Shown piece by piece: positions 1 through 64,000 of a stretch of 64,000 nucleotides of DNA. The first letter of the stretch is position 1; the number at the start of each line of letters is the position of its first letter. The stretch lies in IMG/VR virus record IMGVR_UViG_3300024358_000470; one strand, given 5' to 3'. The notes beneath the pieces are model-generated. The model saw only the letters and a program-made list of their open reading frames with translations. It was not told the DNA's origin and searched no databases. Made by a program: the position numbers and the translations under genes. This DNA is from an uncultured virus (IMG/VR IMGVR_UViG_3300024358_000470) (lineage: Duplodnaviria > Heunggongvirae > Uroviricota > Caudoviricetes).

Positions 1-2
1 AT

Positions 3-827
3 CTCCTTCTAGCAGGACCTCCTGGTATTGGTAAAACCACCATCGCAAAAGCATTATGTAATGAATTGGGGGCAGACTATTATGTCATCAACGGATCCGA
101 CGAAGGGCGTTTCCTGGATACTGTACGGAACCAAGCGAAAAACTTCGCTTCGACCGTCTCACTTACGGGATCTTCTAAACACAAAGTCATCATCATTGAC
201 GAAGCTGACAACACGGGCAACGATGTTCAACTCCTACTACGGGCGAATATTGAGGCATTTTATAACAACTGTCGATTCATCTTCACCTGTAACTACAAGA
301 ACAAGATTATCGAACCTCTTCACTCCCGATGTGCCGTCATCGACTTCACCATCAAAGGGAAGCAAAGAGTTCAACTTGCGGGAAGTTTCTTTCAACGACT
401 TCAATCAATCTTGGATTCTGAAAGGATTGAGTATGATGAAAAAGTCGTTGCAGAATTGGTTACAAAACACTTCCCAGATTTTCGTAGGGTCCTCAACGAA
501 TGCCAGAGGTATTCTACAGGAGGAAAAATTGACTCGGGCATTCTTGCATCTTTCTCAGACATCTCTGTAAATGAACTTATTAAAAACCTCAAAGATAAAA
601 ACTTTCCTGAAGTCAGAAAGTGGGTGGTCTCCAACCTGGACAACGATGCTTCTAGTCTTCTTCGCAGGGTTTATGACGCCGCTTACGATTGCCTTGTTCC
701 CGCATCTATCCCTGCTGCCGTTCTTGTTATTGCTAAGTATCAATACCAATGTGCGTTCGTTGCTGACCAGGAAATAAATCTTCTTGCTGCCCTTACTGAA
801 ATTATGGTGGAGTGTGAATTCAAATGA
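3..827 (+). CDS. gp44: Sliding clamp loader large subunit (T4 gp44-like), 5'-truncated by window
   Basis: Frame open from position 3: LLLAGPPGIGKT Walker A, IIIDEAD Walker B, SRC motif; T4-like synteny. Confidence 0.95.
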   Translation, partial: LLLAGPPGIGKTTIAKALCNELGADYYVINGSDEGRFLDTVRNQAKNFASTVSLTGSSKHKVIIIDEADNTGNDVQLLLRANIEAFYNNCRFIFTCNYKNKIIEPLHSRCAVIDFTIKGKQRVQLAGSFFQRLQSILDSERIEYDEKVVAELVTKHFPDFRRVLNECQRYSTGGKIDSGILASFSDISVNELIKNLKDKNFPEVRKWVVSNLDNDASSLLRRVYDAAYDCLVPASIPAAVLVIAKYQYQCAFVADQEINLLAALTEIMVECEFK

Positions 828-1117
828 TTAATGTAAAACTGTTTCGTATTTTAACTGGCGAAGAAATCATCGCAGAAGTTATTTCTGAAGATGATAGCTT
901 TGTAACCGTAAAGAATGGTCTAGTAGTTCTTCCTACAGGACAAAGCGTTGGATTTGCTCCTTGGGCTACAGTTATTGATAAAGATAATCCTGAACTTATT
1001 GTTTCTAGGAATCATATTGTCTATATTGCAGAAGTTGATTCTGGAGTTAAGAAAAAATATAATGAGATTTATGGAAGTAAACTCATTACTCCAGACGAGA
1101 AAAAATTGGTGTTGTGA
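824..1117 (+). CDS. Hypothetical protein (T4-like cyanophage type, possibly Sm-like)
   Basis: 97-aa ORF overlapping gp44 stop; KLFRILTGEEIIAEV start. Confidence 0.75.
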   Translation: MINVKLFRILTGEEIIAEVISEDDSFVTVKNGLVVLPTGQSVGFAPWATVIDKDNPELIVSRNHIVYIAEVDSGVKKKYNEIYGSKLITPDEKKLVL

Positions 1118-1119
1118 AA

Positions 1120-1284
1120 ATGGAAAATAAGCAACATCAAGTAAAATCTAAATGGTATTACATCTTTTGGGGTGCTATGGCAGTTGCTGTAGTTGGGGGT
1201 CAAATTTATGTTGGATCTGGATATCGTGAGATGGCAGAAGCAACTAAAACAACTCAAATATCTGTGAGGTGTATTGTAGAATGA
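1120..1284 (+). CDS. Small membrane protein
   Basis: 54-aa ORF read manually (MENKQHQVKSKWYYIFWGAMAVAVVGG...), one hydrophobic segment, ATGA overlap with dam. Confidence 0.6.
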   Translation: MENKQHQVKSKWYYIFWGAMAVAVVGGQIYVGSGYREMAEATKTTQISVRCIVE

Positions 1285-2132
1285 AATCTCTTAAAACACC
1301 TCTAAGATATCCTGGTGGTAAATCCCGCGCATGTGAAAAGATGGGACCATACTTTCCAGACCTTCGTGATTATCGTGAGTTCCGTGAACCATTTCTTGGT
1401 GGTGGAAGTGTTGCGATTTATATCACAAAGAAGTATCCTAACCTAGATATTTGGGTGAATGATTTATATGAACCTCTTGTAAACTTCTGGCAACAACTCC
1501 AGATGTTTGGGGTGGATATTAAAGATAAACTTGTAGATCTTAAGACGACAAATAATACTCCGGTCCTGGCAAAAGAACTTTTTCTTAAAGCAAAGGAGCA
1601 AGTAAATGACAAGGATTTGCCAAGCATTGATCGTGCTGTGGCTTTCTATGTTGTCAATAAGTGTAGTTTCAGTGGTCTCACGGAGAGTTCATCATTTTCA
1701 CCACAGGCATCCAACAACAACTTCAGTTTGCGTGGGATTGAAAAACTGCCTGAGTATTCTAAGATAATTAAGCATTGGCGTATAACTAACTATTCATACG
1801 ATTATCTTTTGGATGGAGACACTACTGCTTTTGTGTATCTCGATCCTCCTTATGATATTAAGGATAATCTCTATGGGCGTAAGGGATCAATGCACAAAGG
1901 ATTCGATCATGATAAGTTTGCTGCTGATTGTGATTTTCGTGTTAATATGCATCAATTGATTAGTTATAACTCAGACCAACTCGTAAAAGACCGATTTAAA
2001 GATTGGAACGCTGCCGAGTTTGATTTGACTTATACGATGCGTTCTGTTGGTGAATATATGCGAGAGCAAAAAGATAGAAAAGAATTGCTGCTATTTAATT
2101 ATGGAACTCAAAGATTGGCTCAACTCAATTAA
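1281..2132 (+). CDS. dam: DNA adenine methyltransferase (D12/Dam class)
   Basis: LRYPGGK, EPFLGGGS and YLDPPY motifs; ATG at 1281. Confidence 0.92.
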   Translation: MKSLKTPLRYPGGKSRACEKMGPYFPDLRDYREFREPFLGGGSVAIYITKKYPNLDIWVNDLYEPLVNFWQQLQMFGVDIKDKLVDLKTTNNTPVLAKELFLKAKEQVNDKDLPSIDRAVAFYVVNKCSFSGLTESSSFSPQASNNNFSLRGIEKLPEYSKIIKHWRITNYSYDYLLDGDTTAFVYLDPPYDIKDNLYGRKGSMHKGFDHDKFAADCDFRVNMHQLISYNSDQLVKDRFKDWNAAEFDLTYTMRSVGEYMREQKDRKELLLFNYGTQRLAQLN

Positions 2133-2469
2133 TTTTACAAAAGAAGATTTATCCGAAGATATTAGTTCATATCCACCTTTTATTATTAATAGGTGTTTAT
2201 CTGGTCACATTGATTGTGTTCTTTTTTCTAATGAAATGAATATGCATCATCATCTTTCCAAGGATATGCAATATTCGTTTTATCTAAATAGTTTGAGGAA
2301 AAAGAAGAGATTTTCTCCCTGGCTCCGAAAGGATAAGGTTACAGACTTAGAATGTGTTAAACAATACTATGGTTATAGTAATGAAAAAGCATCTCAAGCA
2401 CTGAAAATCCTGACAAAAGAACAACTAACTTTCATCAAAAAACGACTTGATATTGGAGGAAAAAAATGA
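2101..2469 (+). CDS. gp62: Clamp loader small subunit (T4 gp62-like)
   Basis: MELKDWLNSIN...YPPFIINR...KRFSPW; upstream of regA. Confidence 0.88.
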   Translation: MELKDWLNSINFTKEDLSEDISSYPPFIINRCLSGHIDCVLFSNEMNMHHHLSKDMQYSFYLNSLRKKKRFSPWLRKDKVTDLECVKQYYGYSNEKASQALKILTKEQLTFIKKRLDIGGKK

Positions 2470-2903
2470 CTACTACGGTAGAACCTACTGTTGAATGGTC
2501 TCAGGACCAAATGGTAGAAGTAATTCTTAATGAACCTGACGACTTCCTTAAAGTTCGTGAAACCCTGACCCGTATCGGAGTTGCTTCACGTAAGGAGAAA
2601 AAACTCTATCAGTCTTGCCATATTTTACATAAGCAAGGTAGGTATTATATTGTTCACTTTAAAGAATTATTTGCTCTTGATGGTAAACATGCCAATCTTA
2701 CTGTTAATGATGTGCAGAGAAGAAATAGAATCGTCCGTCTTCTTGCTGATTGGGGTCTAATTACAGTTATTAAACCAGATTCTGTAAATGATATTGCTCC
2801 CCTGAATCAAATCAAAGTCCTTGCTTATAAGGATAAGGGAGATTGGATTTTAGAACAGAAGTATAATATTGGTAAGAAAGGAAAAGCAGTAGAAACCGAA
2901 TAA
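2466..2903 (+). CDS. regA: Translational repressor RegA
   Basis: DDFLKVRETLTRIG...LYQSCHILHKQGRYYIVHFKELF. Confidence 0.95.
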   Translation: MTTTVEPTVEWSQDQMVEVILNEPDDFLKVRETLTRIGVASRKEKKLYQSCHILHKQGRYYIVHFKELFALDGKHANLTVNDVQRRNRIVRLLADWGLITVIKPDSVNDIAPLNQIKVLAYKDKGDWILEQKYNIGKKGKAVETE

Positions 2904-2987
2904 ATAGTAGTGTGCCATTCGTGCGGCACTCTACAAAAGTCGGAACACCCTAAAAAGAGGTTCGGTTTTGCCGATACCTCTTTTTTT
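2901..2987 (+). ncRNA. Putative late small RNA / structured element with intrinsic terminator
   Basis: TAAATA at 2901; hairpin GTAG-T-GTGCC/GGCAC-T-CTAC (2907-2934); terminator AGAGGT-TCGG..CCGA-T-ACCTCT plus T-run. Confidence 0.5.
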
Positions 2988-3001
2988 CGTTTCTTGTATT
3001 T

Positions 3002-3009
3002 TATAAATA
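3002..3009 (+). promoter_or_regulatory. T4-type late promoter
   Basis: TATAAATA 20 nt upstream of ATG 3030. Confidence 0.8.
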
Positions 3010-3029
3010 CCTAAAAAGTATTATTAAAA

Positions 3030-3578
3030 ATGGACGCGCAAGAATTTCGTAGTCTTCAAGAAGCATATATGGAAGTTGTTGAGGGTGCCTCAGGAGATGT
3101 TGCTGATAGAGCAGCAAAACTTGAAAGGCAAAAAAAGGGACAAACTCCCGAAAGACAGGAGATGTATAGGAAACTTAAAAATAAAGCACGATCAAGAGAA
3201 GAAGAACCAGAAACTATAAAACGACATCAATCTCTTGGACATAAGGGGGGAGGTACTTTTGGTGCTGGTGGGCATATGAGAACTGGAATGACTCAATCGG
3301 ATAGAGACAGAAACAGAGAAGCAGCAGCAACAAGATCTAGACGACTTTCTCCTTATGATCCAAAATATAAAAAACATACAGAAGGTTCTGGAACAGTAAC
3401 CAAAAATCCTAAGAAACTTCGTAAGCAACAAGCGATGGGTGAGATTGGAGAAAACTTTGACCTTTACGATATTATCCTCTCACACTTACTTGATGAAGGA
3501 TATGCTGAAACACCAGAAGCAGCAGAAGCAATTATGGTGAATATGAGCGAAGAGTGGAGAGAGAGTATTATTGGTTGA
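3030..3578 (+). CDS. Late modular protein (DEGYA-motif family), probable virion-internal protein
   Basis: Shares LLDEGYAET..A.AIM.NMSEEWR and TKNPKKLRKQ.AMGE modules with 10982..12187. Confidence 0.7.
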   Translation: MDAQEFRSLQEAYMEVVEGASGDVADRAAKLERQKKGQTPERQEMYRKLKNKARSREEEPETIKRHQSLGHKGGGTFGAGGHMRTGMTQSDRDRNREAAATRSRRLSPYDPKYKKHTEGSGTVTKNPKKLRKQQAMGEIGENFDLYDIILSHLLDEGYAETPEAAEAIMVNMSEEWRESIIG

Positions 3579-3644
3579 TAAATATTAGTGCTTGTTTGTG
3601 GTTATTCAAGCAAAGGATTGGGGGCAGAAATGCTCCTTTTCTTT
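3579..3644 (+). ncRNA. Putative antisense small RNA or anti-RBS leader of GIY-YIG gene
   Basis: TAAATA, hairpin TGCTTG/CAAGCA, terminator GGGGCA-GAAA-TGCTCC-TTTT; 3592-3605 is complementary to 3656-3669. Confidence 0.55.
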
Positions 3645-3652
3645 TATAAATA
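3645..3652 (+). promoter_or_regulatory. T4-type late promoter
   Basis: TATAAATA upstream of GIY-YIG ATG 3675. Confidence 0.8.
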
Positions 3653-3674
3653 ACTATAACCACAAACAAAGCAG

Positions 3675-4082
3675 ATGGAAAGGTATTACGTTTACGCTTA
3701 TTTGCGTGAAGATAGATATTCTCCTTACTACATTGGGAAAGGTTCTGGATTTAGAGACACAAATAAAAGAAAGTTAGGATTAGCTCAACGACCTCCTGAT
3801 AGAGATAGAATAGTAAGAATAAAAGAAAACTTAACAGAACAAGAAGCATTATCTTTGGAAATAGCACTCATAAAGTTTTGGGGTAAAAAAGATAGTGGTG
3901 GTGTATTGGTTAATAAAACCGATGGTGGTGAAGGTACTTCTGGATCAAAAAGAGATAAAGCGTCAAGACAGAAAACCGGTATGTCTATGAAGGGGAAACC
4001 TGCTTGGAACAAAGGTATGAAGTTTCCTCCTGGAACATTTGGAAGACCAGTTAAGAATAATGTAGTAGAAACCACACTTTAA
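3675..4082 (+). CDS. Free-standing GIY-YIG homing endonuclease with NUMOD3-like motif
   Basis: YVYAY...PYYIGKG...R, EALSLE, LVNKTDGGEG, C-terminal KGKPAWNKG. Confidence 0.85.
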   Translation: MERYYVYAYLREDRYSPYYIGKGSGFRDTNKRKLGLAQRPPDRDRIVRIKENLTEQEALSLEIALIKFWGKKDSGGVLVNKTDGGEGTSGSKRDKASRQKTGMSMKGKPAWNKGMKFPPGTFGRPVKNNVVETTL

Positions 4083-4166
4083 AAATAATAAAAACTGTTA
4101 TAAATTATTAATGATCGCCTTATTGGGATCACAAAATCAAACCTCGCTTTCAAAGGAGCTACTATA

Positions 4167-4601
4167 ATGACTAACCTCATGCGATATACCGCGTCGGATC
4201 TTCCTGCCCTATTGGAAAGGATTAACCGCAATAGTATTGGAATGGATGAATATTTTGATCGTCTATTTAATCTTCATGAAACAACTTCTAATTACCCCCC
4301 ATATAACCTTGTTCAAGTTAGTAATGTAGAATCACGACTCGAACTTGCACTTGCCGGATTTAAGAAGGAGGAAGTACATGTATACACGGAGTATGGAAAA
4401 CTTTTTGTCGAAGGACAGAAGGAAGATAGGGAGTCCGATACCAACTACATCCATAAGGGATTGGCTCAACGATCTTTCAAGAGAGCATGGACATTATCAG
4501 ATGATACAACCATTAAAGAAGTTCTATTCGAGGATGGATTGCTAACCGTTGTTCTTGGTAAGATTGTTCCTGAGCACCATGCACGAAAGGATTATCTCTA
4601 A
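4167..4601 (+). CDS. hsp20: Small heat shock protein Hsp20
   Basis: NYPPYNL, LALAGF, HKGLAQRSF, FEDGLL; AGGAG RBS. Confidence 0.95.
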   Translation: MTNLMRYTASDLPALLERINRNSIGMDEYFDRLFNLHETTSNYPPYNLVQVSNVESRLELALAGFKKEEVHVYTEYGKLFVEGQKEDRESDTNYIHKGLAQRSFKRAWTLSDDTTIKEVLFEDGLLTVVLGKIVPEHHARKDYL

Positions 4602-4615
4602 ATAAAAATAAAAAA

Positions 4616-4777
4616 ATGAAATCTTTTGACGAGTTCAAAACAATTGCATATAAGGGAGCAATCCCACATACTGTTTATTCTCAAGGAAAACAAAAGCAAG
4701 TTCCAAAAGGAAAAGCAGTTCCTGTAAGAAGTCGTTCAAGTGCTGGTGGTAATGGAGATGGTGACGGTGGGGAATAA
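4616..4777 (+). CDS. Small late protein with CTS-like N-terminus
   Basis: 53-aa ORF MKSFDEFKTIAYKG... read manually, after TAAATA at 4599. Confidence 0.55.
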   Translation: MKSFDEFKTIAYKGAIPHTVYSQGKQKQVPKGKAVPVRSRSSAGGNGDGDGGE

Positions 4778-4800
4778 ATAGTATTGAATATCGTCGGCGC

Positions 4801-4853
4801 GAGGAGCACCTGGCAAAATCCAGGTTGACTCCTCCTTTTTTTGTTGCTACAAT
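4801..4853 (+). terminator. Intrinsic terminator overlapping a sigma70-type promoter
   Basis: GAGGAG-C-ACCTGG..CCAGGT-TGA-CTCCTC plus T-run; TTGACT(4825)-17 nt-TACAAT(4848). Confidence 0.7.
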
Positions 4854-4874
4854 AGTAAGAGGTATGGAGTAAAA

Positions 4875-5270
4875 ATGACTGTAAGACTAATGTTGCTTAA
4901 GTCTGGTGAAGACTTGATTGCAGATGTAAAAGAAATGGTAGTTGGTGACGAAGAAAATCCAGTTATGGTTGGATATTTCTTGAATAAACCATGCGTTGTT
5001 AAAATGACACCCCCATCAAATGTTCCAGAAAAGTTTGATGAAGAGGAAATGAAAGAAGACCCTTCAAAAGCTTCTTTTAGAGTTACCTTATTCCCGTGGA
5101 TGCCACTATCTAAAGATAGTGTTATTCCTTTAACAAAGGAATGGGTGGTCACTATGGTCAATCCAAGTGATAAACTGAAAGATATGTATTTAAACGATGT
5201 TATAAACTATGGAAACGATAACCAAAGTAATAGTTCTACTGAACAATCAAATTCTGATAAGTCAGATTGA
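4875..5270 (+). CDS. Hypothetical protein (T4-like cyanophage type)
   Basis: LMLLKSGEDLIADV start; GGAG RBS; upstream of gp43. Confidence 0.75.
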   Translation: MTVRLMLLKSGEDLIADVKEMVVGDEENPVMVGYFLNKPCVVKMTPPSNVPEKFDEEEMKEDPSKASFRVTLFPWMPLSKDSVIPLTKEWVVTMVNPSDKLKDMYLNDVINYGNDNQSNSSTEQSNSDKSD

Positions 5271-5475
5271 AGAAGTAGGCGCTGATATTGGAGAACCTGA
5301 TTGTAAACTTATCAAACCTTTCTTAATAAGAGATGGTTCTCAGAAAGTTTTAGAACCTTTTTTGATGGGATATACAAAACAAGATTCGTTTATGATGAGT
5401 TCGGATAAGATTCTAACACTTGTTGATCCAACTCCAACTCTACTTGAAAAATATGAGGACTTGATTAAAGAATGA
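5209..5475 (+). CDS. Hypothetical protein (T4-like cyanophage type)
   Basis: EVGADIGEPDCKLIKPF; overlaps gp43 start. Confidence 0.75.
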   Translation: METITKVIVLLNNQILISQIEEVGADIGEPDCKLIKPFLIRDGSQKVLEPFLMGYTKQDSFMMSSDKILTLVDPTPTLLEKYEDLIKE

Positions 5476-7967
5476 GATTTTACACTAATGTTCAATTGAT
5501 TGGAAATCAGTTTTTGGTTCGTGGAGTAGAAAATGGTAAAAGATTTGAGACAAGAGATGAGTTCTTTCCAACTCTCTTTGTAAAAACTAAAAAAGATTCT
5601 AAGTATAGAACATTAAGTGGAGAATCGGTAGAACCAATTAATCCTGGAACAGTAAAGGACTGTCGAGAGTTCTATAAAAAATATGATGAAGTTGATGGAT
5701 TTGAGATCTATGGAAATGATCGATATATCTATCAATACATCTCTGAAAAATATTCGGAGGATGAAATTAAGTTTGATATCAATAAAATTAAACTTGTAAC
5801 TCTGGACATTGAGGTTGCTTCGGAGCAGGGATTCCCTGATGTAGAATCTTGTTCCGAAGAAATCCTTGCAATTACAATTCAAGATTATACAACTAAAAAA
5901 ATTATTACTTGGGGGGTTCGACCTTTCAAGCATAATCGTAGTGACTTAACGTATCATCACTGCCCATCTGAATATGAACTTCTCAATAATTTTATTAATT
6001 ATTGGATGATTGATGTTCCAGATGTTGTGACTGGTTGGAATATTCAATTATATGATATTCCTTATATCTGCAAGCGTCTGAATCGTGTTCTTGGCGAAAA
6101 ACTGATGAAACGTTTTTCTAATTGGGGACTTGTCACAGAAGGTGAAGTGTTTATTAATGGACGCAAACACACCACATTTGATGTGGGTGGAATGACTCAA
6201 CTTGACTATCTTGATCTTTATAAGAAGTTTACTTATAAGGCACAGGAATCATATCGTCTTGATTATATTGCTGAGGTAGAACTTGGTCAGAAGAAACTTG
6301 ACCACTCTGAGTTTGATACCTTCAAAGATTTCTATACCCAAGGTTGGCAGAAATTTATTGAGTACAACATCGTTGACGTAGAACTTGTTGACCGTTTAGA
6401 AGATAAGATGAAACTGATTGAGTTGGCACTTACGATGGCATATGATGCCAAAGTAAATTATGCCGATGTGTTCTATCAAGTTCGGATGTGGGACAACATC
6501 ATCTACAATTATCTTAAGAAAAGAAACATTGTAATTCCGCCAAGAAATAAAACGCAAAAAAATGAAAAGTATGCTGGTGCTTATGTAAAAGAACCAATTC
6601 CTGGAAAGTATGATTGGGTTGTAAACTTTGACCTTAATTCACTTTATCCACACTTGATTATGCAATATAACATCTCACCAGAAACTCTGGTGGATGAAAG
6701 GCATCCCACAGCAACTGTTGATAAAATTCTGAATCAAGAAATCAGTTTTGAACTCTATAAAGATTATGCAGTATGTGCAAATGGTGCAATGTTCCGCAAA
6801 GACGTTCGTGGATTTCTTCCTGAACTAATGGAAAAAATGTATCAAGACCGAGTAATCTTCAAGAAGAAAATGATTGAAGCGAAAAAAGAATATGAGAAGA
6901 CTAAGAACAAGGAACTTGTAAAAGAGATTGCTCGTTGTAATAATATTCAGATGGCAAAGAAGATTTCTTTGAACTCTGCTTATGGTGCGATTGGTAATCA
7001 GTATTTCCGTTATTACAAACTTGAAAATGCTGAAGCAATTACTTTAAGTGGTCAGGTTTCTATTCGTTGGATTGAAGGTAAAATGAATTCTTACCTCAAT
7101 AAAATTCTTAAAACAGATAATGTAGATTATGTTATTGCTTCAGATACTGATTCCATTTATCTTAATATGGGTCCTTTGGTTGAAACTGTATTCAAAGGAA
7201 GAGAGAAAACTACTGAAAGCGTTGTTTCGTTCCTTGATAAGGTCGCTTCGTTGGAACTTGAAAAATATATTGAAAGTTCTTACCAAGAACTGGCGGACTA
7301 TGTAAATGCATATGATCAAAAAATGCAAATGAAGCGGGAGAACATTGCAGACCGTGGAATTTGGACCGCTAAGAAACGATACATTCTTAACGTTTGGGAT
7401 AGTGAGGGTGTTCGCTATGAAGAACCTAAACTGAAAATGATGGGTATTGAAGCTGTTAAATCTTCTACTCCAGCTCCTTGTCGCAAAATGATTAAGGATG
7501 CATTAAAACTTATGATGAGTGGAACAGAAGATGAAGTAATTGATTTTATTGAGAATGCTCGCAAAGAATTTAAAAACCTCCCACCAGAGCAAATTTCATT
7601 CCCTCGCTCTGCCTCTGATGTAGTTAAGTATCAGTCTTCGTCTCAAATTTATATCAAGGGAACTCCAATTCATATTCGTGGAGCACTTCTCTTTAATCAT
7701 TACATTAAACAAAATAAACTTACAAATAAGTATTCACTTATCCAAAATGGGGAAAAAATTAAGTTTATCTATCTGAAGAAACCTAATAGTATTCATGAAA
7801 ATATTATTTCTTTCATTCAGGAATTTCCAAAGGAACTTAATCTTGACAAATACATAGACTATGAACTACAATTTGAGAAAGCATTTCTAGAGCCACTCAA
7901 AATCATTCTTGATGCAATTGGGTGGAGCGTTGAAAAAACAGTAAACCTTGAATTATTTTTTGCCTAA
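5472..7967 (+). CDS. gp43: Family B DNA polymerase (T4 gp43-like)
   Basis: DIE exonuclease motif, [26 protein letters not shown]. Confidence 0.98.
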
Positions 7968-8974
7968 TGGATTTTCTTAAAGACATTGTAAAAGAAATCG
8001 GTGGTGAGTACACACAACTTGCTTCGGATATTGATGAAACTGAAAAGTATGTTGACACAGGTTCGTACATTTTTAATGCACTGGTTTCAGGTAGCATATT
8101 TGGTGGTGTATCTGGCAATAAGATTACTGCTATTGCTGGAGAGTCTTCTACTGGAAAGACTTTCTTCAGTCTCGCCGTTGTTAAGAATTTTTTGGATAAT
8201 AATCCCGATGGTTATTGCCTCTACTTTGATACTGAAGCTGCTATAACTAAATCTCTTCTAGAATCCCGTGGAATTGATACTTCTCGTCTTGTGGTTGTTA
8301 ATGTTGTCACTGTTGAAGAGTTTCGTGGAACGGCACTCAAAGCAGTAGATATGTACATGAAAAAACCTGAAGGAGAGCGCAATCCTTGCATGTTTGTGCT
8401 AGACTCTTTGGGAATGCTTTCTACCAGCAAAGAGATTAATGATGCATTGAATGATAAAGAAGTTCGTGATATGACTAAATCACAACTAATCAAAGGTGCA
8501 TTTCGTATGCTTACCTTAAAACTAGGTCAAGCAAAAATTCCAATGATAGTAACAAATCACACTTATGATGTTATCGGAGCTTACGTACCAACTAAAGAAA
8601 TGGGTGGAGGCAGCGGACTCAAATACGCAGCGTCTTCAATCATTTATCTCAGCAAAAAGAAAGAAAAGGATGGAACAGAAGTGGTCGGCAATATTATCAA
8701 AGCTAAGACTGCTAAGTCGCGTTTGAGTAAGGAGAACAAAGATGTTGAAGTCCGTCTGTATTATGATGAGCGCGGTCTTGATCGTTACTATGGTCTTTTG
8801 GAACTTGGTGAGATTGGTGGACTCTGGAAGAATGTAGCGGGTCGCTATGAGATTGATGGTAAGAAAATTTATGCTAAACAGATTCTAAAAGAACCTGAAG
8901 TATATTTCACCGAAGAAGTAATGCAACAGTTGGACGAAATCGCACGCAAGGAATTCAGTTATGGAGAAAGTTGA
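7967..8974 (+). CDS. uvsX: RecA-like recombinase UvsX
   Basis: [24 protein letters not shown]. Confidence 0.95.
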
Positions 8975-10337
8975 GTTTCTAATTCTTAGAAACCTTTTAC
9001 ACAATGAGCAGTTTATTAGAAAAGTAATACCTTTCATTAAATCAGAATATTTTGAAGATAGTAATCAAAAGATTGTATTTGAAGAAATTCTTTCTTTTGT
9101 TCAAGAATATAATCAACCAGCAACAAAAGAAGTTCTATGTATTGAAGTAGAAAAAAGAACAGATATAAATGAGCAATCTTTTAAGGAAATTGCACAAATC
9201 ATTTCCTGTCTTGAAGATGTTCCTACAGAGTTTAATTGGTTAGTTGACACAACTGAAAAGTGGTGTCGGGATCGTGCCATTTATTTGGCACTTATGGAAT
9301 CTATTCATATTGCTGATGGAAATGATGAAAAGAAGAATCGTGATAGTATTCCTTCTATTCTTTCTGATGCTCTTGCTGTAAGTTTTGATAATCATGTAGG
9401 GCACGATTATCTTCAGGATTATGAACAACGCTACGAATCTTATCATAAAAAGGAGGATAAAATTGAATTTGATCTTGAATACTTTAATAAAATCACGAAA
9501 GGTGGTCTCCCTAACAAAACTCTTAACATCGCTCTTGCTGGTACGGGCGTCGGCAAGTCTCTATTCATGTGCCATGTGGCTAGCTCCGTCTTGCTCCAAG
9601 GGAGGAACGTTCTGTACATTACGTTGGAAATGGCAGAAGAACGCATTGCTGAAAGAATTGACGCAAACCTCCTGAATGTCCCTATTCAAGATATTGTAGA
9701 CCTCCCCAAGCAAATGTTTGAGAACAAGGTCACGAATCTTGCAAAGAAAACTCAAGGAACTCTAATCATTAAAGAGTATCCAACTGCTTCTGCACATGCT
9801 GGGCACTTCAAGTCTCTCTTAAATGAACTTGCACTTAAGAAATCATTTAAACCAGATATTATTTTCATTGACTATCTGAACATTTGTTCATCTTCAAGGT
9901 ATAAGGGCAATAGTAATATCAACTCTTATACCTTTGTAAAGGCAATTGCAGAAGAACTTCGTGGTCTTGCTGTAGAGTTTAATGTTCCTATTGTTAGTGC
10001 TACACAGACTACTCGTTCTGGTTATGGTTCTTCTGATGTGGAACTGACCGATACTTCTGAGAGTTTTGGTCTTCCTGCAACTGCTGACTTAATGTTTGCG
10101 TTGATTTCTACCGAAGAACTTGAAGGTCTTGGACAGATTCTTGTAAAACAACTTAAGAATCGTTATAATGATCCTACCATTCATAAAAGATTTGTGATTG
10201 GTATTGACCGTGCTAAAATGCGTCTTTATGATTGCGAACAATCTGCTCAACAAGATATCCTTGACAATGGAAAGGATGAAGAGTATGATTATGAAGAAAG
10301 AAAACCTAAAAAATCATTTGAAGGATTTAAATTCTAA
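8961..10337 (+). CDS. gp41: Replicative helicase (T4 gp41-like)
   Basis: [33 protein letters not shown]. Confidence 0.97.
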
Positions 10338-10338
10338 T

Positions 10339-10752
10339 ATGACTCAAGTTATTGATACAAACAAATATATTGAATTCGTTCGTCAAACTACAAGTCCAGC
10401 AAGCAGTGATTTTGCTCAACTACTTGCTCGTATGACTGAACTTGAAGCAACTAATGATGCTGATGTTCCGCGTCTTCTTACTGCTGCTCTTGGTATGAGT
10501 GCTGAAGCGGGGGAGTTTACTGAGGTTGTAAAAAAAATCATCCTTCAAGGTAAACCATACAATGAAGAGAATGCCTTTCACTTGAAGCGTGAACTTGGAG
10601 ATATCTGTTGGTATCTGTCTCAAGCATTTATGGCACTCGATACTAACTTCGAAGAAATTCTTAAGATGAACTATGAAAAACTGAGTGCTCGTTATCCTGA
10701 AGGAGCATTTGATGTTTATCGTTCTGAAAATCGTAAGGAGGGAGACCTGTGA
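10339..10752 (+). CDS. mazG: MazG-like NTP pyrophosphohydrolase
   Basis: EAGEF...ELGDICWY...NYEKL.ARY; ATG at 10339. Confidence 0.9.
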   Translation: MTQVIDTNKYIEFVRQTTSPASSDFAQLLARMTELEATNDADVPRLLTAALGMSAEAGEFTEVVKKIILQGKPYNEENAFHLKRELGDICWYLSQAFMALDTNFEEILKMNYEKLSARYPEGAFDVYRSENRKEGDL

Positions 10753-10934
10753 CTAAAGAAAAACAAGTAGCAATTAAAATGGATGCTCGTACAGCAGCAG
10801 CAGTTCGTCAAGTTTTGTTTGACGCACAAAAAGGATATACTTATGATGAAGTAAGTGTTCCTCCTCGCGTCTCTGATATTCGTGGAGTTATTCAACAACT
10901 GGATGATAATATTGCTGCCGTTCTTGGTGTTTGA
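10749..10934 (+). CDS. Hypothetical protein
   Basis: 61-aa ORF with GGAG RBS, overlapping mazG stop. Confidence 0.65.
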   Translation: MTKEKQVAIKMDARTAAAVRQVLFDAQKGYTYDEVSVPPRVSDIRGVIQQLDDNIAAVLGV

Positions 10935-10960
10935 CCCTTCGGGGTCTTTTTTTATAAATA
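10933..10960 (+). terminator. UUCG terminator abutting late promoter TATAAATA (10953-10960)
   Basis: GACCC-TTCG-GGGTC-T7 then TATAAATA. Confidence 0.85.
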
Positions 10961-10981
10961 ACTAAAAAAGTATTTGTAAAA

Positions 10982-12187
10982 ATGGATTCTAAAATTTTTA
11001 GAGAGGCAGCTCTTGCATATCAAGCAGTTTATGATGAGGAACTCCGCCAAGAGATTAAAGAGCAGCAAGAATTTGAGAACTGGGTCAATTCTCTTATTGA
11101 AGAAGGTTATGACCTGAGTGAGTATACTTGGGAAGAGATGTATGAGGCATATTTGAGCGAAATTCCCACATCAACACAGATGGGTGGAAAACCTGCACCT
11201 GCAGCAAAACCACAAGCACCTGTAATGACTGCATTTTCTGCTGGTGGTGGTAAAGCAAAAGTTCAAAAATTAATGAAAACTGGAATGAGTGGTGTTGAGG
11301 CAAACAGAAGAGTCTCTACAACTGGTGAATATCTCCAAAAGCAAGCAGCAAAACCCCCTGCAGCAAAACCAGCAGCAAAACCAGCAGCAAAACCAGCAGC
11401 AAAACCAGCAGCAGCAAGACCAGCAGCAGCAAGACCAGCAGCAACCCCAGCAGCAAGACCAGCAGCAGCAAAACCAGCGCCAACTGCTCCTGCAACAAAA
11501 CCAGCACCAACCGCTGCAGCAAAACCAGCTCCTGGAACAAAGGCAGCAGGTCCAGAATCAATCAAACCAAAAACTCCAAATCCTTTAATGCAAAAGACAT
11601 TTGGATATCAAACTGGTAATGCTCCAGATCAACAAAAAGCAAAAGCTGATGCTATTGTAAAGAGTGGTGCCGTTGCAGCACTAAAACCAACCCCAGCAGC
11701 AGCCCCTGCTCCAGTAAATAAGGCAACTGGTTCCAAAAAGCCAGGAAGTATTGTTTCTGGATTTGATATGTTCGATATTGTAAAAGGATATTTGCTCGAT
11801 GAAGGATATGCTGAAACTGAAGAGGCAGCAATCGCTATTATGGCAAATATGAGTGAAGAGTGGAGATCTGAAATTATTTCTGAAGCAGAAGGTTCATACG
11901 GCGAAACTCCAAAAGCATATAGTGCAGCATTAAAAACCAAGATGACTGCAAAGAGAAAGCCATTCTTAAAAGCAATGCAAAGGAGAACCAATCCTGCCAA
12001 CAGAAAGGATGCTTATGGTTCTCCAAGAAAGGGTCTAACTGCCGATGATAGAGAAAGAGCAAGAGCAGGTTCTGCTCACGGTGTAGGAACTCGTGCCGAC
12101 CACGATTATCCTTCAGAGGGTCCTGGTGGAATTACTAAGAATCCTAAGAAACTCCGTAAGCAAAAAGCAATGGGTGAGCACGACTGA
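10982..12187 (+). CDS. Late modular protein (DEGYA-motif family) with Pro/Ala/Lys linker, probable virion-internal protein
   Basis: LIEEGYDLSEYTWEEMYE, PAAK repeats, LLDEGYAET..NMSEEWR, TKNPKKLRKQKAMGE. Confidence 0.75.
   Translation: MDSKIFREAALAYQAVYDEELRQEIKEQQEFENWVNSLIEEGYDLSEYTWEEMYEAYLSEIPTSTQMGGKPAPAAKPQAPVMTAFSAGGGKAKVQKLMKTGMSGVEANRRVSTTGEYLQKQAAKPPAAKPAAKPAAKPAAKPAAARPAAARPAATPAARPAAAKPAPTAPATKPAPTAAAKPAPGTKAAGPESIKPKTPNPLMQKTFGYQTGNAPDQQKAKADAIVKSGAVAALKPTPAAAPAPVNKATGSKKPGSIVSGFDMFDIVKGYLLDEGYAETEEAAIAIMANMSEEWRSEIISEAEGSYGETPKAYSAALKTKMTAKRKPFLKAMQRRTNPANRKDAYGSPRKGLTADDRERARAGSAHGVGTRADHDYPSEGPGGITKNPKKLRKQKAMGEHD
11346..11530 (+). repeat. Coding tandem repeats (CCAGCAGCAAAA units; PAAK/PAAAR)
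   Basis: Visible 12-15 bp tandem units. Confidence 0.9.
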
Positions 12188-12210
12188 TAAATAAGTCGGA
12201 AGGTTGCTCT

Positions 12211-12245
12211 AACCCCTTGACTTTTCAGTTGAGGGGTTTTATAAT
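12211..12245 (+). promoter_or_regulatory. sigma70-type promoter inside terminator hairpin, driving tRNA-Ala
   Basis: TTGACT(12217)-17 nt-TATAAT(12240); AACCCCT...AGGGGTT inverted repeat. Confidence 0.75.
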
Positions 12246-12255
12246 ATCTAAACAC

Positions 12256-12327
12256 GGGGTGTTCGTATAACGGTTATTACTCTGGATTTGCATTCCAGCA
12301 ATAAGGATTCGATTTCCTTACACTCCA
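12256..12327 (+). tRNA. tRNA-Ala(UGC)
   Basis: Acceptor GGGGTGT/ACACTCC with G3.U70 and A73; anticodon stem CTGGA/TCCAG, loop TTTGCAT. Confidence 0.85.
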
Positions 12328-12364
12328 TACAGAATAATAAATACTTGAAAGAGTATTTGTATAA

Positions 12365-13054
12365 ATGGCTGGCGAACAGGGGTTTATCTACGAAGGTAAA
12401 ATTCATAGAAAATTGTTGTCTAAAAAATTAGTGCCTCCGGGATTTACTCCAGCAGGTTCTGATTCTAATGCACCAGACGCAATGTTTTTATATAATAAAA
12501 AACCATATAAACTTGAAGTAAAACTTGATTTGAAAGCCGATTATGGTCAAGGAACCTTAGAATATCAGAATGGAAGATGGGTTCTTGGTGGAGCAAAAAC
12601 TGCCGCAGCTGAAGAACTTAGAAATTTAATGAGAACTGTTGGCATTGAAAATTTTGCAAATAAGCAATGGGGACCTAAAGGACCACCAAATAAAGGAATC
12701 ATTGATAATAAAGCAATGACTGATGATATGGTAAAATCTGACTATGCGAGATTTACTGATGCATTTTTACCAATTAAATCAAGTGCTTTATGGGGTTACT
12801 ATGGTTCTAAACAAACTTATTATATTCAAATTGGTGGATATGGATTATATTATATGGCAGCAAACCCTGCCGGTCTTCCAGTTCCTCAATTTAATCCTGG
12901 TTTGAGAATTAGATTGAGGTTGAAAAGAGGTGGGAGTGGAACAATCTATAATTATAGATTTACAACCGCATTGCAAATCACAAATAAACCACCAAAATCA
13001 AAGTATGATATTGATAAAGGAGTTGATTTTTTACTTGCACAATATGCAAAGTAA
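12365..13054 (+). CDS. Putative PD-(D/E)xK nuclease-fold protein
   Basis: FIYE...APDAMF...KLEVK spacing resembles restriction-endonuclease fold; TAAATA upstream. Confidence 0.5.
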   Translation: MAGEQGFIYEGKIHRKLLSKKLVPPGFTPAGSDSNAPDAMFLYNKKPYKLEVKLDLKADYGQGTLEYQNGRWVLGGAKTAAAEELRNLMRTVGIENFANKQWGPKGPPNKGIIDNKAMTDDMVKSDYARFTDAFLPIKSSALWGYYGSKQTYYIQIGGYGLYYMAANPAGLPVPQFNPGLRIRLRLKRGGSGTIYNYRFTTALQITNKPPKSKYDIDKGVDFLLAQYAK

Positions 13055-13091
13055 TAAATAACTAAAAGACAGGTAAGTGCGTTAAAATACA

Positions 13092-14393
13092 TTGATGAAA
13101 AATTTCTTTCAGTTTTTGTCTGAGGCAACACAATCGCAAGCAGCGATGCAAGCGAAAAAACTTGGATTGGTTGGTGATGGTCATGGTGGATGGATTGACC
13201 GTTCCGGTAAAGTCATTGCGAGAACGGAGAAGGGGAAACTTAAATATATTGATGGTCGCCAAGCAAAAGGTGCAAAACAACCAGAGACACAAGCACCTCA
13301 AGCAGCACAAGCACCATCTCCTCAACCAATCGCTACAGCACAAGAACCTGCACCACAACCTCAAGCAGCACCAGGACAAGAACCCGAAGAGCAACCTGCA
13401 GAAGAACTTCCACCACTCACTGTTGTATTTGGTCGCTTCAATCCACCAACAGTGGGGCACGAAAAACTTCTCAAGTCAGCAAAGAGAATTTCTGCCGGTG
13501 GAGATATTAAGATTTATCCTTCAAGGTCTCAAGATCCAAAGAAGAATCCTTTAGACCCTGATAGTAAAGTTTCTTATATGAAGAAAATGTTCCCTGAGTT
13601 CGAGGAGAACATTATTAATGATAAGGAAATGAAGACAATTTTTAATGTTCTCATTACCGCTAATGAAGACGGGTATACTAATGTCAATATTGTTGTTGGT
13701 TCAGATAGGCAAGCAGAGTTTGAAAATCTGGCACAAAAGTATAATGGAGAACTTTATACCTTTGATCAAATTAGGGTAATCTCTGCTGGTGTTCGTGATG
13801 CTGATGCTGAGGGTGTTGAGGGAATGTCGGCATCGAAGATGAGAAAGGCAGTTATTGATGGCGATTTTAAATCTTTTAGAAGAGGCACTCCAAAGTCTCT
13901 TGATGATGCAGAAACTCAAGGTTTATTCAATGCTGTTCGTCAGGGAATGGGTGTTAAAAAGTCAGCAATCAAAAAGGAAAGTTTTGCTTTATGGGAGATT
14001 GCTCCAAAGTATGATATGAGAAATCTTCGTGAGAATTATGTGAGAGGTAAAATTTTCAGAATCGGTGATAAAGTTCAAAACCTTAATACTGGTTTGATTG
14101 GTGAAGTAATGCGTAGGGGAACCAATCATTTAATCTGTGTGACTGAAGAGGGTTATATGTTTAAGTCTTGGATTAAAGATGTGATGGAATATACCGAAGT
14201 TCAAATGGATAGTCCAATGAGAGACGAAAAGCATCCAAATACTCTTGTTGGTACATTGGGGGCATTTAAGCATTATGCATCAAAAACTCCCGGTGCAGTG
14301 GGAACTAATAAACAATATTTGCAGAAGGGTGGCAAGGCTTATGGTATCAATTTCATAAATAAGTATAAAGCAAAAAAAGCAAGTACTTTTTAA
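13092..14393 (+). CDS. Cytidylyltransferase-family (HxGH) nucleotidyltransferase
   Basis: FGRFNPPTVGHEKL, VGSDR, MSASKMR; N-terminus MKNFFQFLSEA. Confidence 0.85.
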   Translation: MMKNFFQFLSEATQSQAAMQAKKLGLVGDGHGGWIDRSGKVIARTEKGKLKYIDGRQAKGAKQPETQAPQAAQAPSPQPIATAQEPAPQPQAAPGQEPEEQPAEELPPLTVVFGRFNPPTVGHEKLLKSAKRISAGGDIKIYPSRSQDPKKNPLDPDSKVSYMKKMFPEFEENIINDKEMKTIFNVLITANEDGYTNVNIVVGSDRQAEFENLAQKYNGELYTFDQIRVISAGVRDADAEGVEGMSASKMRKAVIDGDFKSFRRGTPKSLDDAETQGLFNAVRQGMGVKKSAIKKESFALWEIAPKYDMRNLRENYVRGKIFRIGDKVQNLNTGLIGEVMRRGTNHLICVTEEGYMFKSWIKDVMEYTEVQMDSPMRDEKHPNTLVGTLGAFKHYASKTPGAVGTNKQYLQKGGKAYGINFINKYKAKKASTF

Positions 14394-14394
14394 G

Positions 14395-16695
14395 ATGAAC
14401 TCCAATAATTTAAAAGATATCTCCAAACTTTATTTGGAGCAGGTTGTCGAATCTGCGGTTCCCGGTAAACCCGCCGAGAGACTTGGTGCAGTGACTGCTA
14501 TTCCTAAGTCTGAGCAGGATGCTGCAAGAGAAAGAACTCTTGCTAAAGCAAAGGCAATGAGAGATAAGAAAAAAATAAAAGAAGCACTTGATCCTGTAGG
14601 AAAAGAAGATTCGGATATTGACAATGATGGTGATGTAGATAAGTCAGATAAGTACCTCCATAAGCGTCGTAAAGCAATTGGTAAAGCAATTGCAACCCAA
14701 AAAGAAGCACTTGATCCTGTAGGAAAAGAAGATTCGGATATTGACAATGATGGTGATGTAGATAAGTCTGATGAATATCTGAAGCATCGTAGAAAAGTTC
14801 GTGGAAAAGCAATTGGCGTTAGAAAAGAGAGTTTTTCAAATTGGAGAGATGATTTAATTGAAGTTGCAGATAAGATTAAAGGTGAAGGTAAAGAACCAAG
14901 AGTAGTTGAAAAGGAAGTTAACAATAAAGTTGACATCAATCCAAAACTTGATCTTGGGGAAAAAATTGAAGAACTTGGTGGAACTCTTCTTGAAATGAAT
15001 GAGATTGAAGATTTCAATGGAGTTCTTGATGAAATGTCAGACATGGAAATTTTCCTACTGTCAGATTCTTTAATTGAAGAAGTTGTCCAAGAATTTTTCT
15101 ATGAGTGTATTGAAGAAGGATATGATATCAATGATATTGAAAATGAGTTACTTGAATCTCTTGAAATTTCTTCTGCACTTTTAAATGAGGCAAAAGTTAC
15201 TTATGGTCACGACACTGATATTAAGAGTGATAGACTTCAAAAAGTCAAAGGTGCTGTAAAGAAAGTTGGTAAAGCAATTGCTGGTGGACTTGGATATGCA
15301 GCTGGTGCTGCAGTAAGAGGAGCAAGAGCACTGGGTTCTGCAGCAAGAAAAGGTTATGAGAGAGGTAGAAGTGGATCTTCTTCATCATCAACTACAACTT
15401 CAGGAACTTCAACTACTTCAGATTCTGGTAGTGGTAAATCAACTTCAGATGGAGAAGATAAAAAACCAGGTCTTCTTTCGAGAATTGGTTCAAAATTGAA
15501 GAGAGGTCTTGCAAAAGCCGCAAGGTCGGTATCAAGAGGAGCAAGAAATGTTGCTCGTAAGATTGAAGGTGGCAAACCTTCAAAATCAAAAGCACAAAAA
15601 GAGGCACCAAAACCAACGGCAGCACCTAAGAAAGCAGAAAAACCCGCTGACCCATGGGAAGGAAGTGCAACAACTCCTCCCAAAAAAGAAGAGGGGAGAC
15701 CAGCTAAAAAAGCAAGAAAAGGATCTCCATCACCTGCTGAAGTAAAAGCAAAAATTGATGCTAAAGAAAAGACAAAACCAAAAGCAAAACCAAAAAGAAA
15801 GTCTAAGTTAGATGATCTTCTTGCAAGTGTAAGAAGTGAGGAAGTGCATATTGATGAAGCTGAGTATGCTCCTAATAAATATGGTAGAACTGCTGGTGGG
15901 CAGTGGTATAGAAAAGATGCACAAAAAACAGGTGGATCTGGTGCATGGGAAGGGGGAATTCCTGGAGATGTTCCTCGTCCAACACCGGGGTTAAATCTAC
16001 CTCAGGCAAGTTTAAAGAAAAAGCCTTCTACAATGGTTGCTCATTACGAACCTGATGGAAACATAATTGATGAAAAAACCCTAACCTCTGCGGAGACTAA
16101 AGAAAAGGAAAGAATCGTTAAGTCAATGAAGTCCAAGGCAGGAGACTTTGAGAAGAGATATCCTGGTCGCGGTAAAGAAGTAATGTATGCGACTGCTACT
16201 AAAATGGCAAAGAAAATCGCAGAGCAAAATATTAACGAATTCTTAGGAACTGGTAGAGTTGTTGCTGGAAAAACTCAAGCAGGATATAATTCTGGATCAA
16301 AATTTACACAGGCTGGAACGGTTCAGAAAGTTTTTGGTAAGACAGTTCCTGGAAGTTTTAAACCAGGAGTTTCTCAGTCCGATGTAAATAGACATAATCA
16401 AAGAGTTGGTTCTGGTTCACAGATTAAACCAAATAAACAATCTATGAATCAACTTTTGGGTAAAGAACGTGGTGGTCAAACTACTGTTGGCGTAACTCCA
16501 GATAAGAAACCTCCTGCAGCAAAACCAGTAGCAAAACCTGCTACTGCTAAATCTAAACCACAAACTGCATCTGCAGCACTTGCTAAAGGTCTCAAGGGAG
16601 TTCCTCTTTTAGGAAATGTTGCAGATGTCGCAAATAAGTATGATAGAAGGATTAACTATAGAGATAATCCAGAAATGCAAAAATATATGAAGTGA
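14395..16695 (+). CDS. Large modular protein with duplicated EF-hand-like motif, probable virion protein
   Basis: Two copies of EALDPVGKEDSDIDNDGDVDKSD; alternating acidic and basic segments. Confidence 0.7.
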   Translation: MNSNNLKDISKLYLEQVVESAVPGKPAERLGAVTAIPKSEQDAARERTLAKAKAMRDKKKIKEALDPVGKEDSDIDNDGDVDKSDKYLHKRRKAIGKAIATQKEALDPVGKEDSDIDNDGDVDKSDEYLKHRRKVRGKAIGVRKESFSNWRDDLIEVADKIKGEGKEPRVVEKEVNNKVDINPKLDLGEKIEELGGTLLEMNEIEDFNGVLDEMSDMEIFLLSDSLIEEVVQEFFYECIEEGYDINDIENELLESLEISSALLNEAKVTYGHDTDIKSDRLQKVKGAVKKVGKAIAGGLGYAAGAAVRGARALGSAARKGYERGRSGSSSSSTTTSGTSTTSDSGSGKSTSDGEDKKPGLLSRIGSKLKRGLAKAARSVSRGARNVARKIEGGKPSKSKAQKEAPKPTAAPKKAEKPADPWEGSATTPPKKEEGRPAKKARKGSPSPAEVKAKIDAKEKTKPKAKPKRKSKLDDLLASVRSEEVHIDEAEYAPNKYGRTAGGQWYRKDAQKTGGSGAWEGGIPGDVPRPTPGLNLPQASLKKKPSTMVAHYEPDGNIIDEKTLTSAETKEKERIVKSMKSKAGDFEKRYPGRGKEVMYATATKMAKKIAEQNINEFLGTGRVVAGKTQAGYNSGSKFTQAGTVQKVFGKTVPGSFKPGVSQSDVNRHNQRVGSGSQIKPNKQSMNQLLGKERGGQTTVGVTPDKKPPAAKPVAKPATAKSKPQTASAALAKGLKGVPLLGNVADVANKYDRRINYRDNPEMQKYMK
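14578..14768 (+). repeat. 68-bp exact direct repeat, 123-bp period
   Basis: 14578-14645 identical to 14701-14768. Confidence 0.9.
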
Positions 16696-16749
16696 ATCTG
16701 TTATATAAAAATCCTAAATATCTTTGGATACTCTTTTACGGAGGACATT

Positions 16750-16923
16750 ATGGGCGCAGTAGTAGCAGTGGTAAAACCACTTCTTATTCAGATTGCAACT
16801 CATCCAGCTGTTAAAGGTCTTGTTCTTGACCTACTTAAAAAGTATGTTGATAGCACCGATAACAGTATTGATAATGTCGTTTATGATTTAGTAAAGGATA
16901 AACTCTTTACACCACAAGCATGA
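16750..16923 (+). CDS. Small hypothetical protein
   Basis: 57-aa MGAVVAVVKPLL...STDNSIDN read manually; GGAGG RBS. Confidence 0.7.
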   Translation: MGAVVAVVKPLLIQIATHPAVKGLVLDLLKKYVDSTDNSIDNVVYDLVKDKLFTPQA

Positions 16924-17084
16924 TTACCTGCCTTGTAACTAACTGGGGAGTAACCATTATTCTTGGTCTATTACTAACTACATCCGAGTGGTTGGCAAAA
17001 ACAAAAAGATTTGAGGAGAATGGATTGCTTGATTTAACAACTAATTTTTTGAGAGTTGTTTTACATAAGGGAGACCAAAAGTAA
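16920..17084 (+). CDS. Small membrane protein
   Basis: 54-aa MITCLVTNWGVTIILGLLLTTSEWL... read manually; ATGA overlap. Confidence 0.55.
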   Translation: MITCLVTNWGVTIILGLLLTTSEWLAKTKRFEENGLLDLTTNFLRVVLHKGDQK

Positions 17085-17105
17085 GGTCTCTTTTTTTTAT
17101 AAATA
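17071..17105 (+). terminator. Terminator followed by late promoter TATAAATA (17098-17105)
   Basis: GAGACC..GGTCTC-T8. Confidence 0.8.
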
Positions 17106-17138
17106 ATTTTTAGCAAATAACTTTACGGAAGAAAGAAC

Positions 17139-17891
17139 ATGGCACTCTGGGGAAATAATGATGCTAAAGGATCTGGTGGTACAGTATCTCTTGATTATGC
17201 AACCCTTACTGTAACTGGCAGTGGAACTACATTTGGTCAAGTAGGTGCTGCTGCAACTGGAGATGTGATTAGATTTGGTACTGCATTTGGTGTTCACTAC
17301 GGTGATGCTGTAATTGTTGGTATTGCAAGTACGACGAGTCTTTCTATTGCATCAACTGCAGGATTAAATGGGTCTGCTATTTCTGGAGTTGCATTTGAAA
17401 TTAGCGAATCGCCTAAGTATGCAGTTTTAGATAGTCATTTAAATCAGTCAACTGGGTCAGTAACTGAAAACTATACCTTCCTTAAGACATCCGCAACTTA
17501 TACTGCAGGTGTTGGAACTGATATAGTTTTAGTTAATAGTGTTGCTGGTGTTGTTGCTGGAGATACTCTTGCCAGTGGAGCTGTTTCTAAGGTTGTCGCA
17601 TCTGTTGGATCAACTTCAGTTTCTCTTGCATCAACCATCGCAACTGCAATTACTGCTGGAAACTTAGTTACTTTCTCAAGGGTAACTGGTGGTCGTGAGA
17701 CTGCTGTTATTGGTGCTAATGGAACTGTTGTTACTGCGGCATCAGCAACTCGCTATGAGTTAACTCATGGTGGTTGGGTCGGTATTACGACATATAAAGA
17801 TAGTGAAGGTAATCTGAGAGTTAGGAAGGAAGTTCTTGTTGCAATGTCTGGAATTACTACTGGAAATACAAATTATCCACCTGCTCTATAA
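17139..17891 (+). CDS. Probable virion structural protein
   Basis: MALWGNND start, G/T/A/V-rich, C-terminal HGGWVG..EVLVAMS; late promoter. Confidence 0.7.
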   Translation: MALWGNNDAKGSGGTVSLDYATLTVTGSGTTFGQVGAAATGDVIRFGTAFGVHYGDAVIVGIASTTSLSIASTAGLNGSAISGVAFEISESPKYAVLDSHLNQSTGSVTENYTFLKTSATYTAGVGTDIVLVNSVAGVVAGDTLASGAVSKVVASVGSTSVSLASTIATAITAGNLVTFSRVTGGRETAVIGANGTVVTAASATRYELTHGGWVGITTYKDSEGNLRVRKEVLVAMSGITTGNTNYPPAL

Positions 17892-17894
17892 TCT

Positions 17895-18308
17895 ATGATT
17901 TTTAATGAGTTGAATGAGGATAATTTTATATTATTCGCTATTAAACATTATGAAAATCCTCAAGCAGTAACCAAAGAAGATTTTGAAAAGGATTTAAATC
18001 ATTTCAAATATATTAAAAGATTATTGAAACGATATAAGAATACTGGTCAGTTAAAAACTCACCTTCTTCTTAATCATTTTATTATTCTTTATAATATTTT
18101 TGGGGAGGCAGCAACTCCAATGCTTTTCTATAAAATAGAAAGAGAGTTGTGGTCTGCCATGAAAACCTTCATTATTTTTCTTAATAGGTTACCCGAATAT
18201 CCAAAATGTTATATACATGATATTCAAGTTGACATAAACTGCCTCTCTGAACTCTATAAAATCTACAATGGAAAAGAAGAAATTGGACTGGATAATTCAA
18301 ATAGTTAG
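17895..18308 (+). CDS. Hypothetical protein (T4-like phage type)
   Basis: FAIKHYENPQ...FKYIKRLL...LLLNHFIILYNIFG. Confidence 0.8.
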   Translation: MIFNELNEDNFILFAIKHYENPQAVTKEDFEKDLNHFKYIKRLLKRYKNTGQLKTHLLLNHFIILYNIFGEAATPMLFYKIERELWSAMKTFIIFLNRLPEYPKCYIHDIQVDINCLSELYKIYNGKEEIGLDNSNS

Positions 18309-18483
18309 AGAGCAGATGGTAACTGGTTCTTCTGCTGGTGCTCCTGGGTTTAGTGCATCTGCTGAACCAAAAGGTCCAACTGCTGGTTTTGATCCTGTTA
18401 TGGGTTTAACGAGAAGAAAAAAATATGCATCTTTAGGAGTGGGATCCCGCAAACGCTGGATGAAAAACAAACCATCGCAGTAA
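18268..18483 (+). CDS. Hypothetical protein
   Basis: 71-aa ORF with GPTAGFDPVM. Confidence 0.6.
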   Translation: MEKKKLDWIIQIVREQMVTGSSAGAPGFSASAEPKGPTAGFDPVMGLTRRKKYASLGVGSRKRWMKNKPSQ

Positions 18484-18487
18484 ACTA

Positions 18488-18835
18488 ATGTTTGGACAAG
18501 ACTCAAAGATCAAGGTTGCAGTTCTTGAAGAAAGAGTAAAAATCCATGAGGAAATGGTTGAGCGTGTAGATGCTGCCATCCAAACTTTGAGTGAAACTAA
18601 TCAAAACATTTGTAAGATGCTTGCGGTACATGACGAAAGAATTTTTAACTGTGTCAGAAGTGATGAAGATATCAATGAGAAAATGGGTAAGTTGGAAGTA
18701 AAAGTAGACGAACTTTCTAGATTTAAATGGATGGCAGCAGGTATAGTTGCTGTTGCTTTATTATTTGTTCCAGTTGTAACAGATTTTATAACTTCTTCAG
18801 TAAATTCTCTAACAGAACAAGTAAGAAATAAATAA
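18488..18835 (+). CDS. Coiled-coil protein with C-terminal transmembrane helix
   Basis: KMLAVHDER coiled coil; WMAAGIVAVALLFV segment. Confidence 0.7.
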   Translation: MFGQDSKIKVAVLEERVKIHEEMVERVDAAIQTLSETNQNICKMLAVHDERIFNCVRSDEDINEKMGKLEVKVDELSRFKWMAAGIVAVALLFVPVVTDFITSSVNSLTEQVRNK

Positions 18836-19001
18836 TTGAGTGTTGGCACAAGATGCCAGTGAAAACTAAAAATAAGACGACGATTTATTCTCTCCAAAAA
18901 ATAACAAATTCGGTTATAAAATGGACCGCTCTCATAACCGTTTTGTGTATTGACAAGACTCAATAATCTGGTAGAATAAGTAGACTCCTAAGTGTATTGT
19001 C

Positions 19002-19970
19002 ATGGATTTTGTTGATGTTAAATACATCAATTTGATTTCTTCCAGATTTCAAAAATTTAAAAAGGTAAAGCACAACCTTTATAATTTTCGTTGTCCTATT
19101 TGTGGAGATTCTCAAAAGAATAAGAATAAAGCAAGGGGATATTTGTATCAGGTAAAAAATAATACAAATTTTAAATGTCACAATTGCGGTCTCAATATAT
19201 CCTTTAATAACTTTTTAAAACAAATTGATACTGCAATATACAAACAATATACATTTGAAAAGTTTAAGGAAGGTCATACTGGAAAAAACTTTACTGTAGA
19301 AGAACCAGTATTTAAATTTGAGGCACCTAAGTTCAAACCAAAATTAAATCTACCTAAAGCATCAGCAAATACTGACGCAAAGAGTTATTTGGAAAGTAGA
19401 AAATTAAATCCAGATAACTATTATTACGCCGAAAAATTTAAGGAGTGGACTAACTCTCTTCACCAAACATTCGACAGCACAGATAAAGATGAACCAAGGA
19501 TTATCATTCCTTTGTTCTATCAAAATAATCTAGTCGGGTTTCAGGGAAGAGCACTTGGTCCCAGCAAGGTAAAATACATTACAGTAATGCTTAACGATGA
19601 CGCACCAAAAATCTATGGTCTCGATGAAGTCCAAAAAAGTGAAACTGTCTACATCACCGAAGGTCCATTCGACTCAACTTTCATTCGCAACTCGATTGCT
19701 CTTTGCGGAGCTGACGGTGATATTACTAAGTGGAATATTCGCGATTGTGTTTGGATATACGATAACGAACCACGTAATGCAGAAATCCACTCTAGAATCT
19801 CCAGAGTTATTAGTAGTGGACAAAAAGTTGTCATCTGGCCCTCAAGAATAAAAGAAAAAGATATTAATGATATGGTTTTATCTGGACTAGATGTTCAGTC
19901 TGTGATAGAATCAAATACTTACTCTGGATTAGAAGCAAAACTTAAATTTACTACCTGGAAGAAAATATGA
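19002..19970 (+). CDS. gp61: DNA primase (T4 gp61-like)
   Basis: CPICGDS..CHNC Zn finger, FQGRAL, EGPFD, DNEPRN, KDINDM. Confidence 0.95.
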   Translation: MDFVDVKYINLISSRFQKFKKVKHNLYNFRCPICGDSQKNKNKARGYLYQVKNNTNFKCHNCGLNISFNNFLKQIDTAIYKQYTFEKFKEGHTGKNFTVEEPVFKFEAPKFKPKLNLPKASANTDAKSYLESRKLNPDNYYYAEKFKEWTNSLHQTFDSTDKDEPRIIIPLFYQNNLVGFQGRALGPSKVKYITVMLNDDAPKIYGLDEVQKSETVYITEGPFDSTFIRNSIALCGADGDITKWNIRDCVWIYDNEPRNAEIHSRISRVISSGQKVVIWPSRIKEKDINDMVLSGLDVQSVIESNTYSGLEAKLKFTTWKKI

Positions 19971-22264
19971 GCAACGGTACAAAGGTTAAAAAGCGTGATG
20001 GTCGAATTGAGTCTCTTGACTTAGACAAGATGCATTTGATGGTCGAAGAGGCATGTAAGGGTCTTGCAGGTGTATCTGCGAGTCAAGTTGAAATGACTTC
20101 TGGCATTCAATTTTATGATGGTATTACTACGGGGGAGATTCAGGAAATTTTGATTCGCTCTGCTAGTGACTTGATTGATTTGGATCATCCAAATTATCAG
20201 TATGTTGCTGCTCGTCTTCTTTTGTTTGCTGTTCGTAAGCAACTTTATGGAAAGATGAAAGAACTCCCAACTCTAGAGCAACACATTTACCAATGTGTTA
20301 ATCATGAAGTTTATGATAATGACATTTTCAATAAGTACTCGAAAGAAGAGATTGATAGGGCTGATTCATATATTGATCATGACCGCGACTATCTCTTCAC
20401 TTATGCGGGTTTACGTCAAGTCGTTGATAAGTACCTTGTGCAAGATAGAAGCGGCGGTGGAGTATATGAAACTCCGCAGTTCATGTATATGATGATTGCT
20501 TTGACTATCTTTGCTGAGTATCCAAAAGAAACTAGAATGTCATATGTAAAGAGGTATTATGACGCAATCTCCAAACACAAAATCAACATCCCAACTCCCA
20601 TCATGGCAGGAGTTAGAACGCCACTTCGACAATTTGCTAGTTGTGTTCTTGTTGATGTTGATGACACCCTCGATTCTATCTTTAGCAGTGATATGGCTAT
20701 TGGTCGATACGTTGCACAGAGGGCGGGAATCGGCATCAACGCTGGTAGGATCCGTGGCATCAACAGCAAAATCAGAGGGGGAGAAGTTCAACACACGGGT
20801 GTTGTACCATTTCTCAAGAAGTTTGAAGCAACTGTCAGATGTTGCACGCAGAATGGCATACGAGGTGGATCCGCGACAGTCCACTTCCCAATCTGGCACC
20901 AAGAAATAGAAGATATTTTAGTCCTTAAGAATAACAAGGGAACGGAAGATAATCGTGTCCGCAAACTTGATTACTCCATTCAAATTAGCAAGTTGTTCTA
21001 TGAAAGATTTATTCAAGACGGTGAGATCACGCTTTTCTCTCCACATGATGTCCCTGGACTTTATGATAGCTTTGGACTCCCTGAGTTTGATTCTCTCTAC
21101 GTACAATATGAAAAAGATCCGTCCATTGCGAAAAAAACTATTAAAGCACAAGAACTCATCCTTAGCCTTCTTAAAGAACGCGCAGAGACGGGTCGAGTCT
21201 ACATTATGAATATTGACCACTGCAATTCTCATTCTTCTTTTAAAGACAAAGTTAATATGAGTAATCTTTGTCAAGAGATTACTCTTCCAACAGACCCTCT
21301 TCAGCATATTGATGACAAGATGGGTGAGATTGCACTTTGCATTCTTTCTGCAATTAATGTTGGAAAGGTAAAGTCTGATGAAGAACTTGAAGAACTTTGT
21401 GACCTTTCTGTTCGCGGTTTGGATGAGTTGATTGATTATCAAAATTACCCCGTGGATGCGGCAGAAATCGCCACCAAGGCGCGTCGTTCTCTTGGTATAG
21501 GGTTTATAGGGTTAGCGCACTATTTGGCAAAACTTGGGTTTAATTATGATTCCCAAGAAGCATGGGATGCAGTTCATGGTTTATCCGAATCATTCCAGTA
21601 TTATCTTCTAAAAGCATCTAATCAACTTGCTAAAGAAAAAGGATATTGCGAATACTTTGGTCGCACTAAGTATGCTGATGGAATTCTTCCAATTGATACT
21701 TACAAAAAAGATGTAGATGAAATTTCTTCTGTTCAACTTCAGCATGATTGGGAAACTCTTAGAGCATCCATCTTGGAACACGGTCTCAGGCACTCAACAC
21801 TGTCCGCACAAATGCCTTCGGAGAGCAGTTCCGTTGTGTCAAATGCAACCAATGGAATTGAACCTCCTCGCGGATTCTTGTCCGTTAAGAAAAGTAAAAA
21901 GGGACCACTCAAACAGATTGTTCCACAGTATCATACCCTCAAGAATGCGTATACGCTTCTTTGGGATATGCCTAGTAACCGTGGTTATATTAATATTGTT
22001 GCTGTGATGCAAAAATTCTTTGACCAAGCAATCTCAGGCAACTGGTCCTATAACCCGGAGAATTATACGGATAATGAAGTCCCAGTGTCCGTGATGGCAC
22101 AAGACTTTTTGACTACATACAAGTACGGGTGGAAGACTTCTTACTACCAAAACACTTATGATATTAAAACTGATGAGGTAGTAGAAGAGAAACCCAATCT
22201 TCAAGATTTGTTAAGTGAGTTAAGTTCAGTAGAGGAGGGAGAGTGTGAATCCTGTGCAGTTTAA
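19967..22264 (+). CDS. nrdA: Ribonucleotide reductase class Ia alpha subunit
   Basis: ATP-cone VKKRDG, PTPIMAG, SCVL, SNLCQEI, C-terminal CESC. Confidence 0.97.
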   Translation: MSNGTKVKKRDGRIESLDLDKMHLMVEEACKGLAGVSASQVEMTSGIQFYDGITTGEIQEILIRSASDLIDLDHPNYQYVAARLLLFAVRKQLYGKMKELPTLEQHIYQCVNHEVYDNDIFNKYSKEEIDRADSYIDHDRDYLFTYAGLRQVVDKYLVQDRSGGGVYETPQFMYMMIALTIFAEYPKETRMSYVKRYYDAISKHKINIPTPIMAGVRTPLRQFASCVLVDVDDTLDSIFSSDMAIGRYVAQRAGIGINAGRIRGINSKIRGGEVQHTGVVPFLKKFEATVRCCTQNGIRGGSATVHFPIWHQEIEDILVLKNNKGTEDNRVRKLDYSIQISKLFYERFIQDGEITLFSPHDVPGLYDSFGLPEFDSLYVQYEKDPSIAKKTIKAQELILSLLKERAETGRVYIMNIDHCNSHSSFKDKVNMSNLCQEITLPTDPLQHIDDKMGEIALCILSAINVGKVKSDEELEELCDLSVRGLDELIDYQNYPVDAAEIATKARRSLGIGFIGLAHYLAKLGFNYDSQEAWDAVHGLSESFQYYLLKASNQLAKEKGYCEYFGRTKYADGILPIDTYKKDVDEISSVQLQHDWETLRASILEHGLRHSTLSAQMPSESSSVVSNATNGIEPPRGFLSVKKSKKGPLKQIVPQYHTLKNAYTLLWDMPSNRGYINIVAVMQKFFDQAISGNWSYNPENYTDNEVPVSVMAQDFLTTYKYGWKTSYYQNTYDIKTDEVVEEKPNLQDLLSELSSVEEGECESCAV

Positions 22265-23435
22265 AATTTCTTCAACAGAAGAACCTCAAACAAATATTAA
22301 AGGAATGACTGTTTTTAATACTGAAAAAGTTGACACCAAAAAACAACCAATGTTTTTTGGTAAACCACTTGGGGTTCAAAGATACGATTCATACAAATAT
22401 CCTATTTTTGATAAACTAACCACTCAGCAACTTGGATACTTCTGGAGACCCGAAGAGGTGTCTCTCCAGAAGGATCGTGGAGATTATCAAACACTTCGCC
22501 CTGAACAGAAGCACATTTATACTTCTAACCTGAAGTATCAGATTATGCTTGATTCTGTTCAGGGTCGTGGTCCTGGTATGGCATTCATTCCATACTGCTC
22601 ACTCCCTGAGTTAGAAGCATGTATGGAAGTGTGGGGATTTATGGAGATGATCCATAGTCGCTCATACACTTACATTATCAAGAACGTATATTCAGACCCA
22701 TCTGAGGTGTTTGATACTATTATTGGTGATGAGCGTATTCTGGAACGTGCTAAGAGCGTCACAGAGTCTTATGATGACTTTATTCAATCTGCACAGAATT
22801 ATGGTACTTCCGAAACTTGGAAGCAACAACTTGAAGGAGTCACATACGCAAGGGAAAATCTCAATGATGTCAAACGAAAACTGTACAGAGCAGTCGCAAA
22901 CGTTAATATTCTTGAAGGTATTCGCTTCTACGTTAGTTTTGCTTGTAGTTTCGCCTTTGGTGAACTTAAGCTTATGGAAGGATCTGCTAAAATCATCTCT
23001 CTTATCGCAAGAGATGAAAACCAACACTTAGCACTTACTCAGAACATTCTGAATAAGTGGAGAGAAGGTGATGATCCAGAAATGCAAAAGATTATGAAAG
23101 AAGAAGAGGAATGGACTTATAAGATGTTTGATCGTGCTGTAAACGAAGAGAAGAAATGGGCAGATTATCTGTTCAAAGATGGCAGCATGATTGGATTAAA
23201 CGACAAACTTCTTCAACAATATGTTGAATGGGTAGCAAATAGAAGACTTAAAGCAATTGGACTAAAACCCCAATACGATATTTCAGCAAACAATAATCCA
23301 CTTCCTTGGACACAGCACTGGATTTCCTCTAAAGGTCTCCAGGTTGCTCCCCAGGAAACGGAAGTCGAGAGTTATGTAGTCGGCGGAATCAAACAAGATG
23401 TTACCAAAAATACTTTCGCAGGATTCCAATTATGA
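22245..23435 (+). CDS. nrdB: Ribonucleotide reductase class Ia beta subunit
   Basis: FWRPEE, EMIHSRSY, LEGIRFY, RDENQH, APQETE. Confidence 0.97.
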   Translation: MNPVQFKISSTEEPQTNIKGMTVFNTEKVDTKKQPMFFGKPLGVQRYDSYKYPIFDKLTTQQLGYFWRPEEVSLQKDRGDYQTLRPEQKHIYTSNLKYQIMLDSVQGRGPGMAFIPYCSLPELEACMEVWGFMEMIHSRSYTYIIKNVYSDPSEVFDTIIGDERILERAKSVTESYDDFIQSAQNYGTSETWKQQLEGVTYARENLNDVKRKLYRAVANVNILEGIRFYVSFACSFAFGELKLMEGSAKIISLIARDENQHLALTQNILNKWREGDDPEMQKIMKEEEEWTYKMFDRAVNEEKKWADYLFKDGSMIGLNDKLLQQYVEWVANRRLKAIGLKPQYDISANNNPLPWTQHWISSKGLQVAPQETEVESYVVGGIKQDVTKNTFAGFQL

Positions 23436-23585
23436 TGAATGGTGTGAACAGGAAATTCTGAACGCATACAAAGAAGCAGCAGAATGTGATGAGTTTATGT
23501 TTGGAGATTATGACTTTTGCAAAGAATGGTTAGGTGAGAATACTTAATCTCATATAGATAGGGGAAGTTATCCTTCCCCTTTTTT

Positions 23586-23747
23586 ATGTCTAAAAATCAA
23601 CTGACTAAAGATGAAATTAAAGTTCGTGTTTTGAAATTAAAAGACAATCTTTATAAAGATCATATTAGACCCGAAATGGATATGAAAGGACTTGCTCATA
23701 AATATCTGAACGAAGTTCTTGATATTATTGATGAGTACAGATATTGA
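23586..23747 (+). CDS. Small hypothetical protein
   Basis: 53-aa MSKNQLTKDEIKVRVLKLK... read manually. Confidence 0.6.
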   Translation: MSKNQLTKDEIKVRVLKLKDNLYKDHIRPEMDMKGLAHKYLNEVLDIIDEYRY

Positions 23748-24174
23748 CTATGAGAATCCTTGGACCTACAATGGAAAAGAATTTGGTTCGAGTGATATTC
23801 AGGATTATTTTGGTTTCGTATATCATATTCATTGCAACAAAACTAATCGTGACTATATTGGTCGAAAATATTTCTGGAGCTTCCGCACACCGAGAGGAAA
23901 ATCTAGAAAGGTTAAGGCAGAATCTGATTGGAAAAAATACTATGGTTCATGTCCAGAACTCAAAGAAGATATAGAGAAATATGGTAGGGAGAATTTTACG
24001 CGCACTATTTTATCATTACATAAAACAAAGGGCAAAACAAACTTTGAAGAAACAAGGCAACTCTTCTTCAACAATGTTCTCACAGAATCCCTTGACAGTG
24101 GAGTGCCCAGATACTACAATAGCAACATCCTCAACAGGTACTTCCGAAAGGACTATTATGAACGCAACGACTGA
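23731..24174 (+). CDS. SegE-like GIY-YIG endonuclease
   Basis: GFVYHI...DYIGRK, YYGS, YNSNI. Confidence 0.7.
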   Translation: MSTDIDYENPWTYNGKEFGSSDIQDYFGFVYHIHCNKTNRDYIGRKYFWSFRTPRGKSRKVKAESDWKKYYGSCPELKEDIEKYGRENFTRTILSLHKTKGKTNFEETRQLFFNNVLTESLDSGVPRYYNSNILNRYFRKDYYERND

Positions 24175-24334
24175 AGATATTGTTGCTCATGTTAGGTCAT
24201 GGTCTCTTGACCGTGCCGCTGATATGAGCATTCCTAAAGAGGATGCACGCGCAATTCTTGCTGAGTTTTATGAGTGGATTGAACCGGAAGATGATGAACT
24301 TGAGATTGTCTCTCTAGAACCTGAAGATTACTAA
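24158..24334 (+). CDS. Hypothetical protein
   Basis: MNATTEDIVAHVRSW... ATG at 24158. Confidence 0.6.
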   Translation: MNATTEDIVAHVRSWSLDRAADMSIPKEDARAILAEFYEWIEPEDDELEIVSLEPEDY

Positions 24335-24364
24335 ATAAACTTTTAATAAAATTTGAGAAAAAAA

Positions 24365-24547
24365 ATGACAGAACAGCAGCAACATCTACAACAACTTTTA
24401 GAACAAAGAGTTAAACTTGAATCAGAAATTAATCAAAACAGAGAACTTTTTTGGAAAGTTCAAGGAGCTATTGAGTATCTAACACAAATTGGAGTTACTT
24501 TGCCAGAGCCAGAATCCAAAGAAACTTCTGAAGAAGTGGAATCTTGA
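24365..24547 (+). CDS. Hypothetical coiled-coil protein
   Basis: MTEQQQHLQQLL...KVQGAIEYL. Confidence 0.65.
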   Translation: MTEQQQHLQQLLEQRVKLESEINQNRELFWKVQGAIEYLTQIGVTLPEPESKETSEEVES

Positions 24548-24572
24548 CAGATTCTAAATAAAAACTTATAAT
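24544..24572 (+). promoter_or_regulatory. sigma70-type promoter
   Basis: TTGACA-17 nt-TATAAT. Confidence 0.8.
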
Positions 24573-24701
24573 GTTTATAACCCACCATAAGGTGGGTTTT
24601 CTTGTAATGAGACTTTGAGTGACAATTAGAGCCGTGGAAAGTGCCCTTTGAGAAAAGGGTGTACCCCCTTTCTATACGGATGTAGAGTTCAATTAATTTT
24701 A

Positions 24702-25355
24702 ATGCTAAACTTCTTTACTGTAGCCGTTCCTCTTTTAGCAATGGTTACAACCAATACGGCATCACTGCCTTTCTCTAGTTATAAACTGCAAGGTCCTCCT
24801 CCCCCAGTGGATGAAAAACCTTATTCTATTATTAAAGAGTTTGAACCCGAGAAGACAGCAATCCTAGAGGTTGCACCACCAAAGCCAAAAGAGAAAAGAC
24901 TAATTTGTAAAGGGTGTAATGAACATGAGAATGCTACCCTGGCATTTTTCCAGGATCGTGGTATTAGAGACAGAAACGCCCTTGCTACCATCATGGGCAA
25001 TATTAGACAGGAATCAACATTCGTGCCTAACATTTGTGAAGGTGGTAGTAGAACCTCATACTATAATTGTGGAAGAGGTTATGGTTTGATACAATTTACT
25101 TCTGCTTCTCGTTATTATGGACTGGGTGCTTTTGCTAAAAAAATAGGAGGTAATCCTTCTACTGCTGATACTCAACTTCGGTATATTACTACTGAACCAC
25201 AATGGAAGAGTATTGAAAACAGAATGAAAGTTTCTGGAAAATCTATTGATAGGTATATGAATTATGCCTACGAATGGATTGGATGGGGACACCATGGAGC
25301 AAGAACACAATATGCTTATGACTATGCTAAACGATTGGTTCTTGCTGATGTCTAA
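24702..25355 (+). CDS. Phage-tail-lysozyme-like muramidase with signal/anchor N-terminus
   Basis: ALATIMGNIRQES...GYGLIQFT; hydrophobic N-terminus. Confidence 0.7.
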   Translation: MLNFFTVAVPLLAMVTTNTASLPFSSYKLQGPPPPVDEKPYSIIKEFEPEKTAILEVAPPKPKEKRLICKGCNEHENATLAFFQDRGIRDRNALATIMGNIRQESTFVPNICEGGSRTSYYNCGRGYGLIQFTSASRYYGLGAFAKKIGGNPSTADTQLRYITTEPQWKSIENRMKVSGKSIDRYMNYAYEWIGWGHHGARTQYAYDYAKRLVLADV

Positions 25356-25420
25356 ATAACTTTACCTGACTTGCTGACACTTTTCAGGTGGGATTGGAGT
25401 GCTTCGGCACTCCTTTCTTG
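25353..25420 (+). ncRNA. Putative antisense small RNA or anti-RBS leader of GIY-YIG gene
   Basis: TAAATA, hairpin ACCTGA/TCAGGT, terminator GGAGTGC-TTCG-GCACTCC-TTT; 25366-25379 is complementary to 25433-25446. Confidence 0.55.
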
Positions 25421-25428
25421 TATAAATA
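25421..25428 (+). promoter_or_regulatory. T4-type late promoter
   Basis: TATAAATA upstream of ATG 25453. Confidence 0.8.
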
Positions 25429-25452
25429 GTAATGTCAGCAAGTTAGAGTAGT

Positions 25453-26112
25453 ATGAAACACTTTTATGTGTATTATTCCTATGAGGAATATGGAAGAGGT
25501 TATATTGGAAAAAGAGAATGTAAATGTCTTCCAGAAGAAGATGTAAGTTATTTTGGAAGTTTCAAAGATAAAACTTTCAATCCAACTCAAAAAATAATAT
25601 TAGAAACTTTTGGGAGTGTTGAAGAAGCACTTGAAGCAGAATGTGCTCTCCACGATTTTTATGAAGTAGATAAAAATCCACACTTTGCTAATAGGGCAAA
25701 ACAAACTTCTACTGGATTTTATTGTAATAAAGGTGCTGGTGAAGAAGCAAACAAGAAAAGAAGTGAGTTGATGAAAACAGAATACAATCCTATGAGTAAT
25801 CCAAAACTCAAAGAGAAAGCAAGAAAAAACTTGATTAGAACTTTGAGTAATCCAGAAATGAGAAAACTAAAAAGTAGAGTTGGAAAGAAAGCACACAATC
25901 GTCCAGAAGTAGTTGAGAACCATAGACAGGCAGCACTCAAATCTCATCAAAATCCAGAAACAAAAAGAAAACATATTGAGGCAAAACTTGGTGAGAAAAA
26001 TCCTTGTTATGGTAAAAAGTGGATTACAAATGGAAATGAAAACAAATACATAAACTCTATTGATGAAGTTCCAAGTGGTTTTTGGTATGGTAGAGTTTTC
26101 ATAAATACCTAA
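25453..26112 (+). CDS. Free-standing GIY-YIG (Seg-like) homing endonuclease
   Basis: YVYYSY..GRGYIGKR, YFGS, EALEAE, FANRA; basic helical repeats, GEKNPCYGKKWITNG tail. Confidence 0.85.
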   Translation: MKHFYVYYSYEEYGRGYIGKRECKCLPEEDVSYFGSFKDKTFNPTQKIILETFGSVEEALEAECALHDFYEVDKNPHFANRAKQTSTGFYCNKGAGEEANKKRSELMKTEYNPMSNPKLKEKARKNLIRTLSNPEMRKLKSRVGKKAHNRPEVVENHRQAALKSHQNPETKRKHIEAKLGEKNPCYGKKWITNGNENKYINSIDEVPSGFWYGRVFINT

Positions 26113-26127
26113 AAAGTACTTATAAAG

Positions 26128-27330
26128 ATGCAGTTTCAAGAAGAAATCCTTGATGAAAGGACTTTGATGGTAGGGAAAAAAGTTAGACCTTCCGGAACTA
26201 TGAATATGCGTGGATCAGAAGGTGCCGCGAGAAAAGATGTTTCTCGTGCGGGGTTTAGGAAAAAAGGTCCCATTCAAGATCCAAAAGTAGAAAAGAGTGG
26301 AAAAGATGTTCCTGTTTGGGTAAGAACTCATAAGTCTCCTGGAGATTATGCTGCTCATACTGCAAGAAAGCAACATAGAGAGGGTGATAAGCCACAGAGT
26401 AAAGAATTAAAAAAACAGTTTGGTAAAACTGGTGCTAAGAAAGATTCTCCAGTTCATGATATCACTGTTGGTTCTCCAAAATCTAAAGTAAAAGATCCCG
26501 GACAAAGAGCAAGACAATTTGTTGGTGCTCTCAAAGGCGTAAAAGATACTATGAAGTCAAAGAAAGGAGTTGCTACAAATACTCCTACTGCTATTGATTC
26601 TGCTAAGTCTAAGGGTAAAAAGAGTAGAAGTGGTGAGGAAGGTGCAGAACAAAGAGGTAGAATTTATAAGAAACTAGGAATGGGAGAAAGAAATCCCAAG
26701 ACTGGTGTTCAGATGGCGAAGTTGAGTGATTCCTTTAATGGAAAAACTTTTAGTGAGTTTATATATGAGTGTTATATTATTTTAGAAGCAAGAAAATATA
26801 CTAGAATCCGTTCTAGAGAAGATGCTGAGAAAATTCGACAATCACAAGAAAATCCAAATGCTTATAGATTAAAAAATAGACAAACTGCAGAAACTCCATA
26901 TTGGGGACTAGAATCCAAAGAAAAAAGAAAAGACCAAGATGAAAGGAGAAAAGAAAATCTAAAAGCGATTAGTCATAAAGAGTTGGAAGATCATTGTAAA
27001 AGAAATTTGCATCCGGGTGATTGTAAAAAAAATGCGAATAGAGCATTAAGAATTGAAAGGGGAAGGAAAAAGTCTCAAAGAGATGAGGCAAAAAGTAAGT
27101 CTCAGGAAACAGGGCAAAAGCATGATGTAGATCATATTCAAGCACAACCAAATAGAAGAAGTGAAACAACAAAATCAAGATTTCAAGCAATTCATCCGGG
27201 TGATTCTTCTGATAATAGGAGAGTAATTCCAAGTAGAGAAAATCGTGAAAAAAATTCTAGTAATACTGAAAAATCAACGACTAGATCTGGTGCTCTTATG
27301 AGAGCCCTTCAAAGAGCTAGACAAAAATAA
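26128..27330 (+). CDS. Basic two-module late protein with C-terminal HNH-like motif
   Basis: Internal KTFSEFIYECYIILEA; HDVDHIQ...N.R....N. Confidence 0.6.
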   Translation: MQFQEEILDERTLMVGKKVRPSGTMNMRGSEGAARKDVSRAGFRKKGPIQDPKVEKSGKDVPVWVRTHKSPGDYAAHTARKQHREGDKPQSKELKKQFGKTGAKKDSPVHDITVGSPKSKVKDPGQRARQFVGALKGVKDTMKSKKGVATNTPTAIDSAKSKGKKSRSGEEGAEQRGRIYKKLGMGERNPKTGVQMAKLSDSFNGKTFSEFIYECYIILEARKYTRIRSREDAEKIRQSQENPNAYRLKNRQTAETPYWGLESKEKRKDQDERRKENLKAISHKELEDHCKRNLHPGDCKKNANRALRIERGRKKSQRDEAKSKSQETGQKHDVDHIQAQPNRRSETTKSRFQAIHPGDSSDNRRVIPSRENREKNSSNTEKSTTRSGALMRALQRARQK

Positions 27331-27366
27331 TAAATAGAGGAGAGCGGTTGCTACTCCTCTTTTTTT

Positions 27367-27771
27367 ATGTTCAATTTTAACTTCGGAAAGAAGAAACCTG
27401 ATAAGAAGCAGATAATCCTTATAAGCGTCATACTCAGTGGTATCGTAGCAACCCTCTCCCAATGCACAGGAGCGCCTCAGGAGCGCCTCTGGGACCTTCT
27501 AGACGAGGTTCAGAGATCTCTGTTCCCAGGCACCGTAATCAACGATGTGCTGCTTCAGGACCCTGCTGTGGTTGGTAGGAGAGTTGAGCGTGATGTGGAT
27601 AAAGCAATTCGTGATTATGAGGACTTGACAAGAGACTCAGATCCACCTAGAGTACCTTTGCCCAGGTTGATTGAGAAAGCTCCAGATAACTCTGAGGCTC
27701 AACGATTACTTGGTGGGGAGATGAGACTATGCGCTCCATGGGTTGACAGTTGCCCCAAAGAACCTATATAA
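27367..27771 (+). CDS. Hypothetical membrane-anchored protein
   Basis: Hydrophobic IILISVILSGIVATL segment. Confidence 0.7.
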   Translation: MFNFNFGKKKPDKKQIILISVILSGIVATLSQCTGAPQERLWDLLDEVQRSLFPGTVINDVLLQDPAVVGRRVERDVDKAIRDYEDLTRDSDPPRVPLPRLIEKAPDNSEAQRLLGGEMRLCAPWVDSCPKEPI

Positions 27772-27781
27772 TAGAAAAGTC

Positions 27782-27863
27782 GGGTAGGTGTCCGAGTGGT
27801 TAATGGAGGCGGACTGTAAATCCGCTGGCTCTGCCTACGGGGGTTCAAATCCCTCCCTGCCCA
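27782..27863 (+). tRNA. tRNA-Tyr(GUA)
   Basis: Cloverleaf, loop CTGTAAA, long variable arm. Confidence 0.93.
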
Positions 27864-27866
27864 CCT

Positions 27867-27938
27867 GGTCCCTTCGTCTAGCGGTTAGGACACCACCCTT
27901 TCACGGTGTAGACACGGGTTCGATTCCCGTAGGGACTA
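27867..27938 (+). tRNA. tRNA-Glu(UUC)
   Basis: Loop CTTTCAC, GGTTCGATTCC. Confidence 0.92.
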
Positions 27939-27940
27939 TT

Positions 27941-28032
27941 GGAAGTGTGGCAGAGAGGTCTAATGCAGTGGATTGCTAATCCGCCGATGTACCTAAGTGC
28001 ATCCGTTGGTTCGAATCCAACCACTTCCGCCA
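27941..28032 (+). tRNA. tRNA-Ser(GCU)
   Basis: Loop TTGCTAA, long variable arm, encoded CCA. Confidence 0.93.
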
Positions 28033-28104
28033 GGGAGATTAGCTCAGTGGTAGAGCAATGTGCTGATAACGCAGAGGTCGGTGGTTCAAATCCACCATTT
28101 CCCA
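28033..28104 (+). tRNA. tRNA-Ile(GAU)
   Basis: Loop CTGATAA, canonical D and T arms. Confidence 0.92.
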
Positions 28105-28139
28105 CTTGACCAGTTTCCAAACAACTGGTACAATATAAG

Positions 28140-28204
28140 AGTTGAGAAATCAACTGCGGCATTCCCCTTCGGTAGGTTCAGGAATGGCGGCGATAGGAAC
28201 CTAC
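28140..28204 (+). ncRNA. Putative hairpin plus H-type pseudoknot RNA
   Basis: CATTCC/GGAATG and GTAGGTTC/GAACCTAC interleaved; downstream of promoter TTGACC-17 nt-TACAAT. Confidence 0.45.
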
Positions 28205-28209
28205 TTTAT

Positions 28210-28282
28210 GGGCACATAGCATAATGGATAATGCAACATCCTTCTAAGATGACGATTGGGGGTTCGAGTCCCTCTGTGCCTG
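28210..28282 (+). tRNA. tRNA-Arg(UCU)
   Basis: Loop CTTCTAA, GGTTCGAGTCC. Confidence 0.9.
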
Positions 28283-28365
28283 TTGGAGTTTATCTCCATA
28301 CATAAAAGTGATAGAGGGTAAGCCTCTGTTATATCCTTATGAGGTATATTACGCTTACTCCATCT

Positions 28366-28448
28366 GCTTCAGTGGTGGAACGGTAGACACAGCGGACTTA
28401 GAATCCGCCGCCTTAAAAAGCGTGGAAGTTCAAATCTTCTCTGGAGCA
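28366..28448 (+). tRNA. tRNA-Leu(UAG)
   Basis: Loop CTTAGAA, long variable arm. Confidence 0.92.
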
Positions 28449-28487
28449 CTTGACAATCAAACTTAAATAGTTTATGATTGTCTCATT

Positions 28488-28559
28488 GCGAAAGTAACTC
28501 AACGGTAGAGTCCCTGCCTTCCAAGCAGGTTGTTGCGAGTTCGAATCTCGTCTTTCGCT
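28488..28559 (+). tRNA. tRNA-Gly(UCC)
   Basis: Loop CTTCCAA, U73. Confidence 0.93.
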
Positions 28560-28599
28560 CTTGGTAGTCGTTATGCAGATAGCATAGAAAGACGCCAAA

Positions 28600-28669
28600 G
28601 GAAGTTAAGTCAAAGAATCGAGACAAGCAGACAATGCCCTTTGAACTGGTGTAAGTCCAGTAACTTCCT
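28600..28669 (+). ncRNA. tRNA-like RNA lacking a D-arm
   Basis: Acceptor GGAAGTT/AACTTCC plus T-arm ACTGG-TGTAAGT-CCAGT; TCAAAG/CTTTGA stem. Confidence 0.45.
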
Positions 28670-28673
28670 TTAT

Positions 28674-28746
28674 TCCCATCGACCGAGCAAGCGAACGGGC
28701 CTGACTGTTAATCAGAGATTGGTAGGGGCAGTACCTACGATGGGAG
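28674..28746 (+). tRNA. tRNA-Asn(GUU), atypical T-loop
   Basis: Acceptor TCCCATC/GATGGGA, loop CTGTTAA, T-loop GGCAGTA. Confidence 0.75.
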
Positions 28747-28749
28747 CTT

Positions 28750-28821
28750 GCCCGAATAGCTCAAAGGCAGAGCGTTTCGTTTACACCGAAAATGTTGGGG
28801 GTTCAAGTCCCTCTTCGGGCA
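28750..28821 (+). tRNA. tRNA-Val(UAC)
   Basis: Loop TTTACAC, GGTTCAAGTCC. Confidence 0.9.
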
Positions 28822-28875
28822 CTTTACTAAAACGAATACTTGTGTTATAAATAATAAAAGGTATTCGGTTCTATT

Positions 28876-29412
28876 ATGACTACTTGTTTAAACTGCGGGT
28901 GTGAGAACGATAAACCTAAGTTCTGCTCCCGTTCGTGTTCTGTAACCTATAATAATAAGAAGTCTCCTAAGAGGAAAAGAACTGGTTGGGACACCGCCAT
29001 CTGTAATTACTGCAGTGTAGAGTTTGACTATAAGAAAAAGAGTTCTACTGGCAAGTTCTGTTCTAACAAGTGTAGTGCTGCAGCCAAGAGACAATGGACA
29101 ATAGATAAGTGGAAAGTAGGAGAACTGAACCATACAGGGCAGGGTTATGTTCCCAGCGGTGTTCGTGCTTACTTATTAGAAGCGAGTGGGGGTAAGTGTT
29201 CCCTTTGTGGTTGGTCTGGAACAAACATTCATACCGGACGAACCTGCCTTGAGGTGGACCACATAGACGACGACCCTTTCAACCACGCCCCTGAAAATCT
29301 ACAAGTGGTCTGTCCCAACTGCCACGCACAAAAAACTTTACCACCCCAAAAGAGTAACGGTGGACGTTACAGTAAGGACAAGCAACATCCTAAGTTTTGT
29401 ATGAATAAGTAA
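28876..29412 (+). CDS. HNH homing endonuclease with N-terminal Zn-finger repeats
   Basis: CxxC/FCSxxC repeats; CSLCG..LEVDHID..N..ENLQVVCPNCH; TATAAATA at 28846. Confidence 0.9.
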   Translation: MTTCLNCGCENDKPKFCSRSCSVTYNNKKSPKRKRTGWDTAICNYCSVEFDYKKKSSTGKFCSNKCSAAAKRQWTIDKWKVGELNHTGQGYVPSGVRAYLLEASGGKCSLCGWSGTNIHTGRTCLEVDHIDDDPFNHAPENLQVVCPNCHAQKTLPPQKSNGGRYSKDKQHPKFCMNK

Positions 29413-29463
29413 AAAAATGAATCCCTCTGCTCCCATTTGCATAAATATTTCAAAAAGAGTATA

Positions 29464-29898
29464 ATGGAAAAACTTTATAAACTCTTGAGTGATGCACAGT
29501 CATCGCTTTTTGTTTTATTCCATAAAACTTGGGCATTTCACTGGAATGTTGTAGGTGAAGATTTCACTCAACTACATCAACTCTTTGGTGGTCAGTATGA
29601 GACTATGTTTGAAGAGATTGATCGTCTCTCAGAACATATGCGTTATCTGAATGTAAAACCTCTCAGTTCTCTCTCAAGAATGCTTGAGGTAACTCAAATC
29701 AAAGAGGCAGCAAGTTCAACCGGAGCAAAAGAAATGCTTCAAGAACTTCTTGATAACAATACCAAGTTTTGTGAATTGATGGGAGAAATTTCGGAAGAGT
29801 CTGAAAATCAAAAGTCATATGCTACAGCAAATTTAGTTCAAGATTTGATGGAATCTCATGGTAAGTTTGTTTGGCAGTTGAGAGCACACCTGCAATGA
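29464..29898 (+). CDS. dps: Dps-family ferritin-like protein
   Basis: FHWNVVG..F.QLH.LF..QY....EEID..SE. Confidence 0.9.
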   Translation: MEKLYKLLSDAQSSLFVLFHKTWAFHWNVVGEDFTQLHQLFGGQYETMFEEIDRLSEHMRYLNVKPLSSLSRMLEVTQIKEAASSTGAKEMLQELLDNNTKFCELMGEISEESENQKSYATANLVQDLMESHGKFVWQLRAHLQ

Positions 29899-29913
29899 TT
29901 AGGATGAAGAATA

Positions 29914-30165
29914 ATGATTTCAATAAGATGCAAAGATTGTAATAGAGAAATAACAGGACATCATTCAAAAACAGTGACCTGTGGTTGTCCTAATATGGCA
30001 ACAATTCGTGGAGATAAGATTTCAGCACTTGACTTATCTCGTATTGTTATGTTAAACTCTATTCAGAAAGAACAAAAATCAAATGTTCTGACTTCACAAG
30101 ATATTGCCTGGCAAGAGGCAAGACGCCAACGCAAAGTAAAGCGTTTGGATTTTGAGGTTCGTTGA
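29914..30165 (+). CDS. Small Cys-containing hypothetical protein
   Basis: CKDC...CGCPN. Confidence 0.7.
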   Translation: MISIRCKDCNREITGHHSKTVTCGCPNMATIRGDKISALDLSRIVMLNSIQKEQKSNVLTSQDIAWQEARRQRKVKRLDFEVR

Positions 30166-30175
30166 ACCTCCCACT

Positions 30176-30260
30176 GGAAAGGTGGTCGAGTGGTTGAAGG
30201 CTCTAGTCTTGAAAACTAGCGATGTGAAAGCATCCGTGGGTTCGAATCCCACCCTTTCCG
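30176..30260 (+). tRNA. tRNA-Ser(UGA)
   Basis: Loop CTTGAAA, long variable arm, G73. Confidence 0.93.
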
Positions 30261-30375
30261 TTTTAAGTTAAGTTACAAATTTAATATTTTCTTCAACAGT
30301 GTTACGATATGAACACAAAAAATTGACTTTGAAATGTCTGTGATTAGTATATAATAGTATCACAGGGACAAACCT

Positions 30376-30525
30376 ATGGATCAGCACACCTATGATAATT
30401 GGGTGAAGATCAAGGCAACTTTTGAAGCCTCTGGCAACACTAATAATATGTTTTATTATCGAGCATGTGAGATTTTAAAAACCCGAAAAGATCCTCTCGC
30501 AAAGTTTCTTGGAGACGAGAAATGA
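30376..30525 (+). CDS. Small hypothetical protein
   Basis: 49-aa MDQHTYDNWVKIKATFEASG... read manually. Confidence 0.6.
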   Translation: MDQHTYDNWVKIKATFEASGNTNNMFYYRACEILKTRKDPLAKFLGDEK

Positions 30526-30725
30526 TGCACGAACAAGACGAATTTATTACACGTTCTGAAGTTCAGGAGATGATCGATGCAGCAATACGACGACACAACC
30601 GTAATGCTTCTATCATTAGTATGTGCGTCGGTTGGGTGGTTCTTGCTTTATTTGCTGAAGGACTTTTGAGACTTGTAGGGGTAATTCCTCCGTTGCTTCC
30701 ATGGCTCAAAATCACTCTGAACTGA
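30522..30725 (+). CDS. Small membrane protein
   Basis: EMIDAAIRRHNRNA followed by hydrophobic helix. Confidence 0.65.
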   Translation: MMHEQDEFITRSEVQEMIDAAIRRHNRNASIISMCVGWVVLALFAEGLLRLVGVIPPLLPWLKITLN

Positions 30726-30991
30726 TTTTCTTGGTTCCTTGGTTTGTTCTTGTGGTGATTGCACTTACAATGTTCGTGCAGGGTTGGATGATTATGAATG
30801 CTCATCATGGGTATTCTAAAAGTCCAAAAGTAAAACATCCAGAATTAAACGACGTTAAAGCAGGAGATCCTTTACTAGTGGTTAAATTCACCGAAGAAGA
30901 CTTGCAAGAACTGCAACAAAGAATTATACAACAAAAAATGGATGAACTCTTTGAAGAACCATCTACCTATGAGGACGAAGAAGATGATTAG
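30701..30991 (+). CDS. Membrane-anchored cyanobacterial-type protein (DUF2973-like)
   Basis: Transmembrane segment then KHPEL...GDPLLVVKF. Confidence 0.6.
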   Translation: MAQNHSELIFLVPWFVLVVIALTMFVQGWMIMNAHHGYSKSPKVKHPELNDVKAGDPLLVVKFTEEDLQELQQRIIQQKMDELFEEPSTYEDEEDD

Positions 30992-31075
30992 GTTAATATT
31001 CACTTCAATGACTTTGTTTGGTTCAATTGGACTTTTTATATATTGGGGACTTACGCACGCATATCCAGAGGTTTT

Positions 31076-32110
31076 ATGAAAGTAGGATTAATCGGTTTAG
31101 GAAGAATGGGCGAAGGTATGTCTCGCCGCATGATGAAATCGGGTATAGAGGTTTGGGGATATAGAAGAAATTATGAGAAAGCAAACGAAGCTTTTGAAAA
31201 GGGATTTGTTAATGGAATTACGACTGATATTGAAAGCCTTGTTAAAGTAGTTAAACAAAATAAAAACGGTAGACAACAACCAGGTATTTTTCAAATGGTT
31301 GTTCCATCCGAAACAGTAGAGGAAACGATCAATGAGTTACTACGATATTGTGGTGAAGGAGATATTATTATTGATCATGGCAATAGCAATTTTAAAGACA
31401 GTCGGAAAAGAGCAGAGCGTCTGGCAAAACTTGGTATCCAATATATTGATTGTGGTACTAGCGGCGGTGTTTATGGTTTGGATCGTGGATACTGTCTTAT
31501 GGTTGGTGGCGGAAATACTGCGGTCGCCACTTGTGCGAGGATTTTTGATGCCCTTGCCCCAGGAATCAACGCTGCCCCCAGGACTCAGTATGACTCGGAT
31601 GTAACTTCTGCTGAGTTTGGTTGGTTACATTGTGGTGGTCCTGGTGCTGGACATTTTGTGAAGATGGTTCACAATGGAATTGAATATGGAATGATGCAGG
31701 CATATGCTGAAGGATTTAATATCTTAAAGAACGCAAATAACGGAGCACAGTATGTCAAAGAAGGAGATGCTGAAGTTGCTCCTATGGCAGACCCAGAAAG
31801 TTATTGTTACGACATTGATGTTGCTGAGGTGGCTGAGTTATGGCGTCGCGGTAGCGTGGTTGGTAGTTGGTTACTCGATCTTACTGCTGATGTGCTACGC
31901 AGGGATGGTAGCCTTAAACGCTTCTCTGGAGGAGTATCCGATAGCGGTGAGGGTCGTTGGACTGTTTCTGCCGCTGTGGACTTGGGGGTTCCCGCTCCTG
32001 TTATTACTACGGCACTATTTGAAAGATTTAACTCACGCAATCTCGGATCATTTGGAGCAAAAATCCTGAACGGAATGCGTTATATGTTTGGTGGTCATCA
32101 TGTTAGGTAA
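31076..32110 (+). CDS. gnd: 6-phosphogluconate dehydrogenase (decarboxylating)
   Basis: GLGRMG, IDHGNS, GTSGG, GHFVKMVHNGIEY, DSGEGRW, FGGH. Confidence 0.95.
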   Translation: MKVGLIGLGRMGEGMSRRMMKSGIEVWGYRRNYEKANEAFEKGFVNGITTDIESLVKVVKQNKNGRQQPGIFQMVVPSETVEETINELLRYCGEGDIIIDHGNSNFKDSRKRAERLAKLGIQYIDCGTSGGVYGLDRGYCLMVGGGNTAVATCARIFDALAPGINAAPRTQYDSDVTSAEFGWLHCGGPGAGHFVKMVHNGIEYGMMQAYAEGFNILKNANNGAQYVKEGDAEVAPMADPESYCYDIDVAEVAELWRRGSVVGSWLLDLTADVLRRDGSLKRFSGGVSDSGEGRWTVSAAVDLGVPAPVITTALFERFNSRNLGSFGAKILNGMRYMFGGHHVR

Positions 32111-32178
32111 AGCACTTATTTTTGTTGCTATTCCATTTGTATTATCTACACTCTATTTCGGAACAAGAGGCGGATACT

Positions 32179-32406
32179 ATGACTCCAAAGACTATAAGGG
32201 AAATGGAACCGCACATTAGGCAGAGATATTGGTTTGCAATGTCTGCCTTTTCAAGAATGTATGGAGTAAAAACTGCTTCTAATGATATACATATTAAACA
32301 GTTCTGTATTGAATGGTCATATTGGGATTGTCAAGCTCCTTTACAGGGGCTTGACGAAGCAGACCAATACATGTATTATGAATACAAGAACTGGAGAGGA
32401 AGATGA
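32179..32406 (+). CDS. Hypothetical protein
   Basis: MTPKTIREMEPH... with GAGG RBS. Confidence 0.6.
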   Translation: MTPKTIREMEPHIRQRYWFAMSAFSRMYGVKTASNDIHIKQFCIEWSYWDCQAPLQGLDEADQYMYYEYKNWRGR

Positions 32407-32519
32407 TTTTCCACTTGGTTGAAACCCTAGCAGCAAGTCCTTTCTTTCTTTTTCTTTGTGGATGTGGGTTGACAATCGTACCATTCGCTGGTATTATGTT
32501 TATACATAAAAACAAATAA

Positions 32520-32595
32520 CCGGATATCGCCTAACTTGGTCATGGCACCTGCTTTGGGAGCAGGAATAATTTCAGTTCAAATCTGAATATCCGGA
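32520..32595 (+). tRNA. tRNA-Pro(UGG)
   Basis: Loop TTTGGGA, acceptor CCGGATA/TATCCGG. Confidence 0.88.
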
Positions 32596-32613
32596 CTCAT
32601 AAAACTTCACTTT

Positions 32614-32844
32614 ATGAAAATGTATCCAGAACTTTCAGATCTCCAAAAGTTTACAGTTCAAGAGTTTCAAGAAGATTTTGACAACCTAATAGAAAGAGTA
32701 GAAAATGGTGAATCATTTGTCATTACTGACGGAGAAAGAAACGCAGTGATAGTTCCATACAACGAAACCATAAAGTTTGCAGTAGAATCTAAAGTGGACG
32801 ACGATGTGATACGAATACATACCGACCACGAAGAAGGTTGTTGA
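32614..32844 (+). CDS. Phd/YefM-like small protein
   Basis: FTVQEFQEDFDNLIERVENGESFVIT resembles the Phd N-terminal domain. Confidence 0.5.
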   Translation: MKMYPELSDLQKFTVQEFQEDFDNLIERVENGESFVITDGERNAVIVPYNETIKFAVESKVDDDVIRIHTDHEEGC

Positions 32845-32883
32845 CACAGAGTTTCAGGTCCTCTATAATAGACCTGAATTTAA

Positions 32884-32971
32884 GCGAGTGAGACTTGGTA
32901 GTCAGAGGAGTCTTATAAACTCTTTCCGCCAGATTAGCGGCTTTGAGGTGGTTCGAATCCACCCACTCGTA
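32884..32971 (+). tRNA. Atypical tRNA with UAU anticodon (nominal Ile) and long variable arm
   Basis: Acceptor GCGAGTG/CACTCGT, loop CTTATAA, CCGC/GCGG variable stem, TTCGAAT T-loop. Confidence 0.7.
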
Positions 32972-32975
32972 CCTT

Positions 32976-33048
32976 GCTCCTTTAGCAATCTGGTGAATGC
33001 AGCGAACTCATAATTCGCCTGAGGCGTGTTCGATCCACGCAAGGAGCA
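32976..33048 (+). tRNA. tRNA with CAU anticodon (Met or Ile2)
   Basis: Loop CTCATAA; acceptor GCTCCTT/AAGGAGC. Confidence 0.88.
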
Positions 33049-33101
33049 CTTGACAGATTACCTGTCAAACCCTTATAATACTAAGGTCAACATTCAAAAC
33101 A

Positions 33102-33317
33102 ATGACTCTCACAGCAAAATTCAAGAAAGACGTTCAAACCCTTCGTGGTGCAGCAAACGGTGACTTCTACCTTGATGTAAAGAATCCTAAACTCTATAAA
33201 AAGGTTCGTCGTTTTTATGAGAATGAGGGTGTAGTATTCTCTGGTGATCCACTGGATGATTATGAGATGCTTATGGAATATGTTCTTGCTGATCTTGAAT
33301 CCGTTGAAGTTGCATGA
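33102..33317 (+). CDS. Hypothetical cyanophage protein
   Basis: LDVKNPKLYKKV...FSGDPLDDY; upstream TTGACA/TATAAT. Confidence 0.75.
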   Translation: MTLTAKFKKDVQTLRGAANGDFYLDVKNPKLYKKVRRFYENEGVVFSGDPLDDYEMLMEYVLADLESVEVA

Positions 33318-33562
33318 CAACACGACTTCCTAAGGTTCTTTTGGAACGAGAAGGATATCGCTTCGTAGAAGTTGGTATTCTTGAGATTAACGGTAAACCC
33401 GATTACCGTCTCCAAAAACAAAATGAGTACACCAAACGCTGGAATGACATTTATCTTTTTGATAATGTTCTACAATGCTCTACTGCAATGGAGGATATTG
33501 AATATGCTAAATGGTTGGACCCAGACCGTGTTCCTTGTTATGTGAAAGACGATGAAGATTAA
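33314..33562 (+). CDS. Hypothetical cyanophage protein
   Basis: NGKPDYRLQ...AMEDIEYAKWLD. Confidence 0.75.
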   Translation: MTTRLPKVLLEREGYRFVEVGILEINGKPDYRLQKQNEYTKRWNDIYLFDNVLQCSTAMEDIEYAKWLDPDRVPCYVKDDED

Positions 33563-33567
33563 TTAAA

Positions 33568-34224
33568 ATGTTAAATCATATTGAACGAATAAAAATTTGT
33601 TCCGAAGTAGCTATTAAACTTTATTACGATTTTAATTTCGAATATAGTCTAAAAGCAAAAGCGGATGAGACAGTAGACTATTCTAAAAATCAAAAAGAAC
33701 AAGTACCCTTAGAAAAAGGAGAAGCAACATCTACTGTTATACATAATATCAATGGGCAACCTCATACTTGGACAGAGAATAGGAAATACATTCAATTTTT
33801 GAATGCAAATATGCCTTACATTCTCAAAGAATTTGGTCTCTCCAATCAACCAATTGAAGTAGCAAATTCTTGGATTAATCGTCATTCTAAAGGGGGAAGA
33901 ACTGTAGAACACAAGCATCAATTTGTTGATATTGTTGTTAGTTCTTACCTTCATTGTCCACCAAATAGTGGAAATCTCTTGATAAGAGATCCATTAGAAT
34001 ATCATAGGGCAAATGATGTCGTAGAATCTGCTTTCTCTAAACAAGTAAAATATCAGTATCCTTGGATTGAAGTTCCTGTTAAAACAAATGAACTTGTAAT
34101 CTTTCCTGGATGGGTAAATCACAAAACAGAAGAAAGCAATTCTGATTTTGATAGATATGTTATGACTTTTAATCTCAAGTATATGCATGGTCCAATGATG
34201 GGTGAAAGTCCCGGGATGACTTAA
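33568..34224 (+). CDS. Putative 2OG-Fe(II) oxygenase-like protein
   Basis: SWIN...HKH...G.L...DP...LVIFPGWVNH...R...FN. Confidence 0.75.
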   Translation: MLNHIERIKICSEVAIKLYYDFNFEYSLKAKADETVDYSKNQKEQVPLEKGEATSTVIHNINGQPHTWTENRKYIQFLNANMPYILKEFGLSNQPIEVANSWINRHSKGGRTVEHKHQFVDIVVSSYLHCPPNSGNLLIRDPLEYHRANDVVESAFSKQVKYQYPWIEVPVKTNELVIFPGWVNHKTEESNSDFDRYVMTFNLKYMHGPMMGESPGMT

Positions 34225-34250
34225 AAAGCGCACTGGTCGGGAGCAACCCC
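34206..34250 (+). repeat. Structured repeat unit 1 (manA-RNA-like)
   Basis: AGTC..GG...GACTTAAAA...ACTGGT.G; second copy at 34472. Confidence 0.55.
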
Positions 34251-34252
34251 TT

Positions 34253-34489
34253 ATGGCAAAATCTGATCTACTTCGTTGGATTGGAAACATTCTCCTCATA
34301 ATTGGTTATCAAACTATGCTATGGGGAGAATTTAAATATGGTTTAATGATAAAGGTTGTTGGAGGATTACTCACAGTACCCTTTGCTATTAAACTTAAAC
34401 TTTGGGATGTACTATTCTTATGTGCATTCTTTGGTATTACCGAGATATCAAAGTTAACCCAACTTTTCTTTAGTCCTGGAACGACTTAA
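34253..34489 (+). CDS. Small multi-TM membrane protein
   Basis: Three hydrophobic segments. Confidence 0.65.
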   Translation: MAKSDLLRWIGNILLIIGYQTMLWGEFKYGLMIKVVGGLLTVPFAIKLKLWDVLFLCAFFGITEISKLTQLFFSPGTT

Positions 34490-34620
34490 AACTTATACTG
34501 GTGGAGTCAAAATGACCCTATTATGAGTTTATTGCCTCTCTCAAGGGCAATTGGTGCGGATGGGACTCTCTCCCGCCTGGTTTCTTGCCTCCAGTCAAAG
34601 GGCAAGTGGCGAGCCTGAGT
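34472..34620 (+). ncRNA. Structured RNA resembling cyanophage manA/wcaG motifs
   Basis: Repeat unit 2 plus stems ATTGCC/GGCAAT, GGGA/TCCC, CTTGCC/GGCAAG; upstream of an epimerase gene. Confidence 0.55.
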
Positions 34621-34625
34621 TACAT

Positions 34626-34655
34626 AAGAGGAGTTGCATAAACTCCTCTTTTTTT
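34626..34655 (+). terminator. Intrinsic terminator
   Basis: AAGAGGAGTT-GCATA-AACTCCTCTT-T5. Confidence 0.85.
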
Positions 34656-34688
34656 GTATACTATATACTAAGAGAAATTTATTGGTCT

Positions 34689-35801
34689 ATGAGTGAGTAC
34701 AAGAAAACGGCACTTGTGTTAGGTGCTGGTGGCTTTATTGGAAGTCATATGGTAAGAAGATTAAAGTCTGAAGGTTATTGGGTGCGTGGTGTAGACCTCA
34801 AGTATCCAGAATTTTCAATTTCTGAAGCAGATGAATTCATTCAGGGAGACCTGAGGGATATGAACTTTGTTCGCCGTGTTCTTGAATTTAAAGGAGAGCA
34901 AGGAAACTTTTATAACTCAGTTCCTTATCGATATATTCTACCCTTCCATGAAATCTATCAGTTCGCTGCTGATATGGGCGGTGCAGGATTTGTTTTCACT
35001 GGAGAAAATGATGCTGATATTATGCACAACTCTGCAACCATCAACTTAAATGTTCTTGAAGCACAGCGTCAATTGAATGAAACTTTTGATGGTGTTGATA
35101 ATGGCACCGCTTGTGTTCGCCCAGTATTAGATTATAAAACTAAAATTTTCTATTCTGGATCTGCTTGTATGTATCCAGAACATAATCAATTAGATCCAGA
35201 CAATCCCGATTGTCGTGAAGAGTCCGCTTATCCTGCTAACCCAGATTCCGAGTATGGTTGGGAAAAACTCTTCTCAGAGAGACTCTTCTTCGCTTATCAC
35301 CGCAACTATGGTATTCCTGTGCGGGTTGCTAGGTATCATAATATCTTTGGACCTGAAGGAACCTGGACTGGTGGTAGAGAAAAAGCACCCGCAGCAATCT
35401 GTCGTAAAGTTGCCTACCTTTCAGAGGAAGGTGGAACCATCGAGGTGTGGGGAGACGGGCTACAAACTCGTTCCTTCCTGTATATTGATGAATGCATCGA
35501 AGCAACCCGCAGAATGATGAATAGTGATTTCATCGGACCTGTTAATATTGGTTCCGAAGAAATGGTAACCATTAATCAACTCGTAGATACTGCTGCTAAA
35601 GTTGCAGGTAAAGTCGTAGAGAAGAATCATATTGATGGTCCTCTTGGAGTTCGTGGACGCAATTCAAATAATGATTTGATTCGCGAAAAACTTGGTTGGG
35701 ATTATTCACAGACTCTGGAAGAAGGTATCCGCAAGACTTATGAGTGGATTAATACGCAAATGAAAAAGGTGGAAGAGGTGAAAGGTGACAGTAAAGAATG
35801 A
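34689..35801 (+). CDS. NAD-dependent epimerase, GDP-mannose 3,5-epimerase-like
   Basis: GAGGFIG, FAADMGG, SACMY, YGWEK, GGREKAPAA. Confidence 0.9.
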   Translation: MSEYKKTALVLGAGGFIGSHMVRRLKSEGYWVRGVDLKYPEFSISEADEFIQGDLRDMNFVRRVLEFKGEQGNFYNSVPYRYILPFHEIYQFAADMGGAGFVFTGENDADIMHNSATINLNVLEAQRQLNETFDGVDNGTACVRPVLDYKTKIFYSGSACMYPEHNQLDPDNPDCREESAYPANPDSEYGWEKLFSERLFFAYHRNYGIPVRVARYHNIFGPEGTWTGGREKAPAAICRKVAYLSEEGGTIEVWGDGLQTRSFLYIDECIEATRRMMNSDFIGPVNIGSEEMVTINQLVDTAAKVAGKVVEKNHIDGPLGVRGRNSNNDLIREKLGWDYSQTLEEGIRKTYEWINTQMKKVEEVKGDSKE

Positions 35802-36528
35802 TTTGGATATCGACTTTGATTATATTAATCAAAAACTTAAATCTGGACTAAAACTTAGAATTGATGTGGGTCTTTCCTGTGATATGGGAAGATCTAAACG
35901 ATGGATTAATTTTATTGATGATGTTTTTGTTATTGGTATTGAACCCCACCCAGAAAATTGTTCTTCCCTAAAGGAACTTTTAGTTAGAACAAGAGGTGGA
36001 GATAGATTCTATCTTATCGAAGCTGCAATTGATAATGTTGAAGAACCAACTACAAAAGAATTTTATGGATTTGGTTGGGATGTTTGGCCAAATAATCCAG
36101 GATGTTCTTCACTACTCAAACCAAAGGGTAGGTTTGAGAATTCTACAGAAAATGTGTATAATGTGGATGTCATTTCTTTAAAGTCTATATTGGATAATAT
36201 TGATTATGATGTAGTAGAAGTCTTAAAAACTGACACGCAGGGTAACGATCTTAATGTTATTAAGAGTCTTGGTGACCACATTAAAAATGTCGTCTTCATT
36301 GATTCTGAATATGATGAATCTGATGACTATGAAAATGCAAATACTGGTGGTGAGTTAGATGAATATTTGGTAGAAAATAATTTTAAAAAATATCAGATGA
36401 TTCTTCAACCGACAAGAGATATGATGGTTGAAGATACGCGATATATGAACACTCTAATAGAAGACATAGATAAGTATTCGGATGATTATACATTTGAATC
36501 TCATGAAGTTATGGTTGATGTAGAATGA
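35785..36528 (+). CDS. FkbM-like methyltransferase
   Basis: IDVG, IGIEP, LKTDTQG.D. Confidence 0.65.
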   Translation: MTVKNDLDIDFDYINQKLKSGLKLRIDVGLSCDMGRSKRWINFIDDVFVIGIEPHPENCSSLKELLVRTRGGDRFYLIEAAIDNVEEPTTKEFYGFGWDVWPNNPGCSSLLKPKGRFENSTENVYNVDVISLKSILDNIDYDVVEVLKTDTQGNDLNVIKSLGDHIKNVVFIDSEYDESDDYENANTGGELDEYLVENNFKKYQMILQPTRDMMVEDTRYMNTLIEDIDKYSDDYTFESHEVMVDVE

Positions 36529-37376
36529 AAATTACTATTCTTGGTTCCAGTGGGCAAATTGGTGCCTACCTTTCGGAGTATCTTCGAGAAAAAGGTCATA
36601 CTGTTATTGACTTTGATAAGGTGGAAACACCCAATCATGATATGACTGTGATACCGAATCAATATCTTGAGAATGCAATTGAGACTGCAGACTTTGTATT
36701 CTTTCTTGCATTTGATGTTGGTGGGTCTCGTTACCTGAAGAAGTATCAACATACTTTCCAGTTCATTGATAATAACGCTCGCTTGATGGCAAATGCATTT
36801 GGACTTCTTAAAAAGTATAATAAGAGATTTGTATTTGCATCATCTCAAATGAGCAACATGAGTTACTCTCCATATGGGGTACTCAAAAATGTTGGAGAAC
36901 TTTATACCAAATCTCTTAATGGACTTATTGTTAAGTTCTGGAATGTATATGGTATCGAAAAGGACCATGACAAAGCACATGTTATCACAGACTTCATCCG
37001 TAAAGGATTTGAGACTGGTGCAATTGATATGCTTACTGATGGTCAGGAAGAACGGGAGTTTCTATATGCTGAAGACTGCTGCGAAGCACTTGAGGCAATT
37101 ATGGAAAACTATAATGAATTTACCTCAGAAGATAATCTTCATATTACAAGCTTTAAGTCAACAAAAATCATTGACATTGCAAGTATTATTTGTGGACAAT
37201 TTAATTTGATCGGAAAGTATGATGTAAAAGTTCAACCATCTGATCAAAAAGATAGTGTACAGATGGATAAAAGAAATAGACCAGATACCTATTTGATGAA
37301 ATGGTGGACCCCTAAAACCACAATTGATCAAGGTATTGCTAAAGTATTTGAAGCAATGAAAGGAGATTATCTATGA
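36525..37376 (+). CDS. NAD-dependent epimerase/dehydratase
   Basis: GSSGQIG, YGVLK, NVYG, REFLYAED. Confidence 0.88.
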   Translation: MKITILGSSGQIGAYLSEYLREKGHTVIDFDKVETPNHDMTVIPNQYLENAIETADFVFFLAFDVGGSRYLKKYQHTFQFIDNNARLMANAFGLLKKYNKRFVFASSQMSNMSYSPYGVLKNVGELYTKSLNGLIVKFWNVYGIEKDHDKAHVITDFIRKGFETGAIDMLTDGQEEREFLYAEDCCEALEAIMENYNEFTSEDNLHITSFKSTKIIDIASIICGQFNLIGKYDVKVQPSDQKDSVQMDKRNRPDTYLMKWWTPKTTIDQGIAKVFEAMKGDYL

Positions 37377-38365
37377 AGATATTTGTTACTGGATGCGCGG
37401 GACTCCTTGGGTCCAATTATACTCGACATCTTTTAGCGAACGGTCATAAGGTAATAGGTATTGATGATCTTTCTGGTGGATATAAAGCGTTTCTTCCAAA
37501 GGCAGAAAATTTTACATTTGCAAAATTTGATCTTGAAAGGAGAAAAAAAGTAGTTGAATTGTTCGAAGAACATAAACCAGATGTCCTTTTGCATTTTGCT
37601 GCATATGCTGCTGAAGGACTATCACCTTTTATTCGAAACTATAACTATAGAAACAATCTTATTTGTTCTGCCAATTTAATTAATGAATGTATCAAGCACG
37701 ATACTAAAATGATTTTCACCTCTAGTATGGCAGTCTATGGTGAGCAAGAACCACCATTCACTGAAGATAAGCGTCCTCAACCAATTGACCCATATGGTAT
37801 TGCTAAGTATGCTGTCGAGTGTGATTTAAAATTAGCTCACGAACAGTTTGGACTTCGATACAATATTGTTCGTCCTCATAATGTTCTTGGAATTTACCAA
37901 AACATTTGGGACCGTTATCGAAATGTGATTGGTATTTTCATTCGCAAAACTTTGAATGGTCAACCAATTCTTGTTTATGGTGATGGGGAACAGACTCGTG
38001 CTTTCTCCGATATCAAATATTATATGGAACCATTTGATAAACTTCTTACAGAATATGATGGAGAAATTTTTAATATTGGTGCCGATAAACATTTTACTTT
38101 GAATGAGGTTGCTGAAACCGTACAGAAGATTGGTAAGAAATATGGATATGAAGTTCCTATTGAACATGGTGAACCAAGACATGAAGTTAAGCACGCATAT
38201 TGTGATCATACAAAAGCAAAAAGTATGTTAGAATTCAGGGATGAAACAAAACTTGAAGAACTAATTGAAAGTATGTTTATCTGGGCTATGAAGCAACCGA
38301 ATAGAAAAGTGAAGAGTATGGAATATGAAGTTACTAAAGACATTTACGATTATTGGAGAAATTAA
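37373..38365 (+). CDS. NAD-dependent epimerase/dehydratase (GalE-like)
   Basis: TGCAGLLG, SSMAVYG, YGIAK, GDGEQTR. Confidence 0.9.
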   Translation: MKIFVTGCAGLLGSNYTRHLLANGHKVIGIDDLSGGYKAFLPKAENFTFAKFDLERRKKVVELFEEHKPDVLLHFAAYAAEGLSPFIRNYNYRNNLICSANLINECIKHDTKMIFTSSMAVYGEQEPPFTEDKRPQPIDPYGIAKYAVECDLKLAHEQFGLRYNIVRPHNVLGIYQNIWDRYRNVIGIFIRKTLNGQPILVYGDGEQTRAFSDIKYYMEPFDKLLTEYDGEIFNIGADKHFTLNEVAETVQKIGKKYGYEVPIEHGEPRHEVKHAYCDHTKAKSMLEFRDETKLEELIESMFIWAMKQPNRKVKSMEYEVTKDIYDYWRN

Positions 38366-39037
38366 ATGACAACTAGAACTATCGAAATTACAAAACAAGA
38401 TTTTGAATCTAAATCGGAACTGCTGGAATATGATTATGAATTTCTTTCCAAATTGGAAGGAATGTTTGATCATAGTGAAGGTGGATTATTTAATTGGAGA
38501 ACAGCTGAAAATATGGTTCACCAATTAAAATTTCATAAAAAATATTTGCAAAAGATTCAACCAAAGTATATCTTGGAAATTGGAACTTTTAAGGGATTTT
38601 ATTCTTACGTTGTTAAAAAAGAAATACCTGAAGTAAAAGTTTATACTTTTGGTATTAATGAGGAAAGTCAACTTTGTGTTGATGCAATTAATGAACTTTA
38701 TGGTGAAAATTTTATTACTTTTTTTCCCGGAGATTCTTTAGAAACTTTAACTTCTTTTGACAACCCAGATGACATTCCATTTGATATGGCATGGGTAGAT
38801 GGTGGACATAGTTACGAATGTGCTATTTCCGATTTGGTAAATTGTGGAAAATTGGGAATAGAAAATATCTTAATCGATGATTGTGATATGGGACAAGTAA
38901 CCGCTGCCTTAAGAGATTTTTGTAATATGGTTTTTTCCGATAATGAAAATGATTATTCTTATTCTATTAAAGATTATAGTCCAAATGAAAGAATGATAAC
39001 CTATTTGTCCAGAGAAAAAATTTATGAAAATATTTGA
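38366..39037 (+). CDS. Class I SAM methyltransferase (Methyltransf_24-like)
   Basis: LEIGTFKG, GDS, VDGGHSY, LIDD. Confidence 0.8.
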   Translation: MTTRTIEITKQDFESKSELLEYDYEFLSKLEGMFDHSEGGLFNWRTAENMVHQLKFHKKYLQKIQPKYILEIGTFKGFYSYVVKKEIPEVKVYTFGINEESQLCVDAINELYGENFITFFPGDSLETLTSFDNPDDIPFDMAWVDGGHSYECAISDLVNCGKLGIENILIDDCDMGQVTAALRDFCNMVFSDNENDYSYSIKDYSPNERMITYLSREKIYENI

Positions 39038-39878
39038 TTCCTTTAGATTTTTTAATGAGTTAGAGATACTTGAAATACGTTTCAATCTCCTTTATGACTA
39101 TGTGGATTATTTTGTTATAACAGAATGTCCATATACTACTATGGGTGATGAAAAACCTCTTTATTATTTGGAGAACAAAGAACGTTTTTCCAAATTTAAC
39201 GATAAGGTTATTCATGATGTAATGGATGAAATCCCTGTGGATTTTACTGCATTTTTAGAAAAACAAAAATTTCATACTGCATATGAAGACATTGATCCAA
39301 ATTGTGGACAAAGATATATTGATATTCCTCTCCCCTATCAAAGGGATATGTATGCAAGAAATTATACTGCAGTCTCGATTGAAAAAGCAGGAGTGACTGA
39401 TGATGATATTGTTATAACAAGTGATGCTGATGAAATTGTAAATCCATTAATTTTAGAAAATCTAAATTGGTTTAATCCTAATAATTTATATGTTGCAATG
39501 CAGAGAGCATTTTATTATAATCTTAATACTCATTATCATGATAATTGGAGAGGTTCAAGAATTTGTACTTGGAAAAAAATAAAAAATCTTTCTATAGACA
39601 AACTGAGAGATAGTATGTGGAATGAATCTTATCGAATTCAAGATGGTGGATGGCATTGGAGTTATTTTGGTGGTGTGGAAAGATATAAACAAAAAATGGT
39701 CGCAGGTGCCGATGCTCAACCTTCAATAATAGTGAATGCCGAAGATATAGTCAGTGAAAAGAAAGACCCTTTGGGTAGAGGTGTAAATTATTTTCCTGTT
39801 CCTATAGATGAATCATTTCCACAGTACATTGTAGATAATCAAGAAAAATATTCAGAATTTATTACGCCATGGAATTGA
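39024..39878 (+). CDS. Glycosyltransferase family 17-like
   Basis: FFNELEILEIR, SDADEI, GGWHWSY. Confidence 0.82.
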   Translation: MKIFDSFRFFNELEILEIRFNLLYDYVDYFVITECPYTTMGDEKPLYYLENKERFSKFNDKVIHDVMDEIPVDFTAFLEKQKFHTAYEDIDPNCGQRYIDIPLPYQRDMYARNYTAVSIEKAGVTDDDIVITSDADEIVNPLILENLNWFNPNNLYVAMQRAFYYNLNTHYHDNWRGSRICTWKKIKNLSIDKLRDSMWNESYRIQDGGWHWSYFGGVERYKQKMVAGADAQPSIIVNAEDIVSEKKDPLGRGVNYFPVPIDESFPQYIVDNQEKYSEFITPWN

Positions 39879-40801
39879 TTGAAGGTGTAGCACTTTCAAA
39901 ACTATGTGATTATTCTTTCGGAGACCAGTCTGGTCAATGGGGGAATATTTTTACATCATTTATGAAAGATGCTAATTTATTGAATCTTGAATTCGTTAAT
40001 AGATTATTTGAGATTAAAAAAAGCAGAGATTATATGACTCTGTTTATTGATAATATTCGTTTATATAAAAGACATATTGTTGAGGTTAGTGATTCTGATA
40101 GACCATATGTCAATTCATTAATGGAAAGGAGTGATTTATTAAATCTTTGCTCAAATTTTCCTGAAATGAATTTTATTATTTTCACAAATCTTGAGGATAC
40201 TCCCATTGATGATTATATCTTTGACTTGATACCCAATAATGTTTTGTGCATTTCTGCAGTAAATGCTATTGCTAATGGTGGAAAAGTTATCCCAGCTCCT
40301 TATGGACTGCAGAGAGCAATGAATCCTAATGATATGAGAGTATCTGAAATTAAAGGCGCTTCAAAAAATCTTCCAAATAATCCTCCCGGACTTTTATATG
40401 TGAGTCACAACGAATCTTCCAATGAAGAAAGGAAGGGAATAAAAGAAATGTTCAGGAATAAATCTTGGGCAGTGGTACATGAAAATAGAGTTTCTTTTTC
40501 TGTGTTTCTTTATAATCTTAGTCAATCAAAATTTATGATATGCCCAAGAGGAAATGCTATTGATTGTCATCGTAATTGGGAAGTTCTTTATATGAGAAGA
40601 GTTCCAATTATGAAGAGGCATCTTTATTTGGAAACTTTATTTGCAGATTACCCTGTTCTTTTTGTGGATAAATACTCCGAAGTAAATGAAAATCTATTAA
40701 TAGAAAACGATCATTTATTCCAAAAAGCTCAAAAAATGGATTTGTCTGGATTGACACTTCCAAAATTTTTTGATAATATCGTAAATAAGTACACGAATTA
40801 A
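39869..40801 (+). CDS. Exostosin/GT47-like glycosyltransferase
   Basis: SKFMICPRGNAIDCHRNWE. Confidence 0.6.
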   Translation: MELIEGVALSKLCDYSFGDQSGQWGNIFTSFMKDANLLNLEFVNRLFEIKKSRDYMTLFIDNIRLYKRHIVEVSDSDRPYVNSLMERSDLLNLCSNFPEMNFIIFTNLEDTPIDDYIFDLIPNNVLCISAVNAIANGGKVIPAPYGLQRAMNPNDMRVSEIKGASKNLPNNPPGLLYVSHNESSNEERKGIKEMFRNKSWAVVHENRVSFSVFLYNLSQSKFMICPRGNAIDCHRNWEVLYMRRVPIMKRHLYLETLFADYPVLFVDKYSEVNENLLIENDHLFQKAQKMDLSGLTLPKFFDNIVNKYTN

Positions 40802-41398
40802 ATGAAGTATCTAACTGATTTTTGTAATAAAGCTTTAAACGGAAACCTAGATTCTGATAGGCATATTATTACAATTTTTTCAATCGCTTTGGCATCTAAA
40901 GGTTCTACATATGTTGAACTTGGTGTTAGGGAAGGACATACCACAGAACCTTTATATGAAGCAGCAAAGTTAAATAACGGACATCTGTGGTCTGTTGATC
41001 TTAATCCACCGTCAGAATTTAAACCAAATAATGGCAACTATACATTTCATCAAGGAGATAGTATCAAGTTCCTTGAAGATTGGCCTAAGGATAAAAAAAT
41101 AGATGTTGTTTATGTCGATGACTGGCATTCATATCCTCATGTTAAAAAGCAGTTAGAACTTCTTGATGAATTAGTTGGTCCAACAAGTGTTATTCTTTTG
41201 CACGATTTGATGTATGGAAGCACTGACCCATTCTACCATTCTGATCTTACACTTAAAGATGGTCAATGGGCTGGTGGTGGTCCATATAGAGCAGTAGCAG
41301 AACTTGACCCACAATTCTGGGAATGGTCAACACTTCCTTGGAATAATGGTCTTACTATTTTGAGAAAAAAATACAGTAACAAATATCATCGGAGATAA
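40802..41398 (+). CDS. Class I SAM methyltransferase (Methyltransf_24-like)
   Basis: VELGVREG, SVD, GDS, DDWHSY, LHD. Confidence 0.8.
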   Translation: MKYLTDFCNKALNGNLDSDRHIITIFSIALASKGSTYVELGVREGHTTEPLYEAAKLNNGHLWSVDLNPPSEFKPNNGNYTFHQGDSIKFLEDWPKDKKIDVVYVDDWHSYPHVKKQLELLDELVGPTSVILLHDLMYGSTDPFYHSDLTLKDGQWAGGGPYRAVAELDPQFWEWSTLPWNNGLTILRKKYSNKYHRR

Positions 41399-41400
41399 TT

Positions 41401-42345
41401 ATGTTAGCAGTAAGTATTCATGAACACGCGGGTTTGGGAAACCAAATCTGGAGAGCGGTTTGTTGTCGTGTCTTTGCTGATCGTTTGGGTTATGATTATG
41501 CGATTAGTTCACCCGGTTGGAGAGGTCCATTTTTAAATTTTGATTTTGGAAAAGATATCTCTCTTAATGTAGAACAAGCATCTGATTTTTATGACTGTAG
41601 AGAACTTCCCGATGGTATCTTACATTATTATGAAGAAGAAAGCATCCATCATAAAACTGCTCCTGGAGAAATTGGAGCAGCAGATAAAAATTTCTTTACA
41701 GTAAAGGATAATACTTATATTAATGGTAACTTCCAGAGGATGTCTTATATTGAAGATTATCGAGATAAAATATGTGACTGGTTATCTTATGACGACAAAT
41801 ATAAAGTCCGGGACTATTCTTCGGAAAATATCTGTGTAATTCAAATTAGGGGTGGTGACTACAAAACTGGGCATTCGGTACTACCTGCTGAGTATTATCG
41901 ATTTGCTATGAAGCATATGAAAGAAAATAATCCAGATATTGAGTTTGTAATCATTACTGATGACCCAGAGTTTGCTGGTCAATTAGTTCCTGGTGTTAAG
42001 ATTGTTGGATCTGCAATTTCTGAAGAAAAGGATCCTTACCAAAAGAATATCAGTTGGTATATTTATCCTGGTGGTCCAGTATCTATTGATTATAGTATTT
42101 TGAATACTGCTAAGTATGCTATTATTTCAGCATCTACTTTTGCATTTTGGCCAGTTTGGACTAATAATGAACTTATTAATGTAATTGCACCTAAGTATTG
42201 GTTTGATTGGTCTCGCTCTAATGGTTGGTGGAGACCTGAAGATGGAATCGTAAATGATGAAAGATGGTTATGGTTGGATACTGATGGAGATTTATATCCG
42301 GGTAGTGTGTGTAAGGAAGAGCGGGATAATTATTACGTGAAATAA
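41401..42345 (+). CDS. Glycosyltransferase family 11-like
   Basis: GLGNQ, IRGGDY, STFAFW. Confidence 0.8.
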   Translation: MLAVSIHEHAGLGNQIWRAVCCRVFADRLGYDYAISSPGWRGPFLNFDFGKDISLNVEQASDFYDCRELPDGILHYYEEESIHHKTAPGEIGAADKNFFTVKDNTYINGNFQRMSYIEDYRDKICDWLSYDDKYKVRDYSSENICVIQIRGGDYKTGHSVLPAEYYRFAMKHMKENNPDIEFVIITDDPEFAGQLVPGVKIVGSAISEEKDPYQKNISWYIYPGGPVSIDYSILNTAKYAIISASTFAFWPVWTNNELINVIAPKYWFDWSRSNGWWRPEDGIVNDERWLWLDTDGDLYPGSVCKEERDNYYVK

Positions 42346-42348
42346 TCT

Positions 42349-43422
42349 ATGAAAATCATTAAAGAAAAAGTATTAAGCGAGAAAGAGAAGCACTATTCAT
42401 ATCCAATCAAGGTTGATAGTGATGAAGATGTAGTTTCTCTTAGTGATGCTAAGAGTACGGGAATGATTTTCTTGGGCGAGAGGGAAATAAACTATCCCAA
42501 GTTGTGGGATGGTGAAGAGTTTAAACTACCATTTAATGAATTTTTATTGAAAGAATATGATAATTCCTACTTTAGAATGATAGGTATTGAAAACTTTACT
42601 TATTATTGTGAGGGAAGTAGGGTAGAAGCTTTAAATATAGAACCATCATATGTTGACTTAGAGTTTGACCGAGTATTCTCTGCTCTAAATTATGGTGGTT
42701 ATATATGGCAACACTTTGTTCAAGATGCTCTACCCATTATCGCATTTGCAAGAGAATTTCTTGAACAGAATCCTGATGTAACAATTTTATTATATGAAGG
42801 TGTTAATAAGAAATCTATATCTGACTTTTTTCTCAATAAATTAAATTTAAAAAACCCAGTATATTATGTTCCAAATTATACTCCATTTAGGTATGCTGAA
42901 ATTTTAGCAAGAGCAAACAAGTTATATCTACTTGATTGTAATAATCATATGCCTTGTTATTGGTGGAATAACTTTTTCTATCAAGAGGCTAATGAGTTTA
43001 TATTGAGAGATGAGAAATTTGAAAATAAAAATTTAATTTATCTGAACAGAAACAAAACAGCAACCTCAAGAATTTTTATTAATGAAGAAGAAACTGTTGA
43101 TTACTTGAAACAATATGCAGAGAAAAACGATTTGAATTTTATAGATTATATTGACACAAATTATACGATTGAAGAAACATTTGATATTTTTAAAAATGCA
43201 CATACTGTAGTTGGGTGCCATGGCGGAGCAAATTATAATATAATATTCTGCCCTAAAGGTACAAAATTTATAGAGTATGTGTTTACAGATTGCATGTATA
43301 CATTGTATAATATTGCTAGCTCTATAGAATTGGATTACTTTATAGTTCCTAATCGCGGAACTAATATGTCCGAAGGTGCTTTAGTAAAAATAAATAAACT
43401 GCAAAGATTATTGGAGAAATAG
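42349..43422 (+). CDS. Glycosyltransferase family 61-like
   Basis: WQHFVQD, R..R...NEEE, VGCHGGANYN. Confidence 0.72.
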   Translation: MKIIKEKVLSEKEKHYSYPIKVDSDEDVVSLSDAKSTGMIFLGEREINYPKLWDGEEFKLPFNEFLLKEYDNSYFRMIGIENFTYYCEGSRVEALNIEPSYVDLEFDRVFSALNYGGYIWQHFVQDALPIIAFAREFLEQNPDVTILLYEGVNKKSISDFFLNKLNLKNPVYYVPNYTPFRYAEILARANKLYLLDCNNHMPCYWWNNFFYQEANEFILRDEKFENKNLIYLNRNKTATSRIFINEEETVDYLKQYAEKNDLNFIDYIDTNYTIEETFDIFKNAHTVVGCHGGANYNIIFCPKGTKFIEYVFTDCMYTLYNIASSIELDYFIVPNRGTNMSEGALVKINKLQRLLEK

Positions 43423-43423
43423 A

Positions 43424-43963
43424 ATGGATTTTTATTTGGATGGAATGCGTGAAGAGTATTCCAGAGAGTTGACTAATAGTGTGAAGCAAAATACTAATGT
43501 TTATACTGTTGGATGGAGACCAGATTCTCATATGTGGCAGTATGATTTCTTTAAAGAGAGGAATTGTAATATAACTCTTATTGAAATTTTTGAACCTAAT
43601 GCTAATGCATTTCCGAAGGAAGAATATAATGCTACTGTAGTATGTGATTCTGTTGAAAATTTCGCTCAGTATGTAAACAAAGAAGAGAAAGATAAAAATA
43701 TTTTATATTGGTCTGATGGTCCAGAGCATCTGGAGATGGATGCTTCTAAAAAACTTTTGGAAGAAGCAAAAGAATATTTTTCTCTTATTATAATCCAAAC
43801 TCCAAATGGTGTTTATGAGCAAGGTGAGATGTATGGTAATATTCATGAATCTCATCTGAGTTCTTGGTACGAATCTGATTATGAAGAACTTGGATTTAAG
43901 TTGGATAAAACCCATGGACCTGCTCATAATTTTGATGCTCTGATTGGTTTCTGGATTGGTTGA
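43424..43963 (+). CDS. Hypothetical protein, methyltransferase-like
   Basis: IEIFEPN, DGPEHL, TPNG...HLSSW. Confidence 0.5.
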   Translation: MDFYLDGMREEYSRELTNSVKQNTNVYTVGWRPDSHMWQYDFFKERNCNITLIEIFEPNANAFPKEEYNATVVCDSVENFAQYVNKEEKDKNILYWSDGPEHLEMDASKKLLEEAKEYFSLIIIQTPNGVYEQGEMYGNIHESHLSSWYESDYEELGFKLDKTHGPAHNFDALIGFWIG

Positions 43964-43981
43964 GAATAATAAAAATAATAT

Positions 43982-44686
43982 ATGATTAATCTTCCTGATG
44001 TAACTCTGTTTACTATAGACACTACTGGAGAAATTGATAAAACCCTTCGTGCTTTATATACAAGTATGAGTGGTATTAATTATGGTGCTGTTAAATTAGT
44101 AACAACAAAAGAGCAAATAGAAAAACATAAAGATCAACTTGAAAATGATGGAATTATCTTAGAAGAACCTACAATAGAAGTTAATAATTACAACGATTAT
44201 AATTATTATGTAATTTATAAAATTTGTGAACATATAGAAACATCTCACTGTTTGTTAGTTCAACCAGATGGATTTGTTTTGTTCCCCGAAAAGTGGGATG
44301 ATAGTTGGTTGGAATATGATTACATAGGCGCTCCTTGGGAATATGTTGAGGATTCTTATATTGATCCTTTTGGAAATCATCATCGAGTTGGTAATGGTGG
44401 ATTTTCTTTGAGAAGTAAAAAACTTCTAAATGTTCCAAATAAAGTTGAAGTTCCTTGGGAGGTAAACAATAGTGATTTCTATTGGATGCCCCCTGGAGTT
44501 GTTAACTATCATGAGGACGGAAACATATGTGTACACAACAGACACATATTTGTTGAGCAAGGATGTAAGTTTGCTCCGGTTGAAGTTGCTGTTAAATTTT
44601 CTCAGGAAGCAAGAGTTCCTGAGTGTGAAGGGATCACTCCCTTCGGATTTCATTATAGATTGCCTCCAGGAGTTGTATTAGAATGA
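43982..44686 (+). CDS. DUF5672-like putative glycosyltransferase
   Basis: VQPDG, YDYIGAPW, VGNGGFSLRS, FGFH. Confidence 0.75.
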   Translation: MINLPDVTLFTIDTTGEIDKTLRALYTSMSGINYGAVKLVTTKEQIEKHKDQLENDGIILEEPTIEVNNYNDYNYYVIYKICEHIETSHCLLVQPDGFVLFPEKWDDSWLEYDYIGAPWEYVEDSYIDPFGNHHRVGNGGFSLRSKKLLNVPNKVEVPWEVNNSDFYWMPPGVVNYHEDGNICVHNRHIFVEQGCKFAPVEVAVKFSQEARVPECEGITPFGFHYRLPPGVVLE

Positions 44687-45483
44687 TAGGACATAATCAC
44701 TTAGGTAAAAATGGGAGATTTGGGAATCAAATGTTCCAATATGCATCAACGAGGGGTATCGCTGCTGCTCGTGGATATGATTTTATTATTCCTGATGGAC
44801 CAAGAACCGATGAAGAGTTTTATGATGAAGAAAACCAACATAAACTTTTCATGGCATTTAAAATGTCGGGACTTAAAAATGTTGGATTATTGAAAGCACC
44901 ATACAAACAAGAAAGTTCTTTCGGATATGATAAAGAACTTGTGAAAAGATGTCCTGATGATATTAATCTCTATGGATATTTTCAATCCGAAAGATATTTC
45001 TGGCACATTGAAAATGAAATTCGCCAAGACTTTACTTGGAGAGATGATGTTTGGAATACCTGCAAAGAAATATTCGATCAAGTAGTTCCCGAAGGTAAAG
45101 CAATTTCTTTGCATGTAAGAAGAACCGATCAAGTGGAGAAAAAAGATTATCATTATCTTCAGACAGATGAATATTTTGCTGAAGCACTTTCTAAACTTCC
45201 GCAAGATATTCCTGTAATTGTATTTTCCGATGAACCAAAGTGGTGTCAGAATAGTAATTTGTTTGAGGATGATAGATTTTTAATTTCGGAATCAAGTGAT
45301 AATATTCATGATATGTGCCTCATGTCCATGTGCCAATATCATATCATTGCTGCAAGTACTTTTAGTTGGTGGGGTGCTTGGCTTGCTAAAAGTGAAAAAG
45401 TTATTTGTCCCAAGAATTGGTTTGGACCAAGTTCGGATGTTGATGATAAAGATTTAGTTCCTGATGGTTGGGAGAGAATCTGA
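44683..45483 (+). CDS. Alpha-1,2-fucosyltransferase-like (GT11)
   Basis: GRFGNQMFQY, HVRRTD, STFSWWGAWL. Confidence 0.88.
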   Translation: MIGHNHLGKNGRFGNQMFQYASTRGIAAARGYDFIIPDGPRTDEEFYDEENQHKLFMAFKMSGLKNVGLLKAPYKQESSFGYDKELVKRCPDDINLYGYFQSERYFWHIENEIRQDFTWRDDVWNTCKEIFDQVVPEGKAISLHVRRTDQVEKKDYHYLQTDEYFAEALSKLPQDIPVIVFSDEPKWCQNSNLFEDDRFLISESSDNIHDMCLMSMCQYHIIAASTFSWWGAWLAKSEKVICPKNWFGPSSDVDDKDLVPDGWERI

Positions 45484-46238
45484 TGAGATTTTCTATTGCT
45501 ATTCCTGCCCATGACCGTGGAGAAAATGGTTCAATATGGATGAGAGAACTGCTTGATTCCATTAAGAGGCAAACTCTTCTTGATTTGGAAATTGTTGTTT
45601 CTGACCAGAGTAAAAATGATAATATCTTGAATGTCTGTCAAGAATACTCTGATGACTTTGAGTTTAAGTATGTGAGGTATGAAGGAAAAGTTCCCTGCGA
45701 AAATATTAATATTGCTTTAGATGAGTGTGAGGGAGAGATAATTAAGATTATGTTCTCTGATGATATTTTTGTGAACGATTCTGCTCTTGAAATAATAGAC
45801 CAAGAATATAAACAAACTAATTGTAAGTGGGCATTTAGTGGATTCTGTGGAACTAAAGATGGCAAACAATTTTATGATTACAAAACTCCAAAGTGGTCTG
45901 ACTATATGTTGGAGGGAAGAAATCTTTTAAGTAGTCCAACAGTTGTCTCTTTTTTGAATACTTCTAAACAACACTTTGATGAAAATTTGAAACTATTTTT
46001 AGACACAGAATTTTATCATCGCATGAGGTGGGAAAATGGTATGCCTCATATTATTGAAGATACATTAGTTGCAAATAGAGATCATGATGATAGAATTAGT
46101 AGTCAACAAACCTCTCAATATGATGCTGCAATTGAACATCCGGAAGGTGGGTGGTTAATCAATACCAAAGAATATCATTATATACAGGATAAGCATAGAG
46201 ATTTTTGCATGAACAGGAAGTATCCAGATGAAAATTGA
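45483..46238 (+). CDS. Glycosyltransferase family 2
   Basis: FSIAIP, EIVVSD, FSDD. Confidence 0.78.
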   Translation: MRFSIAIPAHDRGENGSIWMRELLDSIKRQTLLDLEIVVSDQSKNDNILNVCQEYSDDFEFKYVRYEGKVPCENINIALDECEGEIIKIMFSDDIFVNDSALEIIDQEYKQTNCKWAFSGFCGTKDGKQFYDYKTPKWSDYMLEGRNLLSSPTVVSFLNTSKQHFDENLKLFLDTEFYHRMRWENGMPHIIEDTLVANRDHDDRISSQQTSQYDAAIEHPEGGWLINTKEYHYIQDKHRDFCMNRKYPDEN

Positions 46239-47043
46239 TTTAAAGGAAGCAACATTTATTATTCCTATTCGGATTGAATCTCAAGATAGGTTGCGTAATG
46301 TTATTACAACAACGGCGTTTCTTCTGGAAAATTTTGATACTAATATCACCATCAAAGAAGTAGATTCAGAATCAGTTTTTCAAAAGGATGCTCTTCCCAT
46401 TCTCAAGGATATTTTGGATGTTGAAATAAATGTGAACCATATCTTTGAGAAGAGTGATGATCCTCTATTTCATCGTCAAAGAGTTCTGAATGAAATGATT
46501 GCCGAATCCAAAACAGAAATCGTTGTAAATTATGACTGTGATGTTTTGCTTCCTTTAGATTCATATCATGAAGCATATCAATCTATTCTTCATCATACTC
46601 ACGATGTAATCTATCCTTATGGACAAGGAATGCATCAGTATCAGGTTAGAGCAACTGATGAGATTGTCTCTGAATTTTTAGAAACAAAAGATTATCAAGT
46701 GCTCGATAAGAATTCTAATCTTCATACTTCTGACTTTGGTTGGGTTCAGTTCTTTAATCGTAAAGTCTACATTGATGGTGGGATGGAAAATGAAAATTTC
46801 AAAGCATATGCACCAGAAGATAAAGAAAGATTTTACAGGTTTACTACTTTAGATTATAATGTAGGTAGGATTACTGATTATGTTTATCACTTAGAACATA
46901 GTCGAGGGGAAAATTCTTGGTTTAGTAATCCACATATGCAATCAAATATGCAAGAGTGGGAAAAAATTCAAACTATGAATAAAGAGCAATTAAAAGAATA
47001 TTATTCTAAGCAAAATTATCTTAAAAAATATGTTAGCATTTAA
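46228..47043 (+). CDS. GT-A glycosyltransferase (GT2/GT7-like)
   Basis: FIIPIR, YDCD, GGMENENF..Y.PED, YHLEH. Confidence 0.75.
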   Translation: MKIDLKEATFIIPIRIESQDRLRNVITTTAFLLENFDTNITIKEVDSESVFQKDALPILKDILDVEINVNHIFEKSDDPLFHRQRVLNEMIAESKTEIVVNYDCDVLLPLDSYHEAYQSILHHTHDVIYPYGQGMHQYQVRATDEIVSEFLETKDYQVLDKNSNLHTSDFGWVQFFNRKVYIDGGMENENFKAYAPEDKERFYRFTTLDYNVGRITDYVYHLEHSRGENSWFSNPHMQSNMQEWEKIQTMNKEQLKEYYSKQNYLKKYVSI

Positions 47044-47887
47044 TCAGATTGGAAATCTTGGTAGACTTGGAAATCAAATGTTCGAATATGCAGCAGTGAG
47101 AGGTATTGCTGCCAAGCATGGATATAATTGGTGTATCCCCCCATTCAACAGAAACGGTATTGAAAATTACAGTCTTCATCAGTGTTTTAAGTTAGAATCT
47201 GTTAAGGAGGAAAACTTAGCAGTCAGAGATGATTTTGGATATGTTCAGGAAAGGTTCTTTCACTTTGATGATGAACTCTTTGAAAATTGCCCAAATGATG
47301 TAAGTATTCACGGGTTCTTTCAATCTGAAAAATATTTCAAACATATTTCAGATGAAATTAGAAAAGACTTTACATTTCACGATGAGCATCTTGGACCATG
47401 TAAAGAAATGATGAGTTCCCTTGAAGGACAAGAACCGATTATGCTTCATGTTCGTAGAGGTGATCCTAATCTTACAGACCCTCGTGGATTTAAGTGGAGT
47501 TATACTCAGTGTTCTTCGCAACATCCTCCACAAACAATTGAATACTATGAAAAAGCATTAGCAGAGTTTGATGATGAGCAACCAGTTGTTATTTTTTCCG
47601 ACTCTCCCGAATGGGTAAAGGAACAGGAGTTTTTCTCTGGTGATCGCTTTCTTCATTCTGAACCACAGGAAAAATATGCAGATGGTTCCTATACTCCATA
47701 CTCCGATTTGTGCTTGATGTCTCTGTGTTCTCATGCTATTATTGCTAATAGTAGTATGAGTTGGTGGGGTGCTTGGTTAATTTCTAATCCAAATAAAAAG
47801 GTCATTGCACCTAAAAATTGGTTTGGACCTTCTTATGCCGATAAAGATACTAAAGACCTTTATGTAGAAAACTGGATTGTGTTATGA
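47030..47887 (+). CDS. Alpha-1,2-fucosyltransferase-like (GT11)
   Basis: GRLGNQMF, HVRRGD, NSSMSWWGAWL. Confidence 0.88.
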   Translation: MLAFNQIGNLGRLGNQMFEYAAVRGIAAKHGYNWCIPPFNRNGIENYSLHQCFKLESVKEENLAVRDDFGYVQERFFHFDDELFENCPNDVSIHGFFQSEKYFKHISDEIRKDFTFHDEHLGPCKEMMSSLEGQEPIMLHVRRGDPNLTDPRGFKWSYTQCSSQHPPQTIEYYEKALAEFDDEQPVVIFSDSPEWVKEQEFFSGDRFLHSEPQEKYADGSYTPYSDLCLMSLCSHAIIANSSMSWWGAWLISNPNKKVIAPKNWFGPSYADKDTKDLYVENWIVL

Positions 47888-48642
47888 ACCGTATTAATGA
47901 TTACTCAGAATTAAAAAATAAAATAGTTTCTTGGATTCAAAATTATGCTTCTGAGAATAATATTAAATCTCTTGTAGTTGGAGTCTCTGGTGGAATTGAT
48001 TCTGCCGTTGTCTCTACTCTCTGTGCCGAGACAGGACTTCCAACATATGTTTTGTCTATGCCTCTTCATTCATCTTTTAAAAATGATGAACTATCTGATT
48101 CTTATTCCAATGTATTGGAAGATAAGTATGATAATGTAACTAAAGTTAGAATTGATTTGACTGGTACATACGATCAACTTATGAAGTCATTTGATTTCTG
48201 GACAGGGGAAGGAGAGTTTACCAAGAATAATCTTGCAAATGCAAATACAAAGTCACGCATTCGTATGGTTACTTTGTATCAAGTTGCTGGATGTGTTGGT
48301 GGTATTGTAGTTGGTACTGGGAACAAGGTTGAAGATTATGGTGTAGGATTCTATACTAAGTATGGTGATGGTGGAGTAGATATTGCTCCTATTGCCGACC
48401 TGTATAAAACTGAGGTTTGGATGTTGGGGGAACATCTTGGTGTTGATGAACGGATTATTTCTGCACCTCCTACTGATGGACTTTGGGAAGATGGTAGAAG
48501 TGATGAATCTCAAATTGGTGCTTCTTACGCAGAACTTGAAGAGGCAATGGAATTTGGGACGGGCAGTGCAGTAAAGATTCTGCAAAGATTTAATACTCAA
48601 AACAAACATAAAATGATTCCTATTCCAACTTTTACTCTGTAA
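47884..48642 (+). CDS. nadE: NH3-dependent NAD+ synthetase
   Basis: GVSGGIDS, N.KSRIRM, GTGN, FYTKYGDG, PTDGL. Confidence 0.93.
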   Translation: MNRINDYSELKNKIVSWIQNYASENNIKSLVVGVSGGIDSAVVSTLCAETGLPTYVLSMPLHSSFKNDELSDSYSNVLEDKYDNVTKVRIDLTGTYDQLMKSFDFWTGEGEFTKNNLANANTKSRIRMVTLYQVAGCVGGIVVGTGNKVEDYGVGFYTKYGDGGVDIAPIADLYKTEVWMLGEHLGVDERIISAPPTDGLWEDGRSDESQIGASYAELEEAMEFGTGSAVKILQRFNTQNKHKMIPIPTFTL

Positions 48643-48649
48643 TTATTAT

Positions 48650-49534
48650 ATGTCTTTACACTTATCGTTGGACATGAACGGAAATAAAACTGAGGGTGCG
48701 GGTGCTATGATGATGTACCCCATTATGCTCAGTTTTGTTTCCAAATTTTTTGGAGTTGAGTTTTCTTTTTCAGGAGTTAAAGACCTGTCTCACTTTGAGT
48801 ATACTGATTATACTGGTGACAGTGAATCTTGGTCCAAATCATTTGAAGAGTTTTTTAATTTTCCTAAGTTAAAAAATCCAGATGAAATAATTAGAGGTTT
48901 TTCTTTTGATCAAAATCTTGTAAATTTTATTGCAGAAAATAGAAATACTAACAAAGAAATTTTAATTGAACTTCCTCAGCATGGTGCAACTTGGCCCATG
49001 ATGTGTTTCTGTGAGCAGAATTCTGATATAATTTTTACTGAAGAGTTAGTAAAAGAGGCAAAGAATAATTTGCGATTTAGTGGAGAAAAATATTTCAATA
49101 ATGATGAGGTAAATATTGCCCTACATATAAGGACGGAAAATCCAAAAGATGTTGATGCCTCTTCAACCGAAAGGGAACTTTATAATTATGAGAGAGATTT
49201 CTCTAGATATTTGAATCTGATTGACAGGTTGAAACAAAAATATTATAATAAGAAGACAGTTCTTCATATTTACTCTCAGGGATTTACTAATTCATTTGAA
49301 GAATTTGTAAATCTAACAACAGAAATGTTTGAAGTTAAACTTCATATAGATGAACATCCAATCAGTGACTTATATCATATGATATACTCAGATTGCTTTA
49401 TTATGGCAAACAGTGCTTTTTCATATATTGCTTCATTTATGAGAACTGATTTGACCTATGTGAGAGATAATTTTTGGTGTTTCACTTATCCGTCAACAAT
49501 TAAAGTAGACTATAATTTCAATATTCCATTATGA
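48650..49534 (+). CDS. Putative glycosyltransferase (GT11-like C-terminus)
   Basis: ALHIR, NSAFSYIA. Confidence 0.5.
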   Translation: MSLHLSLDMNGNKTEGAGAMMMYPIMLSFVSKFFGVEFSFSGVKDLSHFEYTDYTGDSESWSKSFEEFFNFPKLKNPDEIIRGFSFDQNLVNFIAENRNTNKEILIELPQHGATWPMMCFCEQNSDIIFTEELVKEAKNNLRFSGEKYFNNDEVNIALHIRTENPKDVDASSTERELYNYERDFSRYLNLIDRLKQKYYNKKTVLHIYSQGFTNSFEEFVNLTTEMFEVKLHIDEHPISDLYHMIYSDCFIMANSAFSYIASFMRTDLTYVRDNFWCFTYPSTIKVDYNFNIPL

Positions 49535-50304
49535 CTGCAACAATTACCGAAGTAAAAAAGTTTTGGGATGATCGTCCCTGCAATGTCAGACATTCTTCAA
49601 AAGAGGTTGGTACTAAAGAATATTTTAATGAGGTAGAAAGAAAGAAATTTTTTGTTGAACCTCACATCCTTGACTTCACTGAATTTTCCAAATGGGAAGG
49701 TAAAAAAGTTTTAGAGATTGGTTGTGGTCTTGCTACAGTTGGTTTGAACTTTGCTCTTAATGGGGCAGATTATACTGGAGTAGAACTTTCTGAATCAAGT
49801 CTTGAACTTGCTAAACAAAGATTTGAAGTATTTGAGCAGACTGGAAAGTTTTATTCTGGAAACGCTGAAGAACTTTCAACCTTTGTCCCTGCAGAGACTT
49901 ATGATTTGGTTTATTCTTTTGGGGTAATTCATCATAGTCCTCACCCAGAAAAGATTATTTCTGAGATTAAAAAGTATATGAACGAGAATAGTGTTCTCAA
50001 GATTATGCTTTATGCAAAAGACTCTTGGAAAAATTATATGATTGAGTCTGGTCTTGATCAACCAGAAGCACAGTATGGTTGTCCAATCGCTAATACATAT
50101 ACTAAGCAAGATGTGGTAGACTTGTTGGATGGATATGAAGTTCTATCAATTGAACAGGATCATATCTTCCCCTATCAAATAGAACCTTATAAGAATGGTG
50201 AGTATGTGAGACAACCTTGGTTTGAATCCATGCCTCCGGAAATGTTTAGAGTTCTTGAAAAAAATCTTGGTTGGCATTTACTTATTACAGCAAAACTAAA
50301 ATGA
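49531..50304 (+). CDS. Class I SAM-dependent methyltransferase
   Basis: VLEIGCG, YDLVYSFGVIHH. Confidence 0.88.
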   Translation: MTATITEVKKFWDDRPCNVRHSSKEVGTKEYFNEVERKKFFVEPHILDFTEFSKWEGKKVLEIGCGLATVGLNFALNGADYTGVELSESSLELAKQRFEVFEQTGKFYSGNAEELSTFVPAETYDLVYSFGVIHHSPHPEKIISEIKKYMNENSVLKIMLYAKDSWKNYMIESGLDQPEAQYGCPIANTYTKQDVVDLLDGYEVLSIEQDHIFPYQIEPYKNGEYVRQPWFESMPPEMFRVLEKNLGWHLLITAKLK

Positions 50305-51455
50305 AAGTAGGAGTTATTGGGGCAGGTAGACTTGGTATTTGCTTTGCCCTTCTTTTAGAAAAAGCAGGTTATGAGGTTGTAGCCTCTGATGTTAGAGAAG
50401 ACTATGTAAATGGTCTTCTACAAAGAACCATTGATACTCACGAACCAGAAGTTCAGCAACTTCTTTCTGAAGCAAAGAATATTACATTTAAAACTGGAAA
50501 CTATGATGTTATCCGAGAGTGTGATGTTCTTTATACTCTGGTAGCGACGCCATCTCTTCCTGACGGAAGTTATGATGTTAGTGCTGTTTGGGGTGTTATC
50601 AATGATATTCAAAATGCTCCAGACCTTGGGATTGAAGTTAAAGGTAAATGTTTTGTAGTTGGATGTACAACTAATCCGGGTGATTGTGATAATTTTCAAT
50701 CCCAACTCAATGCTTATGGCGTAGATGTTTACTATAATCCTGAGTTTATTGCTCAGGGAAATATTATTAAGGACCTGCAGAATGCAGATATGGTCCTTGT
50801 TGGTGGACCCGAAGGTCAGTATCGCCCATTCATTGAAGAAATTTATAATAGAATTCAAGTAACAGAACCAAGAATTTATTTTATGTCAACGACTGCTGCA
50901 GAGTTAGTTAAACTTGCAGTCAATTGTTTCTTAACTACCAAGATTAGTTATGCAAATATGGTTGGCGAAGTCATGTCTCTTGCTGGTCTTGAAGAAGAAA
51001 TTGATCATGTTCTTAAAGCAATCGGTTCTGATACAAGAGTTGGTAGTAAATATCTGAAATATGGATATGGATTTGGTGGTCCGTGCTTACCAAGAGACAA
51101 TCGTTCTTTTGCTGCTTATGCAAAAAAACTTGGTTTAGAATATAACCTTGGAAAAACAACTGATGACTTTAATAATGAACACGCAAAGTTTTTGAAAACC
51201 TACTTTATCAAAAAGAACGAGAATAAAATTCCATTTGCTTTTCATTACATTTCATATAAAGAAGGAACTGATATCCTTACCGAGAGTCAGCAGTATCGTC
51301 TTTGCTTAGACCTTCTCGATGAGGGTTATAAAGTATATGTACTTGACAATCAAGCAATTCTTGGTCAAGTAAAAGATTTCCTAGAATCAAAATATGGAGA
51401 TAGAGTTGTGGTTGATGGAATTCCCAATGAAGAGGTATACTGGATTGATTTGTGA
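50301..51455 (+). CDS. ugd: UDP-glucose/GDP-mannose 6-dehydrogenase family
   Basis: GAGRLG, YNPEF, AELVKL..N, GFGGPCLPRD. Confidence 0.88.
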   Translation: MKVGVIGAGRLGICFALLLEKAGYEVVASDVREDYVNGLLQRTIDTHEPEVQQLLSEAKNITFKTGNYDVIRECDVLYTLVATPSLPDGSYDVSAVWGVINDIQNAPDLGIEVKGKCFVVGCTTNPGDCDNFQSQLNAYGVDVYYNPEFIAQGNIIKDLQNADMVLVGGPEGQYRPFIEEIYNRIQVTEPRIYFMSTTAAELVKLAVNCFLTTKISYANMVGEVMSLAGLEEEIDHVLKAIGSDTRVGSKYLKYGYGFGGPCLPRDNRSFAAYAKKLGLEYNLGKTTDDFNNEHAKFLKTYFIKKNENKIPFAFHYISYKEGTDILTESQQYRLCLDLLDEGYKVYVLDNQAILGQVKDFLESKYGDRVVVDGIPNEEVYWIDL

Positions 51456-52267
51456 TGGATTTTAATAAATTGGATAAGAATAAATCAGCATACAAACTAA
51501 AAAATATTGGACCCATTTATTATCTTAATCTTGATGGACAGCAAGAAAGGAGAGAATATATGGAGTCCCAATTTAAATATTGGGAAGTTGAAAATTATAC
51601 ACGCATCTCTGCATACGATGGTCGTGAAGATGACTTAAGTGATATTATAATAGGTCGCTATCCTGAAAATATGACATCGGGTGAGATTGGATGTATTACA
51701 TCTCACCTTAAGGCAATAAAGCATTGGTATGAAACCTCAGATAGTCCATATGCAATCATCATGGAAGATGATTGTAATCTTGATTTGGTGAAATACTGGG
51801 ATTTTAATTGGTCAGATTTTTATGCACATATTCCATATGATTGGGATGTAGTTCAAATCGCAATCATTTGTACTGGTGATTTGCATGTTAGATTGCATAA
51901 GAGATTTGTTAATGACTTTTCAACAGCTTGCTATCTTATTAATAGACATCATGCAGAAAAGTTATTGAAGTTCCATGTCCGTGGAGAAAAATATAAACTG
52001 GATAATGGAGTCAAACCTCGTCCAGTTGCGGATGATTTGATTTATAATTCTGGAAATACATATTCAATTCCTCTTCTCTTTTATAGAATTGAACTTGGAT
52101 CATCTATTCATCCGGAACATGTTGATATTTTTCATAAAGGAAATCACACTGCACTCTCCGAATTTTGGGAGCAAAATGGTTCTAAAATTAAAATAGAAGA
52201 ATACATGGATTATGATCCATATCTGGGGAGAATAACCGAAAATTCTACTTCTCAGCAAAACACTTGA
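51452..52267 (+). CDS. Glycosyltransferase family 25
   Basis: YLNL...ERR, GEIGC..SH, IMEDD. Confidence 0.85.
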   Translation: MMDFNKLDKNKSAYKLKNIGPIYYLNLDGQQERREYMESQFKYWEVENYTRISAYDGREDDLSDIIIGRYPENMTSGEIGCITSHLKAIKHWYETSDSPYAIIMEDDCNLDLVKYWDFNWSDFYAHIPYDWDVVQIAIICTGDLHVRLHKRFVNDFSTACYLINRHHAEKLLKFHVRGEKYKLDNGVKPRPVADDLIYNSGNTYSIPLLFYRIELGSSIHPEHVDIFHKGNHTALSEFWEQNGSKIKIEEYMDYDPYLGRITENSTSQQNT

Positions 52268-52292
52268 CAAAATTTAAGAATCTCTCTATACT
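52264..52292 (+). promoter_or_regulatory. sigma70-type promoter of porin gene
   Basis: TTGACA-17 nt-TATACT. Confidence 0.75.
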
Positions 52293-52359
52293 AAATAAGT
52301 ACTTAAGAATTCAGTTGTAATTCTTAACATTTGTCCTATAGTACATAAAAAATAATTTT

Positions 52360-53856
52360 ATGAAACTCAAACAACTGATGCTTGCACCTGTTGCTCTGGG
52401 AATGGTTGCTCCTGTTGCTGCGAATGCGGCAGACCTTAACATGGCAGCAGTCAACCAATATGCAACCTCTGAGCAGGTCACAAGCGTCTCACAACTGTCT
52501 GATGTTCAACCTACGGATTGGGCATATCAGGCACTCAGCAACCTTGTAGAGCGTTATGGTTGCGTTGCTGGTTATCCAAATGGCACCTTCAGTGGTGGCA
52601 AAGCAATGACTCGCTATGAGGCAGCAGCACTTCTGAATGCTTGCTTGGATCGCGTAACAGAAAATACTGATGAACTCAAGCGTCTTGCTAATGAGTTCCG
52701 TGATGAACTCACTGTTATTCAAGGTAAGGTTGCAAGTTTGGAAACCAAAGTAGGTGCTCTTGAAGCAACTCAGTTCTCTACCACCACAAAACTTCGCGGT
52801 GAAGCAAACTTTGTTCTTGGTGGTGTAGATAATGCTTGGACTCCCGGTTCAACTGCAAGTACGAATGTTGGTAATACTGCATTCAACTATGATCTTCGCC
52901 TGAACTTTGACACATCGTTCACTGGTAAAGATCTGCTCCGCACTCGTCTGCGTTCTGGCAACTTCTCCAGTCAACCCTTCGGTTCTTCTTCTTCTCTGTT
53001 CAAACTGGATAAGGCAGAGAGTACCGCAAATGCAGTTACTCTCGACCGTCTCTACTATCAGTTCCCTGCACTTGCTAAGGGTGTAACTCTGACTGCTGGT
53101 GCTCTGGTTCGTAACACTGAAATGACCTGGATTCCTACTGCATATAAGTCGGAAGTTCTTGACTTCTTCCAACTTGCTGGTGCTCCTGGCGTCTATAACA
53201 AGGCAACTGGTGCTGGTTTTGGTGCCCAGTGGTCACAAGGTAAGAAAGGTTTTGTTGCTGGTCTGAACTATGTTGCTCAAAATGGTGGCGATTCCACCAA
53301 AGGTGAGTTCAACGAAAAGGGTGCCCTGAACACTCTGGCACAGATTGGTTATCGTGCTCCTAACTACGGTATTGCATTCGGTTATCGTTATGGTACTGAA
53401 GGCACTCGTGTTCGCACCTTTAATGGTGTTGCTGGTGCTTCTGGTGCTCTTGCTCCAGGTCAAACCTCCAACGGTTATGCTCTGAGTGCTTACTGGCAAC
53501 CCTCTAAGTCTGGCATTGTTCCCTCGGTATCTGCTGGTTATGGTTGGAACACTGTAAGTCTGAATGCTGAAGGTGCAGCAACTCCTGCTGGTGCTACCGA
53601 TTCTCAAACTTGGTATGCTGGTCTTCAGTGGAGTGATGTACTTGCCAAGGGTAATTCTGCAGGTTTTGCTGTGGGTCAACCTGGTAATGCAGAAGGACTG
53701 GATGAGGATGCAACGATGTGGGAAGTATTCTACAAGTATCGTGTAAGCGATAACATTACTATTACTCCTGCAGTGTTCTATGCTTCTAACAACCAAGCAT
53801 TCACTGATGCTTCTTCCAACTTTGGTGGTGTAATCCAAACCAAATTTACTTTCTGA
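52360..53856 (+). CDS. Cyanobacterial outer-membrane porin (SLH plus OprB-like, Som type)
   Basis: Signal peptide, DVQPTDWAYQAL SLH domain, FSTTTKL.G, terminal F. Confidence 0.93.
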   Translation: MKLKQLMLAPVALGMVAPVAANAADLNMAAVNQYATSEQVTSVSQLSDVQPTDWAYQALSNLVERYGCVAGYPNGTFSGGKAMTRYEAAALLNACLDRVTENTDELKRLANEFRDELTVIQGKVASLETKVGALEATQFSTTTKLRGEANFVLGGVDNAWTPGSTASTNVGNTAFNYDLRLNFDTSFTGKDLLRTRLRSGNFSSQPFGSSSSLFKLDKAESTANAVTLDRLYYQFPALAKGVTLTAGALVRNTEMTWIPTAYKSEVLDFFQLAGAPGVYNKATGAGFGAQWSQGKKGFVAGLNYVAQNGGDSTKGEFNEKGALNTLAQIGYRAPNYGIAFGYRYGTEGTRVRTFNGVAGASGALAPGQTSNGYALSAYWQPSKSGIVPSVSAGYGWNTVSLNAEGAATPAGATDSQTWYAGLQWSDVLAKGNSAGFAVGQPGNAEGLDEDATMWEVFYKYRVSDNITITPAVFYASNNQAFTDASSNFGGVIQTKFTF

Positions 53857-53875
53857 TAAACTGAAAGTGTGATAA

Positions 53876-55168
<1,293 letters not shown>

Positions 55169-55170
55169 AC

Positions 55171-55200
55171 CTTAACCTTCTCTTAGTGGACTTTAATTTT
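55171..55200 (+). promoter_or_regulatory. Putative cyanobacterial Pho box upstream of pstS
   Basis: CTTAACCT, CTTAGTGG and TTTAATTT at about 11-bp spacing. Confidence 0.45.
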
Positions 55201-55238
55201 CATTTCCTTTAGAATTTCTTTGTAGTTATTCACTTTTT

Positions 55239-56201
55239 ATGAAACTCAAAAACTTTATTTCTATTAGTCTTGCTCTTGCTCCTGCTGCTGCATTTGCTGG
55301 GACTACTTTGAACGGTGCAGGTGCCACCTTCCCAGCACCTCTTTATCAACGATGGTTCCAAGATTATGCACGAACTTCTGGGAGTAGGGTTAATTATCAG
55401 TCCGTTGGTTCTGGTGCTGGTGTTCGTCAATTCCTTGCGGGAACGGTTGATTTCGCAGCAAGTGACGAACCCATCAAACCCGCAGAAGCGGCAAAAGTGA
55501 AGCGTGGTGTTGTCCAGATCCCTATGATTGGTGGAACGATTGCTGTTGCTTACAACAATCCTAGTTGCACTCTGAAACTCACTCAAAAGCAAACTGTTGA
55601 TATTTTTGCTGGTCGTATTAAAGACTGGAAGCAAGTCGGATGTGCTGCTGGTCCGATGAAAGTTGTTCATCGTTCTGATGGTTCTGGAACTACTTTTGCA
55701 TTCACCAACTCTTTGGAAGCATTTGGTGGTTGGACTTATGGTGTAGGTAAGTCTATTAATTGGCCTACTGGTGTTGGTTCAAAAGGTAACGAAGGTGTTT
55801 CTGGTACTATCAAAAACACTCCTGGTGCTATTGGTTATGTGAATACTGGATTTGTTCGTGCCAACAAACTTAAAGCAGCAGTTATTCAAAACAAGGCAGG
55901 TAAGTTTGTCGGTCCTTCCGCTGTGACTGGTGCTGCTGCTCTGAATAGCATTACTCTGGATGCAAACCTTGCTGGCGAAAATCCCAATCCCTCTGGAACA
56001 AATGCATATCCAATTTCTACTCTGACTTGGATCCTTGCATATAAGAAAGGTAATGGTGCTAAGACTGATGATATCCGTGCTGCTCTGAACTATGCTTTGA
56101 GCACAAAAGCACAGATGATTGCTGATGATTTGGGTTATGTTCCTCTTGCAGGTTCGGTTCTCAACAAATCACGCATTGCTGTTGGGCGTATTGGTCAGTA
56201 A
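55239..56201 (+). CDS. pstS: Phosphate ABC transporter substrate-binding protein
   Basis: GAGATFP, YQSVGSGAG, RSDGSGTT, AYPI. Confidence 0.96.
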   Translation: MKLKNFISISLALAPAAAFAGTTLNGAGATFPAPLYQRWFQDYARTSGSRVNYQSVGSGAGVRQFLAGTVDFAASDEPIKPAEAAKVKRGVVQIPMIGGTIAVAYNNPSCTLKLTQKQTVDIFAGRIKDWKQVGCAAGPMKVVHRSDGSGTTFAFTNSLEAFGGWTYGVGKSINWPTGVGSKGNEGVSGTIKNTPGAIGYVNTGFVRANKLKAAVIQNKAGKFVGPSAVTGAAALNSITLDANLAGENPNPSGTNAYPISTLTWILAYKKGNGAKTDDIRAALNYALSTKAQMIADDLGYVPLAGSVLNKSRIAVGRIGQ

Positions 56202-56232
56202 TTCCTAACAAAACTAGGTATAAATGACTACG

Positions 56233-56288
56233 AGGGGTGCTTGACACCCCTTTATTTTTGCTATATAATTGTGTAACAATTCGTAATA
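56233..56288 (+). promoter_or_regulatory. sigma70 promoter in hairpin plus HLR1-like repeat upstream of hli
   Basis: TTGACA(56241)-17 nt-TATAAT(56264); TGTAAC-5 nt-CGTAAT. Confidence 0.6.
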
Positions 56289-56297
56289 AAACGAAAA

Positions 56298-56507
56298 ATG
56301 ACTGTAACAAAAAACGAGTTTGGGCAAATGAATATGTTTGCCAAAGAACCCGCGATGTATATGACCAAGGAAGACCTTGAGCGTTATGGCATCGAACCCT
56401 ATGCAGAAAAAGCGGAGAAAATGAATGGACGCTGGGCTATGGTCGGCATTGTTGCTGGCGCTATTTCTTATGCTCTCACTGGGCACCTCTTCTTTGGAGT
56501 AGTTTGA
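56298..56507 (+). CDS. hli: High-light inducible protein
   Basis: AEKMNGRWAMVG motif. Confidence 0.92.
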   Translation: MTVTKNEFGQMNMFAKEPAMYMTKEDLERYGIEPYAEKAEKMNGRWAMVGIVAGAISYALTGHLFFGVV

Positions 56508-56516
56508 GACTTGACA

Positions 56517-56603
56517 ATGACTTCAACTATCTTTACAATAACATCAGTTGCCTTTTTTGTTTTACTGGCAGCATCCGTTGAAAAAATTTGCGAGACTTAC
56601 TAA
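56517..56603 (+). CDS. Very small membrane peptide
   Basis: 28-aa [28 protein letters not shown] read manually. Confidence 0.4.
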
Positions 56604-56896
56604 TGACCGTTTTTAATGTCACTCTCCAATCCCCTGATGGCACCGAAACTACTATCAAATGTCCTGATGACCAGTACATCCTTGAAGCAGCAGAAGAGGC
56701 AGGTGTTGACCTCCCTTCATCGTGTAAGGCAGGCGCTTGCTCTGCCTGTGCTGGCAAACTCATTTCTGGCACCGTTGACAACGAAGAACAATCGTTCCTT
56801 GATGATGATCAACAAGCAGAAGGTTGGGTTCTCACTTGCGTTGCTTATCCCACAAGTGATTGTGTAATTCTTACTGAACAGGAAGAGAATCTGTGA
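56603..56896 (+). CDS. petF: Plant-type [2Fe-2S] ferredoxin
   Basis: [13 protein letters not shown]...LTCVAYP. Confidence 0.96.
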
Positions 56897-57171
56897 GCAC
56901 TGCTGGTATGCTAGGGCAGTTCGCAATTGCCCTTCAAGAACTTGGGTGGAATGCTGATGATGAAATCTCGGTGGAGATTGGAGGAGTAGCAGTAACAGGA
57001 ACTGCTACCAGTCCAAATGCAAATCCAAAATGGGCAAAACCATTTGGAACTGTATCCTACCAAAACGATGCTTTCATCGTAATTAAAAACAAATCGAGGA
57101 ACCCAGTTGTTCCTTCACAACCAAATCCTGAACTTAAACAACACCACCTTTATCAAGGAGAAAACAAATGA
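56893..57171 (+). CDS. Hypothetical protein
   Basis: 92-aa ORF overlapping petF stop. Confidence 0.65.
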
Positions 57172-57287
57172 AAAATCTTTTTACTGAAAAAGCTGAGCGT
57201 ATTAATGGTTGGTTTGCAATGATTGGTTTTGTTGCAGCCGCTGGTTCTTATCTTACTACCGGTCAAATTATCCCCGGTGTGTTTTGA
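57168..57287 (+). CDS. hli: High-light inducible protein (short)
   Basis: 39-aa AERINGWFAMIG...TGQIIPGVF read manually; AGGAG RBS. Confidence 0.92.
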   Translation: MKNLFTEKAERINGWFAMIGFVAAAGSYLTTGQIIPGVF

Positions 57288-57298
57288 TAGAGGTCAAA

Positions 57299-57826
57299 AT
57301 GCGTAAAGAGCAATATCAAGTTCCACAAGTACAATTTGTATTCCGTGAGAATAGTGAGTTTGTAAATCGTACATCCGCAGAACTATTCAATGGAAAGCGT
57401 GTGGTCATTTTTAGCCTGCCTGGTGCTTTCACTCCTACTTGCAGTGCCTATCAGCTACCTGGATTCGAAGAGAAATACGACGACTTTATTGGTAGTGGCA
57501 TCGACGCTATTTACTGCATCTCTGTTAATGATGGGTTTGTGATGAATGCCTGGGCACAAGACCAGAACATTGAGAAAGTAAAACTCATTCCAGATGGAAA
57601 TGCATATTTCACACGCTCTATGGGAATGCTTGTTAGTAAGTCCAACCTTGGTTTCGGTGATCGCTCTTGGCGTTATGCTGCAGTCGTGGATAACGGAATC
57701 ATCGAGAAACTGTTTGTTGAACCAGGACAGCGCGATAATGCCCCTGAAGATCCTTATGTTGAGACTACTCCAGAAAATGTTTTTGAATATGTAAAATCTA
57801 CGGTTCGAGAAACTGTTACTGCCTGA
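57299..57826 (+). CDS. Peroxiredoxin (Prx5/type II)
   Basis: LPGAFTPTCS, SVND.FVM..W, RSWRY. Confidence 0.93.
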   Translation: MRKEQYQVPQVQFVFRENSEFVNRTSAELFNGKRVVIFSLPGAFTPTCSAYQLPGFEEKYDDFIGSGIDAIYCISVNDGFVMNAWAQDQNIEKVKLIPDGNAYFTRSMGMLVSKSNLGFGDRSWRYAAVVDNGIIEKLFVEPGQRDNAPEDPYVETTPENVFEYVKSTVRETVTA

Positions 57827-57834
57827 AGATAATC

Positions 57835-57866
57835 AAGCGCCCAAAAAGGCGCTTTTTTTATAAATA
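57835..57866 (+). terminator. Terminator followed by late promoter TATAAATA (57859-57866)
   Basis: AAGCGCC..GGCGCTT plus T-run. Confidence 0.8.
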
Positions 57867-57891
57867 TCTTCAGTGTTTATAGAGATAATCC

Positions 57892-58563
57892 ATGACCCTA
57901 GATCTTCATAACTTTTTTAAGTTTTATGATGATAGCAATTCAAATCATGTTGCAGCGGTTCAGTGGTTAGAAGATAATCTTCCTCCCCAATTTTTAGACG
58001 ATGCGGAGACAGATTGGATTGGAATTTTTAGAACCAAACCCCCTACACCAGCGGTTCTAAACGTTCCATATTTCAATCAAGTAGATAACTACAGAGATGC
58101 ACATAGAACTTGCAACTCTTCATCGTGCGCTATGTGTCTTGCGTTCCTCAAGCCAGGAAGCATTAAAGGTGACGATGAATACGTCAAGAAAGTATTTGCG
58201 ATTGGTGATACAACGGACCATGCCGTACAGACGAAGGTTCTGGCAGGTTATGGCGTTAAGTCACACTTTAGTTACAATCTATCTTTTGCTGATATTGATA
58301 AAAGTTTGGACGCTGGGAAGCCCGTTGTTATTGGCATACTCCATAGGGGTTCTCTTTCTGCACCTACTGGTGGGCACATGTGCGTTGTAATTGGTAAGAC
58401 TCCAGACGGAAAAGGATATTACGTTAATGACCCATATGGATCATTGAATGATAACTATACTGGTCCTGTAACTAACGGTAAGAAAACAATCTATACCAAA
58501 GCAGTTCTTAAGCACCGTTGGTGTCCAGGAGGCAATGATGGGTGGGGCAGAATCTTCGATTAG
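57892..58563 (+). CDS. C39-like cysteine peptidase (putative cell-wall hydrolase)
   Basis: VPYFNQ, TCNSSSCAM, GGH, NDPYG. Confidence 0.8.
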   Translation: MTLDLHNFFKFYDDSNSNHVAAVQWLEDNLPPQFLDDAETDWIGIFRTKPPTPAVLNVPYFNQVDNYRDAHRTCNSSSCAMCLAFLKPGSIKGDDEYVKKVFAIGDTTDHAVQTKVLAGYGVKSHFSYNLSFADIDKSLDAGKPVVIGILHRGSLSAPTGGHMCVVIGKTPDGKGYYVNDPYGSLNDNYTGPVTNGKKTIYTKAVLKHRWCPGGNDGWGRIFD

Positions 58564-58661
58564 ATTTAAGGCAAAAATGCTTAAAGTGATCAAAGAACTT
58601 ACAAATCATGGAAAGCACGTAGAAGCAAACGAACTTTATCAACGGTATTTCGGAGAAAACA

Positions 58662-59330
58662 ATGGCAAGAATCGATTTACATAACTTCTTCAAGTTTTAT
58701 GACGAGAAGAACCCCAACCACGTTAAAGCAGTGCAGTGGTTGGAAGATAACCTCCCAGTCAAATATCTAGAAGATAATATTGATTGGGCGGAGATTTATA
58801 GAGGAAAAAAGACTAGTGCTGCACCAGCAACCACTGCTGCTGCAGCTCCTGTAACAGGTGGTGATGATGTTCCTCAAATGGGCATCAAGTTAATCAAAGA
58901 GTTTGAGGGATGTCATCTGAAGGCATACCCAGACCCCTTGACTGGTGGACTTCCAATCACTATTGGTTGGGGATCTACTCGCAAGAAGGATGGATCACCC
59001 TTCAAAATGGGTGATACCCTAACACAGGCAGAAGCAGATGAACTTCTTATCGAACAATGTAAGAAAGAGTTCCTTCCTGCTCTGCGTAAAATCCCTCATT
59101 GGAATGAAATGTCAGATGGAAAAAGAGGCGCTCTGCTCAGCTTTGCTTATAATCTTGGTGCCGGTTTTTACGGTGGCGATAACTTTAATACTATTACTAA
59201 ACGCTTGAAAAATAAGGAGTGGGATTTAGTTCCTGATGCTCTTTATCTCTATCGCAATCCTGGTTCTAATGTAGAAGCAGGACTTGCACGTAGAAGAAAA
59301 GCAGAGGGTGAATCCTGGAAGAAGGGATAA
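58662..59330 (+). CDS. Lysozyme (GH24) endolysin
   Basis: LIKEFEG...AYPD...TIGWG, ALLSFAYNLG, GLARRRKAE. Confidence 0.92.
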   Translation: MARIDLHNFFKFYDEKNPNHVKAVQWLEDNLPVKYLEDNIDWAEIYRGKKTSAAPATTAAAAPVTGGDDVPQMGIKLIKEFEGCHLKAYPDPLTGGLPITIGWGSTRKKDGSPFKMGDTLTQAEADELLIEQCKKEFLPALRKIPHWNEMSDGKRGALLSFAYNLGAGFYGGDNFNTITKRLKNKEWDLVPDALYLYRNPGSNVEAGLARRRKAEGESWKKG

Positions 59331-59475
59331 ATAGTTACAATCATAACTGATTCTTGATCTTAAATGGTCTGAATCTACATAGTCCGAATCCTCTGTGATT
59401 CGGTGATTACTTTACTTTTAAACATAACTTCGGTTTGTTTTGTTTAGTACACACTGAACTCACAGAGGACTTTCT

Positions 59476-61602
59476 ATGTCTTACGCTACAAGGGCGCTTG
59501 CTGTAGCGTCTGCTCTTTTAATGGGGGCATCAACAGCAGCATTAGCAGAAACAATATCTGGAACAGATTTCGAGACTGGAGATACTTCAGGATGGAATAC
59601 TGGAACTCAAACAGGAACATTAGATGCCACAATCGACGGAGGAGGAACTGGTGTTAGTGTCGTAGATAATCCAGTTATCTTTAATGCCGGTTCTTTCCCA
59701 GCACAAGGAAGTCCAACATTACAAGATGGTTCTCCTAATCCATATTACGCACCCGCAGTAACACCAACCACTTGGGAGTTTGCTCCTTACGGAACCGCAG
59801 GTGCAGCACTACAACCAAATGGACAGCAAACATTCGACCAGGCAACAGAAGCACTTGGTTTAACCGCAGAACAAAATCAAGCAATAAGAGACCTTCTTAT
59901 TCAACAGCAACAAGCATCTGGACTTGGAAATCCAAATCCTACTGATGCTGCTTGGATTACAAAATCAGTCACTTTGGAGACTGGAAAAGTTTATACAATG
60001 TCTTGGAACTACATTGGAACGGACTATGTTCCTTTCAATGATGGTTCTATTACTTCACTTGTTTATCAAGGAACTGGAACTTCTCCATCAGTAACAGTTA
60101 ATAACCAACTTCAAAACTATGCATTACTTGGATTTACTAATCCAGGAACTGGTGATTATTCAACAGGTTCTTTTGGTTCTACTGGATGGCAGTATTCAAC
60201 TTATCAAGTAGGTGCTAATGGTGATTATCTCTTGGGATTTGCAGTATTCAACCTTGGAGATACCGCACTATCACCAGTTCTTTTAGTTGATAGTCAACCT
60301 GGAACTACAACAGCAAATGGTGAAGAATTCACTCCTGTTGCTCCAAATAATCCAGATGCTCCATCTGTTGATGAGGTAGCACCAACTCCAACTCCTACAC
60401 CAGAGCCAACTCCTGAACCTACACCAGAGCCAACTCCCGAACCAACTCCTGAACCTACACCAGAGCCAACTCCCGAACCAACTCCTGAACCTACACCAGA
60501 ACCAGAACCAACACCAGAGCCAACTCCTGAACCCACTCCTGCTCCTGCTCCTGAACCTACACCAGAGCCAACTCCTGAACCACAACCACCAACATTATTA
60601 AACTCTGTGACTGTTCCTGCACCAGGACTTCCAGTTGTTGTTACCACAGAAGTAACTCATAAGGCATCTGAGAAGGATGGAGTTCAAAAGATTAGAAGAG
60701 ACTTTGCAACCACAACTCAAACTCCTTTATTAAGACAGGATACTTATAGTGATGGAACCGTTGTAGCATCATTACTTCTTTCTGTTGATATTGAAAATAA
60801 TCATGATGTTCTTTCTGGACGCACTGACCAGCATGAAGTTTTAGATAAGATTGGTGGTGGATTACAAAATCTGTTTATTTACGAACCAACTGAACCAACC
60901 ACAGACAGAGTAAGAGTATTCAATAACAACTATTATGCCTGGTCTTCTGGTGATTATGGATACAATGGTAAGACTTTAATCATTGGTGGTGGATTAGAGA
61001 TTGATATTAAACCAACCTGGACTATAGGTGGTCAATATAATAATATGAACATTGATTTGGGTGGTGTTGATAGTACTTCTAAACTCCTCAAAAATCATTA
61101 TGGAATATTCAATATGTTCCGTGGAAATACATTCTCACTCTTAACAAATGCTGGATACTCCCAGAACAAATATAATGTATCCAGAAATGTTCAGAGTGTC
61201 TTCAATAATGAAAGTTCAACAGAAGGAAAAGAGTGGTTTGTAAATAACAGACTATTCTGGCATCTCAATAAGAATGTAACTCCATTTGTTGGATACACTG
61301 TTGGTAACTATCAGAGAGATGGATTTACTGAGAAAGGTTCTATTCAATCCAGAAGAACTGTTGATGCTATAAACAAAACTTCACATTCTGGTGAGGTAGG
61401 TCTAAATATTTCACACCGTTTTGGTGGAAAGAAAAAGGATTTATTTGGAGTAACTATTGGTGGTTCTTATGAAACCAGTGGAATGATTGAAGCATCTGCT
61501 TCTGTTGATTATAAGGAAATGGTTATTATTGAAGGAATACATCAAATTAATGATGGAGTTTCTAACACAGCAGTATCTGCAAAACTTAAATTTAAGTTCT
61601 GA
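59476..61602 (+). CDS. Autotransporter-like secreted protein with PEPT linker and C-terminal beta-barrel
   Basis: Signal peptide, (PEPT)n linker, amphipathic beta strands, terminal KLKFKF. Confidence 0.7.
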   Translation: MSYATRALAVASALLMGASTAALAETISGTDFETGDTSGWNTGTQTGTLDATIDGGGTGVSVVDNPVIFNAGSFPAQGSPTLQDGSPNPYYAPAVTPTTWEFAPYGTAGAALQPNGQQTFDQATEALGLTAEQNQAIRDLLIQQQQASGLGNPNPTDAAWITKSVTLETGKVYTMSWNYIGTDYVPFNDGSITSLVYQGTGTSPSVTVNNQLQNYALLGFTNPGTGDYSTGSFGSTGWQYSTYQVGANGDYLLGFAVFNLGDTALSPVLLVDSQPGTTTANGEEFTPVAPNNPDAPSVDEVAPTPTPTPEPTPEPTPEPTPEPTPEPTPEPTPEPTPEPTPEPEPTPEPTPEPTPAPAPEPTPEPTPEPQPPTLLNSVTVPAPGLPVVVTTEVTHKASEKDGVQKIRRDFATTTQTPLLRQDTYSDGTVVASLLLSVDIENNHDVLSGRTDQHEVLDKIGGGLQNLFIYEPTEPTTDRVRVFNNNYYAWSSGDYGYNGKTLIIGGGLEIDIKPTWTIGGQYNNMNIDLGGVDSTSKLLKNHYGIFNMFRGNTFSLLTNAGYSQNKYNVSRNVQSVFNNESSTEGKEWFVNNRLFWHLNKNVTPFVGYTVGNYQRDGFTEKGSIQSRRTVDAINKTSHSGEVGLNISHRFGGKKKDLFGVTIGGSYETSGMIEASASVDYKEMVIIEGIHQINDGVSNTAVSAKLKFKF
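60380..60590 (+). repeat. Coding tandem repeat encoding (PEPT)n
   Basis: ACACCAGAGCCAACTCCTGAACCT-like units. Confidence 0.9.
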
Positions 61603-61638
61603 AATCCTAAATAACAAAGACACTTCATCAAAAGACTG

Positions 61639-61983
61639 ATGGATAATCCAAATAAAAGAGAAAAGTGTATGAGTACTGTTATTCGTATAGCGATTTTGGG
61701 TTGGTCCGCTGCTCTTCTTACTGCCAGTTATGCTGGGGCTCTATCTAAGATGGATCCTACTTTTATTGCTACTGTATTCACAGCATCTGCTGCAACTTTC
61801 GGTATTAATACAATGAAGAAGGGTGGCGATGAAGATGAGAAGAAAGAAGAACCACGCAGAGAAGTTGTAGTAGAACCTACTCCAGAACCACCAGCACCAG
61901 AAGTTGCTGCTGAACCAACTCTTGAAGAAAGAGTTGAAGCACTTGAAGAAGGTCAAGTACAACCTCGCACAGGTGGCGCATAA
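61639..61983 (+). CDS. Two-TM membrane protein
   Basis: Two hydrophobic segments; MDPTFIATVF. Confidence 0.7.
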   Translation: MDNPNKREKCMSTVIRIAILGWSAALLTASYAGALSKMDPTFIATVFTASAATFGINTMKKGGDEDEKKEEPRREVVVEPTPEPPAPEVAAEPTLEERVEALEEGQVQPRTGGA

Positions 61984-62099
61984 TGGCAAAGTCAGCAAAC
62001 AAAGGTAAGAAAGGTTCGGCAGGTTCTGCTAATAACAAAAAGCAGAATTCTGGCAATGCGAACGCCAAAAAGGCAAAGAATGGTGGAAAGAAAAAATGA
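61983..62099 (+). CDS. Small basic peptide
   Basis: 38-aa MAKSANKGKKGSAG...GGKKK read manually. Confidence 0.5.
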   Translation: MAKSANKGKKGSAGSANNKKQNSGNANAKKAKNGGKKK

Positions 62100-62202
62100 T
62101 TGAATTTGTTACTTTGGTGGTTGTTGGTCATGTGTTAGTTGGACCTAACTTATGTCAAACTGATTTTTTAAGTGATAATCAAATTTACACATTTATATAC
62201 CA

Positions 62203-62403
62203 ATGCCAAGAGAATGGAACACTCCAAAACGAGAGTGTTGGAATGCTCCCATCCACCAAATACTCAAAGCTATAGATAATCACACCCGTCTTCATATGGA
62301 GACGGGTGATTTTTGGCATGAAGAACAGGCCCAGATCTTGAGAAAATATGTCAAAGATTTGAAAATCTGGATTCATAAACAAGAAGGATGGTGGGATGAA
62401 TGA
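62203..62403 (+). CDS. Hypothetical protein
   Basis: 66-aa ORF. Confidence 0.65.
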   Translation: MPREWNTPKRECWNAPIHQILKAIDNHTRLHMETGDFWHEEQAQILRKYVKDLKIWIHKQEGWWDE

Positions 62404-63146
62404 AAAAAATTCTCACAGCAATTAGTTTATCATTAGCATTGATTTCTCCAGTAGCAGCAGAATCAATAATTAAAACACAACCAACTGTAAAACCTTATAG
62501 TTTATCAGCAATGGGTTGTATGATACTTTTGGAATGTACTGAAGGAGTAGAAAGACTTACAGTAGATTCTGAATTACTAAAAGATCCAGACTTTGATCCA
62601 TTTAGAGAAGAACTAAAAGCAATCATTGCAGGACTTGATAAACTTGGAGTTCCTGTTTATGTTGCACCAGAAAGATATTTCACACCAAGGACAGTAGGAT
62701 TATATAAACCAGAATATAATCGTTTCTTTGTAAATGAAACTCTTCTTAAAGATCCTAGAGAGTTTCTAGGAACAATGAGACACGAAGGATGGCATACAGT
62801 TCAAGACTGTATGGGTGGTGGATTAAAAACATCTTTTATGGCACAGGTTCATCAAGATAGTGAGATCCCTGCCTGGGTTATGAAATCTACAAGATTGACT
62901 TATGAAACGATGGGTCAAGGTCGTGCAGTTCCTTGGGAAGCAGATGCTAACTGGGCAGAAGAACAATCAAATGTCACTGCAGAAAAGTTAGAAATGTGTG
63001 CTAAGGGTCCACTGTGGGAACAGATGAGACCAACTCCAATGACAATGGATTGGCTGATTGGTTGTGGATGGATGAAACCACAAGAGGGTAAGTATCCATA
63101 TTATCCAAACAAGAAAGCAGAATATTGTGTAGAAGGTAAGTTTTAA
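62400..63146 (+). CDS. Secreted HExxH metallopeptidase-like protein
   Basis: Signal peptide; MRHEGWH..Q and downstream E. Confidence 0.65.
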   Translation: MKKILTAISLSLALISPVAAESIIKTQPTVKPYSLSAMGCMILLECTEGVERLTVDSELLKDPDFDPFREELKAIIAGLDKLGVPVYVAPERYFTPRTVGLYKPEYNRFFVNETLLKDPREFLGTMRHEGWHTVQDCMGGGLKTSFMAQVHQDSEIPAWVMKSTRLTYETMGQGRAVPWEADANWAEEQSNVTAEKLEMCAKGPLWEQMRPTPMTMDWLIGCGWMKPQEGKYPYYPNKKAEYCVEGKF

Positions 63147-63251
63147 TGAGCGACTTTCCTTGGGGAGTAATTATAATATTGGGGTCTGGTCTTATCTTTA
63201 CTTTATATGTAATCTACTACATATTACGATTAGCACACGAGGAAATGAAAA

Positions 63252-63464
63252 ATGAAGAACCTAGCAATCATTCTGTCAACAACAAGTCTTCTCATTAGTG
63301 GAGCACTTTGCTATGGTGCTTATGTGACTTATAAAAAAGCGGAAGCAATTTTAAACAACCCAGAACAGTTCGTTGGTAAGGTTGTGGAGAATCAAGTGAA
63401 TAAAGCATTTGAGAAACTACCAATTCCCAAACTAAATACTGGGAGTATTAAGTTTCCTTTCTAA
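63252..63464 (+). CDS. Small membrane-anchored protein
   Basis: N-terminal hydrophobic helix; GAGG RBS. Confidence 0.6.
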   Translation: MKNLAIILSTTSLLISGALCYGAYVTYKKAEAILNNPEQFVGKVVENQVNKAFEKLPIPKLNTGSIKFPF

Positions 63465-63904
63465 TGGCAGACAAAGACCCGTATATCTATAGAATCAAAT
63501 CAGTATATAAGGTAGTAGATGGCGACACTATTGATGCTGCTATTGACCTTGGGTTTGATATCTCCCTTACTAAACGAATTCGTCTTGCTGGTGTCGATAC
63601 CCCAGAGAGCAGAACAACTGATGCTAAAGAAAAGGCACTTGGTCTTGAAGTTAAAGAATGGCTCAAGAAAAAGTTAGAAGGTCAAACTGACATTATTGTC
63701 AAAACAGAACTCCCAGATTCTACCGAAAAGTACGGAAGAATTCTTGGACATTTGTTTATTGGGGATGCTGAAGTATCCGCAGTCAATAAAAAGAAATCAG
63801 TCAATCAAATGATGATTGATGAAGGATTTGCTTGGGAATATTCTGGTGGCACTAAAAAGAAAGATTTTGCTCTATTAGAATCAAAAAGACAAGCGAGCAG
63901 ATAA
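63464..63904 (+). CDS. Thermonuclease (SNase-like) protein
   Basis: VVDGDTI, RIRLAGVDTPE, KYGRILG, NQMMIDEG.A. Confidence 0.88.
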   Translation: MADKDPYIYRIKSVYKVVDGDTIDAAIDLGFDISLTKRIRLAGVDTPESRTTDAKEKALGLEVKEWLKKKLEGQTDIIVKTELPDSTEKYGRILGHLFIGDAEVSAVNKKKSVNQMMIDEGFAWEYSGGTKKKDFALLESKRQASR

Positions 63905-64000
63905 TTTCTTAGCAATCTTTTTAGGAGGGGCATAGAGAGACTTAAATCTTTCTTGCCCCTCTTTTGTGAATTTATCTTTTACTGGTTCATCAATAATCAC
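63881..64000 (-). CDS. 3' end of a minus-strand gene continuing beyond the window
   Basis: Open frame VIIDEPVKDKFTKEGQERFKSLYAPPKKIAKKLSARLSF*. Confidence 0.45.
   Translation of the reverse strand: MIIDEPVKDKFTKEGQERFKSLYAPPKKIAKKLSARLSF

Follow-up and report, generated by a model that had tools for sequence, protein, structure and literature searches.

A cassette with a predicted antisense small RNA in front of homing endonuclease genes of T4-like cyanophages

Homing endonucleases are selfish nucleases that phages need to control tightly, and the textbook control is the cis hairpin of phage T4. As far as the consulted sections of PMC2988022 go, masks of this type precede I-TevI, I-TevII, I-TevIII, segB and mobE of phage Aeh1, and also the T4 late genes e and soc. 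In the parts used here, Dassa et al. 2009 (PMC2677866) described TATAAATA hairpins that precede free-standing endonucleases at cyanophage-like loci of ocean metagenomes. Masking in cis with a late promoter nested inside (T4 I-TevI, segB, Aeh1 mobE) is already known, and so, since 2009 and on the same partial sources, are cyanophage-like hairpins.

In the window, by which we mean the whole stretch of 64,000 nucleotides that was analysed, two nuclease genes are preceded by cassettes of ~100 nt, and 160 distinct copies of the cassette were gathered from viral contigs. The order is [A/C]TAAATA, 5 nt, an antisense hairpin, an intrinsic terminator, TATAAATA, a leader of 17-25 nt and ATG; the first box is called P_up and the second P_down. 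Like the T4-type mask, the cassettes form an RNA helix which covers the ribosome-binding region of the nuclease on transcripts derived from upstream (here up to 1-2 nt before ATG), and they hold the TATAAATA late promoter between the arms, giving a late mRNA without the 5' arm. The purpose is presumably also the same, namely limiting the synthesis of a selfish nuclease. Unlike the T4 mask, the cassettes have an intrinsic terminator within the ~50 nt that separate the arms, and their 5' arm is part of a small local hairpin that displays the seed in its loop. At a distance of 5 nt upstream of this hairpin lies a second, invariant TAAATA, and the helix ends at both predicted starts. Because the genes upstream of the cassettes are themselves late, the switch is not one of early versus late as in T4.

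The hairpins of 2009 are from the same phage group and the same kind of gene, with complementary conserved motifs in a stem around the late-promoter box, and probably overlap with the cassette family. In the parts of that paper used here they were read as a cis translational hairpin only, with no mention of an upstream box, an in-loop terminator, a local hairpin or a separate RNA. New here are the invariant upstream TAAATA, the helix ends at the predicted starts, the covariation of the local hairpin and the copies with divergent neighbours.

The c4 antisense RNA of phages P1/P7 (Rfam RF01695; Citron and Schuster 1990, via the accessible parts of PMC2864571 and PMC8198154) is similar in that a small RNA is encoded on the strand of its target, ahead of it and read in the direction of the operon, its exposed bases pair with the ribosome site of a downstream gene, and the specificity differs between related phages. 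According to the same parts its target, unlike that of the cassettes, is the antirepressor operon of a temperate phage. In Rfam scans the cassettes matched c4 neither in sequence nor in structure. c4 pairs through loops, and it is cut out of a longer transcript, not made from its own promoter and terminator.

In IS10 (RNA-OUT/RNA-IN) and in type I pairs such as IstR-1/tisB, a mobile or selfish element curbs translation of its own harmful protein through a small hairpin RNA. In IS10 the mRNA first contacts the loop with its 5' end and then pairs along one arm of the stem; the same geometry is predicted for the cassettes. The IS10 RNAs are overlapping convergent transcripts, whereas the cassette RNAs are predicted to be co-directional and non-overlapping. 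Type I toxins are small membrane peptides, and a small hydrophobic peptide toxin defines the class; the cassette targets are nucleases of 135-261 aa. The likeness to a type I antitoxin, suggested by the sequence-only reading, thus extends to the mechanism but not to the target.

The PeSL promoter-terminator cassettes of T4-type phages (PMC2839356, PMC4122927), in the consulted parts of both papers, are likewise short conserved modules of promoter and stem-loop which flank mobile variable genes and mark exchange points in T4-like genomes. They consist of an early sigma-70 promoter and one stem-loop, whereas both boxes of our cassettes are of the late type, TAAATA; in the same parts no antisense relation to the next leader is described and cyanophages are not mentioned. 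With trans-acting antisense small RNAs the cassettes share complementarity to the translation initiation region and an accessible seed. In the section consulted, a 2025 review of phage small RNAs gives for cyanophages CfrI and four conserved RNA motifs (abiF, wcaG, manA, glnA) and no others. Our literature search on small RNA at cyanophage homing endonucleases, which covered sources other than subscription journals, found cis-hairpin papers and CfrI only.

The two cassettes of the window

Direct reading of the letters confirmed the layout proposed earlier for cassette 1, whose features and surroundings are as follows.

3002-3009, + strand: late-promoter motif TATAAATA, with TAAATA at 3004, of the gene preceding cassette 1 (ORF 3030-3578, its leader reaching to ATG 3030)
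3577-3674, + strand: cassette 1, full extent, from direct reading of the letters
3577-3584, + strand: P_up, GATAAATA, including TAAATA 3579-3584; matches the cyanophage late motif NATAAATA
3589-3612, + strand: local hairpin TGCTTG 3589-3594 / CAAGCA 3607-3612, with a 12-nt loop
3589-3605, + strand: anti-leader, the 5' arm and loop of the hairpin
3590-3644, + strand: predicted 55-nt anti-leader RNA, assumed to start at the 6th nt after TAAATA and to end within the T tract
3620-3645, + strand: intrinsic terminator with a 7-bp stem (3620-3637), GAAA loop and T tract TTTTCTTTT abutting P_down, from folding and a terminator scan
3645-3652, + strand: P_down, consensus late promoter TATAAATA, predicted mRNA start 3657-3658
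3656-3673, + strand: target in the nuclease leader (its first ~17 nt), which is complementary to 3589-3605
3675-4082, + strand: nuclease gene 1, 135 aa, GIY-YIG-like
4099-4106, + strand: TATAAATT box before hsp20 (4167-4601), retained downstream of the inserted cassette 1

P_up lies directly 3' of the TGA stop of ORF 3030-3578, and NATAAATA is the published cyanophage late-promoter motif. Since this ORF has its own TATAAATA at 3002-3009, it is a late gene whose transcripts enter the cassette. The hairpin is joined to the terminator by the linker AAGGATTG. Positions 3656-3669 are the exact reverse complement of 3592-3605 (14 bp); after the bulged A3670, GCA 3671-3673 pairs with TGC 3589-3591, and 1 nt is left before ATG 3675. 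The predicted short RNA folds into hairpin and terminator (-20.8 to -21.9 kcal/mol, z -3.4), and for the read-through RNA both the minimum-energy and the centroid fold contain the long-range helix (-35.4 kcal/mol, z -6.2, equalled in 0 of 200 shuffles). The duplex of small RNA and leader was computed at -19.3 kcal/mol, from nt 1 of the mRNA onward. The TATAAATT box before hsp20 occurs also at a nuclease-less junction of phage S-SRM01.

25351-25452, + strand: cassette 2, full extent, from direct reading of the letters
25351-25358, + strand: P_up, TCTAAATA, including TAAATA 25353-25358
25364-25389, + strand: local hairpin ACCTGA 25364-25369 / TCAGGT 25384-25389
25364-25420, + strand: predicted 57-nt anti-leader RNA (hairpin, terminator and T tract)
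25396-25413, + strand: terminator GGAGTGC-TTCG-GCACTCC, followed by the T tract
25421-25428, + strand: P_down, TATAAATA, predicted mRNA start 25433-25434
25433-25450, + strand: target TGTCAGCAAGTTAG, bulged A and GTA, ending 2 nt short of ATG 25453
25453-26112, + strand: nuclease gene 2, 219 aa, PHROG 'homing endonuclease', NUMOD3 just below the Pfam cut-off
26100-26107, + strand: late-promoter motif CATAAATA within the 3' end of nuclease gene 2, belonging to the following gene (ATG 26128)

Cassette 2 has the same layout, with the GGATT linker between hairpin and terminator, as had been described; the pairing is again 14 bp, a bulged A and 3 bp, with one G.U pair among the 14. The predicted short RNA folds into hairpin and terminator (-23.6 kcal/mol, z -4.3), the read-through RNA into the long-range helix, again in both folds (-42.6 kcal/mol, z -5.8), and the computed duplex of small RNA and leader has -23.4 kcal/mol. 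The T tract runs straight into TATAAATA of P_down at both loci (3638-3652, 25414-25428) and also in aligned copies. The TAA in P_up is the stop codon of a tail-lysozyme-like ORF (24648-25355). The box as a mere stop codon of the upstream ORF was considered and rejected: the stops vary (TGA, TAA, various distances) and the box is constant.

A third copy, also linked to a nuclease and with a mismatched local hairpin, lies elsewhere in the 204,829-base genome, outside the window. Among 61 leaders with TAAATA and ATG in this genome, four have an anti-leader of 14-15 bp, namely cassettes 1 and 2, the third nuclease cassette and one classical promoter-in-loop hairpin, while the other 57 have only 4-12 bp. 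The pairing of the cassettes is far from chance. ATAAATA (54 vs 6) and CTAAATA (20 vs 3) are biased to the coding strand, as expected for late promoters. A strict whole-genome scan, which misses the mismatched third cassette, found no small-RNA module without a nuclease. The Rfam scan of the window gave no family at gathering score over either cassette, and on five cassette loci Rfam gave only sub-threshold rows at chance level. Among the 60 of 72 sigma-70 sites listed, none lies on the + strand of 3446-4825.

Cassette family and loop-target pairing

The earlier proposal of an antisense arm with a promoter-like box and a terminator, a seed in the loop and a cognate target for each nuclease is borne out by the large conserved family of 160 copies. 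There are 49 different loop/target sequences, each of which always matches its own partner, in about 60 upstream contexts. The box TATAAATA is found between the arms in 160/160 unique copies, though the collecting pattern itself required this box upstream of the leader. About 1400 stretches of stored viral contigs fit a loose pattern, ~72% of the matches inspected were true copies, and we estimate a total of a thousand or so true stretches. The predicted small RNAs are 47-63 nt long, the seed sits in a loop of 9-14 nt, and in the mRNA folded alone the 5' end is free of pairing. The pairing covers a weak Shine-Dalgarno-like AGAG and ends 2-9 nt ahead of AUG. The linked nucleases, 135-261 aa, span unrelated families: Pfam GIY-YIG, HNH_3, Endonuclease_7 (Endo VII) and NUMOD3-only.

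Five canonical copies and one variant are present in the cultured phage S-SRM01, the sole match in BLAST of cassette 2 against cultured phages; the relatives Sf-CH5, S-B43 and ACG-2014f are without the cassette. Nuclease-less junctions of DSL-LC03 and S-SRM01 have a plain terminator without the TAAATA box, which indicates that the P_up box travels with the cassette.

The covariation of loop and target at homologous loci, which the sequence-only reading had put forward as a check, was found. RNAalifold on plain MAFFT alignments detected the loop-target helix unprompted, with compensatory changes in 9/9 and 7/7 pairs of two alignments. Among 57 representatives, which like the local-hairpin set were picked from duplex-filtered copies, so that the percentages lean towards pairing, 91.2% of cells were paired against 61.7% in shuffles (0/500 as high); double-change cells were 141 against 45.5 in shuffles, and sliding the partner by 1-3 columns left 27-46% paired. 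Cognate duplexes averaged -21.7 kcal/mol (range in the 57 representatives -16.4 to -25.0) against -9.2 kcal/mol for 3192 non-cognate pairs. Free of the filter are one RNAalifold alignment (9/9 pairs), the TAAATA counts (78/79 and 84/85) and the pattern scan. The scan was bimodal, with 93 of 129 matches having cognate duplexes of -16 kcal/mol or lower (to about -28), 36 at -10 or weaker, and none between. The terminator also covaries (6/6 pairs with changes on both sides), and so does the local hairpin (94.7% paired in its duplex-filtered set; 3/5 pairs changed on both sides). In the loop-target helix 140 G.U pairs were counted against one A.C mismatch, so the pairing is one of RNA, of the sense strand. 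The loop-target pairing is real and selected.

Separate small RNA and rival readings

In copies collected from P_down and leader only, the upstream TAAATA is at the expected place in 84/85 unique copies, and in 78/79 in a second count. The copies stand in 60 different upstream contexts, and information drops to about zero just upstream of this box. If transcription is assumed to start at the 6th nt after TAAATA, the small RNA begins pairing at its +1 in 135/160 copies, and the far end of the helix is within 1 nt of mRNA +1 in 157/160; both predicted starts have T at -1 and a purine at +1. The rule for the start is borrowed from T4, and we assume it for both boxes; Doron et al. in 2016 reportedly gave start sites for Syn9. 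The upstream frame is co-directional in 107/124 copies and opposite in 17. In four of five opposite-frame copies inspected (L160, L189, L219, L243) the divergent neighbour is convincing and the full cassette architecture is retained; only P_up can transcribe the anti-leader there. The local hairpin also counts for a separate RNA, because a pure cis mask has no need of it.

P_up strays from the consensus more than P_down (NC-TAAATA in 31/78 copies, versus TATAAATA at P_down), so it may be weak, and its conservation could partly reflect movement of the cassette by recombination at late-promoter boxes, not transcription. The stretch is contained in 24 riverine metatranscriptome runs as assembled contigs, from which the starts, ends and strand of an RNA cannot be read. 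Contigs of RNA libraries bridge the whole of cassette 1 in two of four runs (3518-4479, 3518-4267), as would be expected either of read-through transcripts, on which the cis mask would act, or of residual DNA in the library. Contigs are absent over 3547-3639 in run X2 and over 3547-3624 in run X4 and resume at 3640 and 3625, a gap in assembled contigs that proves nothing. A contig break at 3546-3547 is common to the four runs and most probably marks a point where strains branch. With a single depth value for each contig, the small-RNA region cannot be ranked against the gene. Taken together, the comparative points lead us to favour slightly a predicted separate RNA of 47-63 nt from P_up.

The best explanation, to which we give somewhat better than even chances, is a portable cassette of ~100 nt belonging to free-standing homing endonuclease genes of T4-like cyanophages and acting both in cis and in trans. 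In cis, an upstream transcript that passes the terminator would form the long-range helix, by which the translation start of the nuclease would be blocked (the pairing is computed and the function follows the T4 precedent), while the mRNA started at P_down would by itself be open for translation. In trans, a transcript from P_up would stop at the terminator as the short RNA, its loop would contact the mRNA from P_down at the free 5' end, and the pairing would extend along the 5' arm with displacement of the local 3' arm. Translation of a potentially harmful nuclease would be damped and the neighbouring late genes would be unaffected. Upstream late mRNAs that stop at the cassette terminator carry the anti-leader in their 3' ends and could act likewise. 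The stricter form, in which every homing endonuclease gene here has its own promoter-driven, terminator-ended antisense RNA of ~55 nt that represses in trans by loop-to-5'-end pairing, seems to us evenly balanced. The ~60-nt trans-acting RNA of the sequence-only reading is thus favoured as a separate RNA by the TAAATA count of 84/85, the helix ends, the hairpin covariation and the divergent copies, and its repression in trans is a prediction.

The T4-type in-cis translational mask very probably also applies to the cassettes, and it may be that nothing else does, a reading which we regard as possible but rather doubtful. The upstream arm would then act only on read-through past a leaky terminator, with the terminator as first lock and the helix as second, and the upstream TAAATA would be no working promoter or its product would have no role. 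This mechanism is established for I-TevI, I-TevII, I-TevIII, segB and Aeh1 mobE (in the consulted sections of PMC2988022), it was the reading in 2009 of TATAAATA hairpins before free-standing nucleases in cyanophage-like loci (PMC2677866, parts used here), and the read-through RNA does fold into a long helix (z -6.2 and -5.8). Cassettes 1 and 2 both follow co-directional genes, the one before cassette 1 having its own late-promoter motif; a cis mask alone would help in the 107/124 copies with a co-directional frame, and contigs span cassette 1 in 2/4 RNA runs. However, it leaves unexplained the invariance of TAAATA at a fixed distance of 5 nt (84/85 copies, 60 contexts), the coincidence of the helix ends with both predicted starts, the covarying local hairpin, which is a competitor of the mask, and the complete upstream half beside divergent neighbours. 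The term cis attenuator, raised earlier as an alternative, does not apply: the partner lies downstream of the terminator and so cannot influence termination.

We consider it very unlikely that P_up is a real promoter acting via transcription, where polymerases halting in the T tract would occlude or insulate P_down and the complementarity would serve the cis mask only. The T tract abuts TATAAATA of P_down in both cassettes and in aligned copies, but such tight packing may be mere economy, and this reading would leave unexplained why the seed is displayed in a loop and why the helix ends agree with both starts. A DNA-level element, with the inverted repeat as operator, cruciform or nuclease recognition site, is hardly credible, and the DNA operator named by the sequence-only reading was rejected. 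The arms do form an inverted repeat in DNA, and I-TevI represses its own late promoter via an operator (PMC2988022, consulted sections), but the asymmetry of 140 G.U against 1 A.C is foreign to DNA pairing, the two TAAATA boxes are direct repeats and non-palindromic, and the arm sequences vary freely (49 seeds). Moreover, the cassette precedes catalytically unrelated nucleases, and the same box before unrelated families argues against a nuclease-specific operator.

The cassette shows that in freshwater and marine T4-like cyanophages the control of these nucleases takes the form of a self-contained portable module common to catalytically unrelated enzymes. Should the upstream half be made as a separate RNA, a homing endonuclease would for the first time be seen under small-RNA control, and the RNAs would form a class of phage small RNAs so far undescribed. 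Their 49 observed seeds would be private addresses, a natural set of dozens of orthogonal short RNA/leader pairs. In mixed infection the small RNA might even silence a same-seed nuclease of a rival phage (anti-homing immunity), which we think improbable. The predictions are directly testable because S-SRM01 is cultured and carries five canonical copies and one variant.

The encoded nucleases

Nuclease 2 is 48% identical to S-PM2p181, a gene without a cassette whose start lies within the F-CphI stop; F-CphI itself in S-PM2 has a terminator and ATAAATA only, and the CfrI RNA of S-PM2 is on the opposite strand. The published RNA work on S-PM2 therefore has no bearing on the cassette.

Both endonucleases had been taken as GIY-YIG enzymes, and neither ORF reaches the GIY-YIG model of Pfam. 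The catalytic domain of that family has a beta-beta-alpha-beta-alpha core in which Tyr, Tyr, Arg, Glu and Asn are conserved. PDB sequence searches with both gave chance-level rows only. Nuclease 1, which is C-terminally shorter than its relatives of 182 aa, matches PHROG 'homing endonuclease', and its Y..Y..YIGKG..R..E..N columns are conserved, with Y5, Y7, Y18, Y19, G21, R27, E62 and N80 invariant in 17 relatives. Its structure model has pLDDT ~85 over residues 1-80, and Foldseek gave GIY-YIG domains for each of its 10 best chains, weak matches with E 0.11-0.54. By the PHROG matches, the conserved columns and the weak fold match, nuclease 1 is a putative GIY-YIG enzyme. Another cassette-linked ORF (L183) passes the Pfam GIY-YIG cut-off with 37.4 bits.

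Cassettes and nucleases

The window belongs to the contig of a T4-like cyanophage whose closest cultured relatives are freshwater Synechococcus phages. Direct reading of the sequence located every element that the sequence-only reading had assigned to the two cassettes, which lie ahead of nuclease 1 (3675-4082) and nuclease 2 (25453-26112). Here P_up is the upstream late-promoter-like box, P_down the late promoter between terminator and nuclease leader, and the anti-leader is the 5' arm and loop of the local hairpin, antisense to the nuclease mRNA leader.

Features of the two cassettes in the window
3030-3578, +, ORF upstream of cassette 1; TGA stop, TAAATA immediately after
3579-3584, +, cassette 1 P_up TAAATA (GATAAATA counted from 3577)
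3589-3594 and 3607-3612, +, cassette 1 local hairpin TGCTTG / CAAGCA, 12-nt loop
between hairpin and terminator, +, cassette 1 linker AAGGATTG
3620-3637, +, cassette 1 terminator stem, T tract after it; also in the consensus terminator scan
3645-3652, +, cassette 1 P_down TATAAATA, then leader and ATG 3675
25353-25358, +, cassette 2 P_up TAAATA; element order as in cassette 1
25364-25389, +, cassette 2 local hairpin
25396-25413, +, cassette 2 terminator GGAGTGC-TTCG-GCACTCC
25421-25428, +, cassette 2 P_down TATAAATA
25433-25450, +, cassette 2 target; ATG at 25453

As had been claimed, 3656-3669 is the exact reverse complement of 3592-3605; beyond the bulged A3670, TGC 3589-3591 pairs with GCA 3671-3673. 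Cassette 2 has the matching layout with different arm and target sequences and a G.U among its 14 pairs.

Both nuclease ORFs hit PHROG 314 "homing endonuclease". Neither ORF reached the cut-off of the Pfam GIY-YIG model; for nuclease 1 the GIY-YIG label given earlier, still tentative, draws on this hit, conserved columns and a weak fold match. Across 17 relatives of nuclease 1, the Y, Y, YIGKG, R, E and N columns are invariant. Its AlphaFold model was confident for residues 1-80, and the ten best Foldseek matches were all GIY-YIG domains, though weak (E 0.11-0.54). At 135 aa, nuclease 1 in the window is missing the C-terminal tail found in 182-aa relatives (L019, L021, L023), and its DNA departs from theirs past about residue 117 in a deletion-like manner. 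Judged from sequence, it may no longer home despite its intact cassette. Nuclease 2 showed 48% identity to S-PM2p181, the ORF adjoining F-CphI.

Family of cassettes and selection on the pairing

Homologues of the two nucleases were found at 26 and 80 loci in viral contigs, most of them preceded by the same cassette. Of 44 rows, 42 distinct cassettes went into alignment A1; the two left out were an alternative start and, in L059, a chance hit of 9 bp. A pattern scan requiring both boxes gave 129 loci of an estimated 1400 stretches, with bimodal duplexes: 93 at -16 kcal/mol or stronger, 36 at -10 or weaker and none between. A second scan, requiring only P_down and the AGAGTAG leader, gave 121 loci of an estimated 360. 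The pooled loci comprised 295 instances, 160 unique over small-RNA region and leader, with 49 different seeds (the loop part of the anti-leader). The linked ORFs fell into 12 N-terminal clusters, in which Pfam finds GIY-YIG, HNH_3, HNH, Endonuclease_7 and NUMOD3, so the module is common to unrelated nuclease families. The same box precedes these unrelated families, which rules out P_up as a nuclease-specific operator.

The anti-leader/leader pairing is under selection, at the RNA level. The proposed loop-target covariation was borne out: unguided MAFFT and RNAalifold found the helix, with compensatory changes in 9/9 and 7/7 pairs. Among 57 representatives, 91.2% of cells were paired (61.7% in shuffles), double-change cells numbered 141 (45.5 in shuffles), and sliding the partner by 1-3 columns left 27-46% paired; these representatives were pre-selected by a duplex filter, so the weight rests on the unfiltered RNAalifold helix (9/9 pairs) and the bimodal duplex and TAAATA counts. 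Mean duplex energy was -21.7 kcal/mol for cognate and -9.2 for non-cognate partners. The bulged mRNA A, located between the nucleotides that pair with small-RNA nt 2 and nt 3, was kept in 135/160 copies. Across the family the pairing included 140 G.U pairs and one A.C mismatch, which rules out a DNA-level repeat and settles which strand is involved.

Such anti-leaders are rare in the genome containing the window (204,829 bases). Of its TAAATA boxes, 61 precede an ORF of 50 aa or more that starts with ATG, and an anti-leader of 14-15 bp was seen at only four of them: cassettes 1 and 2, a third cassette and one classical promoter-in-loop hairpin. The last two are on the minus strand of G000 contig C1 (this genome), outside the window. 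The third cassette (ATG 73174) has a 261-aa nuclease-like ORF, a 15-bp anti-leader, a full TATAAATA as upstream box, a terminator and a local hairpin with one mismatch. The hairpin at ATG 44329, before a 59-aa non-nuclease ORF, has the classical T4-style layout: 15 bp, late-promoter box in the loop and 3' arm reaching the ATG, without terminator or second box.

A single 19,139-base viral contig carries four cassettes (L155-L158) in a stretch of 19 kb, each with its own seed. The N-termini of their ORFs come from different clusters: the GIY-YIG-like YTYAYLRED kind twice, a GIY-YIG-type once and a singleton. In a variant cassette of cultured phage S-SRM01 (L370, record 77561-77665) the leader is paired with the anti-leader all the way to the ATG and the duplex begins at mRNA nt 5, not nt 1. 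Remoter nuclease 2 relatives with 42-47% identity (L089, L091-L093, L095-L097, L101) have another layout upstream of the ATG (~1501 in the full-flank loci), a 9-bp hairpin GGTGGAAGT / ACTTCCACC immediately flanking TATAAATA. The 3' arm of this hairpin is some 20 nt ahead of the ATG, leaving the start region uncovered.

Upstream box and the readings of the cassette

In sets gathered without requiring the box, P_up TAAATA was present in 84/85 unique copies and, by another such count, in 78/79. The sole copy without it, L272, has TATATAATA in its place, which resembles a sigma-70 -10 box. Upstream of P_up the information content falls to about zero immediately, and the 38-nt flanks represent 60 contexts. 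In DSL-LC03 and S-SRM01, junctions lacking a nuclease show a plain terminator without upstream box, so P_up belongs to the cassette. Both of its forms are strand-biased in the genome (ATAAATA 54 vs 6, CTAAATA 20 vs 3) and thus behave like promoters, and P_up is less consensus-like than P_down. The published cyanophage late motif is NATAAATA (PMC2984593).

P_up and P_down are direct repeats and the transcribed 5' ends are inverted repeats. By the T4 rule, late transcription starts at the 6th nt after TAAATA. With this start assumed, the small RNA would begin with a purine at the hairpin base in 160/160 copies, its pairing begins at +1 in 135/160, and the far end of the helix lies at most 1 nt from mRNA +1 in 157/160. 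This geometry fits two transcripts. In folding predictions the short RNA forms the local hairpin and the terminator (cassette 1 -21.9 kcal/mol, z -3.4; cassette 2 -23.6, z -4.3); once the leader is included, the long-range helix forms instead (cassette 1 -35.4 kcal/mol, z -6.2; cassette 2 -42.6, z -5.8; 0/200 shuffles as good). In an mRNA starting at 3658, the initial 24 nt stay unpaired. The local hairpin is kept with covariation (94.7% paired), as is the terminator, and it competes with the mask helix.

The established control of I-TevI, I-TevII, I-TevIII, segB and Aeh1 mobE (PMC2988022) is a helix that covers the ribosome site and carries a late promoter between the arms. In Dassa et al. 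2009 (PMC2677866), hairpins precede 15/16 free-standing endonucleases of cyanophage-like ocean loci, 10 with TATAAATA, and are interpreted as cis masks. Both sequence-level hallmarks of the T4 masks are present in our module, which differs by an added terminator, local hairpin and second box. A cis mask, the anti-leader/leader helix on read-through transcripts, surely applies here.

In favour of the cis mask, the upstream gene at cassette 1 is preceded by a late promoter (3002-3009), the upstream frame is co-directional in 107/124 copies, and two of four RNA libraries yielded contigs that span the cassette, with DNA carry-over possible. Whether the mask acts alone is a separate matter. Against a mask alone stand the invariant P_up, the two-transcript geometry, the covarying local hairpin, P_up not being a nuclease-specific operator, and divergent contexts. 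By inspection of 5 of 17 candidate loci, the upstream neighbour is divergent in L160, L189, L219 and L243, its ATG 55-58 nt from P_up, which leaves P_up as the only visible source of the anti-leader; the neighbours of L160, L219 and L243 have their own ATAAATA box on the opposite strand. L160 and L243 have diverged homologues as neighbours, which means that the divergent context is not brand new. We therefore slightly favour a cis mask combined with a small RNA acting in trans, and give the cis mask alone roughly one chance in three. Our preference is only slight because RNA was seen as contigs (the stretch occurs in 24 metatranscriptome runs, as assembled contigs), P_up is the less consensus-like box, and recombination at promoter boxes could partly account for its conservation. 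Promoter occlusion seems improbable, and a DNA element, against which the G.U and A.C counts speak, is scarcely credible. The cassette is a genuine and widespread new variation on a known control; its putative small-RNA component is well supported but unproven.

If the small RNA exists, its geometry would be similar to the IS10 RNA-OUT/RNA-IN pairing, and its gene order to that of P1/P7 c4 RNA. Membership in c4 RNA was ruled out, with no Rfam match. The suggested likeness to a type I antitoxin does not extend to membership: the target is a nuclease and this is not a type I toxin-antitoxin system. The accessible part of a 2025 review of phage small RNAs has nothing of such kind for cyanophages, and the S-SRM01 genome paper mentions no promoters, terminators or small RNAs.

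Other elements in the window

At 26100-26107, inside the 3' end of the nuclease 2 ORF, lies the late-promoter box of the next gene; a comparable arrangement has been described for several T4 seg and mob genes. A recurring leader (TAAATA, ACTAAAAAGTATT-like, TAAAAATG) follows many late-promoter boxes, at 3004-3032, 10955-10984, 12338-12367, 26102-26130 and elsewhere in the genome, which points to a leader element that late genes have in common. We also identified a wcaG RNA motif (Rfam RF01761, 102.9 bits) at 34523-34620 and ten tRNA genes, nine of them clustered (27782-30260 and 12256-12327).

Follow-up and report, generated by a model that had tools for sequence, protein, structure and literature searches.

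A covarying anti-leader cassette and a candidate late small RNA upstream of homing-endonuclease-like genes in T4-like cyanophages

The cassette, its downstream gene and its copies

The window analysed here, a stretch of 64,000 nucleotides, belongs to the 204.8-kb record of a freshwater T4-like cyanophage. It contains a cassette spanning about 105 nt upstream of a homing-endonuclease-like ORF (25453-26112, 219 aa, GIY-YIG-like N terminus), with all cassette parts and the ORF on the plus strand. From 5' to 3', the cassette consists of a late-type box (P1), 5 nt, a seed hairpin, an intrinsic terminator, a late promoter (P2), a complementary leader and the AUG. P1 is TCTAAATA (25351-25358), a candidate weak late promoter; the TAA within its TAAATA (25353-25358) is the stop codon of the upstream 235-aa tail-lysozyme ORF (24648-25355). 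The 5' hairpin (25364-25389) pairs ACCTGA (25364-25369) with TCAGGT (25384-25389) around a 14-nt loop, CTTGCTGACACTTT, that holds the variable seed. It is separated by GGGATT (25390-25395) from the terminator (25396-25419), in which GGAGTGC-TTCG-GCACTCC (25396-25413) is followed by TTTCTT and which was also called by a consensus scan. P2 (25421-25428) is a consensus T4-type late promoter, TATAAATA.

The 5' strand of the hairpin also belongs to an anti-leader arm (25363-25379), identified by sequence, fold, duplex energies and covariation. Its target (25433-25450) includes a conserved purine tract, AGAGTAG, right before the start codon. Here CTGACTTGCTGACA (25366-25379) forms 14 pairs with TGTCAGCAAGTTAG (25433-25446), one of them G.U, and TAC (25363-25365) extends the helix by pairing with GTA (25448-25450), leaving A25447 bulged. 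The complete long-range helix (25362-25381 with 25428-25451) covers the purine tract, carries P2 in its loop and stops 2 nt short of ATG 25453. An earlier note on this DNA had described these elements, the pairing and the 2-nt gap included, and direct reading of the sequence located every one of them as described.

Upstream of the lysozyme gene lies a perfect sigma-70 consensus promoter (24544-24572), which would drive that gene, so that early transcripts would approach the cassette. Downstream, a CATAAATA box (P3, 26101-26108) in the last endonuclease codons is read as the late promoter of the following 400-aa gene (ATG 26128). In the endonuclease-less allele L161, the P3 position is occupied by TTATAAATA, after which the leader and the gene are the same. 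The late boxes P1 and P3 bracket the unit, whose left junction shows microhomology. IMG/VR alleles set its insertion borders at the lysozyme locus; the distant named phages S-SRM01 and DSL-LC03 defined no borders there because the genes downstream of this locus differ.

The ORF behind the cassette was assigned to PHROG 314 ("homing endonuclease", E 4.9e-12) and has a YVY...(9)...YIG motif at residues 5-19, with Y5, V6, Y7, Y17, I18 and G19 invariant. Its designation in the earlier note as GIY-YIG endonuclease 2 rests on this motif and the PHROG match; Pfam gave no GIY-YIG match and the fold matches are weak. NUMOD3 (E 0.0017) fell under the cut-off, and hhalign against the SegE-type ORF of the window aligned only the YIG heptad (probability 0.4). 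The predicted structure had a pLDDT of 65.8; its best Foldseek match was a GIY-YIG-family protein at a weak E of 0.54, and the top VIA-align row, the I-TevI catalytic domain (Z 4.7, rmsd 3.8, 63 aligned residues), was tied with unrelated folds. A PDB sequence search with the ORF returned no relevant match. The protein is 48% identical to S-PM2p178, the product of the gene neighbouring F-CphI.

A covariance-model search of the 204.8-kb record found exactly three cassettes, each preceding a homing-endonuclease-like ORF. The cassette described above had been called a second copy in the earlier note, and a first copy indeed lies at 3577-3677 (plus strand; model match E 1.1e-7), with a third beyond the window on the minus strand (G000:C1:73173-73278). 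Copy 1 has its P1, GATAAATA, at 3577-3584, a hairpin/arm, GCTTGTTTGTGGTTAT, at 3590-3605 with local stem GCTTG/CAAGC, a terminator at 3620-3644, the P2 box TATAAATA at 3645-3652 and a leader, ATAACCACAAACAAAGC, at 3656-3672, all on the plus strand. ATG 3675 follows and opens a 135-aa endonuclease-like ORF (3675-4082, plus strand; PHROG 314, E 4.7e-5).

Pairing strength, covariation and mobility

For the 136-nt region of the window copy, the MFE is -44.8 kcal/mol, whereas the shuffles average -27.8 (z -4.8; none of 200 was as good); copy 1 gave -38.1 kcal/mol (z -4.1). In the MFE fold, RNA reading through the cassette forms the long helix. The RNA 25364-25420 alone folds into the 5' hairpin and the terminator (-22.9 kcal/mol, z -4.5), and the leader alone has no structure (z -0.08). 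Among the 17 TATAAATA boxes of the genome, the top three upstream/leader duplexes are those of the boxes preceding the three endonuclease-like ORFs (-25.7, -24.4 and -22.2, with the next box at -18.5). In a crude duplex scan of 589 ORF starts (at least 60 aa), the three endonuclease-like starts ranked 4th, 7th and 15th. The duplexes of the three cassettes are therefore extreme, though some other ORF starts score equally well. A search of 25250-25550 against Rfam found no family at the gathering threshold, the best matches being mir-1006 (17.8 bits against a threshold of 64) and TarB (15.5 against 80).

Specificity within the genome is clear from the duplex energies. Cognate arm/leader duplexes reach -22.2, -25.7 and -24.4 kcal/mol and cross pairs only -3.7 to -9.9, so the three copies are mutually orthogonal by duplex energy, as the earlier note had expected for two of them.

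IMG/VR contigs yielded 58 distinct cassettes, spread over about 27 upstream contexts. A complete cassette also lies immediately ahead of QPX47995.1 in the cultured Synechococcus phage S-SRM01 (MW015081.1), whose host is Synechococcus sp. KCZYC6. Detection demanded an upstream TAAATA, and the occurrence of P1 in 58/58 cassettes is for this reason partly built in; the sole long-type cassette without an upstream TAAATA, found by eye, is the degenerate L129. In the arm-leader helix, 85.9% of the cells are paired, compared with 66.5% in shuffled and 28-40% in slid alignments. Two-sided changes occurred in 218 cells, against 70.6 in shuffles (a value reached by 0/500 of them), and were distributed over 13 of the 18 pairs. 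G.U cells are tolerated, e.g., UG 8, GU 25 and GU 26. For the local 5' hairpin, 90.5% of the cells are paired, with 44 two-sided changed cells against 8.3 in shuffles and changes at 5 of the 6 pairs. By these counts, the predicted arm-leader pairing and the predicted local hairpin are both conserved through compensatory change. The unit as aligned also has P1, the terminator and P2 as invariant parts, the P1 count being so partly by construction.

Across the 58 cassettes, the mean duplex energy is -24.9 kcal/mol (sd 2.5) for cognate and -10.8 (sd 5.4) for non-cognate pairs. In only 33 of the 58 is the arm's own leader its best or tied-best partner, since many cassettes share a seed. We also considered whether the seeds are hypervariable. 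The effect was marginal only, with column entropies of 1.11-1.29 against 1.00 for the linkers, and all eight close pairs with divergent seeds derive from one swap, GCTGACA to GTGTGGTA; hypervariability was not retained.

Cassettes with the same arms occur before different endonuclease ORFs (L185 and L174 versus L148), and endonucleases that are about 91% identical have different arms (the window copy versus L009). The approximately 27 upstream contexts and the occurrence of one cassette before different endonuclease ORFs support the view that the cassette travels with mobile nucleases. Here too the earlier note was on the right track, as it was in regarding different matched arm/leader pairs in a shared scaffold as too much for chance; the z of -4.8 and the covariation in 58 cassettes place these pairs under selection.

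A possible late RNA and a proposed lock in cis

P1 is mostly non-consensus: it belongs to class NATAAATA in 40 and class NCTAAATA in 18 of the 58 cassettes and equals TATAAATA in only 6, whereas P2 equals TATAAATA in 57. The spacing between box and hairpin arm is 5 nt in 56 of the 58. Genome-wide, NATAAATA and NCTAAATA prefer the gene strand (41:2 and 20:3, respectively, over the other strand), in contrast to N[GT]TAAATA, for which no strand bias was found (50:46). About half of the NATAAATA and NCTAAATA boxes lie 10-40 nt upstream of an ORF start, as do 12 of the 13 gene-strand TATAAATA boxes. The late promoter published for cyanophages is NATAAATA (PMC2984593). At 27329-27367, a box directly precedes a terminator and the ATG of the next gene comes right behind the U tract. 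Therefore, such non-consensus boxes must act as promoters elsewhere in the phage.

On the other hand, TAAATA-like boxes after a stop codon are also found in endonuclease-less alleles. Together with the microhomology at the left junction, this means that P1 could be a gene-boundary or recombination feature instead of an sRNA promoter. Downstream of both boxes, position 5 is T (54 and 55 of 58) and position 6 a purine (56 and 57 of 58). As a general initiator, this T-purine signature did not hold, and it was dropped as promoter evidence because 35 other late-type boxes of the genome are A-rich at these positions; it could stem from the pairing instead. Complementarity starting exactly at both predicted starts was rejected as well: it begins roughly at the P2 start (position 5 in 34/58), and for P1 the beginnings are spread from -2 to 8.

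From the terminator in the loop, the late-type box placed 5 nt ahead of the arm and the covarying seed hairpin, taken together, a discrete late RNA is predicted that is complementary to the leader and about 56 nt long. The features favouring such an RNA, i.e., the late-type box, the covarying 5' hairpin and its own terminator, are real but indirect. The stretch is present in 18 riverine metatranscriptome runs, of which the four examined (X1-X4) are assembled contigs bridging 24626-26097 or more and unbroken at the cassette. Since assembled contigs carry no starts, ends, strand or level, these four are neither for nor against any model. In the literature we found no usable cyanophage transcription-start or sRNA data, and the S-SRM01 genome paper does not mention late promoters, small RNAs, hairpins or a transcriptome.

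We propose, with about even confidence, that the cassette keeps the homing-endonuclease mRNA poorly translated through anti-leader/leader pairing, by a lock in cis combined with a late RNA acting in trans. Transcripts entering from upstream would be halted at the terminator, and in those reading through a helix of 17-20 bp would hide the ribosome-binding site, a cis lock of the T4 I-TevI type. For the window copy such a lock is plausible because of the early sigma-70 promoter upstream and the T4 precedent. P1 would fire late and, with the terminator, give rise to a separate short RNA of about 56 nt (25364 to about 25419). The P2 transcript would be produced simultaneously, 70 bp away, with an otherwise open leader, and by pairing with that leader in trans the short RNA would limit or shorten endonuclease synthesis. 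With a seed of its own, each cassette could operate beside co-resident copies with no cross-talk. For the trans part, a programmable late sRNA of about 56 nt per nuclease gene that acts as an incoherent feed-forward leash (giving a pulse or a low dose) and whose seeds diversify for orthogonality among co-resident or co-infecting cassettes, our confidence falls just short of even.

The strongest alternative is a pure lock of the T4 type, in which the arm masks the ribosome-binding site only in upstream transcripts that escape the terminator. Under this reading there is no free regulatory RNA, P2 transcripts alone are translated and P1 is a leftover or a generic gene-boundary box. It is a reading we find quite possible while leaning against it. 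The arm-leader helix is already explained by it without a trans RNA, and it fits the long helix formed by read-through RNA, the perfect early promoter ahead of the upstream gene and the TAAATA boxes behind the stop codon of endonuclease-less alleles. Precedents are described for I-TevI, I-TevII, I-TevIII, segB and Aeh1 mobE (PMC2988022) and for cyanophage-like endonuclease genes (PMC2677866). However, a lock alone leaves unexplained the constant 5-nt spacing of P1 over about 27 contexts, the competition that the lock faces from another, independently covarying partner of the 5' strand, and the constant presence of a terminator that removes most of the lockable transcripts. A fixed P1, a local 5' hairpin and a terminator are all absent from the simple hairpins that have been published. 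The family of orthogonal RNA regulators suggested in the earlier note stands as far as matched and selected pairs are concerned, but the T4-type lock, which that note did not consider, predicts the same pairing.

An improbable alternative places the function in DNA, with the inverted repeat serving as an operator bound by the endonuclease (autorepression) or as a recombination or cruciform element that aids cassette movement. In its favour are the flanking of P2 by the arms, the known autorepression of I-TevI through an operator overlapping its late promoter (PMC2988022), the bracketing boxes P1 and P3 (26101) and the left-junction microhomology. However, the sharing of arms by different endonuclease ORFs and the different arms of the pair with about 91% identity indicate that the arms do not track the protein. 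Furthermore, G.U pairs, which are tolerated in the helix, are meaningful for RNA and not for a DNA duplex, and the complement spans the ribosome-binding side of the leader. Chance complementarity in AT-rich intergenic DNA, which the 36.7% G+C of the genome and the equal scores of certain other ORF starts in the crude scan might suggest, has practically no probability left given z-scores below -4 for the window copy and copy 1 and a covariance model that matches only the three known sites in 204.8 kb, and the covariation of helix and hairpin across the 58 cassettes already refutes it.

The proposed combination of cis lock and late trans RNA bears on a general problem of homing endonucleases, whose expression must suffice for spread yet not harm the phage. 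In T4 the solution is a hairpin that keeps the ribosome site concealed up to late transcription. As a modular unit, the cassette recurs at dozens of loci and provides many pairs of matched seed and leader. If the small RNA is real, T4-like phages would use trans-acting sRNAs, this would be the first such regulatory family in T4-like phages, the dosing of selfish nucleases would be explained, and orthogonal pairs of RNA regulator and target would be available as a natural library. If the RNA is absent, the cassette remains the T4-type lock with the best covariation and a useful marker for endonuclease insertions in the annotation of cyanophage metagenomes.

Relation to known systems

In type I toxin-antitoxin pairs such as tisB/istR-1 and zorO/orzO, toxic genes are repressed by adjacent, partly complementary sRNAs, and plasmids use the loop-seed antisense RNAs CopA/CopT and RNAI/RNAII. 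If the RNA of about 56 nt exists, it would resemble these in being short and terminator-ended, encoded beside its target and complementary to the 5' UTR over 15-20 nt, and in having a loop seed and specificity variants. In contrast to them, regulator and target lie in tandem on one strand, neither divergent nor overlapping, phage late promoters serve both, and the RNA is predicted from sequence. In the window copy the target is a nuclease of 219 aa rather than a small membrane peptide. With nuclease-like target ORFs of 135-261 aa instead of small hydrophobic peptides, the cassette resembles type I toxin-antitoxin systems in its working at most and is not a member. T4-type phages reportedly also carry PeSL ("promoter-early stem-loop") cassettes that are mobile and regulatory, a description attributed to Arbiol, Comeau and Krisch in 2010. 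These are said to be short modules of promoter and hairpin at many gene boundaries that may mediate shuffling, but with early promoters and no complementarity to a downstream leader.

A non-coding RNA tied to a homing-endonuclease gene is already described for a T4-like cyanophage, namely CfrI of S-PM2 (Millard et al. 2010, as summarised in PMC2984593). CfrI, with about 225 nt, is a true cis-antisense RNA of the opposite strand, unlike the same-strand arm of the cassette. The region upstream of F-CphI in S-PM2 has a terminator and TTATAAATA, but no anti-leader arm.

Hairpins in the 5' UTR are also described for endonuclease genes at cyanophage-like "fractured gene" loci (Dassa et al. 2009, PMC2677866). 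There, complementary motifs form a stem right before the AUG, with TATAAATA in the loop at 10 of 16 loci. The structures are simpler (arm, TATAAATA, arm, ATG), without a terminator, an upstream box or a separate 5' hairpin. Their endonucleases come from other families than those of the cassette, one being Vsr-like.

Close relatives are the stems that mask the ribosome-binding site, with a nested late promoter, of T4 I-TevI, I-TevII, I-TevIII and segB and of mobE in Aeromonas phage Aeh1 (PMC2988022). As in these systems, a homing-endonuclease gene (PHROG 314) lies directly 3' of the cassette, a stable stem, here covarying in 58 cassettes, buries the ribosome-binding site, and TATAAATA lies between the arms, so that late transcripts are without the 5' arm; the shared purpose would be to restrict nuclease synthesis. 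Compared with the T4-type locks as described there, the loop of the cassette also contains a full intrinsic terminator, a second late-type box lies 5 nt before the 5' arm, this arm folds into a covarying hairpin of its own, and the arms are exchangeable seeds in a conserved scaffold that moves among about 27 loci. The core logic, a masking stem with TATAAATA inside, is thus known, and the cassette elaborates this T4 trick. What is new is the terminator within the loop, the invariant NATAAATA/NCTAAATA box 5 nt before the arm and the covarying hairpin that displays the seed.

The cassette and its downstream ORF

The elements listed in an earlier note were all found in place when the sequence was read directly. 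On the + strand these are TAAATA (25353-25358), whose TAA is the stop of the upstream tail-lysozyme ORF (PF18013) and which belongs to the upstream late-type box P1; the hairpin ACCTGA/TCAGGT (25364-25389); GGGATT between hairpin and terminator; the terminator GGAGTGC-TTCG-GCACTCC-TTTCTT (25396-25419), called at the same site by a consensus scan; and the late promoter P2, TATAAATA (25421-25428). The leader (25433-25450) pairs with 25363-25379, and pairing stops 2 nt short of ATG 25453. Folded as a single RNA, 25340-25475 forms a long helix enclosing terminator and promoter (-44.8 kcal/mol, z -4.8), and 0 of 200 shuffles folded as well.

The first copy claimed by the same note was located at 3577-3677 (-38.1 kcal/mol, z -4.1), upstream of a 135-aa ORF (3675-4082), and a third copy lies outside the window, upstream of a 261-aa ORF. 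A covariance model built from relatives and run on the whole record at E <= 1 matched exactly these three sites. No Rfam family matched the cassette region. Among 589 ORF starts scanned crudely for upstream/leader duplex energy, the three copies ranked 4th, 7th and 15th.

The ORF behind the window copy, P0001 (219 aa), matches PHROG 314 'homing endonuclease' (E 4.9e-12) and is 48% identical to S-PM2p178, the gene adjoining F-CphI. Its N terminus, YVY...YIG, is invariant across 19 relatives. A Pfam search of P0001 gave no GIY-YIG match, and its profile aligned with the true SegE-type ORF of the window over the YIG heptad alone. An AlphaFold model of mediocre quality (pLDDT 65.8) matches GIY-YIG domains best, though neither score is significant: Foldseek gives E 0.54, and VIA-align places the I-TevI catalytic domain at Z 4.7, tied with unrelated folds. 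We call P0001 a homing-endonuclease-like ORF with a GIY-YIG-like motif. At 23697-24174, the SegE-type GIY-YIG ORF (PF19835, E 6.9e-53) has CATAAATA 26 nt upstream of its ATG 23731, carries no lock cassette and overlaps ORF 23981-24334 by ~190 nt.

Covariation, late boxes and seeds in related cassettes

Protein-guided IMG/VR scans with the ORFs behind the three copies gave 80, 26 and 37 loci. Sixteen rows were left out beforehand, L136-L137 as identical to L134/L135, and L007, L019, L083, L103, L107, L131-L133 and L140-L145 because the N terminus was missing or the upstream DNA too short. Among the 127 rows examined, in which the match had to reach the N terminus, two had insufficient upstream DNA and 21 no two-box cassette; the other 104 gave 58 distinct cassettes, spread over ~27 different upstream contexts. 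The 21 comprise 11 loci with a short variant (GGTGGAAGT-AATATAAATA-CTTCCACC), nine cassette-free loci and the degenerate copy L129. In L062-L074 the short variant, upstream of relatives 42-47% identical to the window ORF, is a hairpin with a late box in its loop, with neither terminator nor upstream box, and its stem stops short of the AUG.

Covariation was measured on a MAFFT alignment of the 58 cassettes. In the arm-leader helix 85.9% of cells were paired, against 66.5% in shuffled and 28-40% in slid alignments, and both sides had changed in 13 of 18 pairs; two-sided changes numbered 218 cells versus 70.6 in shuffles, a value reached by 0 of 500. The local 5' hairpin was 90.5% paired (79.7% shuffled, 4-39% slid), with 44 two-sided cells against 8.3 in shuffles and two-sided changes in five of six pairs. 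Since this hairpin uses the 5' strand of the helix and each structure is independently supported, the 5' strand has two conserved, mutually exclusive partners.

P2 is TATAAATA in 57 of the 58 cassettes. P1 varies: GATAAATA (17), AATAAATA (13), TCTAAATA (8), CCTAAATA (7), TATAAATA (6), CATAAATA (4) and ACTAAATA (3), so that every P1 falls into the class NATAAATA or NCTAAATA and none is N[GT]TAAATA. That P1 occurs throughout is in part built into the search, because an upstream TAAATA was required for cassette detection; on inspection by eye, L129, a decaying copy, is the one long-type cassette that lacks P1. The distance from P1 to the hairpin is 5 nt in 56 of 58.

The two P1 classes are exactly the gene-strand-specific box classes of this genome, a T4-like cyanomyovirus (204,829 bp, one contig, 36.7% G+C) in which the window is the minus strand of G000:C1:135214-199213. 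Gene content includes ribonucleotide reductase, primase, Hsp20, RegA-like, lysozymes and a tRNA cluster, and the closest named DNA matches are Synechococcus phages S-SRM01, DSL-LC02/03 and S-PM2. Gene-strand to other-strand counts genome-wide are 41:2 for [ACG]ATAAATA, 20:3 for NCTAAATA and a symmetric 50:46 for N[GT]TAAATA, and about half of the two strand-specific classes lie just upstream of ORF starts. All seven TATAAATA octamers in the window are on the + strand, and 12 of 13 gene-strand copies genome-wide sit 10-40 nt upstream of the first ATG (ORFs of at least 60 aa); these copies behave as T4-type late promoters. The published cyanomyovirus late promoter is NATAAATA (PMC2984593, section 10). 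ACTAAAAAGTATT after the box is common to many late leaders of the genome.

At 27329-27369, AATAAATA (27329) is directly followed by a terminator hairpin (GAGGAGAGCGGTTGCTACTCCTC plus seven U), with ATG 27367 straight after the U tract. This box is the sole possible promoter of that gene, and non-consensus boxes therefore do function in this phage. A late start ~6 nt past the box would fall inside the terminator stem, so the transcript would escape termination. Relatives that lack the endonuclease, L159 and L164 among others, carry the same module 3' of the lysozyme gene. Further along, at 27782-28822 and 28846-29412, a nine-tRNA cluster precedes TATAAATA and an HNH endonuclease ORF (PF01844) that starts 54 nt past tRNA-Val; outside this cluster the window holds another four tRNA genes.

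The earlier note had also proposed matched, distinct seed/leader pairs, and by computed duplex energy the three copies of this genome are orthogonal (cognate -22.2, -25.7 and -24.4 kcal/mol; cross pairs -3.7 to -9.9). Over the whole set the cognate mean is -24.9 kcal/mol versus -10.8 for non-cognate pairs. The own leader is the best or tied-best partner for only 33 of 58 arms because many cassettes have a seed in common, and the signal of selection for seed diversity is weak here.

A proposed lock in cis and possibly in trans

The core of the cassette has the layout of the known T4 lock. In that lock, according to section 12 of a T4 review (PMC2988022), a helix buries the RBS and encloses a late promoter, which leaves open none but the late transcripts that start close to the gene. 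Early transcripts entering the window copy are plausible because a perfect TTGACA-17-TATAAT (24544-24572) precedes the lysozyme gene. Six perfect TTGACA-N16-18-TATAAT sites occur in the window against 0.05 expected, all on the + strand, the other five at 27743, 32841, 33050, 49221 and 56241. The spacer of the lysozyme promoter holds TCTAAATA and a hairpin follows (24579-24598); 24544-24598 is a putative overlapping early/late promoter with stem-loop, reminiscent of PeSL modules.

Together, the terminator, the P1 box and the independent hairpin predict a late RNA of ~56 nt (25364 to ~25419). By folding calculation it forms the hairpin and the terminator (-22.9 kcal/mol, z -4.5), and the P2 leader by itself is open (z -0.08). 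Made simultaneously and 70 bp from its target, the RNA should pair with that leader, and the lock would then have two modes, a cis action on transcripts that read through and a trans action on those from P2. We consider the chances of this dual mode about even and, on these grounds, prefer it. A lock acting in cis only, as the T4 precedent does, is a serious but somewhat doubtful alternative. That the arms serve as a DNA-level operator is unlikely, since their sequence does not follow that of the protein and G.U pairs are tolerated in the helix.

Strong long-range RNA structure is also found at 59376-59482 (MFE -37.6 kcal/mol, z -5.8), upstream of a 708-aa ORF (59476-61602) with no PHROG match. 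A stem joins 59389-59405 with 59452-59469, the outer stem takes in the AUG and the loop holds no late box; it may be a further translational mask.

Insertion borders and known endonuclease loci

In endonuclease-less alleles the lysozyme locus reads stop, TACAATAGAATAAATA, terminator, (T)ATAAATA and next gene. At L161 the next gene is that of the window (MQFQEEILDE, ATG 26128), and homology picks up again at ATAAATA(T/C)CTAAAAAGT; the window counterpart is CATAAATA (26101-26108), within the last codons of the endonuclease ORF. Because homology resumes at this box, the inserted unit is bracketed by late boxes. According to the T4 review (PMC2988022), segG, segA, segE, mobB and mobC likewise embed the promoter of the downstream gene in the endonuclease ORF. 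For the copy-1 locus, paralog contexts that lack the endonuclease end in GGTTGATAAA(C/G/A) where the carrier has GGTTGATAAATA, and the junction reads as microhomology at the box. The same cassette, seed included, also accompanies different endonuclease ORFs in L185 and L174, and in one case, L205, it has no ORF. One low-depth RNA-library contig (metatranscriptome run X2; 26068-26097) departs from the window sequence at 26097, near the ORF end, into unrelated letters, and may come from a co-occurring strain with a different junction.

Our literature search, with poor coverage of subscription journals, turned up no account of either the three-part cassette or a small RNA made from it. Section 14 of Dassa et al. 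2009 (PMC2677866) reports that, among 16 endonuclease 5' UTRs in cyanophage-like loci, 15 have a hairpin, 10 of these with TATAAATA; the sequences in supplementary Fig. S4 are simple (arm, promoter, arm, ATG) and, unlike the cassette, lack a terminator, an upstream box and a second hairpin. The region upstream of F-CphI in S-PM2 has terminator and box but, unlike the cassette, no arm. A complete cassette is present in the cultured freshwater Synechococcus phage S-SRM01 (L231 296-397; MW015081.1, ~17954-18055), with TGATAAATA, hairpin ACCTGATCGGGTGACACTTTTCAGGT, terminator, TATAAATA and complementary leader, preceding a gene annotated 'nuclease associated modular domain 3 protein'. Relative to the T4-lock precedent, the cassette has three additions: a terminator within the loop, the P1 box, and an independent hairpin that displays the seed.
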